A stretch of 63,985 nucleotides of DNA, counting the filler, from an uncultured Methanosarcinales archaeon (lineage in GTDB: Archaea; Nanobdellota; Nanobdellia; Woesearchaeales; CAZKBD01), in the NCBI GenBank assembly GCA_964550945.1. It is 7 parts of 7 records of this genome, joined end to end, with 100 filler letters (N's around TTAATTAATTAA, not from the genome) between each part and the next. Parts side by side here need not be neighbours in the genome. Positions count along the whole stretch, not along the records: positions 10,820 to 20,746 come from CAZKBD010000069.1; 6 more parts are not named here. The stretch is one strand, 5' to 3'. The notes under the pieces are model-generated. The model had not been told where the DNA came from. It made no database searches and was given only the letters and a program-made list of their open reading frames with translations. This document shows, in pieces, positions 1 through 63,985 of this stretch. Made by a program: the position numbers and the translations under genes. The first letter of the stretch is position 1. Every line of letters begins with the position of its first letter.

Positions 1-1
1 T

Positions 2-586
2 ATTGAGCGATTTGTAAAATCAAAGCTGGATATTCTGAATTGGATGCATACTAAAGGAGCGAGGCCTATTGCCCGATATATTGCCAAAAAAGAGAAAGCA
101 AACCAGGAAATTGTTGATGTGGCTGTTTTATTCCACGACATAGCAAAAACAAACCTAAAAAGAGAGCTTTATCACCATATTGAAGGAGCCTGGATAGCAA
201 AAAACTATCTCAGAAAGATAAAAGCAGATAACCAATTCATAGAAGCTGTCTGCCATTGTGTTTTAGCTCATTCAACGCCTTTAAAATATTTTAAGAGTAA
301 AGCAGCAAAAAAACAAAAAACTTTCTTGCCAATGCCTAAAACAATAGAAGCTAAAGTGTTGTTTGATGCTGACATGATACAGCAGCTTAGCCCTTATGGC
401 ATAACTAAAAGCCTGTTTATCAATTATACCATCTACAAGAAACCATTTAAAGAAGGGTTTTTAGCCACAAAACACACATTGATGAATGATGCTGCTCATG
501 CTTTATTCACAAAGACAGCAAAGCAGCTAGCAAGCCAAAGATTAAAATACGTAAACGATTTCTTTAAGAGATTAGAAAATGAATGA
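2..586 (+). CDS. HD-domain phosphohydrolase (5' truncated at window edge)
   Basis: H...FHDIAK...H..EGA...HS...DAD HD-family motifs; the frame is open from position 2 (IERFVKSKLDILNWMHT), so the true start lies upstream. Confidence 0.8.
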   Translation: MERFVKSKLDILNWMHTKGARPIARYIAKKEKANQEIVDVAVLFHDIAKTNLKRELYHHIEGAWIAKNYLRKIKADNQFIEAVCHCVLAHSTPLKYFKSKAAKKQKTFLPMPKTIEAKVLFDADMIQQLSPYGITKSLFINYTIYKKPFKEGFLATKHTLMNDAAHALFTKTAKQLASQRLKYVNDFFKRLENE

Positions 587-632
587 TTACCATTACATAT
601 AATGCGATTTTCGATATATTTAAATATATGTA

Positions 633-1532
633 ATGGTAACTAATCCCAATATGAGGGTAATAAAAAGAAAAAAAGGCAATGCAGAGTACTTCTATCTACA
701 ACATTCTTACAGAAAAGGCAATAAGATAATCACGAAAGAAAAATATCTGGGTAAAGATGTGCCCAAAGATATTGAAAATATCAAGAGCGAGATAACCTCA
801 GAGATTAAAGGTGACCTCTATAATAAACTAAAGGCGATAAAAGAAAACTTCCAGAAAGAATGGAACAGCTATCCGGAAACGGTTAAGGATAAAGAGAGAG
901 AAGAGATAGCTATAGCCTTTACCTATAACACCAATGCAATTGAGGGTTCCACAATAACCTTAGATGAAGCTAGAGAGATCATCCATTACAAGAGTGCGCC
1001 TAAAAAGCCATTGAATGACATTAAAGAAGCAGAAGCCCATGCTAAAGTGTTCACAGATATGCTAAACAAGAAAGAGGAACTCTCCAAAAAATTATTGTTA
1101 AAGTGGCATCAAAGGATATTTGGAGAGACTAAAGAGGATATTGCAGGGAAATTTAGGGATTATCTTGTAAGGGTGGGGGATTATGTTGCTTCAGACTGGC
1201 AGGATATTGAAAATCTTATGGCCCAATTAATTAAATTCGTGAATTCTCATAAAGGAAATCCTGTTGAATCTGCTGCCAGAGTCCACTACAGATTTGAAAG
1301 GATTCACCCTTTCGGAGATGGAAATGGGAGGATAGGGAGATTATTAATGAATTACATATTATGGCACAATAAATATCCTATGGTGATAATAGAATATAAG
1401 AAAAGAAGGTCTTACTACAAAGCTCTTCAAAAAGATGAAGATAGATTTGTTCAATATTTTTTTAGAAGGTATTTATCTGTTCATAAGAAAAGATATTTAA
1501 GCAGAGTTACAGATCATCAAAAAAATGGCTGA
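633..1532 (+). CDS. Fic family protein (AMPylase)
   Basis: Canonical HPFGDGNGRIGR motif and YNTNAIEGST motif. Confidence 0.92.
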   Translation: MVTNPNMRVIKRKKGNAEYFYLQHSYRKGNKIITKEKYLGKDVPKDIENIKSEITSEIKGDLYNKLKAIKENFQKEWNSYPETVKDKEREEIAIAFTYNTNAIEGSTITLDEAREIIHYKSAPKKPLNDIKEAEAHAKVFTDMLNKKEELSKKLLLKWHQRIFGETKEDIAGKFRDYLVRVGDYVASDWQDIENLMAQLIKFVNSHKGNPVESAARVHYRFERIHPFGDGNGRIGRLLMNYILWHNKYPMVIIEYKKRRSYYKALQKDEDRFVQYFFRRYLSVHKKRYLSRVTDHQKNG

Positions 1533-2286
1533 AAAACATACACAAATCTCAATAAAAGCGGCAAAAGAAGCTGGAAAAATACTAATGAAATATTATGGCA
1601 AAGTTAAGAAAATTGTAGAAAAATCTCCAAACAATTATGTCACTGAAGCAGATCTGGAAAGCGAAAAAATAATCATTGGCCTAATTAAAAAAAACTTTCC
1701 AGCGCATCAGATCATCTCAGAAGAAGCAGGCTCTATCAACCGATCAGATCATGTTTGGTATGTTGATCCTTTAGATGGAACCCATAATTATATCCACAAG
1801 ATTCCATTTTTTGGGGTTTCTATTGCCTACAGCTACAAAGGCGAGGTAAAAGCAGGAGTCATATATTGCCCTTATGTTGACGAATTGTATGTTGCAGAGA
1901 AAGGCAAAGGGGCGTTTTGCAACGGAAAAAAGATTGAGGTTTCAAAAAAAGACAGGGTAAAAGATGTTATAGTCATTTTTGATGCTTCATTGCATAAGGA
2001 TAAAGAGTATAAATTCAACCTATTAAGAAAATTTGTTGATAGTTGCTTTAAGGTAAGGATACTTGGAGCTGCTGTTTACAACTGCATCTCAGTTGCAATA
2101 GGCGGAGCAGAAGCATATATAGAGCTTTCAACAAACCCCTGGGATATTGCAGCCGGCCTTTTAATTGTACAGGAAGCTGGCGGCAAAGTTACTGATCTTG
2201 AGGGAGATGAATGGAAACCAGATATAAAAGAATTCATCGCGACAAATGGGATAGTGCATAAAAAAATTTTAGATATTATTTCTTGA
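1525..2286 (+). CDS. Inositol monophosphatase family protein (SuhB-like)
   Basis: SEE, WYVDPLDGTHNY and PWDIAAG motifs. Confidence 0.92.
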   Translation: MAEKHTQISIKAAKEAGKILMKYYGKVKKIVEKSPNNYVTEADLESEKIIIGLIKKNFPAHQIISEEAGSINRSDHVWYVDPLDGTHNYIHKIPFFGVSIAYSYKGEVKAGVIYCPYVDELYVAEKGKGAFCNGKKIEVSKKDRVKDVIVIFDASLHKDKEYKFNLLRKFVDSCFKVRILGAAVYNCISVAIGGAEAYIELSTNPWDIAAGLLIVQEAGGKVTDLEGDEWKPDIKEFIATNGIVHKKILDIIS

Positions 2287-2368
2287 GATAGACTAATCTC
2301 CTTTTATCATCATTAAGTAGCTATGACAGAAAAGTTTAAATAAACCCCGAGAACCCTCTCCTTTTGAA

Positions 2369-3493
2369 ATGGATACATTAGGTGGGATTACTAGGAGAGC
2401 ATTTTTAGCCCTTTCTGCTGTGGAGGCATTAGCTGCATCACTGGATGCTGTTGCACAAGAACAACGTGTAGTGCATGTTAATCCGCAAACTGAAAATCTA
2501 GAAACTATCCTAAAAAATGTAAAAACACACGTTGTTATGGATGAAGGGGTTTACCACATAGGTTATGATATATTTATCGATCATGGGTCAAGGTTGACTA
2601 TTGAACCTGGAACTAAGGTAATATTTGAATTCAACAGGCCGCATCAGGATATTGCGGGAGGCGGAATAATCTGCCTTGGTACATTAATAGCTGACGGCAC
2701 TAGAGAAAAACCAATAACATTCACCGGAAATACTAGCCCGGGATCATCAGGGTACGACCGTTGGAAAAACATAAGCTTTCACGGGGAAGGGGCGGATAAT
2801 TCTGTTCTAAATAATTGCGTAATACGTTACGGAAGTGGAAGATTTTGGTTTCCATCAGCGGATTCTACATCAAATGATAAAGGGGGTATCCATAAAGGAG
2901 ATACCACCAGTTTGAGGGGGAGCAACTGTATTTTTTCTCAAGGAGGAGGTCTATATTTTTACAAATCAAGCCCTACAGTTACAAATTGTGTTATAGAACA
3001 AAATGACGCTGGACAAATGGGCGGCGGAATTTGTTGCTACATGTCAAATGTTAAAATATCAGGTTGCACTATTAATAATAATGCTGGGTCAGATGGTGGA
3101 GGTATTTATGTCGCACGAGGTAGCCCAATTATAGAAGGAAATACCATTAGTGGGAATGAAGTGAACTATGGTAGTTCAGGTTGCAGTAATTGTGGCGGAG
3201 GCATTTCTTGTGAAGTTTTTGAAAAATCAGATCCAACAATAGTAGGTAACACCATAGAGAAGAATGTTGGTGCATATGCTGGAGGGGGAATTAATATTGT
3301 ATGTCCAGCTGGCTTTGTTTATAGAAATGAAAGAATACATGGCAACGTTGTCAGGAATAACTTTGCAGTAAGTAGTGGAGCCGGAATTGGTGCGGGTCAT
3401 AATGATTATAGCCACGGATTAACTTTTATTTTCCAAAATAATCTAATTGAAGGAAATAAGCTAGCGCCAGGGGATACCCATAAAACTCACTAA
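2369..3493 (+). CDS. Right-handed parallel beta-helix repeat protein with Tat-like signal
   Basis: N-terminal TRRAFLA; repeated GGGI...N.I..N.A beta-helix units; LTIEPGT and GTREKPITFT motifs. Confidence 0.75.
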   Translation: MDTLGGITRRAFLALSAVEALAASLDAVAQEQRVVHVNPQTENLETILKNVKTHVVMDEGVYHIGYDIFIDHGSRLTIEPGTKVIFEFNRPHQDIAGGGIICLGTLIADGTREKPITFTGNTSPGSSGYDRWKNISFHGEGADNSVLNNCVIRYGSGRFWFPSADSTSNDKGGIHKGDTTSLRGSNCIFSQGGGLYFYKSSPTVTNCVIEQNDAGQMGGGICCYMSNVKISGCTINNNAGSDGGGIYVARGSPIIEGNTISGNEVNYGSSGCSNCGGGISCEVFEKSDPTIVGNTIEKNVGAYAGGGINIVCPAGFVYRNERIHGNVVRNNFAVSSGAGIGAGHNDYSHGLTFIFQNNLIEGNKLAPGDTHKTH

Positions 3494-3597
3494 TCATTAT
3501 GTCTTTCTTGTTGTTCGCTAATAAATAACAATATCTAATTATAATAATAGAAAGGTTTATAAATAATGAACATTTATTGCCTTTAGAGGTGATTGAT

Positions 3598-5259
3598 TTG
3601 GATTTGTCAAAGATATTTACAAAAAAGAACATTGAAATTCTTAAATTGTTAGGCAGGGAGAATCTGCACATGAGGGATATTGCTGAGCGCTTGAATTGCA
3701 GCCCTGCAAAAGTCCATGACACTATCAAATTACTCAAAAAATGCGATTTTATCACTGAAACTAAAGACAAGAACAAGATAATAATCAAGCTGAACAAGAA
3801 TAATGAATTATTAAAAACCATTGAGAGATTAATCAGCGGCCAATCGCAACTAGAAGGCGCTAAAGAAGAAACTATCGCTTTATTTGATTCTATAAGCCCT
3901 CTTGATTTCAGGTATTATGGAAGGAATGAAAAAGTAAGAGAAAAATTATCCCCTTATCTGTCTGAAAAAGGGTTTATAAGATACTTGCTTAAGGTAGAAA
4001 TTGCTTTGACTACAACCCTGTCTAAAAGAGGGATTTGCAGCAAAGAAATTGCTAAAGAAGTTGAGATAGCAGCAAAAAAAGTTACAGCAGAAGAGGTTTA
4101 CCAGGAAGAAGACAGGATAAAGCACAACATAAGGGCGCTAGCAAACTCTATAAGAAGAAGAGTTTCAGATAAGGCAAAGCCCTATGTTCATTTTACAACA
4201 ACTTCTCATGACATAATGTGCAGTGCAGATGCAGCCAGGTTTAAGGATTTTACTGATGAAGTTTTAATGCAAAAATTGATTGATTTTGAAAAAACACTGA
4301 TCAATCTAGCAGAAAGGGAAAAAGGCACTGTCCAGATTGGCAGGACCCATGGCCAGCATGCAGAGCCTATCACATTTGGCTTTGCTATTGCGCAATATGT
4401 TGATAGGTTTGGAAATTCAATATTAAGAATTAAGAAGACCTCTAATAATTTAAGAGGAAAGATTGCTGGAGCTGTTGGAGCTTATAACGCAAGCTCATTG
4501 TTTTTTAATGACGCTGTAGAATTTGAAAAAGAGGTTTTGGCAGAATTAGGCATAAAGCCCAGCCCAATATCCACTCAAGTTGTAGAGCCTGAATTTATGG
4601 TTGATTATATCAATTCAATTATCAGCTCTTTTGGTGTTTTAGCTAATCTATCGGATGATATGAGGCATCTGCAGAGATCAGAGATAGCAGAAGTTGGAGA
4701 GTTTTTTGAAGCAAAACAAGTAGGATCATCAACAATGCCCCAAAAAAGAAACCCAATCAATTTTGAGAATGTCAAATCAATGTGGAAATCATTCATGCCA
4801 AGGATGATAACCTTGTATGAAGACCAGATATCAGAGCATCAAAGGGATCTGACAAATTCTGCAAGCTCAAGATTTGTTCCAGAGATATTGGCAGCATTTT
4901 ATCTATCTGTTGACAGGCTAAACAAAGTGATGAGCAAGTTAGTTGTTGATAAATTAAATATGAAGAAAAACTTTGACATGAATAAGGATATGATAACAGC
5001 AGAGCCTGCTTATATATTGTTAGCTGCGCATAACCATCCTGATGCGCATGAATATGTAAGAGAGCTGACTTTAAAAGCTCAAAAAACAAAAAAGCCTTTT
5101 AGGGAATTGCTTTTCCAGGATAAAGAGATAAAAAATTATATTAACAGATTCACAAAAAAGCAGATTGATATCCTAAAACAGCCAGAGAGCTATATTGGGG
5201 TTGCATCTAAAAAGACTGCAGAAATATGCAGTTATTGGAAAAAAGAATTAGATGCATAG
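3598..5259 (+). CDS. purB: Adenylosuccinate lyase with N-terminal winged-HTH extension
   Basis: SPLDFRY, GRTHGQHAEP and GSSTMPQKRNP signature; about 90-aa HTH-like N-terminus; TTG at 3598 follows a GAGGTGA Shine-Dalgarno (ORF track starts 3577). Confidence 0.88.
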   Translation: MDLSKIFTKKNIEILKLLGRENLHMRDIAERLNCSPAKVHDTIKLLKKCDFITETKDKNKIIIKLNKNNELLKTIERLISGQSQLEGAKEETIALFDSISPLDFRYYGRNEKVREKLSPYLSEKGFIRYLLKVEIALTTTLSKRGICSKEIAKEVEIAAKKVTAEEVYQEEDRIKHNIRALANSIRRRVSDKAKPYVHFTTTSHDIMCSADAARFKDFTDEVLMQKLIDFEKTLINLAEREKGTVQIGRTHGQHAEPITFGFAIAQYVDRFGNSILRIKKTSNNLRGKIAGAVGAYNASSLFFNDAVEFEKEVLAELGIKPSPISTQVVEPEFMVDYINSIISSFGVLANLSDDMRHLQRSEIAEVGEFFEAKQVGSSTMPQKRNPINFENVKSMWKSFMPRMITLYEDQISEHQRDLTNSASSRFVPEILAAFYLSVDRLNKVMSKLVVDKLNMKKNFDMNKDMITAEPAYILLAAHNHPDAHEYVRELTLKAQKTKKPFRELLFQDKEIKNYINRFTKKQIDILKQPESYIGVASKKTAEICSYWKKELDA

Positions 5260-5298
5260 AACCAAAACTTTATATATCCAAAAAGAATTTGAATCGCC

Positions 5299-6399
5299 AT
5301 GGATGCAGATTACCAAAAAAGAGAGGCAAAGGCAGTTGATGCTATCAAGAAAGCTATACCTTCCTCTCTAAAGCAGGATATGCTTCCTATTTCTAAAGGG
5401 ATGTTTGCTGAATTATACTCAAGTGAGGTATTCCCAAAACACTATATGGCATGCGCAATAGATGGTGTTGGGACTAAATTAGTTTTGGCAGAAGCTATGC
5501 ATAAATTTGACACAGTTGGCATTGACTTAGTTGCAATGAGCGCAAATGACCTAGCCACTTTAGGCAAAGTCAGCCCTTTCTTGTTCATCGATTATTTCGC
5601 TGTCCAGGAAAAGATAGAGCAGGAAGGCATTACAGGAGAGATAATGGAAGGAATTGTTAAAGGATTAGAGCAATGCGAAAGCTCTGGCATATTAAGAAAC
5701 TCAATTAAGATGAATATTGGCAAAGGCGAGACAGCCAGTGTTGATGAGCTGATTTCTGCAATAAAGCCAGGCTATGGCTTTGATATTGCAGGGGCAATGA
5801 TCGGCTTTATTGAAAAGGATGATATCAACGCAAAAATCTCTGTTGGAGACAAAATAATCGCATTGAAAAGCTCTGGCCCTCATAGCAACGGCTATACTGA
5901 TTTAAGGCTTAATCTATTAAATGGTGATTTCGAGACAAGGCCGGAATTCAAAAAAAGGTACAAAGGAAAATTTAGCTTAAATGATGATTTTAATGGCTCT
6001 ACAATTGGAGAAGCTCTTTTAGAGCCTACAAAGATTTATGTCAGGCTTGTGAATAAGATTGCATCAAAATATAGCATTTTAGGTGTTAATAATACAGGAT
6101 ATGGCCTAAAGAACTTCAACAGGTATAAGGGAAAATTCGAGTTTTTTATTGATAATCCGATAAAACCTCAGCCAATATTTGATCTGATGCAGCAGGAATC
6201 AAGATTAAATGATAAGGAGATGTATCAAAGGTTTAATATGGGCATGGGCTTCTTTATCATCTGCAAAAAGGAAGATGCTGATAGCATTCTGAAGATTATA
6301 GGAAAAGAAGGGCAGCTTGTCGGCGAAGTAAGAAAAGCGGCAAATACAAATACTATCCTGCTTAAAGGCAATAAAGAGATTGTTTTCGAAGGGTATTAA
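5299..6399 (+). CDS. purM: Phosphoribosylformylglycinamidine cyclo-ligase (AIR synthetase)
   Basis: DGVGTK, GIDLVAMSAND, GETA, SSGPHSNGY, LLEPTKIY and FNMGMG motifs. Confidence 0.9.
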   Translation: MDADYQKREAKAVDAIKKAIPSSLKQDMLPISKGMFAELYSSEVFPKHYMACAIDGVGTKLVLAEAMHKFDTVGIDLVAMSANDLATLGKVSPFLFIDYFAVQEKIEQEGITGEIMEGIVKGLEQCESSGILRNSIKMNIGKGETASVDELISAIKPGYGFDIAGAMIGFIEKDDINAKISVGDKIIALKSSGPHSNGYTDLRLNLLNGDFETRPEFKKRYKGKFSLNDDFNGSTIGEALLEPTKIYVRLVNKIASKYSILGVNNTGYGLKNFNRYKGKFEFFIDNPIKPQPIFDLMQQESRLNDKEMYQRFNMGMGFFIICKKEDADSILKIIGKEGQLVGEVRKAANTNTILLKGNKEIVFEGY

Positions 6400-6420
6400 T
6401 AAATTAGATAGTTCTCAAAA

Positions 6421-6470
6421 ATTTCGTTCCGAAAAGTTCAAAAAAGACTTTCGTATCATGGCGAAGCCCA
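6421..6470 (+). repeat. Bipartite direct repeat, copy 1 (copy 2 at 7206-7254)
   Basis: ATTTCGTTCCGAAAAGTT-N18/19-ATGGCGAAGCCCA occurs at both positions. Confidence 0.85.
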
Positions 6471-6522
6471 TTTCACTAGAATCATTAAGAGCCCCGCAAT
6501 TTCCGAAATGTTTATATATAGG

Positions 6523-6538
6523 GTAAGATTAATCTTAC
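6523..6538. promoter_or_regulatory. Palindromic operator of the toxin-antitoxin operon
   Basis: Perfect 16-bp palindrome GTAAGATTAATCTTAC between a TTTATATA box and the antitoxin start. Confidence 0.65.
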
Positions 6539-6542
6539 ATAG

Positions 6543-6818
6543 GTGATACAAATGGATATTGCTATAACTAAAATGAGTTCAAAAGGACAAGTTGTTATTC
6601 CTGCTGAAATGAGAACAGACATTGATGAAGGTGAGAAACTGCTGCTTATTAAAAGAGATCATCAAATAATTATGAAGAAAGCAAGCGAATTAAACAAGAA
6701 TCTTGAAGAGGATCTTATTTTCGCGAAGAGGACAGAAGCAGCTTTCAAAAAGTATGAGAAAGGAGAATTTATTGAGATGGATTTTGATGAGTTTTTGAAA
6801 GAAGCCAAAAAATGGTGA
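6543..6818 (+). CDS. AbrB/MazE/SpoVT family antitoxin
   Basis: TKMSSKGQVVIPAEMR AbrB signature; overlaps the downstream toxin. Confidence 0.88.
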   Translation: MIQMDIAITKMSSKGQVVIPAEMRTDIDEGEKLLLIKRDHQIIMKKASELNKNLEEDLIFAKRTEAAFKKYEKGEFIEMDFDEFLKEAKKW

Positions 6819-7060
6819 TTTCTGTATTTCATACTGACTTTCAGAAGACTTTCTCCAAGATAAAAGATAACATTACGAAAGAAAAGCTGATAAAGCAATT
6901 CTGCAAAATAAGAGAAAATCCAGAAGTAGGCAAGCCTATGATGTATGGGAGAAGAGGAACAAGAGAGGTATATGTTGCACCATATAGGCTTTCTTATGTC
7001 TATATAAAAGAACAGGATAAATTAGTTTTTTTGGACTTGTATCATAAAGATGAGCAATAA
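6812..7060 (+). CDS. RelE/ParE family toxin
   Basis: 82 aa; NPEVGKPM...GTREVYVAPYRLSY...LYHKD RelE-like pattern. Confidence 0.82.
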   Translation: MVISVFHTDFQKTFSKIKDNITKEKLIKQFCKIRENPEVGKPMMYGRRGTREVYVAPYRLSYVYIKEQDKLVFLDLYHKDEQ

Positions 7061-7096
7061 ACGGTTTTCTGGGGCTTTGTAAATTAAAAGATTTCT

Positions 7097-7281
7097 TGGG
7101 CGGTCGTAGCGAACAGAGTGGAAATTCCCGAGCGGAAGGAGCAAATTTAGGAGAGAACCGTTAAATTCCCTGTTAGTATCTCCGTCAGTTACAAAGTTCT
7201 GGCGGATTTCGTTCCGAAAAGTTGCGAGGATGCCGTCTTCAATGGCGAAGCCCAATTAATTTAATATATCTAAGGCAATTT
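7097..7281. repeat. Intergenic repeat element (direct similarity to 9128-9270; inverted complementarity to 8105-8202)
   Basis: Shared blocks TGGGCRGYCGWAGCG, AACAGAG, AAATTTRGGAGAG, CCTGTTAG and TACAAAGT; CGTTAAATTCC and TTGCGAGGATGCC have exact reverse complements at 8154-8164 and 8127-8139. Confidence 0.8.
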
Positions 7282-7356
7282 ACCCACATTATTAACTACT
7301 ATGAAGAGATAACAAATAGAAAAATTTAAATACTTGTTATTATGACTATATATTGT

Positions 7357-8103
7357 ATGGCTAATTCATTAACTGACAGACTACGAGAGACAGATATTTC
7401 AATAGATGTAAGTATGTTACAGCAACAGAAAACCAGACTAAAAGACGATTCTGCTTTTCAAAGAAGTTTAGATGAAACAGGACAGTATCTAGAACAGACT
7501 ATCAGTCATTATGCTAGTTTTAGAGATGTTGGAGAAGGTAAACAAATTCCAGTTAGTGAATATCTTGATAGACATCCTGAGATACTTCAGGAACATGGAG
7601 TTAGAGAAGTAAAAAGATACGGAAAAACATGGACTGAAAATTCAAGGAATAGTTCTGAAAATGAAGGAGAATTTTGTGAACAAGCAAGAGAATTATATGG
7701 CGGAAAATTTGGTGAAGTTTTTCAAAGTGTTTTTGTTGGGAGAGATGGACATAATAGAAAATATCTTGCATTTTCTGGTAAAACAGAGGGGGTTGATGAA
7801 GAAGATATTGAAAAATCAATTCCATTGAAAGATTGGGATTCATTAAAGGCAGAATCTGAATTAGTGGTTTTGGCACATAATCATCCTGATTTTTATAGGG
7901 ATTCTAAAGTGTTTGAAAAAAGGAATGGTCCAACAATAGGATTTATTTCTACAGGCGCATTATCTAAAAGAGATATTGAATTAGCTGATAGAATTTATCA
8001 TGATAAATTAGGTGGAAAAATTCCAGTATTAATGGTTGCTGTAAATGAAGATGGTTTGACTCATACTTACGTTGCTGGAACATCTGATTCTTATGAAATG
8101 TAG
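7357..8103 (+). CDS. JAB/MPN-motif protein
   Basis: VVLAHNHPD...LSKRD resembles the HxH..S..D JAMM metal motif with a longer spacer. Confidence 0.55.
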   Translation: MANSLTDRLRETDISIDVSMLQQQKTRLKDDSAFQRSLDETGQYLEQTISHYASFRDVGEGKQIPVSEYLDRHPEILQEHGVREVKRYGKTWTENSRNSSENEGEFCEQARELYGGKFGEVFQSVFVGRDGHNRKYLAFSGKTEGVDEEDIEKSIPLKDWDSLKAESELVVLAHNHPDFYRDSKVFEKRNGPTIGFISTGALSKRDIELADRIYHDKLGGKIPVLMVAVNEDGLTHTYVAGTSDSYEM

Positions 8104-8104
8104 G

Positions 8105-8241
8105 AAATTGCCCTTTTAATAAATTAGGCATCCTCGCAATTGAGCATAACATCGGAATTTAACGAAGTTTTTGATTTTTCCTCGTGAAGCGTAGGCTGTC
8201 CACGAAGCGTTTTATTATAGATTTCAGAGCCCCACAATTTC
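8105..8241. repeat. Intergenic repeat element, inverted copy
   Basis: Complementary blocks to 7097-7281 and to 8945-9168; contains GCATAAC (8144-8150). Confidence 0.78.
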
Positions 8242-8315
8242 CAAAAAGCGAAAGGTTTATATAGATTAAATATTTACACAGTATTAAATATATTAAATAA
8301 TGGAGGTATACTAAA

Positions 8316-8537
8316 ATGCCAACTATAACTTTGTCAGTACCAGAAGATCTGAAAAGAGATATGGACGAATCTAGAGAAATAAACTGGTCTGAGGTAGCTA
8401 GAGCCGCAATAAAAAGTAAAGTAGCACAATTAAAGATATTAAAAACCATATCTGCAAAGTCTAAACTTACGGAAAAAGACGCTTTGGAGTTAGGAAGAAA
8501 AATAAACAAATCGTTACATGAGAATATAGCTAGTTAA
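8316..8537 (+). CDS. Ribbon-helix-helix antitoxin (VapB-like)
   Basis: MPTITLSVPEDLK...EINWSEVARAAI RHH pattern, directly upstream of a PIN gene. Confidence 0.82.
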   Translation: MPTITLSVPEDLKRDMDESREINWSEVARAAIKSKVAQLKILKTISAKSKLTEKDALELGRKINKSLHENIAS

Positions 8538-8538
8538 A

Positions 8539-8946
8539 ATGGAACTTGTTATTGATGCTAATATCTTGATGTCTGCCCTAATAGCTACTGAAGGCAAGAC
8601 CTATGACTTAATATTCAATGAAAGAATAAAGTTAATTTCTGTGGATAAATTATTAAGAGAATTGGATAAACATAAACAAGAAATTCTTAAAAAGTCCGGA
8701 TTATCTGAATATGATTTTAATGTTTTTGTATCTTTAGTATCCTCTCAGATCGAATTTGTGCCTTACCACGAACTAAATAAGTTTGTTCCTGAGGCAGAAA
8801 AAATTAGTCCAGATCCAAATGACGTTGAGTATTTTGCTTTAGCATTAAAGCTAAATTGTGCTATCTGGTCAAATGATAAAAAATTGAAAGAGCAAGATAA
8901 GGTCAAGGTATATTCTACCAATGAATTACTGCAAGTTCTTCACTGA
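8539..8946 (+). CDS. PIN domain toxin (VapC-like)
   Basis: LVIDANILMSAL, DPNDVEYFALA and IWSNDKKL acidic PIN motifs. Confidence 0.9.
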   Translation: MELVIDANILMSALIATEGKTYDLIFNERIKLISVDKLLRELDKHKQEILKKSGLSEYDFNVFVSLVSSQIEFVPYHELNKFVPEAEKISPDPNDVEYFALALKLNCAIWSNDKKLKEQDKVKVYSTNELLQVLH

Positions 8947-9270
8947 AATTACGGGGCTCTGGCTATGTCAAGAACCACCATTCACAGAATTGTAGAATGG
9001 TGCTATCATTTGCCACATCAGGTGGTTCTCGAGCATGCTCAGAAATTTTTCAAAATCATGGCTGATTGCAAGCAAAGCTTGCCACCAGTCAAAGACGGGA
9101 TGGAAAATTTCTGACATTTTAGCGTAGTGGGCAGCCGAAGCGGAACAGAGCTGAAAAATCAAAAATTTGGGAGAGCGAGAATAGGAAGGAGACCTTTAGA
9201 GTGGGGACCCGATTTCTGGAATCTTTAAACGCCTGTTAGCCGAACCGACCCATACAAAGTGTGGGGAGGG
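8945..9270. repeat. Intergenic repeat mosaic
   Basis: IR arm 8945-8961; 21-bp block shared with 30956-30976; copy of the 7097 element at 9128-9270; GTTAGCC at 9235. Confidence 0.75.
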
Positions 9271-9320
9271 AAGTATGACACAGGCGGTTCACGAATAAAG
9301 AAACAGAAGGAAAGAATTTT

Positions 9321-9560
9321 TTATTTTTTGAATTTGTTGGATAAAAAAGCTACTATTAGTATTATGAAGTAGATTACAGAGATTAATAAAAGTGCTAATC
9401 CGATATATAATAATGAAGATTGAGGACATGAACAAGTTGTATTAGCTGCACAACGACAGTATGTTACACCTCCTTGAGATAATATCAATCCTATGCTGAA
9501 TATGGTAATATCAATAATAAAATGTATTAGTTTTGGTTTAAAAAATTTTTTCCAATCCAT
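9321..9560 (-). CDS. Small two-TM membrane protein with Cys-rich loop
   Basis: MDWKKFFKP start, two hydrophobic segments, CRC...CSC loop. Confidence 0.65.
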   Translation of the reverse strand: MDWKKFFKPKLIHFIIDITIFSIGLILSQGGVTYCRCAANTTCSCPQSSLLYIGLALLLISVIYFIILIVAFLSNKFKK

Positions 9561-9732
9561 AAATTGTTTCTTGTTGATGTTAGTATTTATAATTTTCTAT
9601 CAAGCGATAGCGCAGAGTTGCTGGCTCGGCAAGTTTTAGTTGTAATTTATAAGCAGGTTTACTTCATAAGGCACAAAAATCAGAGAAATAGCGAAGATTT
9701 ATATAGTACATGTGTACTACATCAGTATTACC

Positions 9733-9981
9733 ATGACAATGGCAGTAACTCAGGTTAGGTTGCCGCAAGGCATTATAGAAGAAGTAGATCGATTAGTAGA
9801 GAAGGGTTTCTACACCAATAAGTCTGATGTTGTAAGAGACGCGCTCAGAAGATTAATACTTGAAAAGCAAGTTGGCTCAATTTCAAACACAGGAGATTCT
9901 GTGAAGGAGATAAGGGCTATTCGAAAGAAACTCTCAAAAGAGGCATTTAATCTTGGCGCTATTAATAAGCTAGGAAAATAA
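9733..9981 (+). CDS. CopG/RHH family regulator (probable antitoxin)
   Basis: QVRLPQGIIEEVDRLVEKGFYTNKSDVVRDALR RHH signature; start uncertain (9712, 9733 or 9739). Confidence 0.8.
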   Translation: MTMAVTQVRLPQGIIEEVDRLVEKGFYTNKSDVVRDALRRLILEKQVGSISNTGDSVKEIRAIRKKLSKEAFNLGAINKLGK

Positions 9982-10416
9982 ATCTTCAGGTTTCTTTGCA
10001 ATTACATATTCCTTTGCAAAACTCATTAATTCATTATCTCTTGTAACAAGCACAAGATTTAACCTTTTACATATTGAAACATGAAGGCAGTCATAAAAGC
10101 TTATCTCAAATTCAGACTTAGATTCCAATTTTCTTGCAGCTGAATAATCTTCTTTTGTAACTTCAACAAATCTGAATTTAGATTCTCCTTTTAGGAATTC
10201 TGTTTTTTCTTTGAAGAGGGTTTCGTTATCTAGCTTAAACTGAATCTCTCTGAGAATCAGGCCAGAATAAATTATCTCTTTGTCTTCTGAAAACATAACT
10301 TTATTGATAAAATCTTCTGCTATTTTCCAGTAAGGGGCTCCTTTGCTTGAATCCCCTTCTTTCTTGAAAAGGTTTAGCCATATGCAGGAGTCCAGATAAA
10401 ATGATTTTTGTGCCAT
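9970..10416 (-). CDS. PIN domain protein (VapC-like)
   Basis: FYLDSCIW, E, SFYDCLH and LVTRD motifs. Confidence 0.88.
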   Translation of the reverse strand: MAQKSFYLDSCIWLNLFKKEGDSSKGAPYWKIAEDFINKVMFSEDKEIIYSGLILREIQFKLDNETLFKEKTEFLKGESKFRFVEVTKEDYSAARKLESKSEFEISFYDCLHVSICKRLNLVLVTRDNELMSFAKEYVIAKKPEDLFS

Positions 10417-10719
10417 AAATATAACTATTAAATACTCTGCTTAATAAAATTAACGTTAAACAACAGAATCCGAGCCAGCAATTTTGGCTAACATCGCACA
10501 GTGCTGTTAAATACTCCGACCTACGAGTGAAACGGAGTGGGGAGGACGAGGAAAGCCCGAAAGGGCGGTTTTGCGAAGCAAAATTCCGAAGAGTAAAATT
10601 TGAGTTCTATAAATTCGAGGCAAAGCCGAGACTATAAGTCCGCAGGACAGAGGGGGGGTCTGAGAGTTCATTCCACTGAGTGACAGCGATACTTCAAGAA
10701 CAAGGATTATGGACGTTTT

Positions 10720-10819
10720 NNNNNNNNNNNNNNNNNNNNNNNNNNNNNNNNNNNNNNNNNNNNTTAATTAATTAANNNNNNNNNNNNNNNNNNNNNNNNN
10801 NNNNNNNNNNNNNNNNNNN
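10720..10819. other. Artificial contig linker
   Basis: N44-TTAATTAATTAA-N44, stop codons in all six frames. Confidence 0.98.
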
Positions 10820-11457
10820 GCTCCGTTTAATCCATAAGTATTACAAAAGTCATCTATCACTGCATGAGTTATCACAATCCCTTCTGGCTGGCCAATTCCG
10901 CTCTTTCTTGCCCAATACCTTTTTAATTCGCCTTCTAATTGGTCTCTTCCGTGTTGGTCAGGCAAAGGCTGCAAGTCGGTATTAAAATTAGTTCTCAATA
11001 AATAGCCTATTGTTAGTAATCTTTCAAAATCTCTTGTTTCTTCAGGTTTGACTCTGTATTGAATTACATAAACAACTCCTCGTGAATTTGTAGGATTTTC
11101 CTCTACCATCCTTCTTACAGTTTCAGGTGTGCCTAGGTCATATCCAGCTTCTTGACTCATTAGCCATTTCTGGGTTTCAATGTAACCCTTCATGAGCACT
11201 TCGCTTAATCCAGTCCATGCAGTATAACTAATGCAATCTGTGACCTCATCTGGCAGTTCTATACCGGGGTTAGTCATTTCAGCAAAAGGATCACTTATAC
11301 GAGGGCCAATGTCCTCTCCCCCCCTAGCTAAATTTGCAAGCAAAGAAACAGCATCTGGGCTAGCATTTCTATTCACAACAACATCTGCAATACCCAAAGC
11401 ATTTCTAACAGCAGTGCTTAATCGTCCAAACGTAACTCTTCCAAAATAATTTAGCAT
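10820..11457 (-). CDS. Hypothetical protein (3' truncated by contig end)
   Basis: Long ORF with upstream TTTTTATA box; no recognisable motif. Confidence 0.6.
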
Positions 11458-11568
11458 TTTGATTGTTGTGAATACAACTGGCTATAAAAATATTTCGTAA
11501 GCAGTTCATCTTGGCTAAACCCAGATTCAAAAGTAACATTTATAATTAAAACTTAATTCTTAGACTAA

Positions 11569-12837
11569 ATGACAAAAATCTACATTGAAACTTATGGCTG
11601 CTCATTAAACCAGTCAGACAGCGAGTTAATGGCAGGGCTGCTGAAAAAGGCGGATTTTGAGATAGTGGAAAATATAGAGGATGCTGATGTTCTTATTGTC
11701 AATAGCTGCACTGTCAAAGGGCCTACAGAGAATAAATTCTTTAAAAGGCTGGAAGAAATCAGAAAAAAACTTCCTGATAAAAAAATAATAATTGCAGGCT
11801 GTATCGCACAAACAGACTCTGAAAAATTAGAGGGTTATTCCCTGATTGGGCCTTATCAGATAAACAGAATCGTAGAGGTTGTTGAAGAGACGATAAACGA
11901 TAATATTGTCACATTAATTGCTGAAGAGAGAAATCCGAGGCTCAATATCCCTAAGATCAGGAGGAATAATCTTGTTGAGATCATACCGATATGCGCTGGC
12001 TGTTTGGGAGAGCCTTGCTCTTATTGCAAAGTAAAATCAGCAAGAGGGAGTCTGTTTTCTTATGACCGACAAGAGATAATAAAACAGGCAAAAAAGGCAA
12101 TAGAAGATGGCTGCAAGGAGATTTGGCTGACAGCACAGGATACTGGCTGTTATGGAAAAGACATCAACAGCTCGCTGCCAGAGCTGTTAAGAGAGGTTGT
12201 AAACATTGAAGGAGATTTTTTTGTAAGGATAGGGATGATGAATCCAAATCACGCAATGGGCTTTTTAGATGAGCTTATTGAAGCTTACAAAAACCCAAAA
12301 ATATTCAAATTTCTGCACATACCTGTGCAATCTGGAAATAATGCGATCCTTAAGCTGATGAAAAGAAGGTATAATGTAGAAGACTTTAGAAAAATAATCA
12401 ATGAATTCAGAAGCAGGCTGGACAATATAACGGTCTCAACTGATATAATATGTGGGTTTCCAACAGAGTCTGAGGGGCAGTTTAAGGATAGCTTAAACCT
12501 AATCAGAGAGATTAAGCCAGACGTGTTGAACATATCCCGATTCTGGCCAAGGCCAAAAACAGAGGCAGCTGAAATGGAAAATCAAATAGGGGGATGGGAG
12601 ACAAAAAGAAGGTCACAGCTGCTGGCTGATATTTTTAATAATATCTCCAGGATGAATAATGAGAGATGGATCAATTGGCAAGGAAGCATAATTATAGATG
12701 AAAAAGGGAAGGATGATAGTTTTGTAGGCAGAAATTTTGCATATAAGCCTGTTGTCGTTAAAGGAAATTATAAGATTGGAGATACTGTTGATGTTAAAAT
12801 CAGAACAGTAACAAGTTTTGATTTAAGGGCAGAATGA
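11569..12837 (+). CDS. tRNA t6A37 methylthiotransferase (MiaB-like, archaeal MtaB type)
   Basis: UPF0004 N-domain (ETYGCSLN, VNSCTVK, AGC), radical-SAM cysteines, C-terminal TRAM (GRNFAYKPVV). Confidence 0.9.
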   Translation: MTKIYIETYGCSLNQSDSELMAGLLKKADFEIVENIEDADVLIVNSCTVKGPTENKFFKRLEEIRKKLPDKKIIIAGCIAQTDSEKLEGYSLIGPYQINRIVEVVEETINDNIVTLIAEERNPRLNIPKIRRNNLVEIIPICAGCLGEPCSYCKVKSARGSLFSYDRQEIIKQAKKAIEDGCKEIWLTAQDTGCYGKDINSSLPELLREVVNIEGDFFVRIGMMNPNHAMGFLDELIEAYKNPKIFKFLHIPVQSGNNAILKLMKRRYNVEDFRKIINEFRSRLDNITVSTDIICGFPTESEGQFKDSLNLIREIKPDVLNISRFWPRPKTEAAEMENQIGGWETKRRSQLLADIFNNISRMNNERWINWQGSIIIDEKGKDDSFVGRNFAYKPVVVKGNYKIGDTVDVKIRTVTSFDLRAE

Positions 12838-13589
12838 GCAGCAGCATTAGTTTGTGCATGATTGTGAAGGACGAACAGCCTGTTTTAGGGGGATTTCTTA
12901 ATAACATAAAAGGTTTTGTTGATGAAATGATTGTTGTGGATACAGGAAGCAAGGATAGGACAAAGGAAATTGCGAAGAAATTTACAAATAAGGTTTACGA
13001 TTACAGATGGGATGATGATTTCAGCAAAGCAAGAAATTTTTCTATTGCTAAGGCTACTAACGAATGGATTTTGGTTTTAGATGCAGATGAGACAATAAAC
13101 AAAAGAGATTTGATAAAAATTAAAAAAATAATCAATAAGAAAAATAACCTTGCAGGCTATTCCTTCTTGCAAAGAACATATGTGAAAGAAGAACTTCCAT
13201 TTAAATTCAAAAAAATTAAAAATAGGCTATACAAAGGATACACTTTCAGGAGAATAACTCGGCTGTTTAAAAATAATAAAAGAATAAGGTTTGAATATCC
13301 TATCCATGAGACGGTGGTTAATTCAATAAGGCGGATTAATGGCAGGATTCAGCCATTGGATATAACTATTGACCACTTTCCTTTATCCAAAAGTAAAAAG
13401 GATACCAATAATAAAAACAAACTATATTTAAGATTATTAAAAAAGAAAATTAAAAACTATCCAGAAGCGAAGTTCTATTGCGAATTGGGTATGCAATATC
13501 TTTTGATGAAGAACAAAAAAGAGGCTAAGAAATATCTCTTAAAAGCTGCAGATCTGAACAGCCATTATAAGCAATTCCTCAACATTTAA
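12834..13589 (+). CDS. Glycosyltransferase family 2 with C-terminal TPR-like helix pair
   Basis: ISLCMIVKDE, VDTGSKDRT, DFSKARN, WILVLDADE and IHE motifs. Confidence 0.88.
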   Translation: MSSSISLCMIVKDEQPVLGGFLNNIKGFVDEMIVVDTGSKDRTKEIAKKFTNKVYDYRWDDDFSKARNFSIAKATNEWILVLDADETINKRDLIKIKKIINKKNNLAGYSFLQRTYVKEELPFKFKKIKNRLYKGYTFRRITRLFKNNKRIRFEYPIHETVVNSIRRINGRIQPLDITIDHFPLSKSKKDTNNKNKLYLRLLKKKIKNYPEAKFYCELGMQYLLMKNKKEAKKYLLKAADLNSHYKQFLNI

Positions 13590-13595
13590 TTGATA

Positions 13596-13922
13596 TCAAC
13601 TAAAATATATGTCAACATCCTCAGGAGTCAGCATAACTCCTTGTTTTGGATCATGCACCTTAATTGGAACTTTGTCAATCTTGCTCATTCCAAGGCCTTT
13701 TCTGAAATTGATATTTCCGCATCTTAAACATCTAAAGTAAGGCCCCCATTTTCCACTCATAACCTCTAATGATTCTCCGCAAGCACATTTTATATCTAGA
13801 ATCTCTTTATCTTTGTGGGTTAGGCAGACAGGCACTCCCTGCGGATTTCTTGCTATTGCCCTTTTTTCGCAGAAAGGGCAGCTCTCTATCTTAGATTCGC
13901 CGTATCTTTTAGGGATATACAT
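13596..13922 (-). CDS. Cys-rich (zinc-binding) hypothetical protein
   Basis: CPFC, CLTH, CACG and CLRC motifs. Confidence 0.7.
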   Translation of the reverse strand: MYIPKRYGESKIESCPFCEKRAIARNPQGVPVCLTHKDKEILDIKCACGESLEVMSGKWGPYFRCLRCGNINFRKGLGMSKIDKVPIKVHDPKQGVMLTPEDVDIYFS

Positions 13923-14662
13923 TATTTTATAGCTCCTTTTTGCCAGTCTTTTAGTATTGTTTTGGCCATCCTCATCGTGTCTGGAATGCCTCCTTTCTTG
14001 AGAGTGTTGCTTTTTAATGCAATCTCTTCGATAGTCTCTTCCTTGTCTTCTTTTTCCTTAACACCATAAAATGATTCGATCTTTCCAGGGAATCTCTCCA
14101 TAAGCCCCATAACAACCAAGTCTGGCTCTTTTGTTTTTACAAAATCAATTGTTCCTATAAAAGCATGCTTCATAAAATCTTTTTCCTGATAGGGTATCAC
14201 TCCTGGAGTGTCTATAAGCATTATGCGGTTATCTGCTTTTACGTTTTGAAGCCCTCTTGTATGGCCGCTTAAGCTGCTTGTTGATGCTGCTTTTCTTCCT
14301 TTCATCGCGTTTATAAGTGAGGATTTGCCTACATTAGGGTAGCCGAGAACTCCAACTCTAACTTCTTTTTTGCCTATCCTCTTTGCTTCTATCAGTATCT
14401 TCTCTCTGAGCATCTTTATTCCATGATGCTCTTTTGCAGATACAAACACTGCTAAACCAAGCTCTTTTTTGTGCTTTTCGACTTCAGCCTTATCAGCTAA
14501 ATCGCATTTGGTAATCACATAAATCAATGGCTTGTTCAAATACTTCACTTTGTCCTCGATCTCCTGGTTTCTTGTTTCATCTACCAACCGGGCATCTAAG
14601 GTCATCAGAAGTATATCTGCTTGTATTATTACCTTGTTCACCATTCTCCAAAAATTAGGCAT
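13922..14662 (-). CDS. Circularly permuted GTPase (YlqF/RbgA family)
   Basis: DAR, TKCD (G4) before GYPNVGKSS (G1) and DTPG (G3). Confidence 0.9.
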   Translation of the reverse strand: MPNFWRMVNKVIIQADILLMTLDARLVDETRNQEIEDKVKYLNKPLIYVITKCDLADKAEVEKHKKELGLAVFVSAKEHHGIKMLREKILIEAKRIGKKEVRVGVLGYPNVGKSSLINAMKGRKAASTSSLSGHTRGLQNVKADNRIMLIDTPGVIPYQEKDFMKHAFIGTIDFVKTKEPDLVVMGLMERFPGKIESFYGVKEKEDKEETIEEIALKSNTLKKGGIPDTMRMAKTILKDWQKGAIK

Positions 14663-14714
14663 TATTTATAAGATATTGATTTGGTTTATAATGGTTGCTA
14701 AAGAGCGCCTAGGA

Positions 14715-15452
14715 TTAATTAGAATGCTTCCACAATAATTCAAACCATTTTCTGTATGAATCTGCAATATCCTTGTTTATTATCATGAAACATAAGGGGT
14801 TATCTCCTTTCCATAGCACATTAACAACCCGGTCTGCATATATGTTGATCACTGTAGGGCTTGAGTATTCTTTTGGCAGGAACCTATACTCTTGTAGCGG
14901 TATTTTTGTTATTGGCTTATTCCTCACTTCATAATCAAATAATAATCTTTGTTTTATTCCGGCTTTTACCCTTAGTTTAGTGAAGTTAGGAAAAAAATAT
15001 TTTAAAGCGGAATCTTCTTTGCCTACAGCGCCAAGCAAATAAAGATCCTTGCCTTGTTTTAGGACATCTTTCCTCATTGTCTTAAATCCTTCTTTTCCGT
15101 GTAAAACATGCGCTTCTGCATGGGGCTTTAATGGAGAGATATGCTTTTTTAACTCGGGAATGATCTTTTTGATCGAATCTTCTTTTTCATTTAGTTTTTG
15201 TTTTTGCTCTTCCATGTATGCAATCAGGTTATCAGGGTCTGCCGCTTCAAAGTATTTTATGTTGTTCTTGATCACATAGCTAACTAATCCCTTATCTGAC
15301 AGTCTGTTTATTGCTTCATATACCCGGCTTCTATGGAGAGAAAGCTCTCTCATTAATTCTCCTACTCTTATAGAGCCTGTTTTAAGCAATGTGGTGTAAA
15401 CATTTATTTCGCTGTTTGCCAGGCCTATTTCCTGGAATAGTTTTTGATCCAT
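14715..15452 (-). CDS. TrmB family transcriptional regulator
   Basis: GLANSEINVYTTLL...HRSRVYEAINRL..KGLVSY HTH; FE.LWK C-terminus; ATG at 15452 follows a TATA box. Confidence 0.88.
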   Translation of the reverse strand: MDQKLFQEIGLANSEINVYTTLLKTGSIRVGELMRELSLHRSRVYEAINRLSDKGLVSYVIKNNIKYFEAADPDNLIAYMEEQKQKLNEKEDSIKKIIPELKKHISPLKPHAEAHVLHGKEGFKTMRKDVLKQGKDLYLLGAVGKEDSALKYFFPNFTKLRVKAGIKQRLLFDYEVRNKPITKIPLQEYRFLPKEYSSPTVINIYADRVVNVLWKGDNPLCFMIINKDIADSYRKWFELLWKHSN

Positions 15453-15566
15453 AAGTGAAGTAATACGTTGAGATATATAAACTTTATGGTGTAGTCTTTT
15501 TAAAGGAGGACAAACCTTTATTAATAAGGACAAATCCACTAGATGTAGTTATTATTGAGTGATAAA

Positions 15567-15674
15567 ATGAAAACAACAAAAAGTAACGAAACTGAAATTT
15601 ATGGCGAATATCTGGAGCTTACCCAGCGTAAGTCGTTAGAACTCTATGACTGGTTTGAATTATTTGACAAATGA
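15567..15674 (+). CDS. 35-aa peptide MKTTKSNETEIYGEYLELTQRKSLELYDWFELFDK
   Basis: ATG preceded by SD-like GAGTGA; first ORF of the operon divergent from trmB. Confidence 0.5.
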   Translation: MKTTKSNETEIYGEYLELTQRKSLELYDWFELFDK

Positions 15675-15718
15675 GATGATGGTTTAGACTAATCAATTAA
15701 TTAAACAAAGGTGAGACT

Positions 15719-16582
15719 ATGGCAAATGACCAAACAAATCAAGAATACAACAGTTGTGTAATGTGCGCAGGAAATGTGCAAAGAAGCAATGTAATTTATG
15801 CAACAACATTCAAACGAATGGCTTCTTCAAATCCAGGAGCTCTACAGTGGTTTTCTATGGACAGAGCAGGCTCAAGAGTGCCTTATCTGCTTGCAGGAGC
15901 ATTGGAAGGCTCAGACTTGAAGGCTATGGGAAACATATTTGGCGCAGCAGGGAAGATGAATATTAGAGGTTATGATGCTCAAATTGTAACTGAAGTGAGT
16001 GAACTCTTCAAAGCAGACAAAGATAATTTTCCGATTGTGTTTGGACAATTAGCAGCTGACAAGCAAGTGGAAGCTCGTAGAGCATTTGTTGGATTAAGAG
16101 CTGAAGTTCACAGGACAGCTTATGAAAGGGCGTGTACTGCACTTGCAAATGAAGGAATTGACTCTCAATGGATTCCTGTGAATTTTAATAACCCACTCGA
16201 CACATCAAAGGGTTATCCCCTCATATTAGTAGCAGAAAAAGCTCTTGAAAAAGATGTAAGGAAAAGATATTATGATGGAGCGCAAACTGGCCAAGCAACT
16301 CCAGTAAACCAATTTATTTCTCATCCTGAGACATTTAGCGTTGAAATAAACCCCTTGGAAAAAATGGTTAACGCACCTGAAATTGTAGCAGTTGCAGAAT
16401 TGCCTCGCCTTGTTGAAGAAGCAATTCCTGAAGGCTCAATCTGGCAGGCATTAGGAACAATTAAAGACAATGTTGCAGCCACAGTTGAAGAGATGCAACA
16501 GACAGTAAGGCTATTCAAAGAGGCATCTCCAGAAATGGTTAGAATAGTTCTTGACTATGCAAACAGAAGCAGGGGTTGCTAG
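15719..16582 (+). CDS. Divergent low-molecular-weight phosphatase (LMW-PTP/ArsC-like) with insertion
   Basis: N-terminal P-loop VMCAGNVQRS (CxxNxxRS); C-terminal IKD in the expected general-acid position; GGTGA SD. Confidence 0.6.
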   Translation: MANDQTNQEYNSCVMCAGNVQRSNVIYATTFKRMASSNPGALQWFSMDRAGSRVPYLLAGALEGSDLKAMGNIFGAAGKMNIRGYDAQIVTEVSELFKADKDNFPIVFGQLAADKQVEARRAFVGLRAEVHRTAYERACTALANEGIDSQWIPVNFNNPLDTSKGYPLILVAEKALEKDVRKRYYDGAQTGQATPVNQFISHPETFSVEINPLEKMVNAPEIVAVAELPRLVEEAIPEGSIWQALGTIKDNVAATVEEMQQTVRLFKEASPEMVRIVLDYANRSRGC

Positions 16583-16664
16583 AACTAAAAATTATTTTTT
16601 TATTTTAATTATGACAATCAAATCCGTTGGTGTATAGTATGATATGTAAAAATAAGGTGAACAA

Positions 16665-17822
16665 ATGTCAGAAGAATCAGCTTCAGAAGGAGAGGAAAAT
16701 GAGGACTCAACTAGGGACAAGGAAGACGGAGACCAAGGTAGTGAAGGTTCTCAGCAAGAGTTAGATAATGATGAAGCTGAAAACCGAACAAGTAAACCTG
16801 AAGCAAAAAGATCAGAAAAACAGCATTCTAAAAAACCCGCAAGTCAGAGCAGACAATCTCTTGAAAGATTAACTGATAGCGGAGATTTATCTTCTGAACT
16901 TGAGAGAGCAATAGAAATGCTTTCGCAAGATCCTGACTCATTATCTGACCCAGAGAGAAGGGAGATAGGAAGGATTTTCTCGAAATATTTTGACAGGGGA
17001 GAGATAGAACTAGAGGGAGTTTGTAATGCAAACGGAGGAAGAAGTCCAGTAATACAGGTAATGTTGTATGATCTGTTAGCTAAGTATGGCATAAGCGCCT
17101 ATTTCACAATAACTTCAAGCGGTTCAAAATTGAATGCTGTGAAAACAAGAGAACTGCCAGGAGCGTTCAAGGCGAATATCATCAGAAAAGGAGTAAAGTA
17201 CAATAACGCAGTAAGGCAAATCTTAACAGCTGAAGAACTAGGAGAAGCGAAATATATCCTGGAACAATTAAGTTCAGCTGGAGATGATAAAGACCAAATC
17301 AACAGTATATACAAATCGAACCCTAAACTTAGAGGCCTTATTGACAAGATTGATAGGATATGCATAAGGGCGATGCATACTGATGAAGCAAGAACAAGGG
17401 ATATAGTCCTAAACGGGATGGGGCTTTATGGTATCTTGTTTGGTTGTTATTACAAAGGGAACGTCCCAGCAGAAGTCTTTCCTGGATTTTATGGTAATAG
17501 GATGCAGACTCAAGCCAGCGCAACAACAATCTACATTGCATCACAAAAATCCAATGCCACCGAGATCATTGAGATCTGTAAAAAATCAGGAGTTGACGAT
17601 CCAACTATCTACATAATAGATATAGAAGACGCGCTTGGAGGCTCAGACCAGACCTACAAAGCGACATTTACAGAGATAAGAGCACAATTAACTGCAAAAC
17701 TACCGACTATGGTCCATAACTATGCGCTATCTGTGGCTCGTAGACCTAATGTAGCATGCTCTAATACAATCCAATTAGGCGCATACAGAGACAGCACTAG
17801 ATCTGCACTGAGGGCAGCTTGA
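16665..17822 (+). CDS. Divergent LMW-PTP-like phosphatase with acidic N-terminal extension
   Basis: VCNANGGRSP P-loop, downstream ITSSG strand, DIEDALGGSDQTY resembling the DIxDP loop. Confidence 0.68.
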   Translation: MSEESASEGEENEDSTRDKEDGDQGSEGSQQELDNDEAENRTSKPEAKRSEKQHSKKPASQSRQSLERLTDSGDLSSELERAIEMLSQDPDSLSDPERREIGRIFSKYFDRGEIELEGVCNANGGRSPVIQVMLYDLLAKYGISAYFTITSSGSKLNAVKTRELPGAFKANIIRKGVKYNNAVRQILTAEELGEAKYILEQLSSAGDDKDQINSIYKSNPKLRGLIDKIDRICIRAMHTDEARTRDIVLNGMGLYGILFGCYYKGNVPAEVFPGFYGNRMQTQASATTIYIASQKSNATEIIEICKKSGVDDPTIYIIDIEDALGGSDQTYKATFTEIRAQLTAKLPTMVHNYALSVARRPNVACSNTIQLGAYRDSTRSALRAA

Positions 17823-17840
17823 TCAAAAGAGTGATATCTT

Positions 17841-19271
17841 ATGACAAGATTTTTCCTTCATGCAGCTGGTGAACAGCCAATAAACAAACATTTTATCCAT
17901 ATGGAGAGGCACCTATACAACCAGGACATCATCGGCTGCAGCCAAAGAGAGATTATTGTCTCGGCGCAACGAGGTTATGGCAACATCTATTGGTCATACG
18001 ACGATATAAAAAGACTTCACAAAGAAAGTGAGAATCTTCTTGATCCAAAAATAGCAAAGAAACTATTAGATGAATGCCAAAAAAAGGCGGATAATTATTG
18101 GAAGACAGCAAACCAGGTTTTAGGTAAACTAGACAATCATGTACAAAGATATGAATTAGCCAGCTTATATGACCAGTATATGCCTGCCATGAAAGACGCG
18201 CTGATCTATTTTATTACGATTTCTGACAAGATGACCTTTGCAGCAGAAGAACATCTCAAGCAAATCATAAGCAGCAAATTCCCTGATAATCCAGATGAAG
18301 TTTTCATATTGCTGACAACAAGCGCTGAGCCTGATTTGCTTTACGAAGAACTTAGGGATTGGTTAATATTGATTGAAAATCCTGATAAAGATAGAATTAT
18401 CCAACACACAAGGAAATATCCAATCCTGCTCCCCAATACATTTTCACAAGAACAGGCACTAACCTGGGCGTATAATCGCATAAAAGGAAAAAAAACCACT
18501 GTCGAGATCAGAAAAACAATCTCAGAGTCAGATACTAAACGAGAACAGCTAAAAAAAAGACAAAGTGAGATTCTTAATGAGCTGGACTCGATTAAGGCAG
18601 AACAACTTTCATGGTTTATCAGTAAAGCGTCTTTGGTCAGGTTGCTTCTGAAAGCCTGCTGGAATGGCGAAGCGTATTACATGCTGCCCCTGTATGAAAA
18701 AATTGCTAAGATAGCTAAATGTTCAATCAAAGACATTTATATGTTTTATACTTGGAGGGATATTAATGTTCTTTTGCATAATAACATCAATTTGTCAAAG
18801 ACGACTCTTGGAAAACGTAAGGAGCATTACCTTATGCATTATGTAAACTGGAAAATAATGATTTATGAAGGTGAAAAAGCATTAGGCGTTAAAAAATGGA
18901 TTTTAGATATAAATTTGCCCGATAAAACAATTACTTCTTTTTCAGGGAGGGTTGCAAATAAGGGCAAAGTGACAGGTAAAGTGAAATTAGTAAAAAGCGA
19001 CAATCCTGCAGTATTTCAAGAGATTGCAAACTCATTGACCAAAGAGCATATATTAGTCACTGGTATGACAAATCCTGCAATGATGGTTCTTATTGATAAA
19101 GTTAAAGGAATAATCACTGATGAAGGAGGCATAGCTAGCCATGCTGCAATTATCTCCAGAGAGTTAGGCATTCCATGCGTGGTTGGAACAAAAATAGCTA
19201 CAGAGGTGCTTAATGAGGGGGAGATAATAGAGCTAGATGCTGACAATGGAATCATTAAAAGAATAAAATGA
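17841..19271 (+). CDS. PEP-utilizing enzyme mobile (phospho-His swivel) domain fused to a large helical N-terminal domain
   Basis: ILVTGMTNP and ITDEGGIASHAAIISRELGIPCVVG with the catalytic His. Confidence 0.88.
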   Translation: MTRFFLHAAGEQPINKHFIHMERHLYNQDIIGCSQREIIVSAQRGYGNIYWSYDDIKRLHKESENLLDPKIAKKLLDECQKKADNYWKTANQVLGKLDNHVQRYELASLYDQYMPAMKDALIYFITISDKMTFAAEEHLKQIISSKFPDNPDEVFILLTTSAEPDLLYEELRDWLILIENPDKDRIIQHTRKYPILLPNTFSQEQALTWAYNRIKGKKTTVEIRKTISESDTKREQLKKRQSEILNELDSIKAEQLSWFISKASLVRLLLKACWNGEAYYMLPLYEKIAKIAKCSIKDIYMFYTWRDINVLLHNNINLSKTTLGKRKEHYLMHYVNWKIMIYEGEKALGVKKWILDINLPDKTITSFSGRVANKGKVTGKVKLVKSDNPAVFQEIANSLTKEHILVTGMTNPAMMVLIDKVKGIITDEGGIASHAAIISRELGIPCVVGTKIATEVLNEGEIIELDADNGIIKRIK

Positions 19272-19984
19272 TAAAAGACCTGAGAGAGATTAATAGATGG
19301 GAAGTCGATCAATTTGGAGGTAAGGCCACTAATCTAGGTTTCTTAATCCAAAACGGATTTAATGTGCCCAAAGGTTTTTGCATTTCAACAGCTATTAGTG
19401 AGATACCTAATGAAATTAAAAAAGAGGTTTATAGAAGATTTCAACTATTGGATTCTGCTGTCTCTGTGAGGAGTTCGGCAACATGTGAAGACTCTGAAAA
19501 ATTAAGTTTTGCCGGCCAATTTGACACTTTTCTTAATATTAACACCAAGGAACAATTGTATGAATCTATTCAAAAATGCTGGGATTCTATAAATTCAGAT
19601 AGGGTAAAAATATACTTGAGGCGTAGGGGTATCCCTATTGTTAAGATGGCTGTGATAATTCAAAAAATGATCGACGCCGATATCTCCGGCATACTATTCA
19701 CTTTAGATCCAGTTAACAAAAAGCATATCTTGATAGAAGCTGCACATGGATCAGGAGATAATATAGTGTCAGGTAGGATAACCCCCAGCAACTTTCTGGT
19801 GAGGCATGATTTTAGTATTGTTAGCCAAAAAAATGATTATAACATTGATGAAGAGCTTGTAAAGGAAATTGCTAAGATAGGCATAAAGATAGAAAATCTT
19901 TACAAAAAGCCACAAGACGTAGAGTTTGCTGTCAAGAATAAAGAAATATTTATCCTGCAAAGCAGAGCCATTACCAATTTATAA
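19268..19984 (+). CDS. Stand-alone PPDK_N/PEP-synthase-type ATP-grasp domain
   Basis: GGKATNLG, VRSSATCEDS..SFAGQFDT and PQDVEFA...ILQSRAIT motifs; ATGA overlap with the previous gene. Confidence 0.9.
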   Translation: MIKDLREINRWEVDQFGGKATNLGFLIQNGFNVPKGFCISTAISEIPNEIKKEVYRRFQLLDSAVSVRSSATCEDSEKLSFAGQFDTFLNINTKEQLYESIQKCWDSINSDRVKIYLRRRGIPIVKMAVIIQKMIDADISGILFTLDPVNKKHILIEAAHGSGDNIVSGRITPSNFLVRHDFSIVSQKNDYNIDEELVKEIAKIGIKIENLYKKPQDVEFAVKNKEIFILQSRAITNL

Positions 19985-20003
19985 CCTAAGAATTAGAATC
20001 AGA

Positions 20004-20408
20004 TTACCTTCGGCTATCAAATTTGACAAAGAACCTTTTTTTATTCTCAAACCTTGATTCAATGTTGTTCATGAATCCAAAAAGTTTAGCCATTATCTTA
20101 TCTAATTTTGCAAACAAATTTGAGTACTCCCTTTTGGTTATATAACCTAAGTCTTTTGACATGCTAATCAGCACATCAAGTTCTTTTGCAGAGCCATAAG
20201 CATAACTTAAAAAGTTCAGAAATTCGCGGGGAGACTTCTTTACACTCCCTTCTGCGATATTAAGCGGAATTGAAGTTGCTGCTCTTCTCATTTGGGAAGA
20301 AATGTTAGCTTCTTCCTTTTTAGGAAACTTATCCAATATCCTGTGAATGTCAAGGGCAAAAGCATAGCCTAGCTGGTAAACCTCCATGTTCTTGTACATT
20401 CTGGACAT
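20004..20408 (-). CDS. Four-helix bundle protein (23S rRNA IVP-like family)
   Basis: FPKKE...SQMRRAATSIPLNIAEG...FL..AYGSAKEL signature. Confidence 0.9.
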   Translation of the reverse strand: MSRMYKNMEVYQLGYAFALDIHRILDKFPKKEEANISSQMRRAATSIPLNIAEGSVKKSPREFLNFLSYAYGSAKELDVLISMSKDLGYITKREYSNLFAKLDKIMAKLFGFMNNIESRFENKKRFFVKFDSRR

Positions 20409-20564
20409 GGGGCTAGAGAATTGTGTTCACCTTAAATAATTTATGCTGGGTTCAGAATCTGGCCAGAGCTATCGCTATGTGATTGTTAATGGAAGAATAT
20501 AGTTAACACTAATTCTTTAGTCAATCAAAGAAAAAAAAGAAAAAATAATATGAAAGACCAACAT

Positions 20565-20746
20565 AGACAAGTTATGAACGATTGGAGATCGCATGCTGAA
20601 CATGTCGCCGAAGCTTCATGCTTACACACCGATTCCATTAAACCCCTGTTTTTGGGGAGTTCTATGATGTTTCTTTTTCAAGGCAGGTTTCGTGCTTAGA
20701 TGCTTTCAGCACTTATCCCTTAAAGCGTAGCTGTCCGACATACCTT
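20565..20746 (-). rRNA. 23S rRNA, 3' end (partial; 3' boundary approximate)
   Basis: Reverse complement contains GGATAAGTGCTGAAAGCATCTAAGCACGAA, conserved near the LSU rRNA 3' end; contig breaks here. Confidence 0.9.
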
Positions 20747-20846
20747 NNNNNNNNNNNNNNNNNNNNNNNNNNNNNNNNNNNNNNNNNNNNTTAATTAATT
20801 AANNNNNNNNNNNNNNNNNNNNNNNNNNNNNNNNNNNNNNNNNNNN
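20747..20846. other. Artificial contig linker
   Basis: N44-TTAATTAATTAA-N44. Confidence 0.98.
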
Positions 20847-20847
20847 A

Positions 20848-20934
20848 GAGATTGAAAATTGCTTAAGGATATGGCCTCAGGATAATGATACAGAGGGGTT
20901 TTTTGTTGCGAAGATAAAAAAGGTTTTTATATAA
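20848..20934 (+). CDS. C-terminal fragment of an RsmB/NOP2 family m5C methyltransferase
   Basis: Translates CLRIWPQDNDTEGFFVAKIKK, the family C-terminal motif. Confidence 0.75.
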   Translation, partial: EIENCLRIWPQDNDTEGFFVAKIKKVFI

Positions 20935-20942
20935 GTAGATAT

Positions 20943-21386
20943 ATGGCTATTGACATGAAAGCTCTGAATTTTGCATTGGTGAATATTGAGAATAGCTGCA
21001 GGATAGCTGAAAAGATGATCAAGAACATTATCTTTAATGCAAAAATAAAGAATAATAAAACTGAGATCAGTTATGCAATACACAACTTATTAAGGGATAA
21101 CAGAGTGAATGTGATTATCACTATAGGTGGGGCTGATTTCAAGCAGGACAGCATTGCAATTGAGCTTGTAAAGCCCTTACTTGAAAAGGAGATCAATATT
21201 GATAGCTTATTAAAACAACTTTGTTATGATAAGATTAAAGCAAATGCTTTGTCTTTCATGTCTTTAGCAGGCATTGCAAGAGGGAAGATTATATTTTGCC
21301 TGCCAGATAATGAAGATGCAATAAAAATTGCCATTGATAAACTGATTTTAGATGGAGCTGAGCCTATTTTTTCTCAATTATCTTAA
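20943..21386 (+). CDS. MoaB/MogA-like molybdopterin-binding domain protein (degenerate)
   Basis: VIITIGG...D...E.VKPLLEKE...AGI..GKIIFCLP. Confidence 0.7.
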   Translation: MAIDMKALNFALVNIENSCRIAEKMIKNIIFNAKIKNNKTEISYAIHNLLRDNRVNVIITIGGADFKQDSIAIELVKPLLEKEINIDSLLKQLCYDKIKANALSFMSLAGIARGKIIFCLPDNEDAIKIAIDKLILDGAEPIFSQLS

Positions 21387-21515
21387 CTGTCATAACACTA
21401 ATCCCGTATAATGCCCATAGAGGTATTGCCAATACGATTTGGCTTAATGAGTTTGATCAAATGGTATTGTATTAGGGAGAAGAGGGCAGAATGTTGATGT
21501 CATTTTCTGATAGAA

Positions 21516-23222
21516 TTATCCAATATACCCTTTTTTATAGTATTTTGTATGCAATAATTTATGCGCTTTCTCTGATCCTGGCTCTCCCAGATATTCCCTA
21601 TACAATTTTAGTGCTGTTGGGTTTTTGTGAGATTTCCTTATTTGTTTTCCTTCATCTACCTGTATAAGCGCTTGTGTTCTCTTTGCTAAAGTCTCTTTAT
21701 TATGCGGAGGAGGCTGGCCACCGCCACCAATGCAGCCGCCATAGCAAGCCATTATCTCAATAAAATGATATGGGCTTTTTCCTGCTTTTATTTGCTCCAG
21801 TAATTTTCTTGCAGCTCCCATTGTATGCACGACACATATCCTAATTTTTTGACCAGCTATATCAACCTCTGCTTCTTTTATTTCCTGCATGCCCCTTATG
21901 CCATTATAGTCGATTTGCTGCAAGTCTTTTCCTGTAAGCCAGTCTGCTGCTGTCCTTAAGGCAGCTTCCATCACTCCACCGGTATGGCCAAATATGTCGC
22001 CTGCTCCTGTACTAAACCCAAGAGGGTCGTCAAAGTCTGAATCTGGCAGATTTTTGAAATCAACATTCAATTCTTTCAATAGTTTAGCTAACTCAACTGT
22101 GGTAAGCACATAATCAGCTTCCCCGTTAAATTCAGGCCGCAAGATTTCGTATTTTTTTGCAGTACAGGGCATGATATCCACTAAAATAATGTCTTTTGGA
22201 TCCTTATTGATTTTCTTCGCATAATATGTTTTTATGAGAGAAGCCAAAATAGCCTGAGGACTTCTGCATGTGGACATGTGCTTATTTATTTCCTCATAAT
22301 AAAACTGCTCACCAAATTTTATCCATGCAGGGCAGCAAGTTGTGATCATAGGCAATACCTGTTTTTCTTTTAGCCTCTTCACAAATTCAGTGGCTTCTTC
22401 AACTATGCAGATATCTGCTCCAAAGTTAGTGTCAAAGACATTATCAAAGCCTATTTGTTTCAATGCTGTTACCATCTTTCCAGTAACTGGTGTGCCTGCC
22501 GGGAAACCAAATAATTCACCAATGGTTGCCCTTATTGAAGGGGCAGTTTGCGCAATCAGATATTTGTTTGAATTCAGCGCATCAATTACTTCCTGGATGC
22601 TGCTTCTTTCTGTCAAAGCTCCGGATGGACAGGCAACAACACATTGGCCGCAGTTAATGCAAGAGCTTTCTTTCATGGTATGGCCAAAAGCCGGGCTTAC
22701 CCTTGTATTGACGCCACGCTTTGTCAAACCAATTGCATATACAGTCTGGATATCATTGCAGACCCTTACACATTGCTCGCATAGGATGCATTTATTGTTG
22801 TCTCTTCTTATCGAAACGCTTGAGTTGTCTATTTCGTCTTTTCTAATTAATCCCTCAAATATTGTATCTTCTATCATTAATTCAGAGGCATATTTTTGCA
22901 CCTTGCACAATAAGTTTTCCTTGCAGGTTGTGCAATTAAGGCTGTGGTTTGCCAGCAACAGCTGCATATTCATCCTTCTTGCTTCAAGGACTCTGGGAGT
23001 ATGAGTGCTAATCTCCATACCTCCCCTAACAGGCGTGCAACATGAAGCATGTAATTTATCTATGCCCTGGATCTCCACGACACATATGCGGCATGCGCCT
23101 ATTCTTTCCAGCCTGTGATTATAACAAAAATGAGGTATATCAATGCCATTTCTCTCAGCAACATCAATAATGTATTCCCCTTCTGTTGCCTCAACTTCCT
23201 GATCATTTATCTTCAGTTTCAT
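21516..23222 (-). CDS. hydA: [FeFe]-hydrogenase group A catalytic subunit
   Basis: H-cluster motifs TTCCPAW, MPCTAKKYE, EIMACYGGCIGGGGQP; N-terminal [2Fe-2S], His-ligated [4Fe-4S] and 2x[4Fe-4S] motifs. Confidence 0.95.
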   Translation of the reverse strand: MKLKINDQEVEATEGEYIIDVAERNGIDIPHFCYNHRLERIGACRICVVEIQGIDKLHASCCTPVRGGMEISTHTPRVLEARRMNMQLLLANHSLNCTTCKENLLCKVQKYASELMIEDTIFEGLIRKDEIDNSSVSIRRDNNKCILCEQCVRVCNDIQTVYAIGLTKRGVNTRVSPAFGHTMKESSCINCGQCVVACPSGALTERSSIQEVIDALNSNKYLIAQTAPSIRATIGELFGFPAGTPVTGKMVTALKQIGFDNVFDTNFGADICIVEEATEFVKRLKEKQVLPMITTCCPAWIKFGEQFYYEEINKHMSTCRSPQAILASLIKTYYAKKINKDPKDIILVDIMPCTAKKYEILRPEFNGEADYVLTTVELAKLLKELNVDFKNLPDSDFDDPLGFSTGAGDIFGHTGGVMEAALRTAADWLTGKDLQQIDYNGIRGMQEIKEAEVDIAGQKIRICVVHTMGAARKLLEQIKAGKSPYHFIEIMACYGGCIGGGGQPPPHNKETLAKRTQALIQVDEGKQIRKSHKNPTALKLYREYLGEPGSEKAHKLLHTKYYKKGYIG

Positions 23223-24313
23223 TTTAATTCTTTTTTGAAATGTTTTAATTCAGTAAAAACATGATTTGCGCAACTCTGCCCTAATCCGCACAAAGAGGTA
23301 TCTCTAATTACAGTTGATAATTTCTCCAGTAGTGCCAAATCATTTGATTTTCCTGATTTGACCTTTAATAATAGGTTTAGGAGATGGATATTGCCTTCTC
23401 TGCAAGGGGTGCATTTGCCACATGACTCATGCTTAAAGAACTCAGCTATGTTGATAGCCAGGTCCAGTATGCTCTTGCCTTTACCAACAAAAATCAGTGA
23501 ACACGAGCCTAGCATGGCTCCTTCTTTAGCAACATTCTCCGGATTAATGATAAAATTTGAGCTGTAAGGTATGCAACCGCCTGAAGCGCCAAAATAGACT
23601 GCTTTGGGATTCTTTGCATTTGAAAGCTTGGCAATCTCTCCTAAAGTTATGCCCACCCTCAGTTCATAAACTCCTGGCTTGGAAACATCGCCAGATATGG
23701 AAAAAAGGCGTAAATCATTATCTAATGTTTCATTGACAATAGATATTGGGACATTAGCCAATGTTTCAACATTGTGTATCACAGTGGGTTTGCCAAACAG
23801 GCCTTTTTGTGGAGGGTATGGCGGCTTAAAACTAGGATAGCCTCTTTTGTTTTCAATTGAAGATATAATGGCTGTTTCATCACCGCAAATATACGCTCCT
23901 GCTCCTTCGACAATATCTATCTTAATGCCTGTGCCAGCTCTCTCAAGAATGTCTTTAATTGTTTTTTCCAAATGGCCTTTTAGGCAAGAGTATTCCCCTC
24001 TTAGGTAGATGTATGCTTGCTTAGCTCCCACAGCCCAGGCTGCTATTAGTATGCCTTCAATTACTGTTTCAGGATTATTTTCTAACAAAAATTTGTCTTT
24101 AAAAGTCCCCGGTTCGCCTTCATCTGCATTGCAGATTACAAATTTTTCATCTGACTGAGTATTTTTTGCCAACTCCCACTTCAATCCTGCTGCGAAATTA
24201 GCTCCTCCGCGGCCCCTCAGATTAAAATTTTTTAAGTGGTTTATAACTCCTTCTGCGCTCCATTGCTGAGCTTTGCGCCAGCCTACTAAATTTGATTTTT
24301 GTAAGAGCCTCAT
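23219..24313 (-). CDS. hydB: NuoF-like flavin/NADH-binding hydrogenase subunit (short form)
   Basis: LRGRGGA, CNADEGEPGTFKD, GAGAYICGDET and ESCGKCTPCREG motifs. Confidence 0.92.
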   Translation of the reverse strand: MRLLQKSNLVGWRKAQQWSAEGVINHLKNFNLRGRGGANFAAGLKWELAKNTQSDEKFVICNADEGEPGTFKDKFLLENNPETVIEGILIAAWAVGAKQAYIYLRGEYSCLKGHLEKTIKDILERAGTGIKIDIVEGAGAYICGDETAIISSIENKRGYPSFKPPYPPQKGLFGKPTVIHNVETLANVPISIVNETLDNDLRLFSISGDVSKPGVYELRVGITLGEIAKLSNAKNPKAVYFGASGGCIPYSSNFIINPENVAKEGAMLGSCSLIFVGKGKSILDLAINIAEFFKHESCGKCTPCREGNIHLLNLLLKVKSGKSNDLALLEKLSTVIRDTSLCGLGQSCANHVFTELKHFKKELK

Positions 24314-24732
24314 TTTAGCAGTTTTCTAAGATTTTCTTTTGTAATATTTCCTATTAACTCCTCATTGATCATAATGGCAGGAGCCTTATCACAGCAGCCG
24401 ATGCATGACGTCAACTCAAGAGTGAACTTACCATTTTTAGTTGTCTGACCGATATCAATGCCTAAAATCTTCTTTGCCTCGTTTAGGATATTCAGAGAAC
24501 CATTTAGATAACAAGAAGGGCTGTTGCATATTCTAACAACATTCTTGCCTTTTTTCTTTTCACTTAGCATTGAATAGAATGTTGCAGCAGAATAAATCTC
24601 TACCAGCGGAACATTTATTTTTTTGGAAAGCTCGGTTATCTTCTTTTCAGGCAGGCAACCATACGTTCTTTGAATATTTTTCAGAATATTAAGAAGATTA
24701 TCTCTCTTCACCTCTTTTTTTTCTTCAATCAC
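24310..24732 (-). CDS. hydC: NuoE-like [2Fe-2S] hydrogenase subunit
   Basis: ATFYS, CNSPSC and CIGCCDKAP motifs. Confidence 0.92.
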   Translation of the reverse strand: MIEEKKEVKRDNLLNILKNIQRTYGCLPEKKITELSKKINVPLVEIYSAATFYSMLSEKKKGKNVVRICNSPSCYLNGSLNILNEAKKILGIDIGQTTKNGKFTLELTSCIGCCDKAPAIMINEELIGNITKENLRKLLK

Positions 24733-24806
24733 ATTAATGCCCTGGTTTATTTAAATTCAAGGGAGGTATTTATTTAAAAATCTTTCTGTTGTCAGTTTAG
24801 AGAATT

Positions 24807-25811
24807 CTATTTAAAAACTTCTTTCTGCCCAATTATAAATAAAGCTTGGCTCCACGCTAAAGGAGAATTTTCATTATGATGCCCTTTGTCTGTAAGGTAC
24901 AACTCAGGAATTTCTCCTCTCTTGTTCATAACAGATAGTGTTTTTCGCATATAGTAGGCGTATTTATCTGGCCTATTTAATTTTTTGTAGATAATTGCAA
25001 GCCAAGAAAAACCCATAGGCCACTCGGCTTCTCTATTGGTGTGATAATACCTATCGCCAATATAGCGAATGACCCCCCTTTGTTTTACCAGGCAGCCTTC
25101 AACATTTTTCAAGATTGTTTTTGACTGTTGCTTGTTGGCAATCTCATAAGGGTATATAAGCGATAATAACGCCAGATCCACATGTTTTGTTTTTGATTCT
25201 CTTGGAAGCAATTGCTTTAAAGTTTTTTCTCCCTTCTTTATTAAATCTTTTGGAACATCTACTAGTTTGCTTATCTTTTTTAACCCGGCAACACAGGCTC
25301 CAACAGAAGAAGCATGCAGTTCTTCATATTCCTCCCATATTCCATTATCCTTATCCTGCCAGTATTCAATGCTGGCTAAGTAGCTGACCAGTTTCTGGAC
25401 AATCCTTAAATCATTACCATTCCTTATTAGTTTGATGCCTTTGGTTTCTAAGTCTCCTATCTTAAAAAGCAACGCTCCAATTGCATCGTTTTGCTTGTTG
25501 CCCCATTCTTCATGAATCTCCTCCATAGTCAGAGGATTATAACGAGCATGAATGTACTCATAGTGGTATAAGGGCTTTTGCTTAATAGCTATATCTATCT
25601 TATATTCGTGCTTCAAAAGAACATCAAGTAATGCATGATATACCTGCCTGAGCCGTTTATAGTTTTTTGTAGCTTCAAATCCAAGAGAGGCGTATATATT
25701 ATCCCTCATCCAAGCTAGGTTATATCCAGTCTTAACAGTCATTCTCGAGGATGCAACTAGCCCGGTGGGATATTGCAATCCTTTCAATATTGCTAGGCTA
25801 TGTTTTATCAT
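24807..25811 (-). CDS. Glycoside hydrolase family 15 (glucoamylase-like)
   Basis: GYNLAWMRD, QNDAIG, GIWEE and PLAWSQA motifs. Confidence 0.8.
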   Translation of the reverse strand: MIKHSLAILKGLQYPTGLVASSRMTVKTGYNLAWMRDNIYASLGFEATKNYKRLRQVYHALLDVLLKHEYKIDIAIKQKPLYHYEYIHARYNPLTMEEIHEEWGNKQNDAIGALLFKIGDLETKGIKLIRNGNDLRIVQKLVSYLASIEYWQDKDNGIWEEYEELHASSVGACVAGLKKISKLVDVPKDLIKKGEKTLKQLLPRESKTKHVDLALLSLIYPYEIANKQQSKTILKNVEGCLVKQRGVIRYIGDRYYHTNREAEWPMGFSWLAIIYKKLNRPDKYAYYMRKTLSVMNKRGEIPELYLTDKGHHNENSPLAWSQALFIIGQKEVFK

Positions 25812-25909
25812 ACCTCATCATATAACTACTCTCTAGTAGGTATATTTAAAGCTTTCGGTTTCTAAGCACAACGCAAACTATTTAAATAAGTTAAGGCTTC
25901 AGAAAAGCC

Positions 25910-26404
25910 ATGGGGTATTATAGGGATATCTTTAGTTTTGATATTGAGTGGAACTGGAAAACAGTTAGTTTGTTAGCCTTATTGGCAGTATTCCCAAATG
26001 TGCTGGGATTATTCCAAAGCAATATTTTCGGTGTTAGGGTTCATTATTTTCAGTTTTTAATATTTTTGGCAGCTATTATATACGGGCCGCTTGGAGGAAT
26101 GATCTCTGGAGCTTGTGGCTCAATATTCACAGCAGTGGCTCTGCATAATCCTTATATCCTTATTGGCAATATGATCCTTGGTGGTTTTACTGGACTTTTT
26201 TTGAAGTACAATTTCCATGTTGTGATTGCAGCTTTGCTTGCTTATTTAATCCAGCTGCCTTGGTTATGGTTGACTGATGTTTACTTAGCCAATATGCCTA
26301 TTTCAGCTGTAAATGGCATTATGGTTGCATTATTGGCCAGTAATTTTATATGGTCTTTTTTCGCAGGCTTTACTGCGAAATACATAAAAACTATATTCAA
26401 ATAA
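25910..26404 (+). CDS. ECF transporter S-component-like membrane protein
   Basis: Multi-TM; IFLAAIIYGPLGGMISGA pattern. Confidence 0.7.
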   Translation: MGYYRDIFSFDIEWNWKTVSLLALLAVFPNVLGLFQSNIFGVRVHYFQFLIFLAAIIYGPLGGMISGACGSIFTAVALHNPYILIGNMILGGFTGLFLKYNFHVVIAALLAYLIQLPWLWLTDVYLANMPISAVNGIMVALLASNFIWSFFAGFTAKYIKTIFK

Positions 26405-26421
26405 AAAAAGAGGTATAGATT

Positions 26422-27420
26422 ATGAGAGTCGCAATTAATGGTTTTGGCAGAATTGGAAGGCTAATTCTAAGAGCAGGGATAAATGATCCAGAAATTGAAT
26501 TTGTTGCTATTAATGACCTGTCAAGTGCTGGAACTCTAGCTCATTTATTAAGGTTTGATTCTGTCCATGGGCCTTTCCAAGGAACTATACAGGCAAAGGA
26601 GAAATCAATTGAAGTTAATGGAAACGGCATCAGGATATTTGCTGAGAGGAATCCTGAGAATCTACCATGGAAAGATTTAGAGATAGATGTAGTTATGGAA
26701 TGCACTGGCTTGTTTACAACGCCTGAGCTCATGTCAAAACACCTTACTGCCGGGGCTAAGAAAGTCCTTCTGAGCGCGCCACCAAAGGTTGAAGGATCAG
26801 TAAAAACTATTGTTATGAGCATAAATGAGCATACCTATAATGGAGAAACCCTTGTTTCTTGCGCTTCATGCACAACAAATTGCTTTGCTCCGCTGGCGAA
26901 GGTTATCAACGACAATTATGGCATTATTAGCGGGGTTATGACAACTATCCATGCTTACACTAATGATCAGGAAGTGTTGGATTCTCCTCATCCTGATTTA
27001 AGAAGAGCAAAAGCAGCTGCATTGAATATTGTCCCAACATCAACAGGGGCAGCAAAGGCTGTTTATGAAGTTATACCTGAGCTAAAAGGAAGGTGTATTG
27101 GATCAGCAATTAGAGTGCCAACACCATGCGGCTCATTAGTGCATTTTGTTGCTGAGATTGGAAAAAAAGGAACACCAGTAGAGCATATAAACTGGCTTTT
27201 TAAAAATGTTTCACAATACCACATGAAAGGCATTTTAGAGTATAGTGAAGAAGCCCTAGTTTCAACTGACATTTTAGGAAACCCTCATTCCTGCATATTT
27301 GACTCTCAGTTAACCAGGTGCATTGATGACGAGATTATTGTTGTGGTTGGATGGTATGACAATGAATGGGGATATTCTAACAGGATGATTGATGTTGCCA
27401 AGGTTATGATGAGGAAATAG
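26422..27420 (+). CDS. gap: Type I (bacterial-type) glyceraldehyde-3-phosphate dehydrogenase
   Basis: INGFGRIGR, ASCTTNC and WYDNEWGYS motifs. Confidence 0.95.
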   Translation: MRVAINGFGRIGRLILRAGINDPEIEFVAINDLSSAGTLAHLLRFDSVHGPFQGTIQAKEKSIEVNGNGIRIFAERNPENLPWKDLEIDVVMECTGLFTTPELMSKHLTAGAKKVLLSAPPKVEGSVKTIVMSINEHTYNGETLVSCASCTTNCFAPLAKVINDNYGIISGVMTTIHAYTNDQEVLDSPHPDLRRAKAAALNIVPTSTGAAKAVYEVIPELKGRCIGSAIRVPTPCGSLVHFVAEIGKKGTPVEHINWLFKNVSQYHMKGILEYSEEALVSTDILGNPHSCIFDSQLTRCIDDEIIVVVGWYDNEWGYSNRMIDVAKVMMRK

Positions 27421-27452
27421 ATTTAAATACTTGATATAAGCAAAACAATGGC

Positions 27453-27845
27453 ATGTACTTAACACCAAGAGAGCACAGGAACAGGCTTATTGTAAGGCTG
27501 ATTTTTATCCTAAGTGTTGTCGGGATACTTCTATTTATTGGCACGGTTACATATCATTTTTCAGAAAATTGGAGCTTTAAGGACTCTTTGTATTTTTCAG
27601 TGATATCGCTAACTAGCAGAGGGTTTAGCAATTTACACCCCACTAACTGGTTTTCTGTTTTGTTTAGTGTTGCTTATCTGCTTGTTGGAGTGGCCATACT
27701 TCTTTATGCGCTCTCTAACCTCATCGCATATTTTGTAGCATATTACGAAACCCATATAGAGAAGAATATAAAAGGCGTTTTTAACAAGATTAAAACATCC
27801 AAGGACAAAAAGAATAAATGGGTTTGGCTAAAGACCAAAGAATAA
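27453..27845 (+). CDS. Two-TM potassium-channel-family protein with atypical filter
   Basis: ENWSFKDSLYFSVISLTSRGFSNLHP pore-helix region. Confidence 0.78.
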   Translation: MYLTPREHRNRLIVRLIFILSVVGILLFIGTVTYHFSENWSFKDSLYFSVISLTSRGFSNLHPTNWFSVLFSVAYLLVGVAILLYALSNLIAYFVAYYETHIEKNIKGVFNKIKTSKDKKNKWVWLKTKE

Positions 27846-27846
27846 A

Positions 27847-29154
27847 CTAGCTTAAATCTACTTGAATGTGTTTAGCAAGCAAAGGATGTTTTTCTTTTAT
27901 GATTAGATACATCTGCTGCGCTATTTTTCTGTAACTCTCATGGCCTTGCTTGCTGCTCCTCAGCTTGATGAAATGGAATAATTCTCTCAAGTTCATTGTT
28001 ATCAGGAATCTTTTTTTGTAAGCCATTGGGATAATATACTGGGCTTCTTTTGGGTTTTTTAGCCTAATTTTTTCATAAGCTTGTTTTGCTCTTGACATGC
28101 ATTCCTTGAAATTATCCAAAAGGCCAGATTCTTTTATTTCATTCGGAATGCTAAACCCCTTTTCAACATTAAATTCCTGATTTGTCTGGGTGCACATCCT
28201 GTGCCTCTGGACATCCCTAAAAGCACCATAGTCCATAAGAACATCAAAAGTGTAATAGATATGCTCTAACTCTCTAAAAGGGATATCAAAGCTGCCTAAT
28301 CTTTTCAATGATCCTTCAATTATTTCTTTGTTTAGTTTTATTTGGCTGTAAGGCAGATTAGAAAATCGGTATTGCAATGCTATTGCCAGCTTTTCTTCAG
28401 CGTTTTCATCATAATCAACTAAGATCACATCCTTGTCTGCATTATTGGGCAATTTACTTGCTGCAAATCTTGCCATGGCTTTTTCTGTTTCGATCAGATA
28501 TTCATTTGGCTTAGCGTATTTTATCAGAGTGGGAGTGATTTCTAAAGCTGCTTTTTTGATCTCTTCTCCAATTTCATTTATTTCTTTTAATTGGTTAGAG
28601 AGCATCTTTATGATAGCGTGCTCTAATGCTCTTGCATTTATGGTCATGCCCAAATTTGTCTGGGTGGAAACAGGGAGAATATACCTTGAGACATCGAGAG
28701 CTTTGTTTTTTATCTCAACTTCAGTTAATCCAGGGTATTTTTTTTTGAAAAAAAGCAATAATGTTTCGTATACCTCTTTGTATTTTTCAAATAGAAAATC
28801 GCATGTTTTAAGGTATAGCTCTTGCTCATCTATTTTAGGGGTATAATAACAATCATTATCAAATAGCTGGTATCGAGAGGATTTTTCTGTGAAAGATGCT
28901 AAACGGTTATCTTCTATCACTTTTGTAGCCAGGATGGAAACATTTTCTATTGCCAAAGAAATCACGGCGTGCTCTGCAACAGAGCTGTGGCCATAGCCAA
29001 CAACCCATTTTTCATGGAATTTTCTGCTTTTGTCTTCATTAAGCTCTGCAGCTATCTTATCAAACGGCTCCGGGCTTCTGGAGCATTTGGCAAATGTAAC
29101 TGCATTTACTTCAGGCGGATAGTCCTTTAGTGCGTAGATTCTTCTTTGTTTCAT
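27847..29154 (-). CDS. thyX: FAD-dependent thymidylate synthase, tandem-domain form
   Basis: GHSSVAEH, EKSSRY, RDVQRHR and MNLRELFHFIKLR; two Thy1-like halves. Confidence 0.88.
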   Translation of the reverse strand: MKQRRIYALKDYPPEVNAVTFAKCSRSPEPFDKIAAELNEDKSRKFHEKWVVGYGHSSVAEHAVISLAIENVSILATKVIEDNRLASFTEKSSRYQLFDNDCYYTPKIDEQELYLKTCDFLFEKYKEVYETLLLFFKKKYPGLTEVEIKNKALDVSRYILPVSTQTNLGMTINARALEHAIIKMLSNQLKEINEIGEEIKKAALEITPTLIKYAKPNEYLIETEKAMARFAASKLPNNADKDVILVDYDENAEEKLAIALQYRFSNLPYSQIKLNKEIIEGSLKRLGSFDIPFRELEHIYYTFDVLMDYGAFRDVQRHRMCTQTNQEFNVEKGFSIPNEIKESGLLDNFKECMSRAKQAYEKIRLKNPKEAQYIIPMAYKKRFLITMNLRELFHFIKLRSSKQGHESYRKIAQQMYLIIKEKHPLLAKHIQVDLS

Positions 29155-29378
29155 TTCCCCCAGAAAAAATAAGCATAGATAGTTTATATAGTTTTTGATT
29201 AAAGATAAGTTGGGTATAATTCCGTAATTGGTTTACACTTCTGATGTATTCGTTATTATTCAGCATCCTTACGGACTCTTAGGATTCCCTGCAATCCTTG
29301 AAAAATGTTCTCCTTCTTTAATCTCGATGTCTGGATAATAGACAAAAGCATAGCTGTTGCATTTGCTCCCTAGATTTT

Positions 29379-30772
29379 CTATTTAACACACCAGCTATAT
29401 GTATTATCCCTACTGCAGCTCTCTGTTTTAATTGTTTCAAGCTCTGTCTTTAAATCTTCAACTTCTGTTTTCAAATCTTGGATAAACAGGATGTTAGCAG
29501 CAGCAACATCATCATAATCTACTGAAGGATATGCCTTTTCATCTATTATTGCCTGTTTGGTTGAATTAACCTCAATGTAATTGCCTTCTCCATCCATTAT
29601 TATGCTTGTCTCATTAACTTCGCCATATATAGGAACCTTGATATCATAGACAACCTTAGGCAATAATGGCTGCACATCTTCTGCAATTAATCCAATCCTT
29701 TCTTTGCTGTCACCCTTAAAGTTATAGATAACCGGGTTTAGCTTTAAATAGTTTTCCCAAAGGGCAGCATTAATTGTAATATTTTGTATATTTTCCTTAA
29801 AAGCCTTTGAAGATGAGCAGCTTGACAATACTCCCCCATTAATGCATAAGTCAGTAGCAGATGCAGCTGCTAAGCTTGTTACATTTATCTGTCCGACAAC
29901 AGTAAGCGCTTGTGCTGGCGAGGTAGTTCCTATTCCTACATTACCTGTAGATGTTATTCTCATCCTTTCGCCAACAGCTACAGAGTCAGCACCATTATCA
30001 GTTGCCTTTGTTGAAAAAACAATGTCAGTAGGAACATAGCCTTGTGTAAGGTCACCATTTACTATAAATCCGATGTTAGCACCATGAAAATATTCAGATC
30101 CGTTATATCCTCTTGCAAATATTCCCCCTATTTTATCTGCATCATTTACTGCAGTTGGGGCATTTTTTGTTCCTCTGCCCTTATCAAATTTAATTATTCC
30201 TCCAACTGCTGTACTAAAATGTTCTGAAATAGTAAGCCCTCTTATTGCAGCTATTCCAGTCTCATCAGAAATATCTAGTTGAGTAGATGGGCGTGATGTT
30301 CCAATCCCTACTTTTCCAGAAGAATTAACAAACAGGAAAGTGTTGGAAGCGTTTGTTATGTTTAGTAGAGAGCCATTGCCTTGAATGTGGAGCTTGACTA
30401 AGGGGTTAGTTGTGCCTATTCCTACCTTTGTATTTATAGAAGAGTTATATAAGATATTATTGCCTGAAGCCCATGCTAAAGTATATCCAGTTTCTCCTCT
30501 GTCAACTTTCTTTCCTAATGTTGTGTTTAAAGTAGAGATGTTTGTTAAGAGGTTAGTTCTGTTTAAGTTGATTGAGCTTCTAATGTTAGTTGAGTTAGAG
30601 CTTATCTCTGCCCTTACTTTGGTGATGTTGTTATCTATTGAAGTTCTTGTATTAGTTATGTTTTGTGCTAATCCAATGTTTATCTCGTTTAATGCTGTTG
30701 AAGTTAATATTCCGCTTAATCCAGAGCCATCGCCATAGAAATTTGTTGCATTAACATCTCCATCAACAGCTA
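29379..30772 (-). CDS. Tail-fibre-like protein with C-terminal intramolecular chaperone (peptidase S74-like) domain, 5' truncated
   Basis: Frame stays open upstream of 29963 (FYGDGSGLSG, three VGIGT repeats); SSSKAFKENI...LNPVIYNFK...GLIAEDV...VDY motif. Confidence 0.8.
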
Positions 30773-30872
30773 NNNNNNNNNNNNNNNNNNNNNNNNNNNN
30801 NNNNNNNNNNNNNNNNTTAATTAATTAANNNNNNNNNNNNNNNNNNNNNNNNNNNNNNNNNNNNNNNNNNNN
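30773..30872. other. Artificial contig linker
   Basis: N44-TTAATTAATTAA-N44. Confidence 0.98.
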
Positions 30873-30936
30873 GTTAAAACCCCTTGAGCGTGCGCATTAG
30901 CGATTTCTGACATGTCAAAAAGAAGATTGGATTTCA

Positions 30937-30976
30937 GCCACCAGTTAAAAACTGGTGGAAAATTTCTGACATTTTA
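30937..30976. repeat. Dispersed repeat shared with 9081-9121
   Basis: GCCACCAGT...TGGAAAATTTCTGACATTTTA in both; this copy forms the hairpin CCACCAGTT-AAA-AACTGGTGG. Confidence 0.8.
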
Positions 30977-31059
30977 AAATAATAAATTATCACCAACTAA
31001 TTTTCTAAGCGAACAATACTTTGTATACGAGAACTCATTAATAGCTAGTTAACAGTTGA

Positions 31060-31272
31060 TTATTTAGCAGCTAACTTTATGTCTTCTTCCAAGACGGTTT
31101 TTCTGCCGGAGTGCTTTGCAATTCTTGACGACTGTATTGCGATTCTTTCTGTAAGCTCCCTAATGGCTTCTGCAAATGCATCAACAGCTCCCTGAGAGAC
31201 CCTTTTAGCACCGGACTTAAGAAGAATCCTTGCGACTGGTGCTTTGGGTATTATAGTTATATTCCTTGCCAT
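31060..31272 (-). CDS. Archaeal histone
   Basis: IPKAPVARIL...GAKRVS...AKHSGRKTV..EDI histone fold. Confidence 0.93.
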   Translation of the reverse strand: MARNITIIPKAPVARILLKSGAKRVSQGAVDAFAEAIRELTERIAIQSSRIAKHSGRKTVLEEDIKLAAK

Positions 31273-31479
31273 TAGAAAATGTCCCCTTAGTCTTTGTGGG
31301 CAATTACTAACAACGCTTGTTTATAAATCTTTCGATTTTAAAATAAAAATAGTAAAATTTATAAAGAGGTGGTCATACCTTGCCTTAATGCGTGAACAAT
31401 CCTTCTGTAGCTGAAAAACTATCACATAGTACTTTTTAGAACTATAGGGGGATTGCTATGGCATAAATCATCGAAAAAT

Positions 31480-31603
31480 GCCCTGGTAGTGTAGTTGGTT
31501 TATCATGAAGCCCTGTCGATGATTTTAAATAAAAAAACAGCAAAAAGGCTTCGACCCGGGTTCAAAAACGTCTATTTTGGGCTTGGAAATCCCGGCCAGG
31601 GCG
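31480..31603 (+). tRNA. tRNA-Asp(GTC) with two introns
   Basis: GCCCTGG/CCAGGGC acceptor, AAGCC/GGCTT anticodon stem, GTC at 31515-31517; 27-nt intron at 37/38 and about 23-nt insertion in the T-loop. Confidence 0.88.
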
Positions 31604-31606
31604 TAA

Positions 31607-31628
31607 ATTGGCCGAATCTTCGGCCAAT
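31607..31628. other. Perfect inverted repeat in the tRNA spacer
   Basis: ATTGGCCGAA-TC-TTCGGCCAAT. Confidence 0.75.
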
Positions 31629-31630
31629 AT

Positions 31631-31757
31631 GGGCCGGTAGCTCAGCCTGGTACTTACCAAGTGGGTAATAGAGCACCTGGGCATTAGTATTGCGGTGAAA
31701 CTTTTAATCAGGTGGTCGCGAGTTCGAAAAAAAAGCTCGAAAGTCTCGTCCGGCCCG
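31631..31757 (+). tRNA. tRNA-Lys(TTT) with three introns
   Basis: GGGCCGG/CCGGCCC acceptor; removing 18, 20 and 15 nt (D-loop, anticodon stem, T-loop) gives a canonical 74-nt cloverleaf with loop CTTTTAA. Confidence 0.85.
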
Positions 31758-31766
31758 CTTTTTAAC

Positions 31767-32009
31767 ATGAAGAAAAAAATATTCATAAAAGAGCATGTTT
31801 TGGTGCCAAAGCATGTAAAGTGCAGCGCAAAAGAAAAGGAAGAGCTGCTGAAAAAGTATAATATCACTATCAACGAACTACCTAAAATAAAAAAGAGTGA
31901 CCAAGCTATTTCGCAGCTGGATGCCAAGCCAGGTGATGTTATCAAGATAATCAGAAAAAGCCCAACAGCTGATGAAGCATTATTCTATAGGTGCGTAGTA
32001 AATGTATAA
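31767..32009 (+). CDS. rpoH: RNA polymerase subunit H (Rpo5)
   Basis: HVLVPKH, LPKI..SD and GDVIKIIRKSPTA motifs. Confidence 0.95.
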   Translation: MKKKIFIKEHVLVPKHVKCSAKEKEELLKKYNITINELPKIKKSDQAISQLDAKPGDVIKIIRKSPTADEALFYRCVVNV

Positions 32010-33483
32010 ATACTCCAAAACTCTAATTAAAAAATATTTTGAAGAACAAAGTTTTGTTCAGGCTAATATTGAGAGCTTCAACAATTTCATGGAAAAGGAG
32101 CTTCAGGCAATTGTTGAAGAAAACAAAGAGATAATTCCTACAATAATTCCGCATAATGTTGATGATTTCAAGATAAGGTTTGATAAAATTTGGGTCACTA
32201 AGCCAGAGATCACTGAAGCAGACGGAAGCAAAAGGAAGATATTCCCCATTGAAGCCAGATTAAGGAAGATAACTTATGCTGCTCCTACATTTATTGAAGT
32301 TAGCGCCCATATAAATGATGTCCAGCGCGAATCATTCACAACACAGATCGCAAATTTGCCAATTATGCTAAAGAGCAAGTATTGCCATCTTAACAAATTA
32401 ACCAGGGAGGAGATTATCCAAAAAGGAGAAGATCCTGATGATCCTGGCGGCTACTTCATAATCAACGGCACAGAGAAGGTAATAATCAGCATCGAGGATT
32501 TGGCAGCGAACAAGCTATTGATTGACAAATCAGGTGTAGGAGAGTATAAAGCAAAACTATTTTCTGAGAGGGGATCTTTCAAAATTCCGCATACCCTTGA
32601 GAGGATGAAGGATGGCATTTTCTATTTGACATTCACAAGAGTGAAAAGAATCCCTATAGTGGTGATAATAAAAGCCCTTGGCTTACTGAAAGATGAAGAG
32701 ATAATAAGGGCGGTTTCAATAGACAGAACTTATGATGAGATGATTATCAACCTGATGGGCTCTGTTGAGATTAAATCACAGGATGAAGCACTTGACTATA
32801 TTGCTAAAAAGATTGGCATAACCCAGTCAAAAGAAGTCAGGACTGAGCGAATGAGGGAAATCCTTGACAAATACCTGTTGCCCCATCTTGGAATTGAAGC
32901 TAAGGATAGAATTTTCAAGGCTTATAACTTATGCAAAATGCTAAAGAAATACATCAAGGTTTCCAATGGTGAGCTTGAGCTGGATGACAAAGACCATTAT
33001 ATGAACAAGAGGCTAAAATTGAGCGGAGACCTTCTGGCAGATTTATTAAGAGTCAATCTAAAAGTCTTGATTAGCGACTTATTATATAATTTCCAAAGGA
33101 TTGTCAAAAGAGGGAAATTCCCTTCAATAAAAGTCATTATCAGAGACAAGCTGCTTACATCAAGAATATATTCTTCAATGGCTACTGGAGCTTGGGTGGG
33201 AGGAAGGAAAGGAATAAGCCAAAGAATTCAGCGCCTAAATTATCTTGAAACATTATCCCATTTACAAAGGGTAGTCAGCCCATTATCCGCTTCACAGGAG
33301 AACTTTGAGGCTAGAGAACTTCATGCAACTCATCTTGGAAGGCTATGCCCAATTGAAACGCCAGAGGGAACCAATATCGGCTTAAGAAAAAATCTCGCAT
33401 TATTGTGCTCTATATCAAATGAAGGTTCAGAAGAGGAAACACTAAAAATATTAAAAAGCAGAGGTCTAAAGACAATAATCTAA
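32002..33483 (+). CDS. rpoB2: RNA polymerase subunit B'' (Rpo2N)
   Basis: DPGGYFIINGTEK and GRLCPIETPEG motifs. Confidence 0.95.
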   Translation: MYKYSKTLIKKYFEEQSFVQANIESFNNFMEKELQAIVEENKEIIPTIIPHNVDDFKIRFDKIWVTKPEITEADGSKRKIFPIEARLRKITYAAPTFIEVSAHINDVQRESFTTQIANLPIMLKSKYCHLNKLTREEIIQKGEDPDDPGGYFIINGTEKVIISIEDLAANKLLIDKSGVGEYKAKLFSERGSFKIPHTLERMKDGIFYLTFTRVKRIPIVVIIKALGLLKDEEIIRAVSIDRTYDEMIINLMGSVEIKSQDEALDYIAKKIGITQSKEVRTERMREILDKYLLPHLGIEAKDRIFKAYNLCKMLKKYIKVSNGELELDDKDHYMNKRLKLSGDLLADLLRVNLKVLISDLLYNFQRIVKRGKFPSIKVIIRDKLLTSRIYSSMATGAWVGGRKGISQRIQRLNYLETLSHLQRVVSPLSASQENFEARELHATHLGRLCPIETPEGTNIGLRKNLALLCSISNEGSEEETLKILKSRGLKTII

Positions 33484-33484
33484 A

Positions 33485-35290
33485 ATGGCAACTGATGTTT
33501 ACCTAAATAGCAGGTTTGTCGGAACAGTAGAAGATCATGAAAATTTCATGAAAAAAATTGTTGAGGACAGAAGAGCAGGGAATCTTACAAATAACATCAA
33601 TGTGTATTATGATGATAAATCTAATGAGATTTACATTGAGAACTCAAAAGGCAGGGCAAGGAGGCCATTAATAATAGTAAAGGACGGCCAGCCTTTGCTT
33701 ACAGAAAAACATATCAAGCAACTTGAGAAGAACGAGATATCGTGGTCTGATTTAATCAAGCAAGGAGTGATAGAGTATATTGATGCTGCAGAAGAAGAGA
33801 ATTTGTTTGTTGCGTTCTTTGAGAAGGACCTTACTAAAGAGCATACGCATCTTGAATTAACGCCATTAGCAATGTTCGGATTGGCAACCAGCTTAGTCCC
33901 ATATGCTAATTTCAACCAGAGCACAAGGCTTAATGCTGGATCTAAAAACCAGAAGCAAGCACTTGGGTTTTATGTTTCTAATTATTCAGTAAGAATGGAT
34001 ATGGATGTGAATTTGCTTTATGAACCGCAAGTTCCAATTGTGCAATCAATAATGCATGATATATCTGGCTATGAGAACCATCCTGCTGGCCAGAATATTG
34101 TTGTGGCAATAATGAGCTACAAAGGATATAATATGGAAGATGCTATCATATTGAATAAAGGCTCAATTGACAGGGGCCTAGGAAGAAGCTGTTATTACAG
34201 GCCAAGTGTTGCAGAAGAGTTAAGATATGCGGGCGGCTTAGTTGATGAAATCAGCATTCCAGACAAAGATGTTAAAGGATACAAAAGCGAGAAAGATTAT
34301 AGATTTTTAGAAGAAGATGGCATGATTTATGCAGAAGCCAAAGTTAAGGAAGAAGATGTGATCATTGGCAAAACTTCTCCTCCAAGATTCTTATCCAGCC
34401 TTGAAGAATACAGTTTAGCTTCATCAAGCAGAAGAGAAAGCTCTGTTTCTTTGAAACATGGCGAGGAAGGCGTTATTGATTTTGTTATGGTAACTGAAAA
34501 TGAAGAAGGAAATAAATTAGTTCAGGTAAGGATAAGGGATGAAAGGATCCCTGAGATTGGAGATAAATTTACCAGCAGGCATGGCCAAAAAGGAGTTGTC
34601 GGGCTGATTGTACCTGAAGCTGATATGCCATTCAGCTCTTCTGGAATTGTACCGGATCTTATCTTTTCATCCCATGGAATACCCTCAAGAATGACAATAA
34701 GCCATTTAATTGAGTTGGTTGCTGGCAAGGTTGGCGCGTTGAATTCAAGATATATCAATGGCACAACATTTGATGCAGAGCCAGAAGAAAGATTAAGAAA
34801 AGAGTTATTAAGCTTAGGCTTTAAAGAGAATGGAACAGAAACATTCTACAACGGCCAGACTGGTGAGCAGTTTGAATCAAAGATATATGTAGGGAATATG
34901 TACTATTTGAAGCTAAAGCATATGGTCGCAAATAAAATACATTCGAGGGCAAGAGGCCCAATACAGCTATTGACAAGACAGCCAACTGAAGGCAGGGCAA
35001 AAGAAGGGGGCTTAAGGTTAGGAGAGATGGAAAAAGACACTTTTGTTGCTCATGGCGCTGCATTATTGCTAAAGGAGAGGTTTGATTCGGACAAGACTGT
35101 TGTGCCTGTTTGTGAAAACTGCGGAATTGTTGCTATAAGAGATGAGTTCAAGGAGAGAAGCTATTGCCCAATCTGCGGAGAAGGTGTTGAGATAACCGAT
35201 GTTGAGATCAGCTATGCATTCAAATTAATACTCGATGAGTTCAAATCATTATGCATCTATCCAAAATTAACCTTGGAGAGTAAATATTAA
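33485..35290 (+). CDS. rpoB1: RNA polymerase subunit B' (Rpo2C)
   Basis: GDKFTSRHGQKG, RQPTEGRAKEGGLRLGEME and C-terminal zinc finger. Confidence 0.95.
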   Translation: MATDVYLNSRFVGTVEDHENFMKKIVEDRRAGNLTNNINVYYDDKSNEIYIENSKGRARRPLIIVKDGQPLLTEKHIKQLEKNEISWSDLIKQGVIEYIDAAEEENLFVAFFEKDLTKEHTHLELTPLAMFGLATSLVPYANFNQSTRLNAGSKNQKQALGFYVSNYSVRMDMDVNLLYEPQVPIVQSIMHDISGYENHPAGQNIVVAIMSYKGYNMEDAIILNKGSIDRGLGRSCYYRPSVAEELRYAGGLVDEISIPDKDVKGYKSEKDYRFLEEDGMIYAEAKVKEEDVIIGKTSPPRFLSSLEEYSLASSSRRESSVSLKHGEEGVIDFVMVTENEEGNKLVQVRIRDERIPEIGDKFTSRHGQKGVVGLIVPEADMPFSSSGIVPDLIFSSHGIPSRMTISHLIELVAGKVGALNSRYINGTTFDAEPEERLRKELLSLGFKENGTETFYNGQTGEQFESKIYVGNMYYLKLKHMVANKIHSRARGPIQLLTRQPTEGRAKEGGLRLGEMEKDTFVAHGAALLLKERFDSDKTVVPVCENCGIVAIRDEFKERSYCPICGEGVEITDVEISYAFKLILDEFKSLCIYPKLTLESKY

Positions 35291-35304
35291 TAGTATTAAT
35301 AAAA

Positions 35305-38001
35305 ATGACTGAAGAAAAAGAAGCTAAAAAAGCTGAAGCGGCAAAGGCAGAAGAGAAGCCAGCTAAAGAAGAAAAGCCTAGAATTGAATTTCAGGAGAGA
35401 TATATCTACAAGCAAGTAAGTGGCCTTGTTTTTTCTGTTTTCTCTCCGAAGATTATCAAGAAGATGGCTTCTGCAAAAGTTGTGACTCCTGAGCTTTATG
35501 ATAAAGAAGGCTATCCTGTTGACGGCGGCTTGATGGACATAAGGCTGGGAGTGATTGATCCTGGGCTGAAATGCAAAACCTGCGGCTCTAAGCTCAAGGA
35601 ATGCATTGGGCATTTTGGATATATTGAGCTAGCCAGGCCGGTTATTCATGTTAAATTTGTCAATATCATAATGGATCTCTTAAAATCCACTTGCAGAGAT
35701 TGCGGAAGAGTATTGATACCAGACAATAAAATACAGAAGGCAAAAGAGCAGCTTGATATTATCGAGAAGGAGCAAGGCACAGAAGAAAGAAGAAAAGCTG
35801 TTAAGGATGTTATTGCGGGCCTGAAAACAATTAACAAATGCCCCTACTGCAAAGCAAGGCAGCAGAAGATAACTTTAGAAAAGCCCACAACTTATTTAGA
35901 GAATGAAAAAAGAATCAGCCCAATAGAGATAAGAACAAGGCTGGAAAAGGTTACGGATGATGATTGCATTATCTTTGGCTTAAATCCTAAATTTGTAAGG
36001 CCGGAATGGATGGTATTAACCGTATTGCCTATCCCTCCAGTAACGATGAGGCCTTCAATCACTCTTGAATCCGGTGAGCGCTCTGAGGATGATTTAACGC
36101 ATAAGTTGGGGGATATTGTAAGGATAAACCAGAGATTATTTGAGAATATAAATGCAGGAGCGCCAGAGATAATTATTGAAGATTTATGGGATTTATTGCA
36201 ATACCACGTGACAACTTTCTTTGATAATAATGTTGCCCAATTACCACCAGCAAGACATCGCTCAGGACAACCATTGAAGACAATAACTGAGAGAATAAAA
36301 AGCAAGGAAGGCCGCATCAGGCACAATTTAGCAGGAAAAAGGACAAACTTTTGCGCCAGGACTGTCATCAGCCCAGACCCAATGCTTAACTTAAATGAAG
36401 TTGGCGTGCCACAAATAATAGCATTGAAATTAACTGTTCCTGAAAGAGTAAACGAATGGAATATTGCTTATCTTAAAAAATTTGTTGAGAATGGCCCTGG
36501 CAAATATCCTGGAGCAAATTATATCATAAGGCCAGATGGGAAAAAGAAAAAGATAACTGAAGAGACAAAAGAAGCAAGCTATGAAGAGATCCAGCCAGGA
36601 TATATTGTCGAGAGGCATTTGATGGATGGAGACCTCGCTATATTTAACAGGCAGCCAAGCCTGCACAGGATGTCAATGATGTGCCATAGAGTAAGAGTAT
36701 TGCCTGGCAAGACATTAAGGCTTAATCCTGCAGTATGCCATCCTTATAACGCAGATTTTGATGGAGATGAGATGAATTTGCATATTCCTCAGACAGAAGA
36801 GGCAAGGGCAGAAGCTGAGATTTTGATGGAAGTCCAAACACAGCTGATCAGCCCAAGATACGGCTTAAGCATAATTGGCTGTGTTCAGGATGCGATCTCT
36901 GGAAACTATTTACTAACCAAAGATAAGACTGAGCTAAAGAAAGAAGGAGCGATAGATATCTTAACTGCTATCGGAGTTACTGATTTATCCAAACTTCCAA
37001 GAAAGGAAAAAATTAAAGGCAAAGAGTTATTTTCTGTTTTAATACCTGATGATTTCAATTTCACTGGAAGGTCAAGGCATTATGACTCTAATCTCGACAA
37101 AAAAGCAAACACTGAAAGAGATGCATATGTAGTAATAAAAGACGGAATTCTTATTTCTGGTGTAATGGACAGGAATAATCTAGGAGAAGGCTCTGGTTTG
37201 CTGCTTAGGAATATCCACAAGAAATATGGCAAAGCATTCACGATTGACCTGCTGGGCAAACTATTCAGGCTAGGGATAGAATATCTACTTAGAATAGGAT
37301 TTTCAACTGCCATTTCAGATACAGACCTGCCAGAAGAGGCAAAATTGAATATTAAGGAAGTTATGACAGAAGCAGAAAAGGAGGTTAGTGAGCTTATTAA
37401 TCTTTACTACAATAATAAAATGGAAACATTCCCAGGAAAAACACTTAGCGAGACAGTAGAGCTAAAGATATTGGAAGTGTTAAATAGGGCAAGAAATGTG
37501 ACTGGCCAGTTAGTTTCAAAACATTCCTCTCAAAATTCTCCTACAAAGATAATGGCGGATTCTGGCGCTAGAGGAAATCTCCTTAATTTAGCTCAGATGG
37601 CTGCATGTGTTGGCCAGCAAGCTATGAGGGGCAAGAGAATTGAAAAGGGTTATAGAGGAAGAACATTATCTTGTTTCAAGAGAGGGGACTTAAGCTCAGA
37701 CGCGCATGGGTTTATCAAGAGCGGCTTCAAGAACGGATTATCGCCGCATGAATTTTTCTTTGGGTCTATCACAGGCAGAGATTCGCTGATGGATACTGCG
37801 CTAAGAACGCCAAAATCAGGATATCTTTATAGAAGACTGGCAAATGCATTGCAAGATCTCAAGGTGGAATATGACCATACTGTAAGAGATGCTTCTGGCA
37901 AGATAGTACAATTTGAATATGGCGAGGACAGGATAGATGTCTCAAAATCAGAAGGCGGCATTGTAAATGTCAGAAGAATACTAAAAACAGTAGGTGTGTA
38001 A
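35305..38001 (+). CDS. rpoA1: RNA polymerase subunit A' (Rpo1N)
   Basis: Catalytic [11 protein letters not shown] motif; bridge helix. Confidence 0.97.
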
Positions 38002-38002
38002 T

Positions 38003-39133
38003 ATGTCAATATTTGAACAATACTCATCAAAACTACCGAAAAAGATTATTGAAGAGCTTAAGGAAAATATTCCTAAAGGCACGAATGATGCCAAGATAAA
38101 GAAGGCCATGGAAAGAACATTTGAGGAGTATGAAGATGCTACTGTTGAGCCTGGCGAGTGTGTTGGCATAATAGCTGCAGAGAGTATTGGAGAGCCTGGA
38201 ACTCAGATGACCTTGAATACATTCCACTTTGCAGGCGTTGCAGAGATGAATGTCACTATGGGTTTGCCCAGGATTATTGAGATATTGGACGGAAGGAAAG
38301 AGCTTAAGACTCCTATGATGGAGATATACCTCAAAAAGCCATTCTCAAAAGGAAAAGATATAAGAGAGCTGGCATTATCAATCAAAGAGACTAAACTAGC
38401 TGATATTGTTTCTGAATTCATCATCAAGATTGCGGAATCCAAGATTGAGGTTAAGTTAAATAAAGAGAAGATGAAAGAGCTTGGCATTACTGATATGTTA
38501 GTTTCCAAGGCTTTGCCTAAACATATCAAAGGCTATTCGATAAGCCATGATAAAGACACAATAGTCCTAAAGGCAAGGTCAAAGGAAGAAGACCTTAATG
38601 AGATTTACAAGACTAAAGAAAAGATCAAGGAAGTGCATATCAAAGGCGTTAAAGGAATTGTGCAAGTGCTTCCTGTAAAAAGAGGAGAGGAATACATAAT
38701 AATAACTGCAGGATCTAACTTGATAGATGTTTTGGAGCTAGAAGATGTTGACCAGACAAGAACCACCACAAATAATATTTTTGAGATTGGTGAAGTTCTT
38801 GGTGTTGAATCAGCAAGGCAAGCTATCATCAATGAGGTTTACAAAGTTATTGAAAGCCAAGGTCTTAATGTGGATATAAGGCATATCATGCTGGTATCAG
38901 ACACAATGTGCGCAACAGGCTCAATAAAAGGAGTTACAAGGTATGGAGTAGTTAGTGAAAAAAGCTCTGTTTTGGCCAGGGCTTCTTTTGAAACCCCAAT
39001 AAAACATATAATAAATGCTGCACTGATTGGTGAGATGGATTATCTGAATTCGGTTGTTGAGAATGTGATGATCAACCAGCCGGTTCCTGTTGGAACAGGG
39101 CTGCCAGGATTAGTAACAAAAATAAGGAAATGA
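38003..39133 (+). CDS. rpoA2: RNA polymerase subunit A'' (Rpo1C)
   Basis: [18 protein letters not shown] and ARASFET motifs. Confidence 0.96.
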
Positions 39134-39137
39134 GAAC

Positions 39138-39437
39138 ATGGCAAAGAAAAAAGACGTAACTGATGAGAATATAACAGAAATAAAAAAGCTGTTGAAGACA
39201 AAAGATCTTATTATTGGTGAAGACAGGACAATTAAAAATCTGAGATTAGGCAAGATTGACAAAGTATTTTTAACGTCTAATTGCCCAAAGGGTGTTGTTG
39301 AAGACATAAATTATTATGCAAAACTTGCAAAAAGCCATGTTGTCAAATTAAGCCAAAACAATGAGGAGCTGGGCGTAGTATGCAAGAAACCGTTTGCTAT
39401 TTCTGTATTATCTTGTTTAAAGGGGCAAACTAAGTGA
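39138..39437 (+). CDS. rpl30e: Ribosomal protein L30e
   Basis: ELGVVCKKPFAISVL; conserved position after rpoA''. Confidence 0.88.
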   Translation: MAKKKDVTDENITEIKKLLKTKDLIIGEDRTIKNLRLGKIDKVFLTSNCPKGVVEDINYYAKLAKSHVVKLSQNNEELGVVCKKPFAISVLSCLKGQTK

Positions 39438-39847
39438 CCAGGATAATCTACAATAATGATATAATGAAGATCATGTCCCTCTTTGAGACAGTTACGCAGG
39501 CAAAGCTAAAGGACTGCATCTTTGATGAAAGGATTATGTTTATTGTAGAAGAAAACCAGATTGGCAAAGCTATCGGCAAGAATGGGGTTAATGTAAGGAA
39601 GATAGAATTTGCACTGAACAAAAAGGTGAAGATAGTCGAATTCAGCAATGATCATGCGCAGTTCATTAAAAATTTAGTTTATCCTCTTATGGTTAAAGAA
39701 GTAAAAGAAGAGAATAACCTTATCACGATTGTTGGCGGGGATACAAAAACAAGAGGGATCCTAATTGGAAGAGATGCTAAAAACCTTAAAGAACTCGAGT
39801 CAATAACAAAAAGGTATTTTCATATTGACGGAATAAAGGTTGTTTAG
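39434..39847 (+). CDS. nusA: Archaeal NusA (KH domains)
   Basis: GKAIGKNGVNV and LIGRDAKN; conserved operon position. Confidence 0.92.
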   Translation: MTRIIYNNDIMKIMSLFETVTQAKLKDCIFDERIMFIVEENQIGKAIGKNGVNVRKIEFALNKKVKIVEFSNDHAQFIKNLVYPLMVKEVKEENNLITIVGGDTKTRGILIGRDAKNLKELESITKRYFHIDGIKVV

Positions 39848-39865
39848 GAAGCTTGTTTTCAACTT

Positions 39866-39970
39866 CTAAATGTAGCTGGATTTGGCGTTTGCTTTATGCA
39901 ACTTCTCAAAATATTCCTCAATCTCATTGATGTTCATCTTTTGTATTTCTGCTGAAGTGTATTGTTTCAT
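39866..39970 (-). CDS. 34-aa hypothetical microprotein
   Basis: MKQYTSAEIQKMNINEIEEYFEKLHKANAKSSYI with GGTGA SD upstream. Confidence 0.45.
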   Translation of the reverse strand: MKQYTSAEIQKMNINEIEEYFEKLHKANAKSSYI

Positions 39971-40099
39971 TTTTTCATCACCTAGCTATAGGAAATTCAA
40001 TGGATATTAATAACCTTTGCAATTGGTAAGCAGTGAAAAGCCATTTTGGAAGGCAAAGCTTTTATACTCCAGTTCTTTAAGGGAAGATAAAAGGCTAAA

Positions 40100-40306
40100 A
40101 TGGGACAACAAGAAGTGTATGATTTTTTTAAGGAAAACCGGAGGGGATGGTTTACTTCAAAAGATATAACAAAAAAGCTGAACATCTCTCTAGGATCAGT
40201 CACAATGAGCCTTAAGAAACTAAAACAGAGCCGGCTTATTTATTACAAGCTTAATAACCAAAGAAGCCCTGGAAGGAGTTCTTACCAATACAAGTTCAAG
40301 GAGTAG
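40100..40306 (+). CDS. Small winged-HTH protein
   Basis: MGQQEVYDFF...TSKDITKKLNISLGSVTMSLKKL HTH pattern. Confidence 0.78.
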   Translation: MGQQEVYDFFKENRRGWFTSKDITKKLNISLGSVTMSLKKLKQSRLIYYKLNNQRSPGRSSYQYKFKE

Positions 40307-40313
40307 TTAGCGT

Positions 40314-40511
40314 CTATTCTGTTTCTTTTGTGACGTTAGCAGCTTTTGGGCCCCTATCGCCTTGCACTACATCAAATGTAACCGAGTCATTGTCATGTAT
40401 GATGGCGCCTGCTTTTAATCCTGACTGATGCACGAAATATTCTTTTCCGTCTTCACCAGCGATAAAGCCGAATCCTCTCGATTCATTGAAAAATTTTACT
40501 GTTCCTTTCAT
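40314..40511 (-). CDS. Cold-shock domain protein
   Basis: GTVKFFNESRGFGFI (RNP1), YFVHQS (RNP2) and GPKAANV. Confidence 0.95.
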   Translation of the reverse strand: MKGTVKFFNESRGFGFIAGEDGKEYFVHQSGLKAGAIIHDNDSVTFDVVQGDRGPKAANVTKETE

Positions 40512-40633
40512 TTTTCCTCCTTGCGTATTTTTGGTTCACAATCCTTACAGTACACCTTTGCATACTCGCCTTTATTTACAGTGTACCTTTTTCTGCACAA
40601 TCTGCAGAATTTGACTATCTTGTAATCTACCAT
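40508..40633 (-). CDS. 41-aa zinc-ribbon microprotein
   Basis: MVDYKIVKFCRLCRKRYTVNKGEYAKVYCKDCEPKIRKEEK; ATGA-coupled to the cold-shock gene. Confidence 0.7.
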   Translation of the reverse strand: MVDYKIVKFCRLCRKRYTVNKGEYAKVYCKDCEPKIRKEEK

Positions 40634-40771
40634 TTGTTTTATCAGAAAAAGCATTAAATCTTAGCAATAAATTTTTCCGATATATGCCTAGAATGCTCTG
40701 CTATTTATAAATGCTTTGTTTTTAGGACAATGTCTAGTTAACGAATGATTTATATATAACCTATTACATAA

Positions 40772-40871
40772 NNNNNNNNNNNNNNNNNNNNNNNNNNNNN
40801 NNNNNNNNNNNNNNNTTAATTAATTAANNNNNNNNNNNNNNNNNNNNNNNNNNNNNNNNNNNNNNNNNNNN
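40772..40871. other. Artificial contig linker
   Basis: N44-TTAATTAATTAA-N44. Confidence 0.98.
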
Positions 40872-40873
40872 TA

Positions 40874-42097
40874 AGCCCTGTAGCAGACTTCACTTCATTA
40901 GTTGCAGCAATAGAAGCAGGAGCAGATGCAGTCTATTTTGGCCTTAAAGAGCTTAATATGAGGATGGCTGCCAAAAACTTCAGCCTTAATGAATTGAAAA
41001 AAGTAGTAGACAAATGCCACAAGAATAATGTTAAATCATACCTTGCCCTAAACACAATAATCTACGACAATGAAACAAACAAACTAAAGGCTATACTAAA
41101 AAAAGCAAAAGAAGCTAAGGTTGATGCTGTTATCTGCTGGGATTTTTCTGTTATAAACGAGGCTGACAAGCTAAACATCCCTGTCCATATCTCGACACAG
41201 GCGTCTATTAGCAATTTTGAATCGTTGCTCTTTTTGAAAAATAAGATTAAAAATCTGAAAAGGGCAGTTCTGGCAAGAGAGCTTTCATTAGACCAGATAA
41301 AAAAAATAGTTTACAATATTAAAAAAAATAAATTAAACATTGAAATAGAGACATTCATCCATGGCGCAATGTGCGTTTCTATTAGTGGAAGATGCTTTTT
41401 CAGCCATGAGGTTTTTGGGAAGTCAGCTAACAGAGGAGAGTGCCTGCAGCCTTGCAGGAGAAAGTATTCAATCAAAGATATCGAGGAAAATCATGAGTTT
41501 GAATTAGGCGAGAATTACATCATAAGCCCAAAAGATCTATGTGCATTGCCTTTTATCGAGAAGTTGATTGACGCTGGAATAAGCTCTTTTAAGATTGAAG
41601 GCAGAAACAGGTCTCCTGAATATGTAAAAACAACAACAGAATGTTATCGTGAAATAATTGATTACTGTTCAAATAATAAAAATTCAATGAATAATAAAAA
41701 AACGATTAATGAGTATAAACTGCTAAAAAAGAAACTGCTTAAAAAATTAAAAACAGTTTACAACAGGGATTTCTCCTCAGGATTCTATTTAGGAAAACCA
41801 GTTAATGAATGGGTTGATGCTTATGGCTCAAAAGCGACAAAAAAGAAGATTTACCTGGGCTATATCAAAAATTTCTATAATGAGGTTAGTGTTGCTGAGG
41901 TAATATTGGAAACAGACAATATAAAGCTAAACGACAGGATAATGATCCAGGGCCCGACAACAGGGGTCTTCGAGCAAAATGCCTCTTCAATGGAGACAAA
42001 TCACAAAAAAGTAACATCAGCAAAAAAAGGCAAACGTGTTGGAATAAAAATAATAAGAAAAGCAAGGATTAATGACAAGGTTTATCTGATTAGATGA
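40874..42097 (+). CDS. Peptidase U32 family protein (5' truncated)
   Basis: GADAVYFG upstream of the track start; HISTQAS, VLAREL, FIHGAMCVSISGRC, ANRGECLQPCR and FKIEGR motifs. Confidence 0.9.
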   Translation, partial: SPVADFTSLVAAIEAGADAVYFGLKELNMRMAAKNFSLNELKKVVDKCHKNNVKSYLALNTIIYDNETNKLKAILKKAKEAKVDAVICWDFSVINEADKLNIPVHISTQASISNFESLLFLKNKIKNLKRAVLARELSLDQIKKIVYNIKKNKLNIEIETFIHGAMCVSISGRCFFSHEVFGKSANRGECLQPCRRKYSIKDIEENHEFELGENYIISPKDLCALPFIEKLIDAGISSFKIEGRNRSPEYVKTTTECYREIIDYCSNNKNSMNNKKTINEYKLLKKKLLKKLKTVYNRDFSSGFYLGKPVNEWVDAYGSKATKKKIYLGYIKNFYNEVSVAEVILETDNIKLNDRIMIQGPTTGVFEQNASSMETNHKKVTSAKKGKRVGIKIIRKARINDKVYLIR

Positions 42098-42098
42098 T

Positions 42099-43013
42099 TT
42101 ATACCCTCACTTTCCCAGCACTATCAAACAAAGCAGAGCCAATTCCTTTGCCGATATAAAATGATTTCTCGCTCAAAAGCCCGCTTAGCATGCCAAAAAA
42201 GGTTTTCTGTTTTTTATATTTTGCGATTTCAGCCTTAACACCATGCTTTGCTTCAATGAACTTGACTGCTTCATCCTTGCCACCTAACTCATCTATTAGT
42301 CCAGAATCCTTTGCTTCTGAGCCCAAGTAAAACATACCTGTTGCAAGGTCCCTAACTGTTTTTTCTGACAAATTCCTGTTCTTAGCAACCTCTTTGATGA
42401 AATAGTTGTGCATCAAATCTAATTTGCTCTGAATTATGGATTCTTCTTCTTTTGTCATCTCCCTGAATGGTGATGCTACATCCTTATATTTGCCTGACAC
42501 CAGCCTTTGATAAGTAACATTATACTCATTAAGGAATCCTGAAAAATCAAGATAAGACCCTAAAACGCCAATTGATCCTGTGATTGACATCCTATTGGCA
42601 ACAACATGGTCAGTAGCAGAAGCGGCCCAATAAGCTCCTGATGCTCCTACTTCCCTGATCCAGGCAACAGTTGTCTTATTAGTTTTTTTGATTGCAGAAG
42701 CAATCTCGTCAGTCGCTACTGGACTGCCTCCAGGGCTGTTAATCTCGAATATTATTGCGATTATGCTAGGATTTTTATCTGCCTTCTCTATAAAACTCAC
42801 AATATCGCTCGAAGAAGCAACATCTTCAAACATACTATTTGCGTCATCAGACATAATCACGCCTTTTATGGGGATAAGAGCGACATTTCCAGCTCTTGTT
42901 TCTACTGTATCCCCAATAAACAGCGAAACAATACCTGCTAAAATAAAACTCACTAAAGCCAAAGCCACCAGCACAAAGATAATAAATCCCCATCTTGCCT
43001 TTTTTTCTGCCAT
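42099..43013 (-). CDS. sppA: Signal peptide peptidase SppA (S49)
   Basis: INSPGGS, ASGAYWAA, TGSIGV and GKYKD motifs. Confidence 0.93.
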   Translation of the reverse strand: MAEKKARWGFIIFVLVALALVSFILAGIVSLFIGDTVETRAGNVALIPIKGVIMSDDANSMFEDVASSSDIVSFIEKADKNPSIIAIIFEINSPGGSPVATDEIASAIKKTNKTTVAWIREVGASGAYWAASATDHVVANRMSITGSIGVLGSYLDFSGFLNEYNVTYQRLVSGKYKDVASPFREMTKEEESIIQSKLDLMHNYFIKEVAKNRNLSEKTVRDLATGMFYLGSEAKDSGLIDELGGKDEAVKFIEAKHGVKAEIAKYKKQKTFFGMLSGLLSEKSFYIGKGIGSALFDSAGKVRV

Positions 43014-43024
43014 ATGCTCACCCT

Positions 43025-43528
43025 CTAACCGTTTATCCTATCCATGTCAAAATGCTCAACTGTTCTTGTTTTGCTTAAGACCTCAAATAACCTTCTTTGC
43101 TTGTTGAACAAATAGTATATGATATCCACAACCCATATTATGTCAGCAATCAAAAACAAGCTTCTTACTATCAACTGCCATAGCTTTAATTCTTTTTGCT
43201 CAGACACCACATGTATTTTCATTACAATTTTCCCTATGCTTTGCCCAAGCTTGTGTTCAAGAATAACAAAATAGAGTATACAGATTAATTCCAAACTGAA
43301 TATGGCAAACAAAATAGCAGCTGAAGAATCTGTATAAAATAAATATTTAAAATTATCTGTAAAAGACTCTGCTGGCGGCATTAATTTTTTAAGCAGGTTA
43401 TTCAGAGGAAATCCTATAATAAAGTAGATTATAAACAGATCAATAAGAAAAGCCATAACCCTCTTAAAAGCAGTTGCTGGCCCTACAAAACTTTTCTCTT
43501 TCGGCAGATTAAGCCCGCTTTTTTTCAT
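43025..43528 (-). CDS. RDD family membrane protein
   Basis: KRVMAFLID, GQSIGK..MKI and QRRLFE..SKT. Confidence 0.85.
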   Translation of the reverse strand: MKKSGLNLPKEKSFVGPATAFKRVMAFLIDLFIIYFIIGFPLNNLLKKLMPPAESFTDNFKYLFYTDSSAAILFAIFSLELICILYFVILEHKLGQSIGKIVMKIHVVSEQKELKLWQLIVRSLFLIADIIWVVDIIYYLFNKQRRLFEVLSKTRTVEHFDMDRING

Positions 43529-43572
43529 GATTGATTGATCATCTATGCAGTTATATAAAAATCTTTTTATAA

Positions 43573-44574
43573 CTAGTCCAGATCCAAAACTCTTCTTGCA
43601 ATATACTTTATTGAGGTTACTGTTGCTTTAAGATTCTCTATTATGTTGGAAGTTGACACACAATGCATCCCTTTGATGGTTGTTCTTTGTTTTAGATTGC
43701 AATAATGGCTGTATTTCTCCAAAAAGCGGTTGCATGCAGTGATCTTGTCCCTCATGGATATATGCATCTCATGGGCTGATTCCTTGTTATGGGTATAGTA
43801 AATTTTCATTGTTTCAATGTAAGATTTGTTGATATCCTGATAAAGCTCCCTAAGCTCGTCCAATGCGGTTTTACTAAGATTGATTACTGCAAAATTCCTT
43901 GATATCCTCTTTTGCCTGTCTGCTATCTTTTCCAGCTTTTCAACAAGATAGATTGCATTCTGTAAAGACCATGCATCCATACCATAAATTTTCATAACAG
44001 CTGGATTTTTCATTGCAGATTTTACAGTCCTGTAGGCAAGATAATAGAGCCTGTTAACATCAGCATCTCTGTCGTTTATACTTTCACATACATCCGGCTC
44101 ATCAATGCATTTTATTGAATCATCAATCATGCCTCTAACAGTCATATCCATTCTCTTAATCATATTCTGGATAGAAACCTCCTTAATGTCTATAAGGTCC
44201 TTTGCAATGATTCTTGTAGAAGTCTGTTCAATTATCTCCATGCCAGCCAGGCTTCTCAATATTTCTTTTATGGACTGGGCGTTTGTTTTTGCATCTTTCA
44301 ATATCTCAATTGTATCAAAATTGTTCAGGTAGGAAGAGATTATTTCAGACTTCAAAACATCTTCATCCTTGCCCTTTGCATCGATTATTATTGGCCTTGG
44401 CTCCTTCTTATTTTCATTGAATTGTGTAGAGATAATCAGTTCATTGCTGTTCTCATCAACAGAGATTGTATCCCCTTTTTTCAGATTATTGTCTAAGACC
44501 CATTTTTTTGGCACAGAAACAATGTAAGAGCCTTTTCCAAACCCCACTAATTTTCTGAACTCCATTAAACCCAC
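43573..44574 (-). CDS. phoU: Phosphate uptake regulator (AbrB plus PhoU domains, archaeal type)
   Basis: RKLV..GKGSYIVSVPKKWV N-domain; D.DVNRLY and LEKIAD PhoU repeats. Confidence 0.85.
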   Translation of the reverse strand: MGLMEFRKLVGFGKGSYIVSVPKKWVLDNNLKKGDTISVDENSNELIISTQFNENKKEPRPIIIDAKGKDEDVLKSEIISSYLNNFDTIEILKDAKTNAQSIKEILRSLAGMEIIEQTSTRIIAKDLIDIKEVSIQNMIKRMDMTVRGMIDDSIKCIDEPDVCESINDRDADVNRLYYLAYRTVKSAMKNPAVMKIYGMDAWSLQNAIYLVEKLEKIADRQKRISRNFAVINLSKTALDELRELYQDINKSYIETMKIYYTHNKESAHEMHISMRDKITACNRFLEKYSHYCNLKQRTTIKGMHCVSTSNIIENLKATVTSIKYIARRVLDLD

Positions 44575-44833
44575 CCCATTATAATCCTTAATGTTTATAT
44601 AATATTTATTGGTTGCATATATAATCTATATGCTATATATAGTATATGGAATAAGTATATATATTTAAATGTTTCTTTAGCATCGTAAATAACGCAACTT
44701 AACAATACGAAACTCGGGGGAGGTAAGACTTTCAAGGCATTTGAATGGTATAAAGACCGCTAGAATGTCTAAGCATTTTAGCATAAAACCAAGAAAGTAC
44801 CAAATTCCCGGGTTTCACATTTTTGGTGGGAAT

Positions 44834-44956
44834 ATGAAGAAAAAACTTGGAAATGTGATGAATGAAGAACTGTATATTGATGAAGATAACTATTCAAGAG
44901 ATTTCAGAGATTTTTTAATTGGTGATGAAAAGATAAGTGTTAATTCAAAATTATAG
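44834..44956 (+). CDS. 40-aa acidic microprotein
   Basis: ATG at 44834 after GGTGGG; first of three closely spaced small ORFs. Confidence 0.45.
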   Translation: MKKKLGNVMNEELYIDEDNYSRDFRDFLIGDEKISVNSKL

Positions 44957-44967
44957 GAGGTGGTAAG

Positions 44968-45066
44968 ATGGTGGGTTTTGACAAGCCAATAGATGAAAAT
45001 CCATACGACGACTTTTTCAAAAGGTATGATTTTGATGATAGGATGAAAGAATTTGAGGAAAAATGA
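44968..45066 (+). CDS. 32-aa acidic microprotein
   Basis: MVGFDKPIDENPYDDFFKRYDFDDRMKEFEEK; strong GGAGGTG SD. Confidence 0.55.
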   Translation: MVGFDKPIDENPYDDFFKRYDFDDRMKEFEEK

Positions 45067-45161
45067 GTTTAGGCGCAATTTTATTCATATCCGGTTGGCT
45101 GGTTTGGATTGTTTTAGTAACGATATTGGACAGGATAAAGGCTAGATACGAGTTCTATTAA
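45063..45161 (+). CDS. 32-aa single-TM microprotein
   Basis: MSLGAILFISGWLVWIVLVTILDRIKARYEFY; ATGA overlap with the previous ORF. Confidence 0.55.
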   Translation: MSLGAILFISGWLVWIVLVTILDRIKARYEFY

Positions 45162-45253
45162 AAACATACACTTAGATAGTTATTTTAGGACATTAGAACT
45201 TAAAATAGAAATCTTTATATATAATGCGTATATATCTATATATGTGACGTAAT

Positions 45254-45481
45254 ATGGTGCAAGCTGTAATAAATATCGATGAAAACACAAATAGGGTTTT
45301 GAATATTGTAAAAGCAAAGTTCGGTTTGAGAGATAAATCTCAAGCTATAAATATGGTTGTAACTGAATACGAAAATTCTTCGCTAGAGCCTGAATTAAGG
45401 CCTGAGTACAAGTCTAAGCTAGCTAAAATTTTAAGTGGAAAACATCTTTCTCGTGAGGAATTTGAAAAAGAGGTTGCTTAA
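45254..45481 (+). CDS. DUF2683-like antitoxin
   Basis: MVQAVINIDENTNRVLNIVKAKFGLRDKSQAI...EPELRPEY. Confidence 0.8.
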   Translation: MVQAVINIDENTNRVLNIVKAKFGLRDKSQAINMVVTEYENSSLEPELRPEYKSKLAKILSGKHLSREEFEKEVA

Positions 45482-45482
45482 A

Positions 45483-45524
45483 TTGTATAAAGACCTCTAC
45501 AGTGAGGAGATCACAAAGAAGTAA
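45483..45524 (+). pseudogene. Remnant of a RelE-like toxin
   Basis: TTG-start MYKDLYSEEITKK* right after the antitoxin, with GAGGT SD. Confidence 0.45.
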
Positions 45525-45596
45525 TCCCTAAGATTAGGTGAGTGATAAAAAGATTTATATAACGTTCATGAAATTAACAGATTAGGGATGATTGGT

Positions 45597-45739
45597 ATGA
45601 AGCAATTATCTATTGTTGGATTTTTGATAATGGTTATAGCGATTAGCGGCTGTTAAGCACAAAAAACACACGTGCAACCAACTACGGCTCCAATTGCAGC
45701 ATATATCCTTCGATGAAAGGAAATGTAATTGTAGAGTGA
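45597..45739 (+). pseudogene. Decayed cupredoxin-type lipoprotein
   Basis: Lipoprotein signal MKQLSIVGFLIMVIAISGC then stop; a shifted frame gives CSIYPSMKGNVIVE*, resembling the plastocyanin C-x2-H-x2-M-x-G C-terminus. Confidence 0.6.
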
Positions 45740-45748
45740 GGTGAAAGA

Positions 45749-45892
45749 ATGGCTAAAAAATTTTTCAAATGCCGGGTTTGTGGAGACATCCATTATGGCA
45801 TGGCTGGACCAGTTATTTGCCCAACATGCCAGACCAAGAATGCATATGAGCCTATAGAGAAAGAAGCAGCAAAAAAAGGGATGGGTTTTTAG
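45749..45892 (+). CDS. Rubredoxin-like microprotein (47 aa)
   Basis: FKCRVCGDIHYG...PVICPTC; GAGGTGA SD. Confidence 0.8.
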   Translation: MAKKFFKCRVCGDIHYGMAGPVICPTCQTKNAYEPIEKEAAKKGMGF

Positions 45893-45896
45893 TTTT

Positions 45897-46805
45897 ATGG
45901 CAAGGCTAGACGATAAAAAATTGATTAAAATCCTGGGGACAGATAATAAAACTCTAAACAGGTTCAAGCAGATACAAAAAGAAACTATAGAAGAAGCAAA
46001 GAGGTTATCTGCCGACAAGGATAAGAAAATAAAGGTGTTAGGTATATCTGGTTCTGCGAGATCAAAAGAGGATATGGCCCAGGAAGATTCTAACTCTGAA
46101 ATGCTTTTAGTCGCTTGTTTGGAGCACTGCAAGAAGATTGGCGCTGATTTTGAATTGATTAAGCTTCGTGATTATAAGATAGGACATTGCAAAGCATGTT
46201 ATTCAACTACAAACACTCAGTGCCATTTTTACTGCTCCTGCTATCCAAAAGGAACTCCTGCTGGAGATGACATGAGCAATATACTATATGACAAGATTCT
46301 TGGAGCAGATGTTATCATTTTTGCAACACCTGTAAACAATTTTAAGGTTTCTTCATTAATGGCGTTATTCCTGGATAGGTGCATAAGTTTGGATGGCAGT
46401 TTAAAGCCTGCAAACCCTAAGTTCAGCAAAGATAGGGATCTTAACATAAAACACACAAAATTTGTTGAGCTGAGTTCTGATAGAAAAATCCCAGGCAGCG
46501 GTTTCTTAAGGAGGTTTGCTGGAAAAGTTGGAGGGATAATTGTTACAGGCCATGAAGAAGGCGCAGCGCTTGTTATATCCTCGTTGTTTATGACCTTAAA
46601 CCATTATGGGATGATTTTCCCGCCATGGAGCAATGTATATGCTATGGCTTCTTTGAAAAATCCGACATATGAAGATAAAAATATATTAAAAGACAAGATT
46701 TACACCAATGATGTAGAAGATCTTGCTGAGAACACAGTTACAATGGCAAATCTCGTAAGGAAATTGGGTAAACAACATTGGAGGTATGATTACTCATCAA
46801 ACTAA
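45897..46805 (+). CDS. Flavodoxin-fold iron-sulfur flavoprotein / NAD(P)H-dependent FMN reductase family
   Basis: VLGISGSAR, CKAC.....CHFYCSC, DDM, ADVIIFATPV and GKVGGIIVTG motifs. Confidence 0.85.
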   Translation: MARLDDKKLIKILGTDNKTLNRFKQIQKETIEEAKRLSADKDKKIKVLGISGSARSKEDMAQEDSNSEMLLVACLEHCKKIGADFELIKLRDYKIGHCKACYSTTNTQCHFYCSCYPKGTPAGDDMSNILYDKILGADVIIFATPVNNFKVSSLMALFLDRCISLDGSLKPANPKFSKDRDLNIKHTKFVELSSDRKIPGSGFLRRFAGKVGGIIVTGHEEGAALVISSLFMTLNHYGMIFPPWSNVYAMASLKNPTYEDKNILKDKIYTNDVEDLAENTVTMANLVRKLGKQHWRYDYSSN

Positions 46806-46806
46806 C

Positions 46807-47025
46807 ATGCTAGAAAACATCTCTTATTATCTGATTTTTGGCAAGCCTTTGATTATGTATGGCGGAATCTTAACGCTTTTATCCTTCTTGTTCACAGCAT
46901 CAATTTCTATTTTGAATAAAAAAGGCATAAATAAAATTCCATTTAAATGGCATCCACGAATGGCAATCATCTCAATTGCATTGGCAATGATTCATGGCTT
47001 TTTAGCCATAATGCATTATTTTTAG
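46807..47025 (+). CDS. Small membrane protein with conserved-looking His residues
   Basis: Two TM segments; KWHPRMA...MIHG. Confidence 0.65.
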   Translation: MLENISYYLIFGKPLIMYGGILTLLSFLFTASISILNKKGINKIPFKWHPRMAIISIALAMIHGFLAIMHYF

Positions 47026-47101
47026 TGGTTACATCATCAATTTGATGAGGATATATTTTTTTAATATGATAACATCTAAACATATGAGGGGTGATCATAA
47101 A

Positions 47102-47407
47102 ATGAGCATGATATCTGAATTTATGGAATTCTTGAAAGAGTATAAGGTTGTTGCTTTGGCAGTTGCTTTCGTAATGAGCGTCGCTGCTACAGCATTAATC
47201 AAGTCTATGGTGGATAATATCATCATGCCTGTAATAACGCCGTTTATACCTGGTGGGGCGTGGAAAACAGCAACATTCGCTTTAGGCCCAATAGTTGTTG
47301 GATGGGGGCCTTTCTTAGGAGAACTGATCAACTTTGTGATAATCGCATTTGTGGTATTTATGATTGCAAAGAAGATAATGAAAGAAGAAAAAGTAACCAA
47401 GAAATAG
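47102..47407 (+). CDS. mscL: Large-conductance mechanosensitive channel family protein
   Basis: EFMEFL...VVALAVAFVM...V.NIIMP...G.FL..LINFVIIAFVVF. Confidence 0.88.
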   Translation: MSMISEFMEFLKEYKVVALAVAFVMSVAATALIKSMVDNIIMPVITPFIPGGAWKTATFALGPIVVGWGPFLGELINFVIIAFVVFMIAKKIMKEEKVTKK

Positions 47408-47599
47408 CTTGGTTTTCTTATTATTTTTCTTAATTTCGTAGAGATCAGCGTGGCTAGACAGCCTATTGATCAAAATTAGCATTTATGCCTAAATTAGCAA
47501 GGTGCTGAAACGTCAAAATTTACATGTTATAGGTTCTATAACCTCAAAATTTAAACGAAAGATTTATAAACTTAGGTTCATTTTATTTGTCTATTCTGA

Positions 47600-49528
<1,929 letters not shown>

Positions 49529-49565
49529 TAACGTTTATAAATAGACTTTAAATTCTTAACATAAA

Positions 49566-50324
49566 ATGGCTGAAGCTAAAGCGCTAAAAGTGAAAAGAAA
49601 GAGATGGTACCCGATACTAGCCACAAATATATTCAGGCAGGCTCAGATTGGGGAGATTCCTTTGGACGATGTAAGGAAAGCTATTGGAAGGACCATACTA
49701 GCTAACCTTATGGAGCTCACCAATGACATCAAGAAGCAGAACATAAATATGAGGTTTATTGTCACTAAAATAGAAGGCGATAACCTACTGACAGAAGTCA
49801 TTGGCTATGAGATGATTCCTGCTTCCATAAGAAGGTTAGTAAGAAGGGGCCGTGAAAGGGTCGATATATCTATTGCATGCTCAACAGCAGATAATGTCAG
49901 GATAAGGATAAAAGCATTATTGGTGACAAGAGCCATGGTAAAAGGCTCTGTTAAGGCAGCTTTGGTAAGAAATTTGAATGATAGCCTTGCTAAAAATGTC
50001 AGAAAATTACGATATGAAGAGTTAGTTGCAGACTTGGTGTCTCATAAATTCCAGAAAATAATCCATGCTCCATTAAACAAGATATATCCTCTGAAGACCT
50101 GTGAGATAAGGATGATGAATATTGCAAAGGAGAAGAGAACTGCCGGTGAAGAGCCTAAAAATGAAGAGGTTATAGAAGAAGTTAAAGAAGAAACACAGGA
50201 CAATGAAGAGGAGATAAAAGAAGAGGGTAACGAAGAAGATAACCAGGAAGATGTTCAAGAAGGCGACAAAAAAGATAATCCAGAGCAAGAAGAAGGTGGG
50301 AAAGATGCCGAAACCGCTGATTGA
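49566..50324 (+). CDS. rps3ae: Ribosomal protein S3Ae (eS1) with acidic tail
   Basis: KRWYPILA..F, IRRLVRRG..RVD and KIYPL...EIR motifs. Confidence 0.88.
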   Translation: MAEAKALKVKRKRWYPILATNIFRQAQIGEIPLDDVRKAIGRTILANLMELTNDIKKQNINMRFIVTKIEGDNLLTEVIGYEMIPASIRRLVRRGRERVDISIACSTADNVRIRIKALLVTRAMVKGSVKAALVRNLNDSLAKNVRKLRYEELVADLVSHKFQKIIHAPLNKIYPLKTCEIRMMNIAKEKRTAGEEPKNEEVIEEVKEETQDNEEEIKEEGNEEDNQEDVQEGDKKDNPEQEEGGKDAETAD

Positions 50325-50487
50325 TTCTTCAAAATGCACAAGCTGCGGGAATTGTGTTGATGTCTGCCCTGTTGCAGTTTTTGAAAAAAAAGGTAAATCT
50401 GTTAAGGTAGCTAATCCAGACGATTGTATTGGATGCAAGGCATGCGAAGCACAGTGCCCTCAAGAAGCTATCAAGGTTGAAGATTAA
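50305..50487 (+). CDS. 2x[4Fe-4S] ferredoxin
   Basis: CTSCGNCVDVCP and CIGCKACEAQCP. Confidence 0.93.
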   Translation: MPKPLIDSSKCTSCGNCVDVCPVAVFEKKGKSVKVANPDDCIGCKACEAQCPQEAIKVED

Positions 50488-50526
50488 ATTTATAAACATA
50501 TTCTATTTCTTATTCTTTTACAGCAC

Positions 50527-50617
50527 AGCCCCGTAGTCTAGCGGTCAAGGATAGAGCCCTCTGGCAGCGATATGCTATAGAAAGGCTTTGACGGCAGTTC
50601 GAATCTGCCCGGGGCTA
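50527..50617 (+). tRNA. tRNA-Gln(CTG) with canonical 37/38 intron
   Basis: AGCCCCG/CGGGGCT acceptor (A1-U72), GAGCC/GGCTT stem, 18-nt intron, GGCAG-TTCGAAT-CTGCC T-arm. Confidence 0.9.
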
Positions 50618-50717
50618 TCTTATTAATTCTGTAAGCCCAACGAACCAGTATTCGCAACCATCAAATGTGAACTCAAGTTGCGACAGGCTATTGCGAACGG
50701 AGTGAGCAATAGTCTAC

Positions 50718-50817
50718 NNNNNNNNNNNNNNNNNNNNNNNNNNNNNNNNNNNNNNNNNNNNTTAATTAATTAANNNNNNNNNNNNNNNNNNNNNNNNNNN
50801 NNNNNNNNNNNNNNNNN
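50718..50817. other. Artificial contig linker
   Basis: N44-TTAATTAATTAA-N44. Confidence 0.98.
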
Positions 50818-50947
50818 TTTAAAAAGCACCTATATACTGCAGAAGTGTCAACTAATTACCGAATTATTCATCACTATTTTAAAATAGAAACATTTAAATA
50901 AATGGTGTCCTGAGTGTATAAAACTTAAAAATTTGGGGGAGGATAAA

Positions 50948-51982
50948 ATGGCAGAACCAATAAGAGTGGGTATTAATGGATTTGGAGTTATGGGCAGATA
51001 TTTGTTAAGAGCTTTGCAAAAAGATGTTTCTAGTGGAAAACTAGCTCCTGGGATGGTAGAAGTTGTTGCAGTGAATGATATGTATCCAGTTAGTCAGCTT
51101 TTTCCGTTGCTAGAGCATGATTCTACTTACCTTGGATTCCCGGGTAAATTGGAAACAGATGGTAAAGACATTTTAGTAGATGGTAAAAGAATAAGCATGT
51201 CTGCTGAGAAAGATACTAAGCAGCTACATTGGGCGGATAGAGGAGTTGATATAGTTTATGAGTCAACAGGTGTTTTTGTTGAAAAACCAGGTGTAGAAGG
51301 TCATTTTGAATCTGGAGCTAAAAAAGTAATCTTCTCTGCGCCAAGTGGTTTAGCAGAAATGACCATTGTTATGGGAGTTAATGATAAATCTTATAGTGGG
51401 CAGAGATTAGTCTCGAATGCATCATGCACAACAAATTGTTTAGCACCACTTGCTCAAGCATTGTACGATTCATTTGGAGTTTATACAGGTTTAATGACTA
51501 CAATACATGCATATACTGCTGATCAGAGATTAGTTGATTCGCCCCATAAAGATACAGCGAGAGCGTATGCAGCAGCATTGAACTTTCTACCTACATCGAC
51601 TGGAGCTGCTAAAGCAATTGGCAAAGTTATCTCAGAACTAGATGGAAAGTTAAAGGGCATGTGCATAAGGGGGCCAGTTCCTGTTGGGTCTATAGTTGAC
51701 TTGGTAGTTAACCTAAGTAGAGAAGTCAGCCCAGCAGAGGTAAATGAAGCAATACAAAAAGCTGCTACAGGAAACCTTGAAGGAACCCTTGAGTACAGAA
51801 ATGGCCCTGTTGTATCTACTATGGTACTAGGTTACCCTTTACCTAGTGTATTTGATGCAAGTCAGACAATAACAGTTGGTGTCATGGCAAAAACAATGGC
51901 CTATTATGATAATGTAGCGGGCTATTCTCACCAAGCACTTAGATTAGTTCAATTGATGGGGAGTCATCAGCCTAGCCAATAG
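50948..51982 (+). CDS. gap: Second, divergent type I GAPDH
   Basis: INGFGVMGR, SNASCTTNCLAP, TTIHAYT, PTSTGAAKA and YYDNVAGYS motifs. Confidence 0.88.
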   Translation: MAEPIRVGINGFGVMGRYLLRALQKDVSSGKLAPGMVEVVAVNDMYPVSQLFPLLEHDSTYLGFPGKLETDGKDILVDGKRISMSAEKDTKQLHWADRGVDIVYESTGVFVEKPGVEGHFESGAKKVIFSAPSGLAEMTIVMGVNDKSYSGQRLVSNASCTTNCLAPLAQALYDSFGVYTGLMTTIHAYTADQRLVDSPHKDTARAYAAALNFLPTSTGAAKAIGKVISELDGKLKGMCIRGPVPVGSIVDLVVNLSREVSPAEVNEAIQKAATGNLEGTLEYRNGPVVSTMVLGYPLPSVFDASQTITVGVMAKTMAYYDNVAGYSHQALRLVQLMGSHQPSQ

Positions 51983-52001
51983 GCAAATTATTTTTTCTTT
52001 T

Positions 52002-52151
52002 TTATTTCAGAACTTCGCCGCATTTAAGGCAGATATGGGATGAAAGCCTAGAATCAAATTTAGTGGTTATGTCATATTCTATCTTATTCTTGCACCTAGG
52101 GCACTTTGGTTCCAAAAATGCTGGATCTTCAAACAAGTAGATATTTTCCAT
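52002..52151 (-). CDS. 49-aa zinc-ribbon microprotein
   Basis: MENIYLFEDPAFLEPKCPRCKNKIEYDITTKFDSRLSSHICLKCGEVLK; two CxxC; GGGTG SD. Confidence 0.7.
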   Translation of the reverse strand: MENIYLFEDPAFLEPKCPRCKNKIEYDITTKFDSRLSSHICLKCGEVLK

Positions 52152-52260
52152 GATATAACACCCATGGCGTATTCCTTGGATTAGATGTTTATATACCTTT
52201 CGTTATTATTATAAAAATAAGCGTTAAGTAAAACTATTAACTGATTAGTTTTTTTATCTA

Positions 52261-52394
52261 AGAAAAATCCAGCCATCCTTGGCGGTTGACGGATTTTGCC
52301 TTAAAACACGGCAAAATCCTATTTGTCAAAACAGAACCGTATACTGCGTATACGAACCTGTTTTGCCTCATCAACGCCATGGCTGGATTTTTCT
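52261..52394. repeat. 134-bp branched inverted-repeat element (MITE-like or structured RNA)
   Basis: 15-bp perfect terminal IR AGAAAAATCCAGCCA/TGGCTGGATTTTTCT enclosing two internal hairpins. Confidence 0.8.
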
Positions 52395-52466
52395 GTATAT
52401 ATTAAGCTAAATGATTTGCTTTACAATAAGAAAAGATTTATAAAACTCCAATGATTATAAGGTATT

Positions 52467-53090
52467 ATGGCAAAAAACTTGTTTATTGTCCTTGATGGGA
52501 TAGACGGCTCTGGCAAAGGAGAGCAGATGATAAAGCTGCATAACTACCTTTATGTCAAAAACAAATTCAACAGAATCCTAAGCACAAGAGAGCCGACAAA
52601 TGGAAAATATGGCCAGAAGATAAGGAAGATTCTTGAGAAAGAAAAAGACCCACAGAAAAATGCTGAGCTGTTACTGGATTTATATATAAAAGACAGAAGA
52701 GAACATCTGAAGAACACTATAAATCCTTTCTTGGCAAAATCTATTGCCTCAGAATGCAATATTGTGCTTTGTGACAGGTATTATTACTCAACAATAGCTT
52801 TCCAGCATGCGCAAGGTATAGATGCCAAAATGCTTGTAGAAGCAAATAAAAAATTCAGAAAGCCTGATATAGCATTTATTCTGGATCTGCCTGCTGAGAC
52901 TGCTTTGGCAAGGATTGAAGGCAGAGGAGCCAAAGAAAAATTCGAGAAAAAGGAGTTTATGGAGAAAGTCAGGCGTAATTTCATTGAATTAAAAGAACTG
53001 CTGCCAGACAATATAAACATAATAGATGCAACTGGCTCTATTGAGGAAGTGTTTCAAGCAATTAAAAAAGAATTAGACGCTATCTTATAA
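52467..53090 (+). CDS. tmk: Thymidylate kinase
   Basis: DGIDGSGK, TREP, CDRYYYSTIAFQ and KPD motifs. Confidence 0.93.
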   Translation: MAKNLFIVLDGIDGSGKGEQMIKLHNYLYVKNKFNRILSTREPTNGKYGQKIRKILEKEKDPQKNAELLLDLYIKDRREHLKNTINPFLAKSIASECNIVLCDRYYYSTIAFQHAQGIDAKMLVEANKKFRKPDIAFILDLPAETALARIEGRGAKEKFEKKEFMEKVRRNFIELKELLPDNINIIDATGSIEEVFQAIKKELDAIL

Positions 53091-53552
53091 GAATACTATA
53101 ATCATTAGGAAAAAAATGCAGATTATCAATGCGCCACCTATAGCGCCAAGCATTAAATACAGCTTCTTTTTGTCTGTAGACAATTTTTTAGGAGATTTAA
53201 TGAATAATTGCTTTTCAAATATAGGCTCTCTGGTTATAGGCTCACTAGTTTGATCTTTTTTATTCCTTTTGAATTTAAGAATCACTGCGCCAATTATAAC
53301 CGCTAATCCCAAAATAGCGATAGGGCCTTTCAGGCTGCTGTAATCCCTTTGTATGATTGTTGGCGTAGTCACTTTTTCTATAACAGGGATGTTATGGCAG
53401 GCGAAATCAGAGCCGCAATATTGGTTATCTTTGCACTCTTTATTGCTGCTGCATTCTCTTTGACCCATGTTTACAAGCCAGCCAAGAAATACAATTATAA
53501 TTAGAATAATCACAACAGCAGTTAATCCACCATCAGCTTTCTTTCCTAACAT
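53085..53552 (-). CDS. Membrane protein with class III-like signal and small Cys-rich domain
   Basis: KKA/D-hydrophobic N-terminus; ECSSNKEC...YCGSDFACH; three TMs. Confidence 0.65.
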   Translation of the reverse strand: MLGKKADGGLTAVVIILIIIVFLGWLVNMGQRECSSNKECKDNQYCGSDFACHNIPVIEKVTTPTIIQRDYSSLKGPIAILGLAVIIGAVILKFKRNKKDQTSEPITREPIFEKQLFIKSPKKLSTDKKKLYLMLGAIGGALIICIFFLMIIVFL

Positions 53553-53754
53553 CTTAGCTTAAGAAATAAGATGGTTGTATATAAATCTTTCGATTTTTAC
53601 CACTGTAGAATAGGTACTAACCTGGTGCTAACTTTCTTCCTTTTCCGGCTCTTTCTCCTCTTTTTTGAAAAACCCATCAAGGATAGTATTCTTAATAATT
53701 GTTTTGTAACTGATTCCGTTCTTCTTTTTTAATTGCATTTAACCCTCTTTTTTA

Positions 53755-54183
53755 TTATTGATGGCCGGTGCTTCCAAAGCCACCTTCTCCTCTAGATGTG
53801 TTGTCTAATTCATCAACTTCTTCAATATCAGCTTTTTCAACCTTGTTGATAACCATCTGAGCTATCTTATTATTCTTTTGGATTTTGATGTCTTCTTGGC
53901 CATGATTAATCGCTATGATGCAGACTTCTCCCCTATATCCAGCGTCAATTGTTCCAGGGCTATTTACAATTGACAAGCCATGCTTGATTGCCAAGCCGCT
54001 TTTCGGCCTTATCTGGGCTTCATAACCAAGAGGAACCGCTATTTTTATTCCTGTGCTAATCAATTTTCTTTCACCAGGCTTTAAGATGTAATCTTCTGCT
54101 GAGTAGATATCAAGGCCAGCATCTCCTGGGTGGGCATAGCTGGGCAAAGGAACATCAGAGATGCGCTGGATTTTCAATTTCAT
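53755..54183 (-). CDS. dut: dUTP diphosphatase
   Basis: AGLD, RPKSGLA, GTIDAGYRGE, IAQ and RGEGGFGSTG motifs. Confidence 0.95.
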   Translation of the reverse strand: MKLKIQRISDVPLPSYAHPGDAGLDIYSAEDYILKPGERKLISTGIKIAVPLGYEAQIRPKSGLAIKHGLSIVNSPGTIDAGYRGEVCIIAINHGQEDIKIQKNNKIAQMVINKVEKADIEEVDELDNTSRGEGGFGSTGHQ

Positions 54184-54241
54184 GATTTTTTTGAGCCCTT
54201 CTTATATATAAATAATTGTGAACTGAAAAATATAGTTTATT

Positions 54242-54736
54242 TTACTTAGTTGTGAAATCCATCAAAGGAGTTAGCTTTTCTTCCTTTATTTTCCCATTTG
54301 AGCATAGAATCTTGAAATTCAAAGTATTGAAGCATTGGGTTACATATGTTATATTCCAGACATTGCCCATGTCCAGGCATTGCAGGATGACAATCCTTTT
54401 CAGGGGGCTGTCTTTCTTGTATTTTTTCTGCTGCTGGACTAATGCAATATCCAATGCTTTGTCAAAATCAACTTTAACATTGTTACAATTCAATTTCTTA
54501 ACTTTTGTTGCAGGCTGTTTGAAGACTTCCTGTTCAGGCGTTATTCTAATCTCAGTTTTTTCTATTGTGAATGTGGTCATTGTGCCATTTTTATTATGAT
54601 AGCCAATCTGCCAATCCTTTTCCGGCTCGTCAATCATTATGAAAGCATAAGCCAGATAGCTGTCTTTGTTTGTTTTTTTCCATTCCTTAAAACAAGGTTC
54701 GTTCTCTAATCTTTTTATCAGGTCTTTTATAGCCAT
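54242..54736 (-). CDS. Hypothetical protein (PepSY-like C-terminal pattern)
   Basis: ORF with TATA; WQIGY and VWNITY...NFKI...GKI. Confidence 0.65.
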   Translation of the reverse strand: MAIKDLIKRLENEPCFKEWKKTNKDSYLAYAFIMIDEPEKDWQIGYHNKNGTMTTFTIEKTEIRITPEQEVFKQPATKVKKLNCNNVKVDFDKALDIALVQQQKKYKKDSPLKRIVILQCLDMGNVWNITYVTQCFNTLNFKILCSNGKIKEEKLTPLMDFTTK

Positions 54737-54789
54737 GGCATTTCTACAAAAGATTAATATTTAAATAACTTTGTATTCTTACTATTAAC

Positions 54790-55731
54790 ATGATATCAGA
54801 ACAAAGGAAAAAGGATTTGGAAAGACAAGGATATAGGCTGGTTGGAGGCCATTCTGCTGTTAAGGCATGCCTTTGGACAAAAAAGGCGATCAAGGCAGAG
54901 GGTTTTTGTTATAAAAATACATTTTATGGCATCCAGTCTCATAGATGCGTGCAGATGACTCCTGCATTGGATGTATGCACACACAGATGCTTATGGTGCT
55001 GGCGCGATATTGATTTTACAGAGCCAAAGTGGAGCGGCAAAATAGATAATGCCAAAGATATTGTTGATGGATGTATCAAAGAGTATCTTAAATCACTTGA
55101 GGGGTTTGGGGGAAATAAAAAAACAAACCGGGATAATTATAGAGAATCTTTGAGGCCTTTGCATTTCGCTGTCTCACTTTCAGGAGAGCCTACATTCTAT
55201 CCAAAACTTCCTGAATTGATAAATGAAATAAAAAAAAGAGGGATGACTGCTTTTTTAGTAACCAATGGAACTAACCCTTCTATGCTTAAAAAACTAATTA
55301 AGAACCAGCCAACCCAATTATATCTCACATTAGCTGCGCCGGATGAAGAAACTTACATCAAAGCATGCAATCCTCTGATAAAAGACAGCTGGAAAAAGAT
55401 TAACGAATCTTTATTGTTGATCAAAAAATTCAAAAGAAGCACTATAAGGATGACTTTGGTTAAAAATCTGAATATGATAAAGCCTGAAAAATATGCTGAA
55501 TTGATTGAAAAGGCAAAGCCAGAATTTGTTGAAGCCAAAGCATACATGTGGGTTGGCTATTCAAGGCAAAGGCTAGGGATGGAGGATATGCCGCTTCATG
55601 AAGAAATCAAAGAGTTTGCCAAGGCAATAGCTGATCATTCCAGCTACAAGATAATTGATGAGAAGAAAGAAAGCAGAGTTGTTCTATTGATGAGGAAAGA
55701 TAAAAAAGACAGAATCATTAAATTTGGATGA
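54790..55731 (+). CDS. taw1: 4-demethylwyosine synthase (Taw1/TYW1)
   Basis: HSAVKACLWT, CYKNTFYGIQSHRCVQMTP, CTHRCLWCWR and SLSGEPT motifs. Confidence 0.93.
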   Translation: MISEQRKKDLERQGYRLVGGHSAVKACLWTKKAIKAEGFCYKNTFYGIQSHRCVQMTPALDVCTHRCLWCWRDIDFTEPKWSGKIDNAKDIVDGCIKEYLKSLEGFGGNKKTNRDNYRESLRPLHFAVSLSGEPTFYPKLPELINEIKKRGMTAFLVTNGTNPSMLKKLIKNQPTQLYLTLAAPDEETYIKACNPLIKDSWKKINESLLLIKKFKRSTIRMTLVKNLNMIKPEKYAELIEKAKPEFVEAKAYMWVGYSRQRLGMEDMPLHEEIKEFAKAIADHSSYKIIDEKKESRVVLLMRKDKKDRIIKFG

Positions 55732-56311
55732 TTTTGCCAAAAGGCCCTGGATTGATTATTTTTGTCTTTCTGATGAAATCTGATTTTTCCTTGTTTTCAT
55801 GCAGATGGCCGCAGATAACTAAAACGGGCCTGAATTTCTTTACAAACCTTGTAATTGACTTGCAGCCGCAATAAATGCCATTTATCTTATCCACTTTTGT
55901 GCCGTATGGGGGAGCATGCGTTACTAATACTATCTTTTGGTGTTTTAGGTCTTTTTTATGCCTCTTTGCTGATTTTTCAAAATCCTTGTCTATTGTTGAA
56001 AAACCTCCTCCGCCATAGCCAAAAAAAACCAAATCATTTTTTCTTACAACTTTGTCATGTATAAACTCAATGTTCTTGAATAATGAGCAAGCTGCTTTCA
56101 TGCTTTTAATAGATTCGTGGTTTCCGTTAATAATCAAAATAGGTATGTTTAATCTGTTTAGGATGGAGAGCAGATAATCCAGGCTATGCTCAAAAATAGT
56201 AAGATCGCCTGCGCAAACAATTAAGTCTGGCTTTTCTTTTTTCGCTTTTTGCTTTATCTTGCCCAGGGCAGATAATGAATTGTGAAGGTCGACAAAGGCT
56301 AGGATTTTCAT
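55718..56311 (-). CDS. Calcineurin-like metallophosphoesterase
   Basis: DLH, GD, GNHE, THAPP, GHLHE and INPG motifs. Confidence 0.9.
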   Translation of the reverse strand: MKILAFVDLHNSLSALGKIKQKAKKEKPDLIVCAGDLTIFEHSLDYLLSILNRLNIPILIINGNHESIKSMKAACSLFKNIEFIHDKVVRKNDLVFFGYGGGGFSTIDKDFEKSAKRHKKDLKHQKIVLVTHAPPYGTKVDKINGIYCGCKSITRFVKKFRPVLVICGHLHENKEKSDFIRKTKIINPGPFGKIIQI

Positions 56312-56426
56312 TGCAAGTTTTGGAAGGATTTTGCTTATATTTAAACTCTTTGGAATAAATTAGTTACTAAATAATGGTAAAAAAATAGAAAGGTTTAAAA
56401 ATAAGGCAATAACGACTAAATTTGAT

Positions 56427-57005
56427 ATGGAAGAACATCATCAATTTAGCGGTCCAGTCCAAGATGTCTTGACTGCTATGATTGCTTTAATGGAAAGTGG
56501 AAGAGTTAAGAGGAATTTTCTAAACCTAGGTTACTTTGGAGATACTGTTCATCTGACAGCAGATATACTTGTTACAACTGGAAAGCCAGCAGATGCTTCT
56601 GAATTAGAGGCAGTTGTTGGTGGTTCTGTTCCTGTTATGGTGGGAGTTAATGAAACAACAATAGAATCAAGAGGGAGATTTGTTGTGCCAGCAAGATATC
56701 AAGATGCTCTACGGAAAGCATATGGTGATAGGCCTGAATTTGTTGTCTTGTTGTATGCAGCAAACCACGAGCTTGTTTTGGCGCCATCTAAGGTGTATGG
56801 TGGGAGAGCACTGGATGTACTAAAGGGAACGTTTCAACCAAATCAGCCTGACTTGATAAATACTGTATATATGGATGCTCAAGGCCGTGTCAATCTCGGT
56901 GTAAGAACAGCTAGCATGTTGGGAACAAACAAACTGCAGGTTCTTGGTAAAGGAGATCCTTACCTAATTTTACATTATCAACCAGAAGAGCCAACCAGGC
57001 CATAA
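56427..57005 (+). CDS. MraZ-like tandem SpoVT/AbrB protein with N-terminal extension
   Basis: Two D/ExxGR repeats: IESRGRFVVPARY and MDAQGRVNL. Confidence 0.55.
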   Translation: MEEHHQFSGPVQDVLTAMIALMESGRVKRNFLNLGYFGDTVHLTADILVTTGKPADASELEAVVGGSVPVMVGVNETTIESRGRFVVPARYQDALRKAYGDRPEFVVLLYAANHELVLAPSKVYGGRALDVLKGTFQPNQPDLINTVYMDAQGRVNLGVRTASMLGTNKLQVLGKGDPYLILHYQPEEPTRP

Positions 57006-58174
57006 TAATCCTCTAAAACAATCTTATCCATATCTTCCAAATCTTTACAAACATACAACCTTCCTTCTCCAATCTCGACAATCTTCTTTGCCAGCTCTTC
57101 TCCTTTTTTATCCAGATTAATGCCTATGACAGAGATAGTTATTTTATTGCTTCTGGCTTTTGAGCAGGCTTCAAGGACTTCTTCTTCAGGGTTTTTGCCG
57201 ATTGTTGGCAAAGCATCTGTTAGCAGTATCAAATGCTTTGTGACTTCTTTTGCTGGAAATAATTCAACTGCTTTTTCTATTGTTTTTGTGATATTTGTTT
57301 CTTTAGACGCCATTATTTTTGTTATTTCTCTTAGTAATAATCTAAAATCATCTGTTGGCGCAATAACTTCTTTTACGTCTGTTCCAAATACAATAAGGCC
57401 AACCTTGTTTTTTTCCTCAATCGCTTTGTATGCCAGAGCAACCCCTGCTTTTTTGCATGTGTCTATTTTTTTCCCTTTCATGCTGCCAGAAGCATCTATG
57501 CCATAAACTATGTAGATTGAGCCTCTGCTGTGCCTTTCCAATGTTTTGAGGTCTTGTTCTGCTAATTCCCTATGGTTCCTTCTTATCGCCAGCTTTATAG
57601 AGCTCTTTAATGCCAAATCCCTATAACGGTCGCTTCTTTTGAACTGCTTGACATCTTTTGCATCACCATACACAGAATATTTTTTGTGAATCTTTTCACC
57701 CAGCATCCCTCTGGGTATAATATTGTCAAGCTCCTCTCTGTATAAAACCAGCGAAGCTAACTCAATGCCTTTTTCTGAGAATCGGTTGTCATCATCAATA
57801 AGATTTTTATCTTTCAGCTCTTCAATCTTCTCTGCTATCTTTTTCTTTAGCTCTCTTTGGAATTCAGGAATGTGGATATTTTTTTTGATATAACTTGGAT
57901 TGTAGCCTGTTAACAGCTTCAGCAAACTTTCACCAAAAATACTTTCAGCCATGCTGTAGCTTTTGCAGAGCTGCTCAAACATCATATCCGGCACAAACGA
58001 AGAAATGCCCTGGTTAATCGAATCCTTGATTAATTTGCCTTCTTCTATTGTCTTTTTGTCGTTTTCCAATACAGAATGCATTAACTTATCTTCAACATTC
58101 TGCTTAGAAAGCTTTCCAGTTAGCTCTTCAGCTTTTGAAAATGATCTTATTTCCGGGCTGTTACCGGCAATCAC
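56978..58174 (-). CDS. VWA domain protein (chelatase subunit D / MoxR partner-like)
   Basis: MIDAS DASGSM, T and LTD motifs. Confidence 0.88.
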   Translation of the reverse strand: MIAGNSPEIRSFSKAEELTGKLSKQNVEDKLMHSVLENDKKTIEEGKLIKDSINQGISSFVPDMMFEQLCKSYSMAESIFGESLLKLLTGYNPSYIKKNIHIPEFQRELKKKIAEKIEELKDKNLIDDDNRFSEKGIELASLVLYREELDNIIPRGMLGEKIHKKYSVYGDAKDVKQFKRSDRYRDLALKSSIKLAIRRNHRELAEQDLKTLERHSRGSIYIVYGIDASGSMKGKKIDTCKKAGVALAYKAIEEKNKVGLIVFGTDVKEVIAPTDDFRLLLREITKIMASKETNITKTIEKAVELFPAKEVTKHLILLTDALPTIGKNPEEEVLEACSKARSNKITISVIGINLDKKGEELAKKIVEIGEGRLYVCKDLEDMDKIVLEDYYGLVGSSG

Positions 58175-59216
58175 CCATTTCAGTTTTTGTGTTAGTGTCA
58201 GGGAAATCCTTAAACCTTCCTTTGCTATTCTCTTCCAGGAATTTATTAAATGACTCTTCTATAAACTCAGCAGAGCTCTTTAGGTATTTAATGCTCGGCT
58301 TTAATTCTATGCGATGGCCTAAAACAGAAATGACTGCTTCTTTAATATCTTCTAAGGTTACATCCCTCTTGTTTAAGAAGGCGTTTGCCTGGGCCCGTTC
58401 ATACAATCCAATAGACGCCCTTACACTTGGCTTTTTCAGTATTCTTTCATCTTCTCTTAATAATCTGATAAAGTAGATAACAAGAGCCAATAGCCTATCA
58501 GGAAACTTAACACCAATCTTTTCAGATTTTTCAAGTACAATCTCTTTTTCAATCTCCAATGTTTCTGGGTAGCCCATATAGAGGAAATCAAACCTGTCAA
58601 CAAAGACATCGCTGAGCTTTTCTGTGCTGGAGTCCTGGGGATTCATTGTCCCGATGAAAATAAAATCAGCTGGAAAATCAACATCATAGCTTCCGATTGT
58701 CGCTTTTTTTTCTTCAAGAACCTGTAGCAAAGCATTCTGCAATTTTTCAGGGCATCTGTTGACTTCATCGAAGAATAAAATTCCGTTGTTAGCCTTGAAT
58801 ATTTTTCCCGGAGTGAACGCTTCTATGCTTAATGGGCCGAATTTTAATGCTTTTATCGGGTCTATATCTCCGATTAAATCTTCAGCAGTCAGGTCAGGGC
58901 TTCCCTGTATCCTTATGAAGCGCTGCTCTCCCATAATCTTTTTTGTTTTAAATGATTTTTTTGACTGGCATTGGGGGCAGATAGAATTTTTTGGGCTGCA
59001 GTTGTATGAGCAGTCATCAATTATTTCTATCTCAGGCAGCAATTTCGCAACATTCTTTGCTAAAGTGGTTTTTCCAATTCCAGGAGGCCCGACTATTATA
59101 ACGTGGTGGTTCATCAAGAGAGCTGACTTAAGGCTGTTTTTAATAGAATCCTGGCCAAGTATGTCTGTAAATGGGTCTTTCTGCTCTAAAAATAGTTTCT
59201 TTAGTTCTTTGAACAT
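58161..59216 (-). CDS. AAA+ ATPase (ChlI/MoxR-like)
   Basis: GPPGIGKT, FFDEVNR, QNALLQVLEE and TMNP motifs. Confidence 0.9.
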   Translation of the reverse strand: MFKELKKLFLEQKDPFTDILGQDSIKNSLKSALLMNHHVIIVGPPGIGKTTLAKNVAKLLPEIEIIDDCSYNCSPKNSICPQCQSKKSFKTKKIMGEQRFIRIQGSPDLTAEDLIGDIDPIKALKFGPLSIEAFTPGKIFKANNGILFFDEVNRCPEKLQNALLQVLEEKKATIGSYDVDFPADFIFIGTMNPQDSSTEKLSDVFVDRFDFLYMGYPETLEIEKEIVLEKSEKIGVKFPDRLLALVIYFIRLLREDERILKKPSVRASIGLYERAQANAFLNKRDVTLEDIKEAVISVLGHRIELKPSIKYLKSSAEFIEESFNKFLEENSKGRFKDFPDTNTKTEMGDCR

Positions 59217-59257
59217 TTTGCTAAAGGAAAAGATAAGGTGATTTATAAAGATGACTC

Positions 59258-60304
59258 TTATTTAGGCCTATTCTGCGGCAGCTTGTTTTCTTCCCCTATA
59301 CAATAGCAGTTAGGGGCAGTAGGATTCCTCCATAAAAACTGATCGCCTGCGGCTTTATAGGTCCTCCATGGCCTTGCATTAGCTGGGAGATCTGGATCTA
59401 CTTTGAATCCAAAAGGCTGAGTTCTTACTTTATGCGCTCCTTTAGAGAAATCTCCATCTCCCAAAGTCTCAAAATGTTGAATTGTCCTAATCCATGTGTC
59501 TGCTGCTATATCTTCTGGAGTCACAATAGTTGTTATTGGATAACTATTTTCTACAGACTGGTCAGCCCATACATCAGTTAGGATTATGGCCCTGTCGTTG
59601 CTTATTCTAAGCCTCTTGCATATGTCTGTGTATAGTTTTCCAGCAACTGTGTGTTTGTCTTCAGTCCCTTGCCTATATATACCCGGTACTGAATAAATGC
59701 CATCAATTAAGCCAAGTAATTCGTCTCCATATCTACCAACTTTTTTCATAAGGTCAAAACTGGCTGATGTAATTATTAGAGCATATCTGTGGACTCCTAA
59801 TTCTTGGTTTCTGGTGGCATAATGATTTAGAAATTCCATGGTATGTTTTCTTAAGCCACCGTTTACTTCCATTGTTCCGTCCCAATCAAGGAAAATTACT
59901 ATTGGATTGTTCCTGATCCCTGCAGCGCGTACCTGATGCAGTGTGTAAGGCATTGGTGTGACTTGGAAATGCACCATTGCGCTATTGCCCTCAAATTCTC
60001 GACTAGTAATATCTTCAATACTTTTTCCATCTTTTAATTCTGCCATAACATGATAAAAAAATGCTTCCATAATGAATGAATTATCGTAAAACACTTGAGC
60101 CTCTTCTCTTAGCTGGCGATGCCCCATTGTAGCTGCTTTTTTGACTAAGTCACCTAGATTATCTACTAAACCAATTGCTTGCAGAGGGTTCATATTTAGA
60201 GGTTCATCTTGAGGAGTTAGCTTTCTAGGGACGCTGCCTCTTTGGCTAAAGAAGCTTTCATACAGTTGTGCAAACCCTTCAGTTCTCATTTTTGGAAATT
60301 TCAC
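59258..60304 (-). CDS. Hypothetical protein with HAD-like motifs
   Basis: IFLDWDGT (motif I), ITS, GK and LTD...D. Confidence 0.55.
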   Translation of the reverse strand: MKFPKMRTEGFAQLYESFFSQRGSVPRKLTPQDEPLNMNPLQAIGLVDNLGDLVKKAATMGHRQLREEAQVFYDNSFIMEAFFYHVMAELKDGKSIEDITSREFEGNSAMVHFQVTPMPYTLHQVRAAGIRNNPIVIFLDWDGTMEVNGGLRKHTMEFLNHYATRNQELGVHRYALIITSASFDLMKKVGRYGDELLGLIDGIYSVPGIYRQGTEDKHTVAGKLYTDICKRLRISNDRAIILTDVWADQSVENSYPITTIVTPEDIAADTWIRTIQHFETLGDGDFSKGAHKVRTQPFGFKVDPDLPANARPWRTYKAAGDQFLWRNPTAPNCYCIGEENKLPQNRPK

Positions 60305-60400
60305 TCTGCCTACTAGCTAGCAAGCCAGTTTAGAATTTCTTTAAAGGAGATTAATCACTATTCTTTTTTAAATCTTTCTGTTTTATATATTTTATATAAA

Positions 60401-60644
60401 TTATAAGACTCTGAGAATCCAGATTACGCATGCTGCAACAAAAGGAACAACAACATTATCATCAATCTTCCATTCAATGCCTTCTGCAATCATGGCAATA
60501 AATGAAGCTAAGAATGCTTCTATTGGGCTGACAAAAAACAAAGCGCCAATAAATCCAGATATTCCTCCTGCTAATACCCCTTCAAACTTCTTTTTTTTAG
60601 TGAAAAGATGGGGTATCCTTCCAAGGCTGCCAACAATAGGGCTT
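60401..60644 (-). CDS. Dolichol/phytol kinase (CTP-transferase) family membrane protein, C-terminal part
   Basis: Minus strand reads GRIPH...KKFEGVLAG...AE...IDDNVVVP. Confidence 0.75.
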
Positions 60645-60744
60645 NNNNNNNNNNNNNNNNNNNNNNNNNNNNNNNNNNNNNNNNNNNNTTAATTAATTAA
60701 NNNNNNNNNNNNNNNNNNNNNNNNNNNNNNNNNNNNNNNNNNNN
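60645..60744. other. Artificial contig linker
   Basis: N44-TTAATTAATTAA-N44. Confidence 0.98.
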
Positions 60745-60814
60745 ACGGGTTACGTGGGTTAATAAATATTCTTAGAACTTAGATTCAGGACAGAGCCTAA
60801 AGCTAAAAAAGAAA

Positions 60815-61804
60815 TTATGAAACTATAAAATCAATGCAGTATCTATAAATCTTAGGACTCTGTTGGCCTGCTTTAATGATGTTTAATATCTTGCATTTGC
60901 ACTTCTTCTTAATTCCTTCAACAACAGAATCAACATTTTCTTCGCTAGAGAAATAATATAAATGAATTATTCCGTTTCTATTTAAAAATTTTAAAGCTAA
61001 ATCTAAAAAATTCATGCTGCCACTAGGTAAAGGCATGATAATTCTATCAAATTTTTTATTTAAACTAGGAACTATTTTGTTTACATCTCCACACAACAAT
61101 TTTACATTTCTGAGCTTATTTAATTCAAGATTGTAATCTGCATAACTGCAAGCATCTGGATTAATTTCAACACCATATATTTCATTAGCTTTGCTATATT
61201 TCGCAATAACAAAAGGATAAACCCCTATACCAGAAAACATAACTAAAACGTTCTCTCCTGCTTTGACAGAAATAGCTATTCTCAGTCTCTCGTTAGCAGA
61301 CCTAGGAGAATAATAAACTTTAGAAATGTTCAATTTTAAAAAAATACTGTTTTCTTTATGCAAAGTTTCAAAATTTTTTTCACCAGCTAATAGTTCATAA
61401 TCTTGCACTCTATATTGACCCTTGTGCTCCCCGACTTTTCTAACAACTGTCTTTATATTTTTATTTGATTGAATCAATGCTTCAGCAATTATTCTTTTAT
61501 TTTTTAAAAATTCATCATTAATTTCTAGTACAGCTATATTTCCTATAATGTCATAAGACTTAGATAATATAGTAAATTCTTCTTTAGTAAATTTCTTCCT
61601 AAGTACCTCCTCAAAACTTAACCTGACAATTTTCTTTGGCAGTTTTTTCTCTACAATTTCAAAACCAGAAATACGCTTAGTAATTGGAAAATAAACATAA
61701 TATTTATCCTTAACAATTTTATATTTATGGGACAAAATTCCAAGGGACAAAATTTCTTTTTTAACTTCTTCAGCATGTTTTAAGCTGGATTTAACGCACT
61801 TCAT
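60815..61804 (-). CDS. trm5: tRNA (guanine37-N1) methyltransferase Trm5 family
   Basis: SYDIIGNIA, VYYSPR..ER, MFSGIG, VEINP and DRIIMPLP motifs. Confidence 0.88.
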   Translation of the reverse strand: MKCVKSSLKHAEEVKKEILSLGILSHKYKIVKDKYYVYFPITKRISGFEIVEKKLPKKIVRLSFEEVLRKKFTKEEFTILSKSYDIIGNIAVLEINDEFLKNKRIIAEALIQSNKNIKTVVRKVGEHKGQYRVQDYELLAGEKNFETLHKENSIFLKLNISKVYYSPRSANERLRIAISVKAGENVLVMFSGIGVYPFVIAKYSKANEIYGVEINPDACSYADYNLELNKLRNVKLLCGDVNKIVPSLNKKFDRIIMPLPSGSMNFLDLALKFLNRNGIIHLYYFSSEENVDSVVEGIKKKCKCKILNIIKAGQQSPKIYRYCIDFIVS

Positions 61805-61856
61805 GTTATAAAGAATATAGTAAGGTTTATATAACCATTTTGGTAAATTTTTATTA

Positions 61857-63985
61857 ATGTACATTAAAAAGAGAATAGGTTTTTTAATATTTAGTACTAT
61901 ATTTCTAATAACATTAATTCCTTATGCTTTTGCACTTCTAGAAGGAATATACTGGGCAACATATAATTATTCAGATATTGTATCTTTGTATCAGCAATGG
62001 TCTGGCATAATAGATTTTGCAATGATCTTTGTACTGGTTGCAAGCACTGCCAGGATTTCTTTAGCTAAAGTTTTCAAAGGTGAAGGCAATGAAGAACATC
62101 CTGCACTAAAAGGAATTTATTTAACATTGGGAGGAATGGCTGGTATTGGTTTAGTAGCATACAGTCGTTATTATGGTCAGTGGGGTCAAGGAATATTATT
62201 GCAGTTCGCACCTCTTTGGGCGCTTATAATACTATTCCTTTTAATTGCATGGATAACAAAAATACTAAAAGGTGAAGAAAAGAAAAGTCCATTCTCTATT
62301 GGAACAGTAATATTCTTCCTGATATTTTTATTGTTATTATTATCAACAATATTCCCAGACATATTTGGGCCATTCTTAGACAAAATTCTAGCAAGTGGGT
62401 TAGGCACTTGGTTGCTATTGTTTTTAGGCGGATGGGGACTTTACTCAATTATTAAATCTCTTGCCTCAAAAGGTGAAGATCATGAAGGAAGAGCTCCTCC
62501 TTCAACTCCACCTCCCGGAAGTCCTACTGGTGGCGCAGGTAGCGCACTACAAAAACCAGCCAGACCTATTCGCGTAAGAATTAAGATAGAACCAGAAAAT
62601 GGGCCTTACTCTGTAGGAAGAAACATAAGATTAACTGCAATAGTAGAAAGAAGAAGATGGGGCCATTTAGGATGGAGCACAGAAACAAAAAACTTACAAT
62701 ATGAATGGCAGATTGCAAACACGCCAATAAATCAAAACTCTCCGCAAATTACAATTCCAATTCCTCCAGCCCTTGCACCAGCTCCAACACAACAAGTATT
62801 AATTGCTGTAAGAGTAACAGACAGAAATAATCTTCATATATCAGATCAAGCAGGCTTGACAATAGAAGTTGTACAAACTGCTCCTTCGCCAGCTGCCCTT
62901 CCAACACCAACAACAGCACTTACTCCAACGTTTGCTTTTAATGTAAGAAGAACAACACCACCCGGCCCAGTTGTGACAACAACTAATGAAAATTTCACAC
63001 TGCCTGGAAATGTCAACGTAGGTGAGGTATTTTCATTTGAGCCACAAATAACAGATGCAGATCCAGATGACTACGTAATCGAAATAGAACCAACTGTAGT
63101 TAGCGCAGGAGAATTTGTAGCTTATGATCTAAGGAGGGGAAATGCCAGTTTAGTTATACGCACAGGACCACAAAAGATCATAACTTGCAACTTCAAAAGA
63201 AAAAGATGGTATTGGAGAAGTAGATTAGAACATCACATCAGAGTAACCTTAAACGTAATTGGAGGAGCCCCACCACCGCCACCTGGCAGTGCTACTACAC
63301 CTTTGAGTATAACAAGAATTACGCCAAATTCTGCACCACAAGATGCAGGAATAATAACATTACATATAGAAGGAACTGGATTAGATACAGTAACAAGTTT
63401 GCACTTCCCGCTACATGGTAGACCAAGAACAACATTGCACATGACTAGTGGAGGACTTTTGAATGTAAGACCAACATCATTTGACATAGAAGTAGACGTT
63501 TCCACAGATCATAGAGGCAGGCCTTCAACATTAGGAGAATATGATATACATATAGACGATGGAGTAGGGAATGACGTAGACTTACCAAATGTATTTGAAA
63601 TCTTGCCTCCAGCTGCTCTGCCTCAGCCTGAATTAGATGTAAAAAATGTAGATACTGGAAATGACATAAGAGGAATTACTCCTGGAGCTACAAATCCTCC
63701 ATTGGCTGCAGAGATAGGACATAGAATATTATTCACTCCAAATACTCATGGAAGAACATATGCAGTAGCTTTAGGAAGAGCAAGACTAGGAAGAGGAGAA
63801 TCTGTAAATCCTATAAGAGGAGGCAACTTTGAATTTGTTCCTGCCAATGATGGAACAAAGACAGTTCAGTTTATATTTACTCCTGCAAGAGGTGGCACTC
63901 CTGAAACAATTGAAGTTGAAATTGATGTAGCAGCTGCTCTGCCTCAGCCTGAATTAGATGTAAAAAATGTAGATACTGGAAATGA
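61857..63985 (+). CDS. Large multi-TM protein with Pro-rich linkers and Ig/IPT-like repeats (3' truncated)
   Basis: Open frame from ATG 61857 to window end; hydrophobic N-terminal 200 aa; ITRITPNSAP...LHIEGTGL IPT-like motif. Confidence 0.8.
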   Translation, partial: MYIKKRIGFLIFSTIFLITLIPYAFALLEGIYWATYNYSDIVSLYQQWSGIIDFAMIFVLVASTARISLAKVFKGEGNEEHPALKGIYLTLGGMAGIGLVAYSRYYGQWGQGILLQFAPLWALIILFLLIAWITKILKGEEKKSPFSIGTVIFFLIFLLLLLSTIFPDIFGPFLDKILASGLGTWLLLFLGGWGLYSIIKSLASKGEDHEGRAPPSTPPPGSPTGGAGSALQKPARPIRVRIKIEPENGPYSVGRNIRLTAIVERRRWGHLGWSTETKNLQYEWQIANTPINQNSPQITIPIPPALAPAPTQQVLIAVRVTDRNNLHISDQAGLTIEVVQTAPSPAALPTPTTALTPTFAFNVRRTTPPGPVVTTTNENFTLPGNVNVGEVFSFEPQITDADPDDYVIEIEPTVVSAGEFVAYDLRRGNASLVIRTGPQKIITCNFKRKRWYWRSRLEHHIRVTLNVIGGAPPPPPGSATTPLSITRITPNSAPQDAGIITLHIEGTGLDTVTSLHFPLHGRPRTTLHMTSGGLLNVRPTSFDIEVDVSTDHRGRPSTLGEYDIHIDDGVGNDVDLPNVFEILPPAALPQPELDVKNVDTGNDIRGITPGATNPPLAAEIGHRILFTPNTHGRTYAVALGRARLGRGESVNPIRGGNFEFVPANDGTKTVQFIFTPARGGTPETIEVEIDVAAALPQPELDVKNVDTGN
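63610..63985 (+). repeat. Intragenic direct repeat, period 321 bp (107 aa)
   Basis: 55 identical bp at 63610-63664 and 63931-63985 (AALPQPELDVKNVDTGN). Confidence 0.9.

Follow-up and report, generated by a model that had tools for sequence, protein, structure and literature searches.

A compact operon in a small, symbiotic-type archaeon encodes a real and unstudied phosphorylation system. On the evidence of sequence comparison and structure models, two of its products, ORF3 and ORF4, make up a dikinase of two components, a kind already known from HpeHI and PpsAB, and they are preceded by a phosphatase-like protein, ORF2, that is predicted to dock on ORF3. The papers searched, with subscription journals outside their coverage, contain no description of the ORF1–ORF4 system.

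Gene layout of the locus

The window (the whole stretch of 63,985 nucleotides that was analysed) consists of contigs strung together and separated by N runs, and the locus lies entirely on one of them, CAZKBD010000069.1 (C69; window positions 10820-20746). The ORFs of the initial annotation were found at the positions given there; the locus comprises:

14715-15452, (-) strand: regulator of the TrmB family, 245 aa if counted from the probable start codon, ATG (Pfam TrmB, E = 4.9e-14)
15567-15674, (+) strand: 35-aa ORF between trmB and ORF1 (translation), which may be spurious
15719-16582, (+) strand: ORF1 (P0001), 287 aa, remote LMW-PTP-fold candidate (P-loop motif; profile E = 1.4e-3)
16665-17822, (+) strand: ORF2 (P0002), 385 aa, putative insertion-type LMW-PTP (family profile E = 1.2e-28)
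17841-19271, (+) strand: ORF3 (P0003), 476 aa, RPH-like substrate-binding domain and C-terminal His swivel (PEP-utilizers E = 1e-24; AlphaFold; Foldseek)
19268-19984, (+) strand: ORF4 (P0004), 238 aa, stand-alone compact ATP-grasp donor (Pfam PPDK_N, E = 1.9e-58)

The trmB gene is divergent from ORF1–ORF4. Of 42 distinct family phosphatases, 16 likewise have a divergent trmB immediately upstream, as does a paralogous locus on contig C2 of the same genome. A promoter and terminator scan of the locus, of a type unsuited to archaea, gave chance-level results. The start of ORF4, which has its own stop codon, overlaps the end of ORF3 by ATGA, and the two genes are translationally coupled. We reject a frameshift artefact as the origin of the split on the basis of the C2 locus and of a public contig, X1 (18999-20314), that crosses the ORF3/ORF4 junction with zero differences and that possibly comes from the source sample and so is not independent.

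ORF3 and ORF4 as a split dikinase

The AlphaFold model of ORF3 (pLDDT 93.7) matches RPH in Foldseek (E = 1e-13; TMq 0.53-0.56), and VIA superposes ORF3 residues 1-476 on RPH residues 327-867 (Z 18.7-18.9; rmsd 5.2-5.4; 411-416 aligned). ORF3 has the T/SxxGGxxxH motif (T426, G429, G430, and H434), the swivel His of which is present in 97/97 acceptors, and a profile alignment places R267 and K271 of ORF3 at R666 and K670 of RPH, with L268 in place of E667. In the donor, GGK, RSS, FAGQ, E219, and Q231/R233 are invariant across eight stand-alone proteins. A relative contains a natural acceptor-donor fusion (G076:C30), in the gene order seen in the window, that is 47% identical to ORF3 and 38% identical to ORF4 and that has a phosphatase with CSANVQRS directly upstream. 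Together, the fold match, superposition, and profile alignment bear out the proposal of an RPH-like split dikinase. HpeHI, CreHI, and PpsAB are published examples of two-component small-molecule dikinases with a split architecture (PMC12167813). Of the two enzymes named for comparison in the initial annotation, RPH is upheld, and glucan water dikinase fits less well than RPH or HpeHI. By analogy, ORF3 and ORF4 would convert ATP to AMP and Pi via phospho-His.

Two further identities were rejected: RPH proper, because the chain is split and the RPH family model NF041857 gives 51 and 168 bits against a cut-off of 999; and PEP synthase/PPDK, because Pfam finds no C-terminal pyruvate-binding domain in ORF3 or ORF4. 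A frame of 803 aa, about what a PEP synthase would measure, lies apart on contig C46 of the same genome. The dikinase genes match PEP synthase models best, so that annotation hides them.

Among acceptors that adjoin a phosphatase, the Arg666 position is basic in 29/29, the Glu667 equivalent is acidic in 0/29 (vs. 34/77 other acceptors), and the regulatory Thr two residues before the swivel His is present in only 5/29. Independent pairs give no support for a correlation between phosphatase adjacency and acid loss (of 9 pairs, about 0.5 show a difference in the trait); acid loss is a clade property. Identity among 20 array acceptors averages 15% in the pockets vs. 51% in the swivel.

The phosphatase-fold proteins

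ORF2 comprises an acidic N-terminal tail followed by an LMW-PTP with an insertion, with CNANGGRS at residues 120-127 and IED at residues 320-322; its key residues are C120, N123, R126, S127, the family-conserved pair E241/R245, and the general-acid residue D322, which aligns with the general-acid column. Pfam LMWPc matches ORF2 at E = 4e-4, under the cut-off, and Atlas returns LMWPc clusters at 0.80-0.81, which is a lead only. The best PDB match of the family profile is YwlE (E = 1.8e-15), with both halves of YwlE and of LMW-PTPs covered, and membership of ORF2 in an LMW-PTP-fold family with an insertion of about 75 residues is thus well supported at the level of sequence profiles.

The CX5R(S) motif is retained in 77/79 ORF2-family proteins and in 4/4 ORF1-clade proteins (ORF1 and three homologues), and the P-loop Arg is retained in 97% of the ORF2 family. 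The general-acid position of the 79 family phosphatases is Asn in 47 and Asp in 16, with Asp retained in both ORF2 and its C2 paralogue, and a near-invariant Glu/Arg pair (E-x3-R) closes the insertion. We infer that ORF2 may be a phosphomonoesterase acting via phospho-Cys. Thioredoxin-coupled ArsC has two further conserved redox cysteines; such an identity was rejected for ORF2, since the P-loop Cys is the sole invariant Cys in the family and there is no redox pair. An identity as a PTS enzyme IIB was rejected on the retained P-loop Arg. The C..N..RS motif occurs in 6 of the 3657 ORFs of the genome, two of these being internal occurrences in unrelated-looking ORFs, and is rarer next to a true LMW-PTP than chance would suggest. 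No relative of ORF2 was confirmed in viral contigs.

ORF1 has CAGNVQRS at residues 16-23 (P-loop C16-S23) and IKD at residues 248-250, with D250 as the candidate acid loop, and has no Pfam or NCBIfam match. An LMW-PTP profile built without the ORF1 clade finds ORF1 at the E-value listed above, with the next unrelated ORF at 0.11, but of four independent leave-out profiles this one alone is significant. A 14-sequence profile gives ORF1 4.1 bits, a score exceeded by 9/2000 shuffles; hhalign gives probabilities of 1.2% and 6.6%, and a global hhalign score of 19.5 that is above all 25 decoys at a probability of just 8.8%; and BLASTP against ORF2 gives E = 0.34. The AlphaFold model of ORF1 (pLDDT 48.8; alignment of four sequences only) has no match above Z 5.8 in a wide fold search, and an Atlas search yielded no usable match. 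An ORF1 homologue directly precedes the closest ORF3 homologue in genome G048 (E = 2e-6); at two metagenome loci with ORF1 homologues, there is no trmB upstream, and the sequence ends ahead of the next gene. The initial assignment of an LMW-PTP fold to both ORFs is therefore sustained for ORF2, and for ORF1 the profile matches lend weak support to remote membership.

Conservation of the phosphatase-acceptor pairing

A second trmB/LMW-PTP/acceptor/donor locus, with an LMW-PTP of canonical length, is the paralogous locus on contig C2. In a GTDB-wide motif scan, the flanks that were fetched contained an acceptor gene for 29/33 family phosphatases and for 0/7 other matches. Acceptors occur in 101 of 401 sampled genomes of the archaeal order: that is, in 33/35 phosphatase-positive genomes vs. 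68/366 others, counts in which kin are not independent. These 68 genomes, two thirds of those with acceptors, have no phosphatase match, and six phosphatases (L058, L070, L102, L122, L125, and L131) have no acceptor nearby. In a quick tree, a single clade (43-46 of 106 acceptors; SH-aLRT 86-94) holds all 29 acceptors whose gene directly follows that of a phosphatase, and ORF3 falls in a subclade of 19 acceptors, 15 of them phosphatase-adjacent (support 99-100). The expected co-occurrence of phosphatase-like and dikinase genes is thus observed elsewhere, and none of the three findings that the initial annotation had named as fatal (another fold, an unconserved CX5R, or absent co-occurrence) was obtained, with support for the fold coming from ORF2. 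In the proposal of two phosphatases and a dikinase as one system, the pairing is supported, and a two-eraser design (most loci have one phosphatase) and a shared substrate are conjectural.

In relatives, a single donor usually accompanies as many as 22 acceptors in tandem, and some genomes devote more than 30 kb to such arrays. Near the arrays are proteins with an RHG motif (RH[GA] close to the N-terminus in 6/190 neighbours) and HAD hydrolases, and neighbour clustering, with Pfam on 73 of the 190 neighbours, revealed no conserved third enzyme beside the module.

Predicted docking of ORF2 on ORF3

Complex prediction for ORF2 with ORF3 passed, with an ipSAE of 0.73 vs. 0.00 for the best of three controls, the ipSAE mark being one reached by 116/157 solved pairs and 2/215 mismatched pairs. 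At least 2% of contacts are shared between runs, partner pLDDT is at least 85, and one of the three runs gave 0.00. C120-S127, H434, and R267/K271 lie outside the confident interface, which places the predicted docking at a distance from the two active sites. The residues of the interface show no conservation across the families, and part of them lie within an insert specific to the ORF2 clade.

Discussion

We tentatively favour, at somewhat less than an even chance, a dedicated kinase/phosphatase pair acting on one phospho-target. By analogy with RPH and HpeHI, ORF4 would bind ATP and load the beta-phosphate onto H434 of ORF3, with release of AMP and Pi, and the swivel would then move to the RPH-type pocket of ORF3, where the hydroxyl of the bound target would be phosphorylated. 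ORF2, and probably ORF1, would be Cys-dependent phosphatases, dedicated partners of one acceptor subfamily, that dock on the acceptor and take the phosphate off again, with the helical insertion as a putative specificity cap. The divergent TrmB would most likely sense the target or its phospho-form and induce the operon, and the likeliest target would be a small compound with a hydroxyl group, possibly an aryl one, that is held in phosphoester form and freed on demand. In relatives, one donor would serve many acceptors with differing pockets, of which only the ORF3-type clade has an LMW-PTP. We favour the dedicated pair because of the RPH-like fold and residues, the natural fusion, the second four-gene locus, the co-occurrence in 33/35 genomes, the single clade of adjacent acceptors, the complex prediction, and the presence in ORF2 of the general-acid Asp alongside the P-loop C, N, R, and S, and because known two-component members yield aryl phosphates in pathways of which a phosphatase is part (PMC12167813; PMC12624787). 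Against it stand the lost Glu667 equivalent, the frequent Asn at the general-acid position, the complex run at 0.00, the unconserved interface, the genomes with acceptors alone, the six phosphatases without an acceptor, and the weakly supported fold of ORF1; moreover, with no recurring third enzyme to hint at a substrate, kinase and phosphatase alone would form a futile cycle unless regulated.

An unlikely alternative is an ATP-driven His-to-Cys phosphorelay, from ORF4 through H434 of ORF3 to the Cys of the LMW-PTP-fold protein, which would be a carrier or transferase passing phosphate on, as PTS enzyme IIB does, and not an eraser. Glu667 of RPH is described as essential for the second transfer and RPH subdomains of the substrate domain are likened to EIIA and HPr (PMC4844700), and a similar P-loop Cys in IIB, where the P-loop Arg is absent, takes phosphate from His (PMC4916401); loss of the Glu667 equivalent, replacement of Asp by Asn alongside a new Glu/Arg pair, and the predicted complex fit such a relay. 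However, the interface avoids both active sites, the P-loop Arg is retained, ORF2 and its C2 paralogue keep the Asp, and the acid loss goes with clade. A modular form, in which one donor charges many acceptors and one clade, its own catalytic acid lost, passes phosphate on to a Cys in the LMW-PTP-fold carrier docked on it, appears to us similarly doubtful.

Still less probable is a protein target, with ORF3 phosphorylating Tyr or Arg and ORF2 reversing this, or with ORF2 resetting the swivel phospho-His and so gating the dikinase. LMW-PTP and YwlE act on proteins, and the arrays attract RHG-motif proteins and HAD hydrolases; yet a protein that reset the swivel shared by all acceptors would be expected beside any of them and not beside one clade, the scarcity of the regulatory Thr argues against a swivel pThr phosphatase, and those RPH-fold pockets that have been characterised accept small molecules. 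We consider it very unlikely that the acceptors form a repertoire of kinases for detoxification or a resistance-like role, with phosphatase-fold genes that are co-regulated but act independently, on substrates such as arsenate or unrelated phosphoesters. Among solved folds RPH is the closest, pockets diverge strongly, and most acceptor-positive genomes lack a phosphatase match, but the clade-specific adjacency, the complex prediction, the single invariant Cys, and the low score of the RPH family model speak otherwise. A non-catalytic sensor or regulator with phosphatase-fold binding subunits, for which PspR of Haloferax, an RPH-like repressor (PMC10948481), is a precedent, and with which the lost acids and remote docking agree, is highly improbable given the universal swivel His, the basic Arg666 position, and the intact donor motifs and P-loops.

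The acceptors are present in a quarter of the sampled genomes of the order, despite small genomes. With its regulator, phosphatases, single acceptor, and single donor, the locus forms a minimal kit complete in itself, and the genome contains an intact paralogue of it, so that the function of the whole family is testable with four soluble proteins. If the dedicated pair is correct, it would be a new reversible small-molecule kinase/phosphatase switch on an RPH scaffold; if the relay is correct, it would amount to a new cascade from His to Cys that resembles the PTS but is assembled from dikinase parts and powered by ATP. These archaea are not known to have such a cascade.

Comparison with known systems

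Glucan water dikinase is opposed by Cys-dependent CX5R glucan phosphatases, a likeness in plan to the present system; here, however, ORF3 and ORF4 have no carbohydrate-binding module (no CBM match in Pfam at E up to 1), and the phosphatase is of LMW-PTP fold and not of dual-specificity type. With PTS enzyme IIB of the cellobiose type (PMC4916401), the system shares a P-loop Cys that could take phosphate from a His carrier, and it differs in its P-loop Arg and in that no permease, EI, or HPr genes occur among the scanned neighbours. LMW-PTP and the arginine phosphatase YwlE (PDB 1ZGG, 4KK3) share with the ORF2 family the C-x2-N-x2-R-S loop, the subsequent SG motif, and the C-terminal acid loop and helix; the ORF2 family differs in its insertion, in a loop that ends N-x-G-R-S, in its predominant Asn, and in being tied to dikinase acceptors. 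ORF3 superposes on RPH-Lm (PDB 5FBT/5FBU/5HV1; PMC4844700) with equivalents of Arg666, Lys670, and the swivel His, whereas the present chains are split, or permuted so that the acceptor precedes the ATP-grasp domain, have Leu for Glu667 in ORF3, and are 13-17% identical to RPH-Lm. Closest are HpeHI, CreHI, and PpsAB, with a separate ATP-grasp subunit, an RPH-like substrate-binding and C-terminal His-swivel subunit, the T/SxxGGxxxH motif, and no pyruvate domain; HpeH is about 71 kDa vs. 476 aa for ORF3, no carboxylase or catabolic genes recur near the present system, the partner here is an LMW-PTP-fold protein, and in relatives many acceptors share a single donor and fusions of several modules occur.

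Organization of the locus and a paralogous module

The window strings together seven contigs with N runs between them, and the whole locus lies within a single one of these (C69; window 10820-20746), from a 1.97 Mb, 92% complete genome. Translation and domain search bear out the gene set proposed in the initial annotation:

14715..15452, minus strand: trmB, divergent from the genes that follow
15719..16582, plus strand: ORF1, candidate phosphatase with CAGNVQRS and IKD
16665..17822, plus strand: ORF2, phosphatase with CNANGGRS and IED
17841..19271, plus strand: ORF3, acceptor, swivel with His434
19268..19984, plus strand: ORF4, ATP-grasp donor (PPDK_N), overlapping ORF3 by ATGA

A paralogous module (L001) is present on a second contig of the same genome:

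C2, 15135-18670: divergent trmB, LMW-PTP, acceptor, donor

In this module, the LMW-PTP is of canonical length (loop CGNNKGRS; LMWPc E 2e-8), the donor is 56% identical to ORF4, acceptor and donor again overlap by ATGA, and the acceptor frame includes a few N. TrmB-like genes number eight in the genome at E 1e-4; four of these are strong matches, and two of the four belong to the C69 and C2 loci. ORF1 and ORF2 (window 15719-17822) have a G+C content of 41%, higher than that of the genome (36.6%) or of ORF3/ORF4 (35-37%). Between trmB and ORF1 lies a short ORF (35 aa; window 15567-15674, plus strand) that has a plausible ribosome-binding site, and domain search places a four-helix-bundle gene of the 23S rRNA IVP family convergent with the operon (window 20004-20408, minus strand). 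A third CxxNxxRS protein of the genome (C27 2360-2674; 104 aa) is encoded away from any dikinase. On contig C70, three co-oriented genes (window 21516-24732) have motifs suggestive of an electron-bifurcating FeFe hydrogenase of group A3.

ORF3 and ORF4 as halves of a dikinase

The predicted structure of ORF3 (pLDDT 93.7; 60-sequence alignment) has rifampin phosphotransferase (RPH) as each of its top six Foldseek matches (E 1e-13 to 3e-11), and residues 1-476 of the model superpose on RPH 327-867 with Z of 18.7-18.9 and rmsd of 5.2-5.4 over 411-416 residues. On this model, ORF3 is the counterpart of the RPH rifampin-binding domain plus swivel. The swivel His is retained in 97 of 97 acceptors. 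Profile alignment of these acceptors to the RPH REYPK motif finds R/K at the Arg position in 69, K/R at the Lys position in 61, and mostly Asp or a non-acid at the Glu position; the corresponding ORF3 residues are R267, L268, and K271. In RPH, Arg666Ala and Glu667Ala each abolish the second transfer (PMC4844700). ORF4 retains the motifs common to eight donors of the stand-alone type; like the C2 donor, it carries a deletion of ~43 residues. An 816-aa fusion in another genome (G076:C30) matches ORF3 at 47% identity across 472 residues and then ORF4 at 38% identity, in the same order as in the window, and frames with the same acceptor-donor order occur in G099 (743 aa) and G116 (794 aa).

Acceptor arrays

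A search of 60 relatives with ORF3 shows large expansions in some genomes, with a maximum in G041 (26 of 26 scored matches among 54 candidates). One G041 contig (C3) carries 22 swivel genes in ~33 kb alongside a single stand-alone donor, a trmB, and a phosphatase of the family; across the 20 acceptors compared there, mean identity is 15% for N-terminal domains and 51% for swivels. In a set of 41 genomes picked for carrying phosphatase or acceptors, a donor frame standing alone (240-350 aa) occurs in 27, singly except in the source genome, which has two; six have only fused frames >1000 aa, two have only acceptor-donor fusions, and in six no dedicated donor was identified. Multi-module chains reach 2815 aa. 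Very long chains that repeat acceptor modules, in some cases headed by one ATP-grasp, are seen at L044:5323-13767, L046:8310-14960, and L047:1103-6025, and as a 4201-aa frame in G167:C37; a weak ATP-grasp match lies within a 13,972-aa open frame (G295:C1 72128-72556). Proteins with an N-terminal RHG motif, lacking a Pfam or NCBIfam match at the thresholds used, recur alongside arrays and possibly have a histidine-phosphatase fold:

L037:6005-6820, RHG-motif protein
L038:10838-11203, RHG-motif protein
L063:1703-2500, RHG-motif protein
L069:484-1179, RHG-motif protein
L094:5224-6150, RHG-motif protein
L106:5362-6156, RHG-motif protein

An insertion-type phosphatase family

ORF2 has three strong homologues among 50% representatives and weaker, shorter homologues in 13 of 400 other genomes. 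A profile built from 14 of these shorter homologues retrieves ORF2 at E 1.2e-28 and, against the PDB, matches YwlE and LMW-PTPs in two pieces flanking a ~75-position insertion. Of 79 family phosphatases, 77 carry the loop C-x2-N-x-G-R-S, and Glu and Arg close the insertion in 97% and 91%; the column of the LMW-PTP general-acid Asp (PMC7822160) holds Asn in 47 and Asp, as in ORF2, in 16.

ORF1 probably belongs to the LMW-PTP-fold family as well. Its motifs sit in the family order, its global profile alignment exceeds 25 of 25 decoys, though at low probability, and a 12-sequence profile made without the ORF1 clade retrieves ORF1 at 1.4e-3, ahead of every unrelated ORF, and protein P0011 at 1.3e-5; three smaller profiles without that clade did not find ORF1, and structure prediction (AlphaFold, fold search) gave no usable fold. 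With the ORF1 profile, the gene preceding the closest ORF3 homologue (in G048) scores E 2e-6, and a CSANVQRS protein directly precedes the G076 fusion. One ORF1 homologue (L066:624-1517) has an in-frame stop after residue 203, reflecting a pseudogene or an assembly error.

Pairing of phosphatase and acceptor

A GTDB-wide motif scan yielded 40 loci, 33 of which encode a family phosphatase (six repeating seed sequences). An acceptor gene is present in the fetched flanks of 29 of the 33 vs. 0 of the 7 other motif matches, and two of the four family loci without one lie at contig ends. The N-terminal acceptor-domain profile (domain alone) matches 101 of 401 genomes from the order, comprising 33 of 35 phosphatase-positive genomes vs. 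68 of 366 others, where the 101 and the 68 derived from it include four unpublished genomes (G374, G205, G207, G209), which enter into none of the other results; the Fisher p of 7e-20 overstates this co-occurrence, because kin are not independent. A co-oriented acceptor directly follows 26 of 42 distinct phosphatases, and a divergent trmB directly precedes 16. With 106 acceptor domains placed on a tree, phosphatase adjacency requires 11 changes (shuffled minimum 20); FastTree groups 28 of 29 adjacent acceptors in a clade of 41, and IQ-TREE places each of the 29 in a clade of 43-46 (SH-aLRT 86-94). Because the adjacent acceptors cluster in one clade, we conclude that the pairing is a single ancient partnership that was retained, not the product of repeated independent origins. 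Phosphatases at L058, L070, L102, L122, L125, L131, and L136 have no nearby acceptor; L122:19-1443 (G004:C34) encodes tandem divergent family phosphatases, and no acceptor was found in that genome. A sample of 201 genomes from the phylum gave 13 matches, every one of them within the own order. At L071, L083, L086, and L089, phosphatase/acceptor modules are inserted beside a DnaK-like gene, and a recurrent gene of HD type (~208 aa) follows.

A predicted ORF2-ORF3 complex

Complex prediction with ORF3 and ORF2 residues 70-358 gave scores of 0.73, 0.74, and 0.00 (median 0.73), vs. 0.00 for the best of three controls; the score mark is reached by 116 of 157 solved vs. 2 of 215 mismatched pairs, and with the alignments used here these counts apply only roughly. 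Contact agreement between runs is at least 2%, and partner pLDDT is at least 85. The confident interface (ORF3 26-28, 95-115, and 306-316; ORF2 135-145 and 246-265) excludes both active sites, and its residues show no conservation across the two families. The prediction supports docking of ORF2 on ORF3, and does not speak for catalysis on each other. We know of no solved complex of like kind.

Proposed mechanism and relation to known systems

Homology shows a donor, an acceptor, its His, the ORF2 phosphatase fold, and their conserved linkage, and we judge the system to be real. Phosphate from ATP would pass to His434 and then to a target, from which the docked phosphatase would remove it, and TrmB would induce the operon. 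By analogy, our preferred target is a small compound, hydroxylated or aryl, because the two-component dikinases characterised so far make aryl phosphates and their pathway includes a phosphatase (PMC12624787). An RPH-like protein, PspR, is able to act as a regulator (PMC10948481).

It is unlikely, by our estimate, that phosphate instead passes from the swivel His to the Cys of the phosphatase-fold protein, a transfer with precedent in PTS enzyme IIB (PMC4916401). Two changes keep such a relay tenable, the Asp-to-Asn change at the general-acid position and the loss of the Glu667 equivalent from 29 of 29 paired acceptors (acidic in 34 of 77 others); however, the two changes do not co-vary on independent branches.

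In the literature searched we found no description of the dedicated LMW-PTP partner proposed here, the insertion family, the permuted fusions, or the one-donor arrays, and a term search of part of a Woesearchaeota genomics paper (PMC8421398) returned no description of partner, insertion family, fusions, or arrays. The kind of enzyme, a two-component RPH-like dikinase, is already known: HpeHI, CreHI, and PpsAB are split like ORF3 and ORF4 (PMC12167813).
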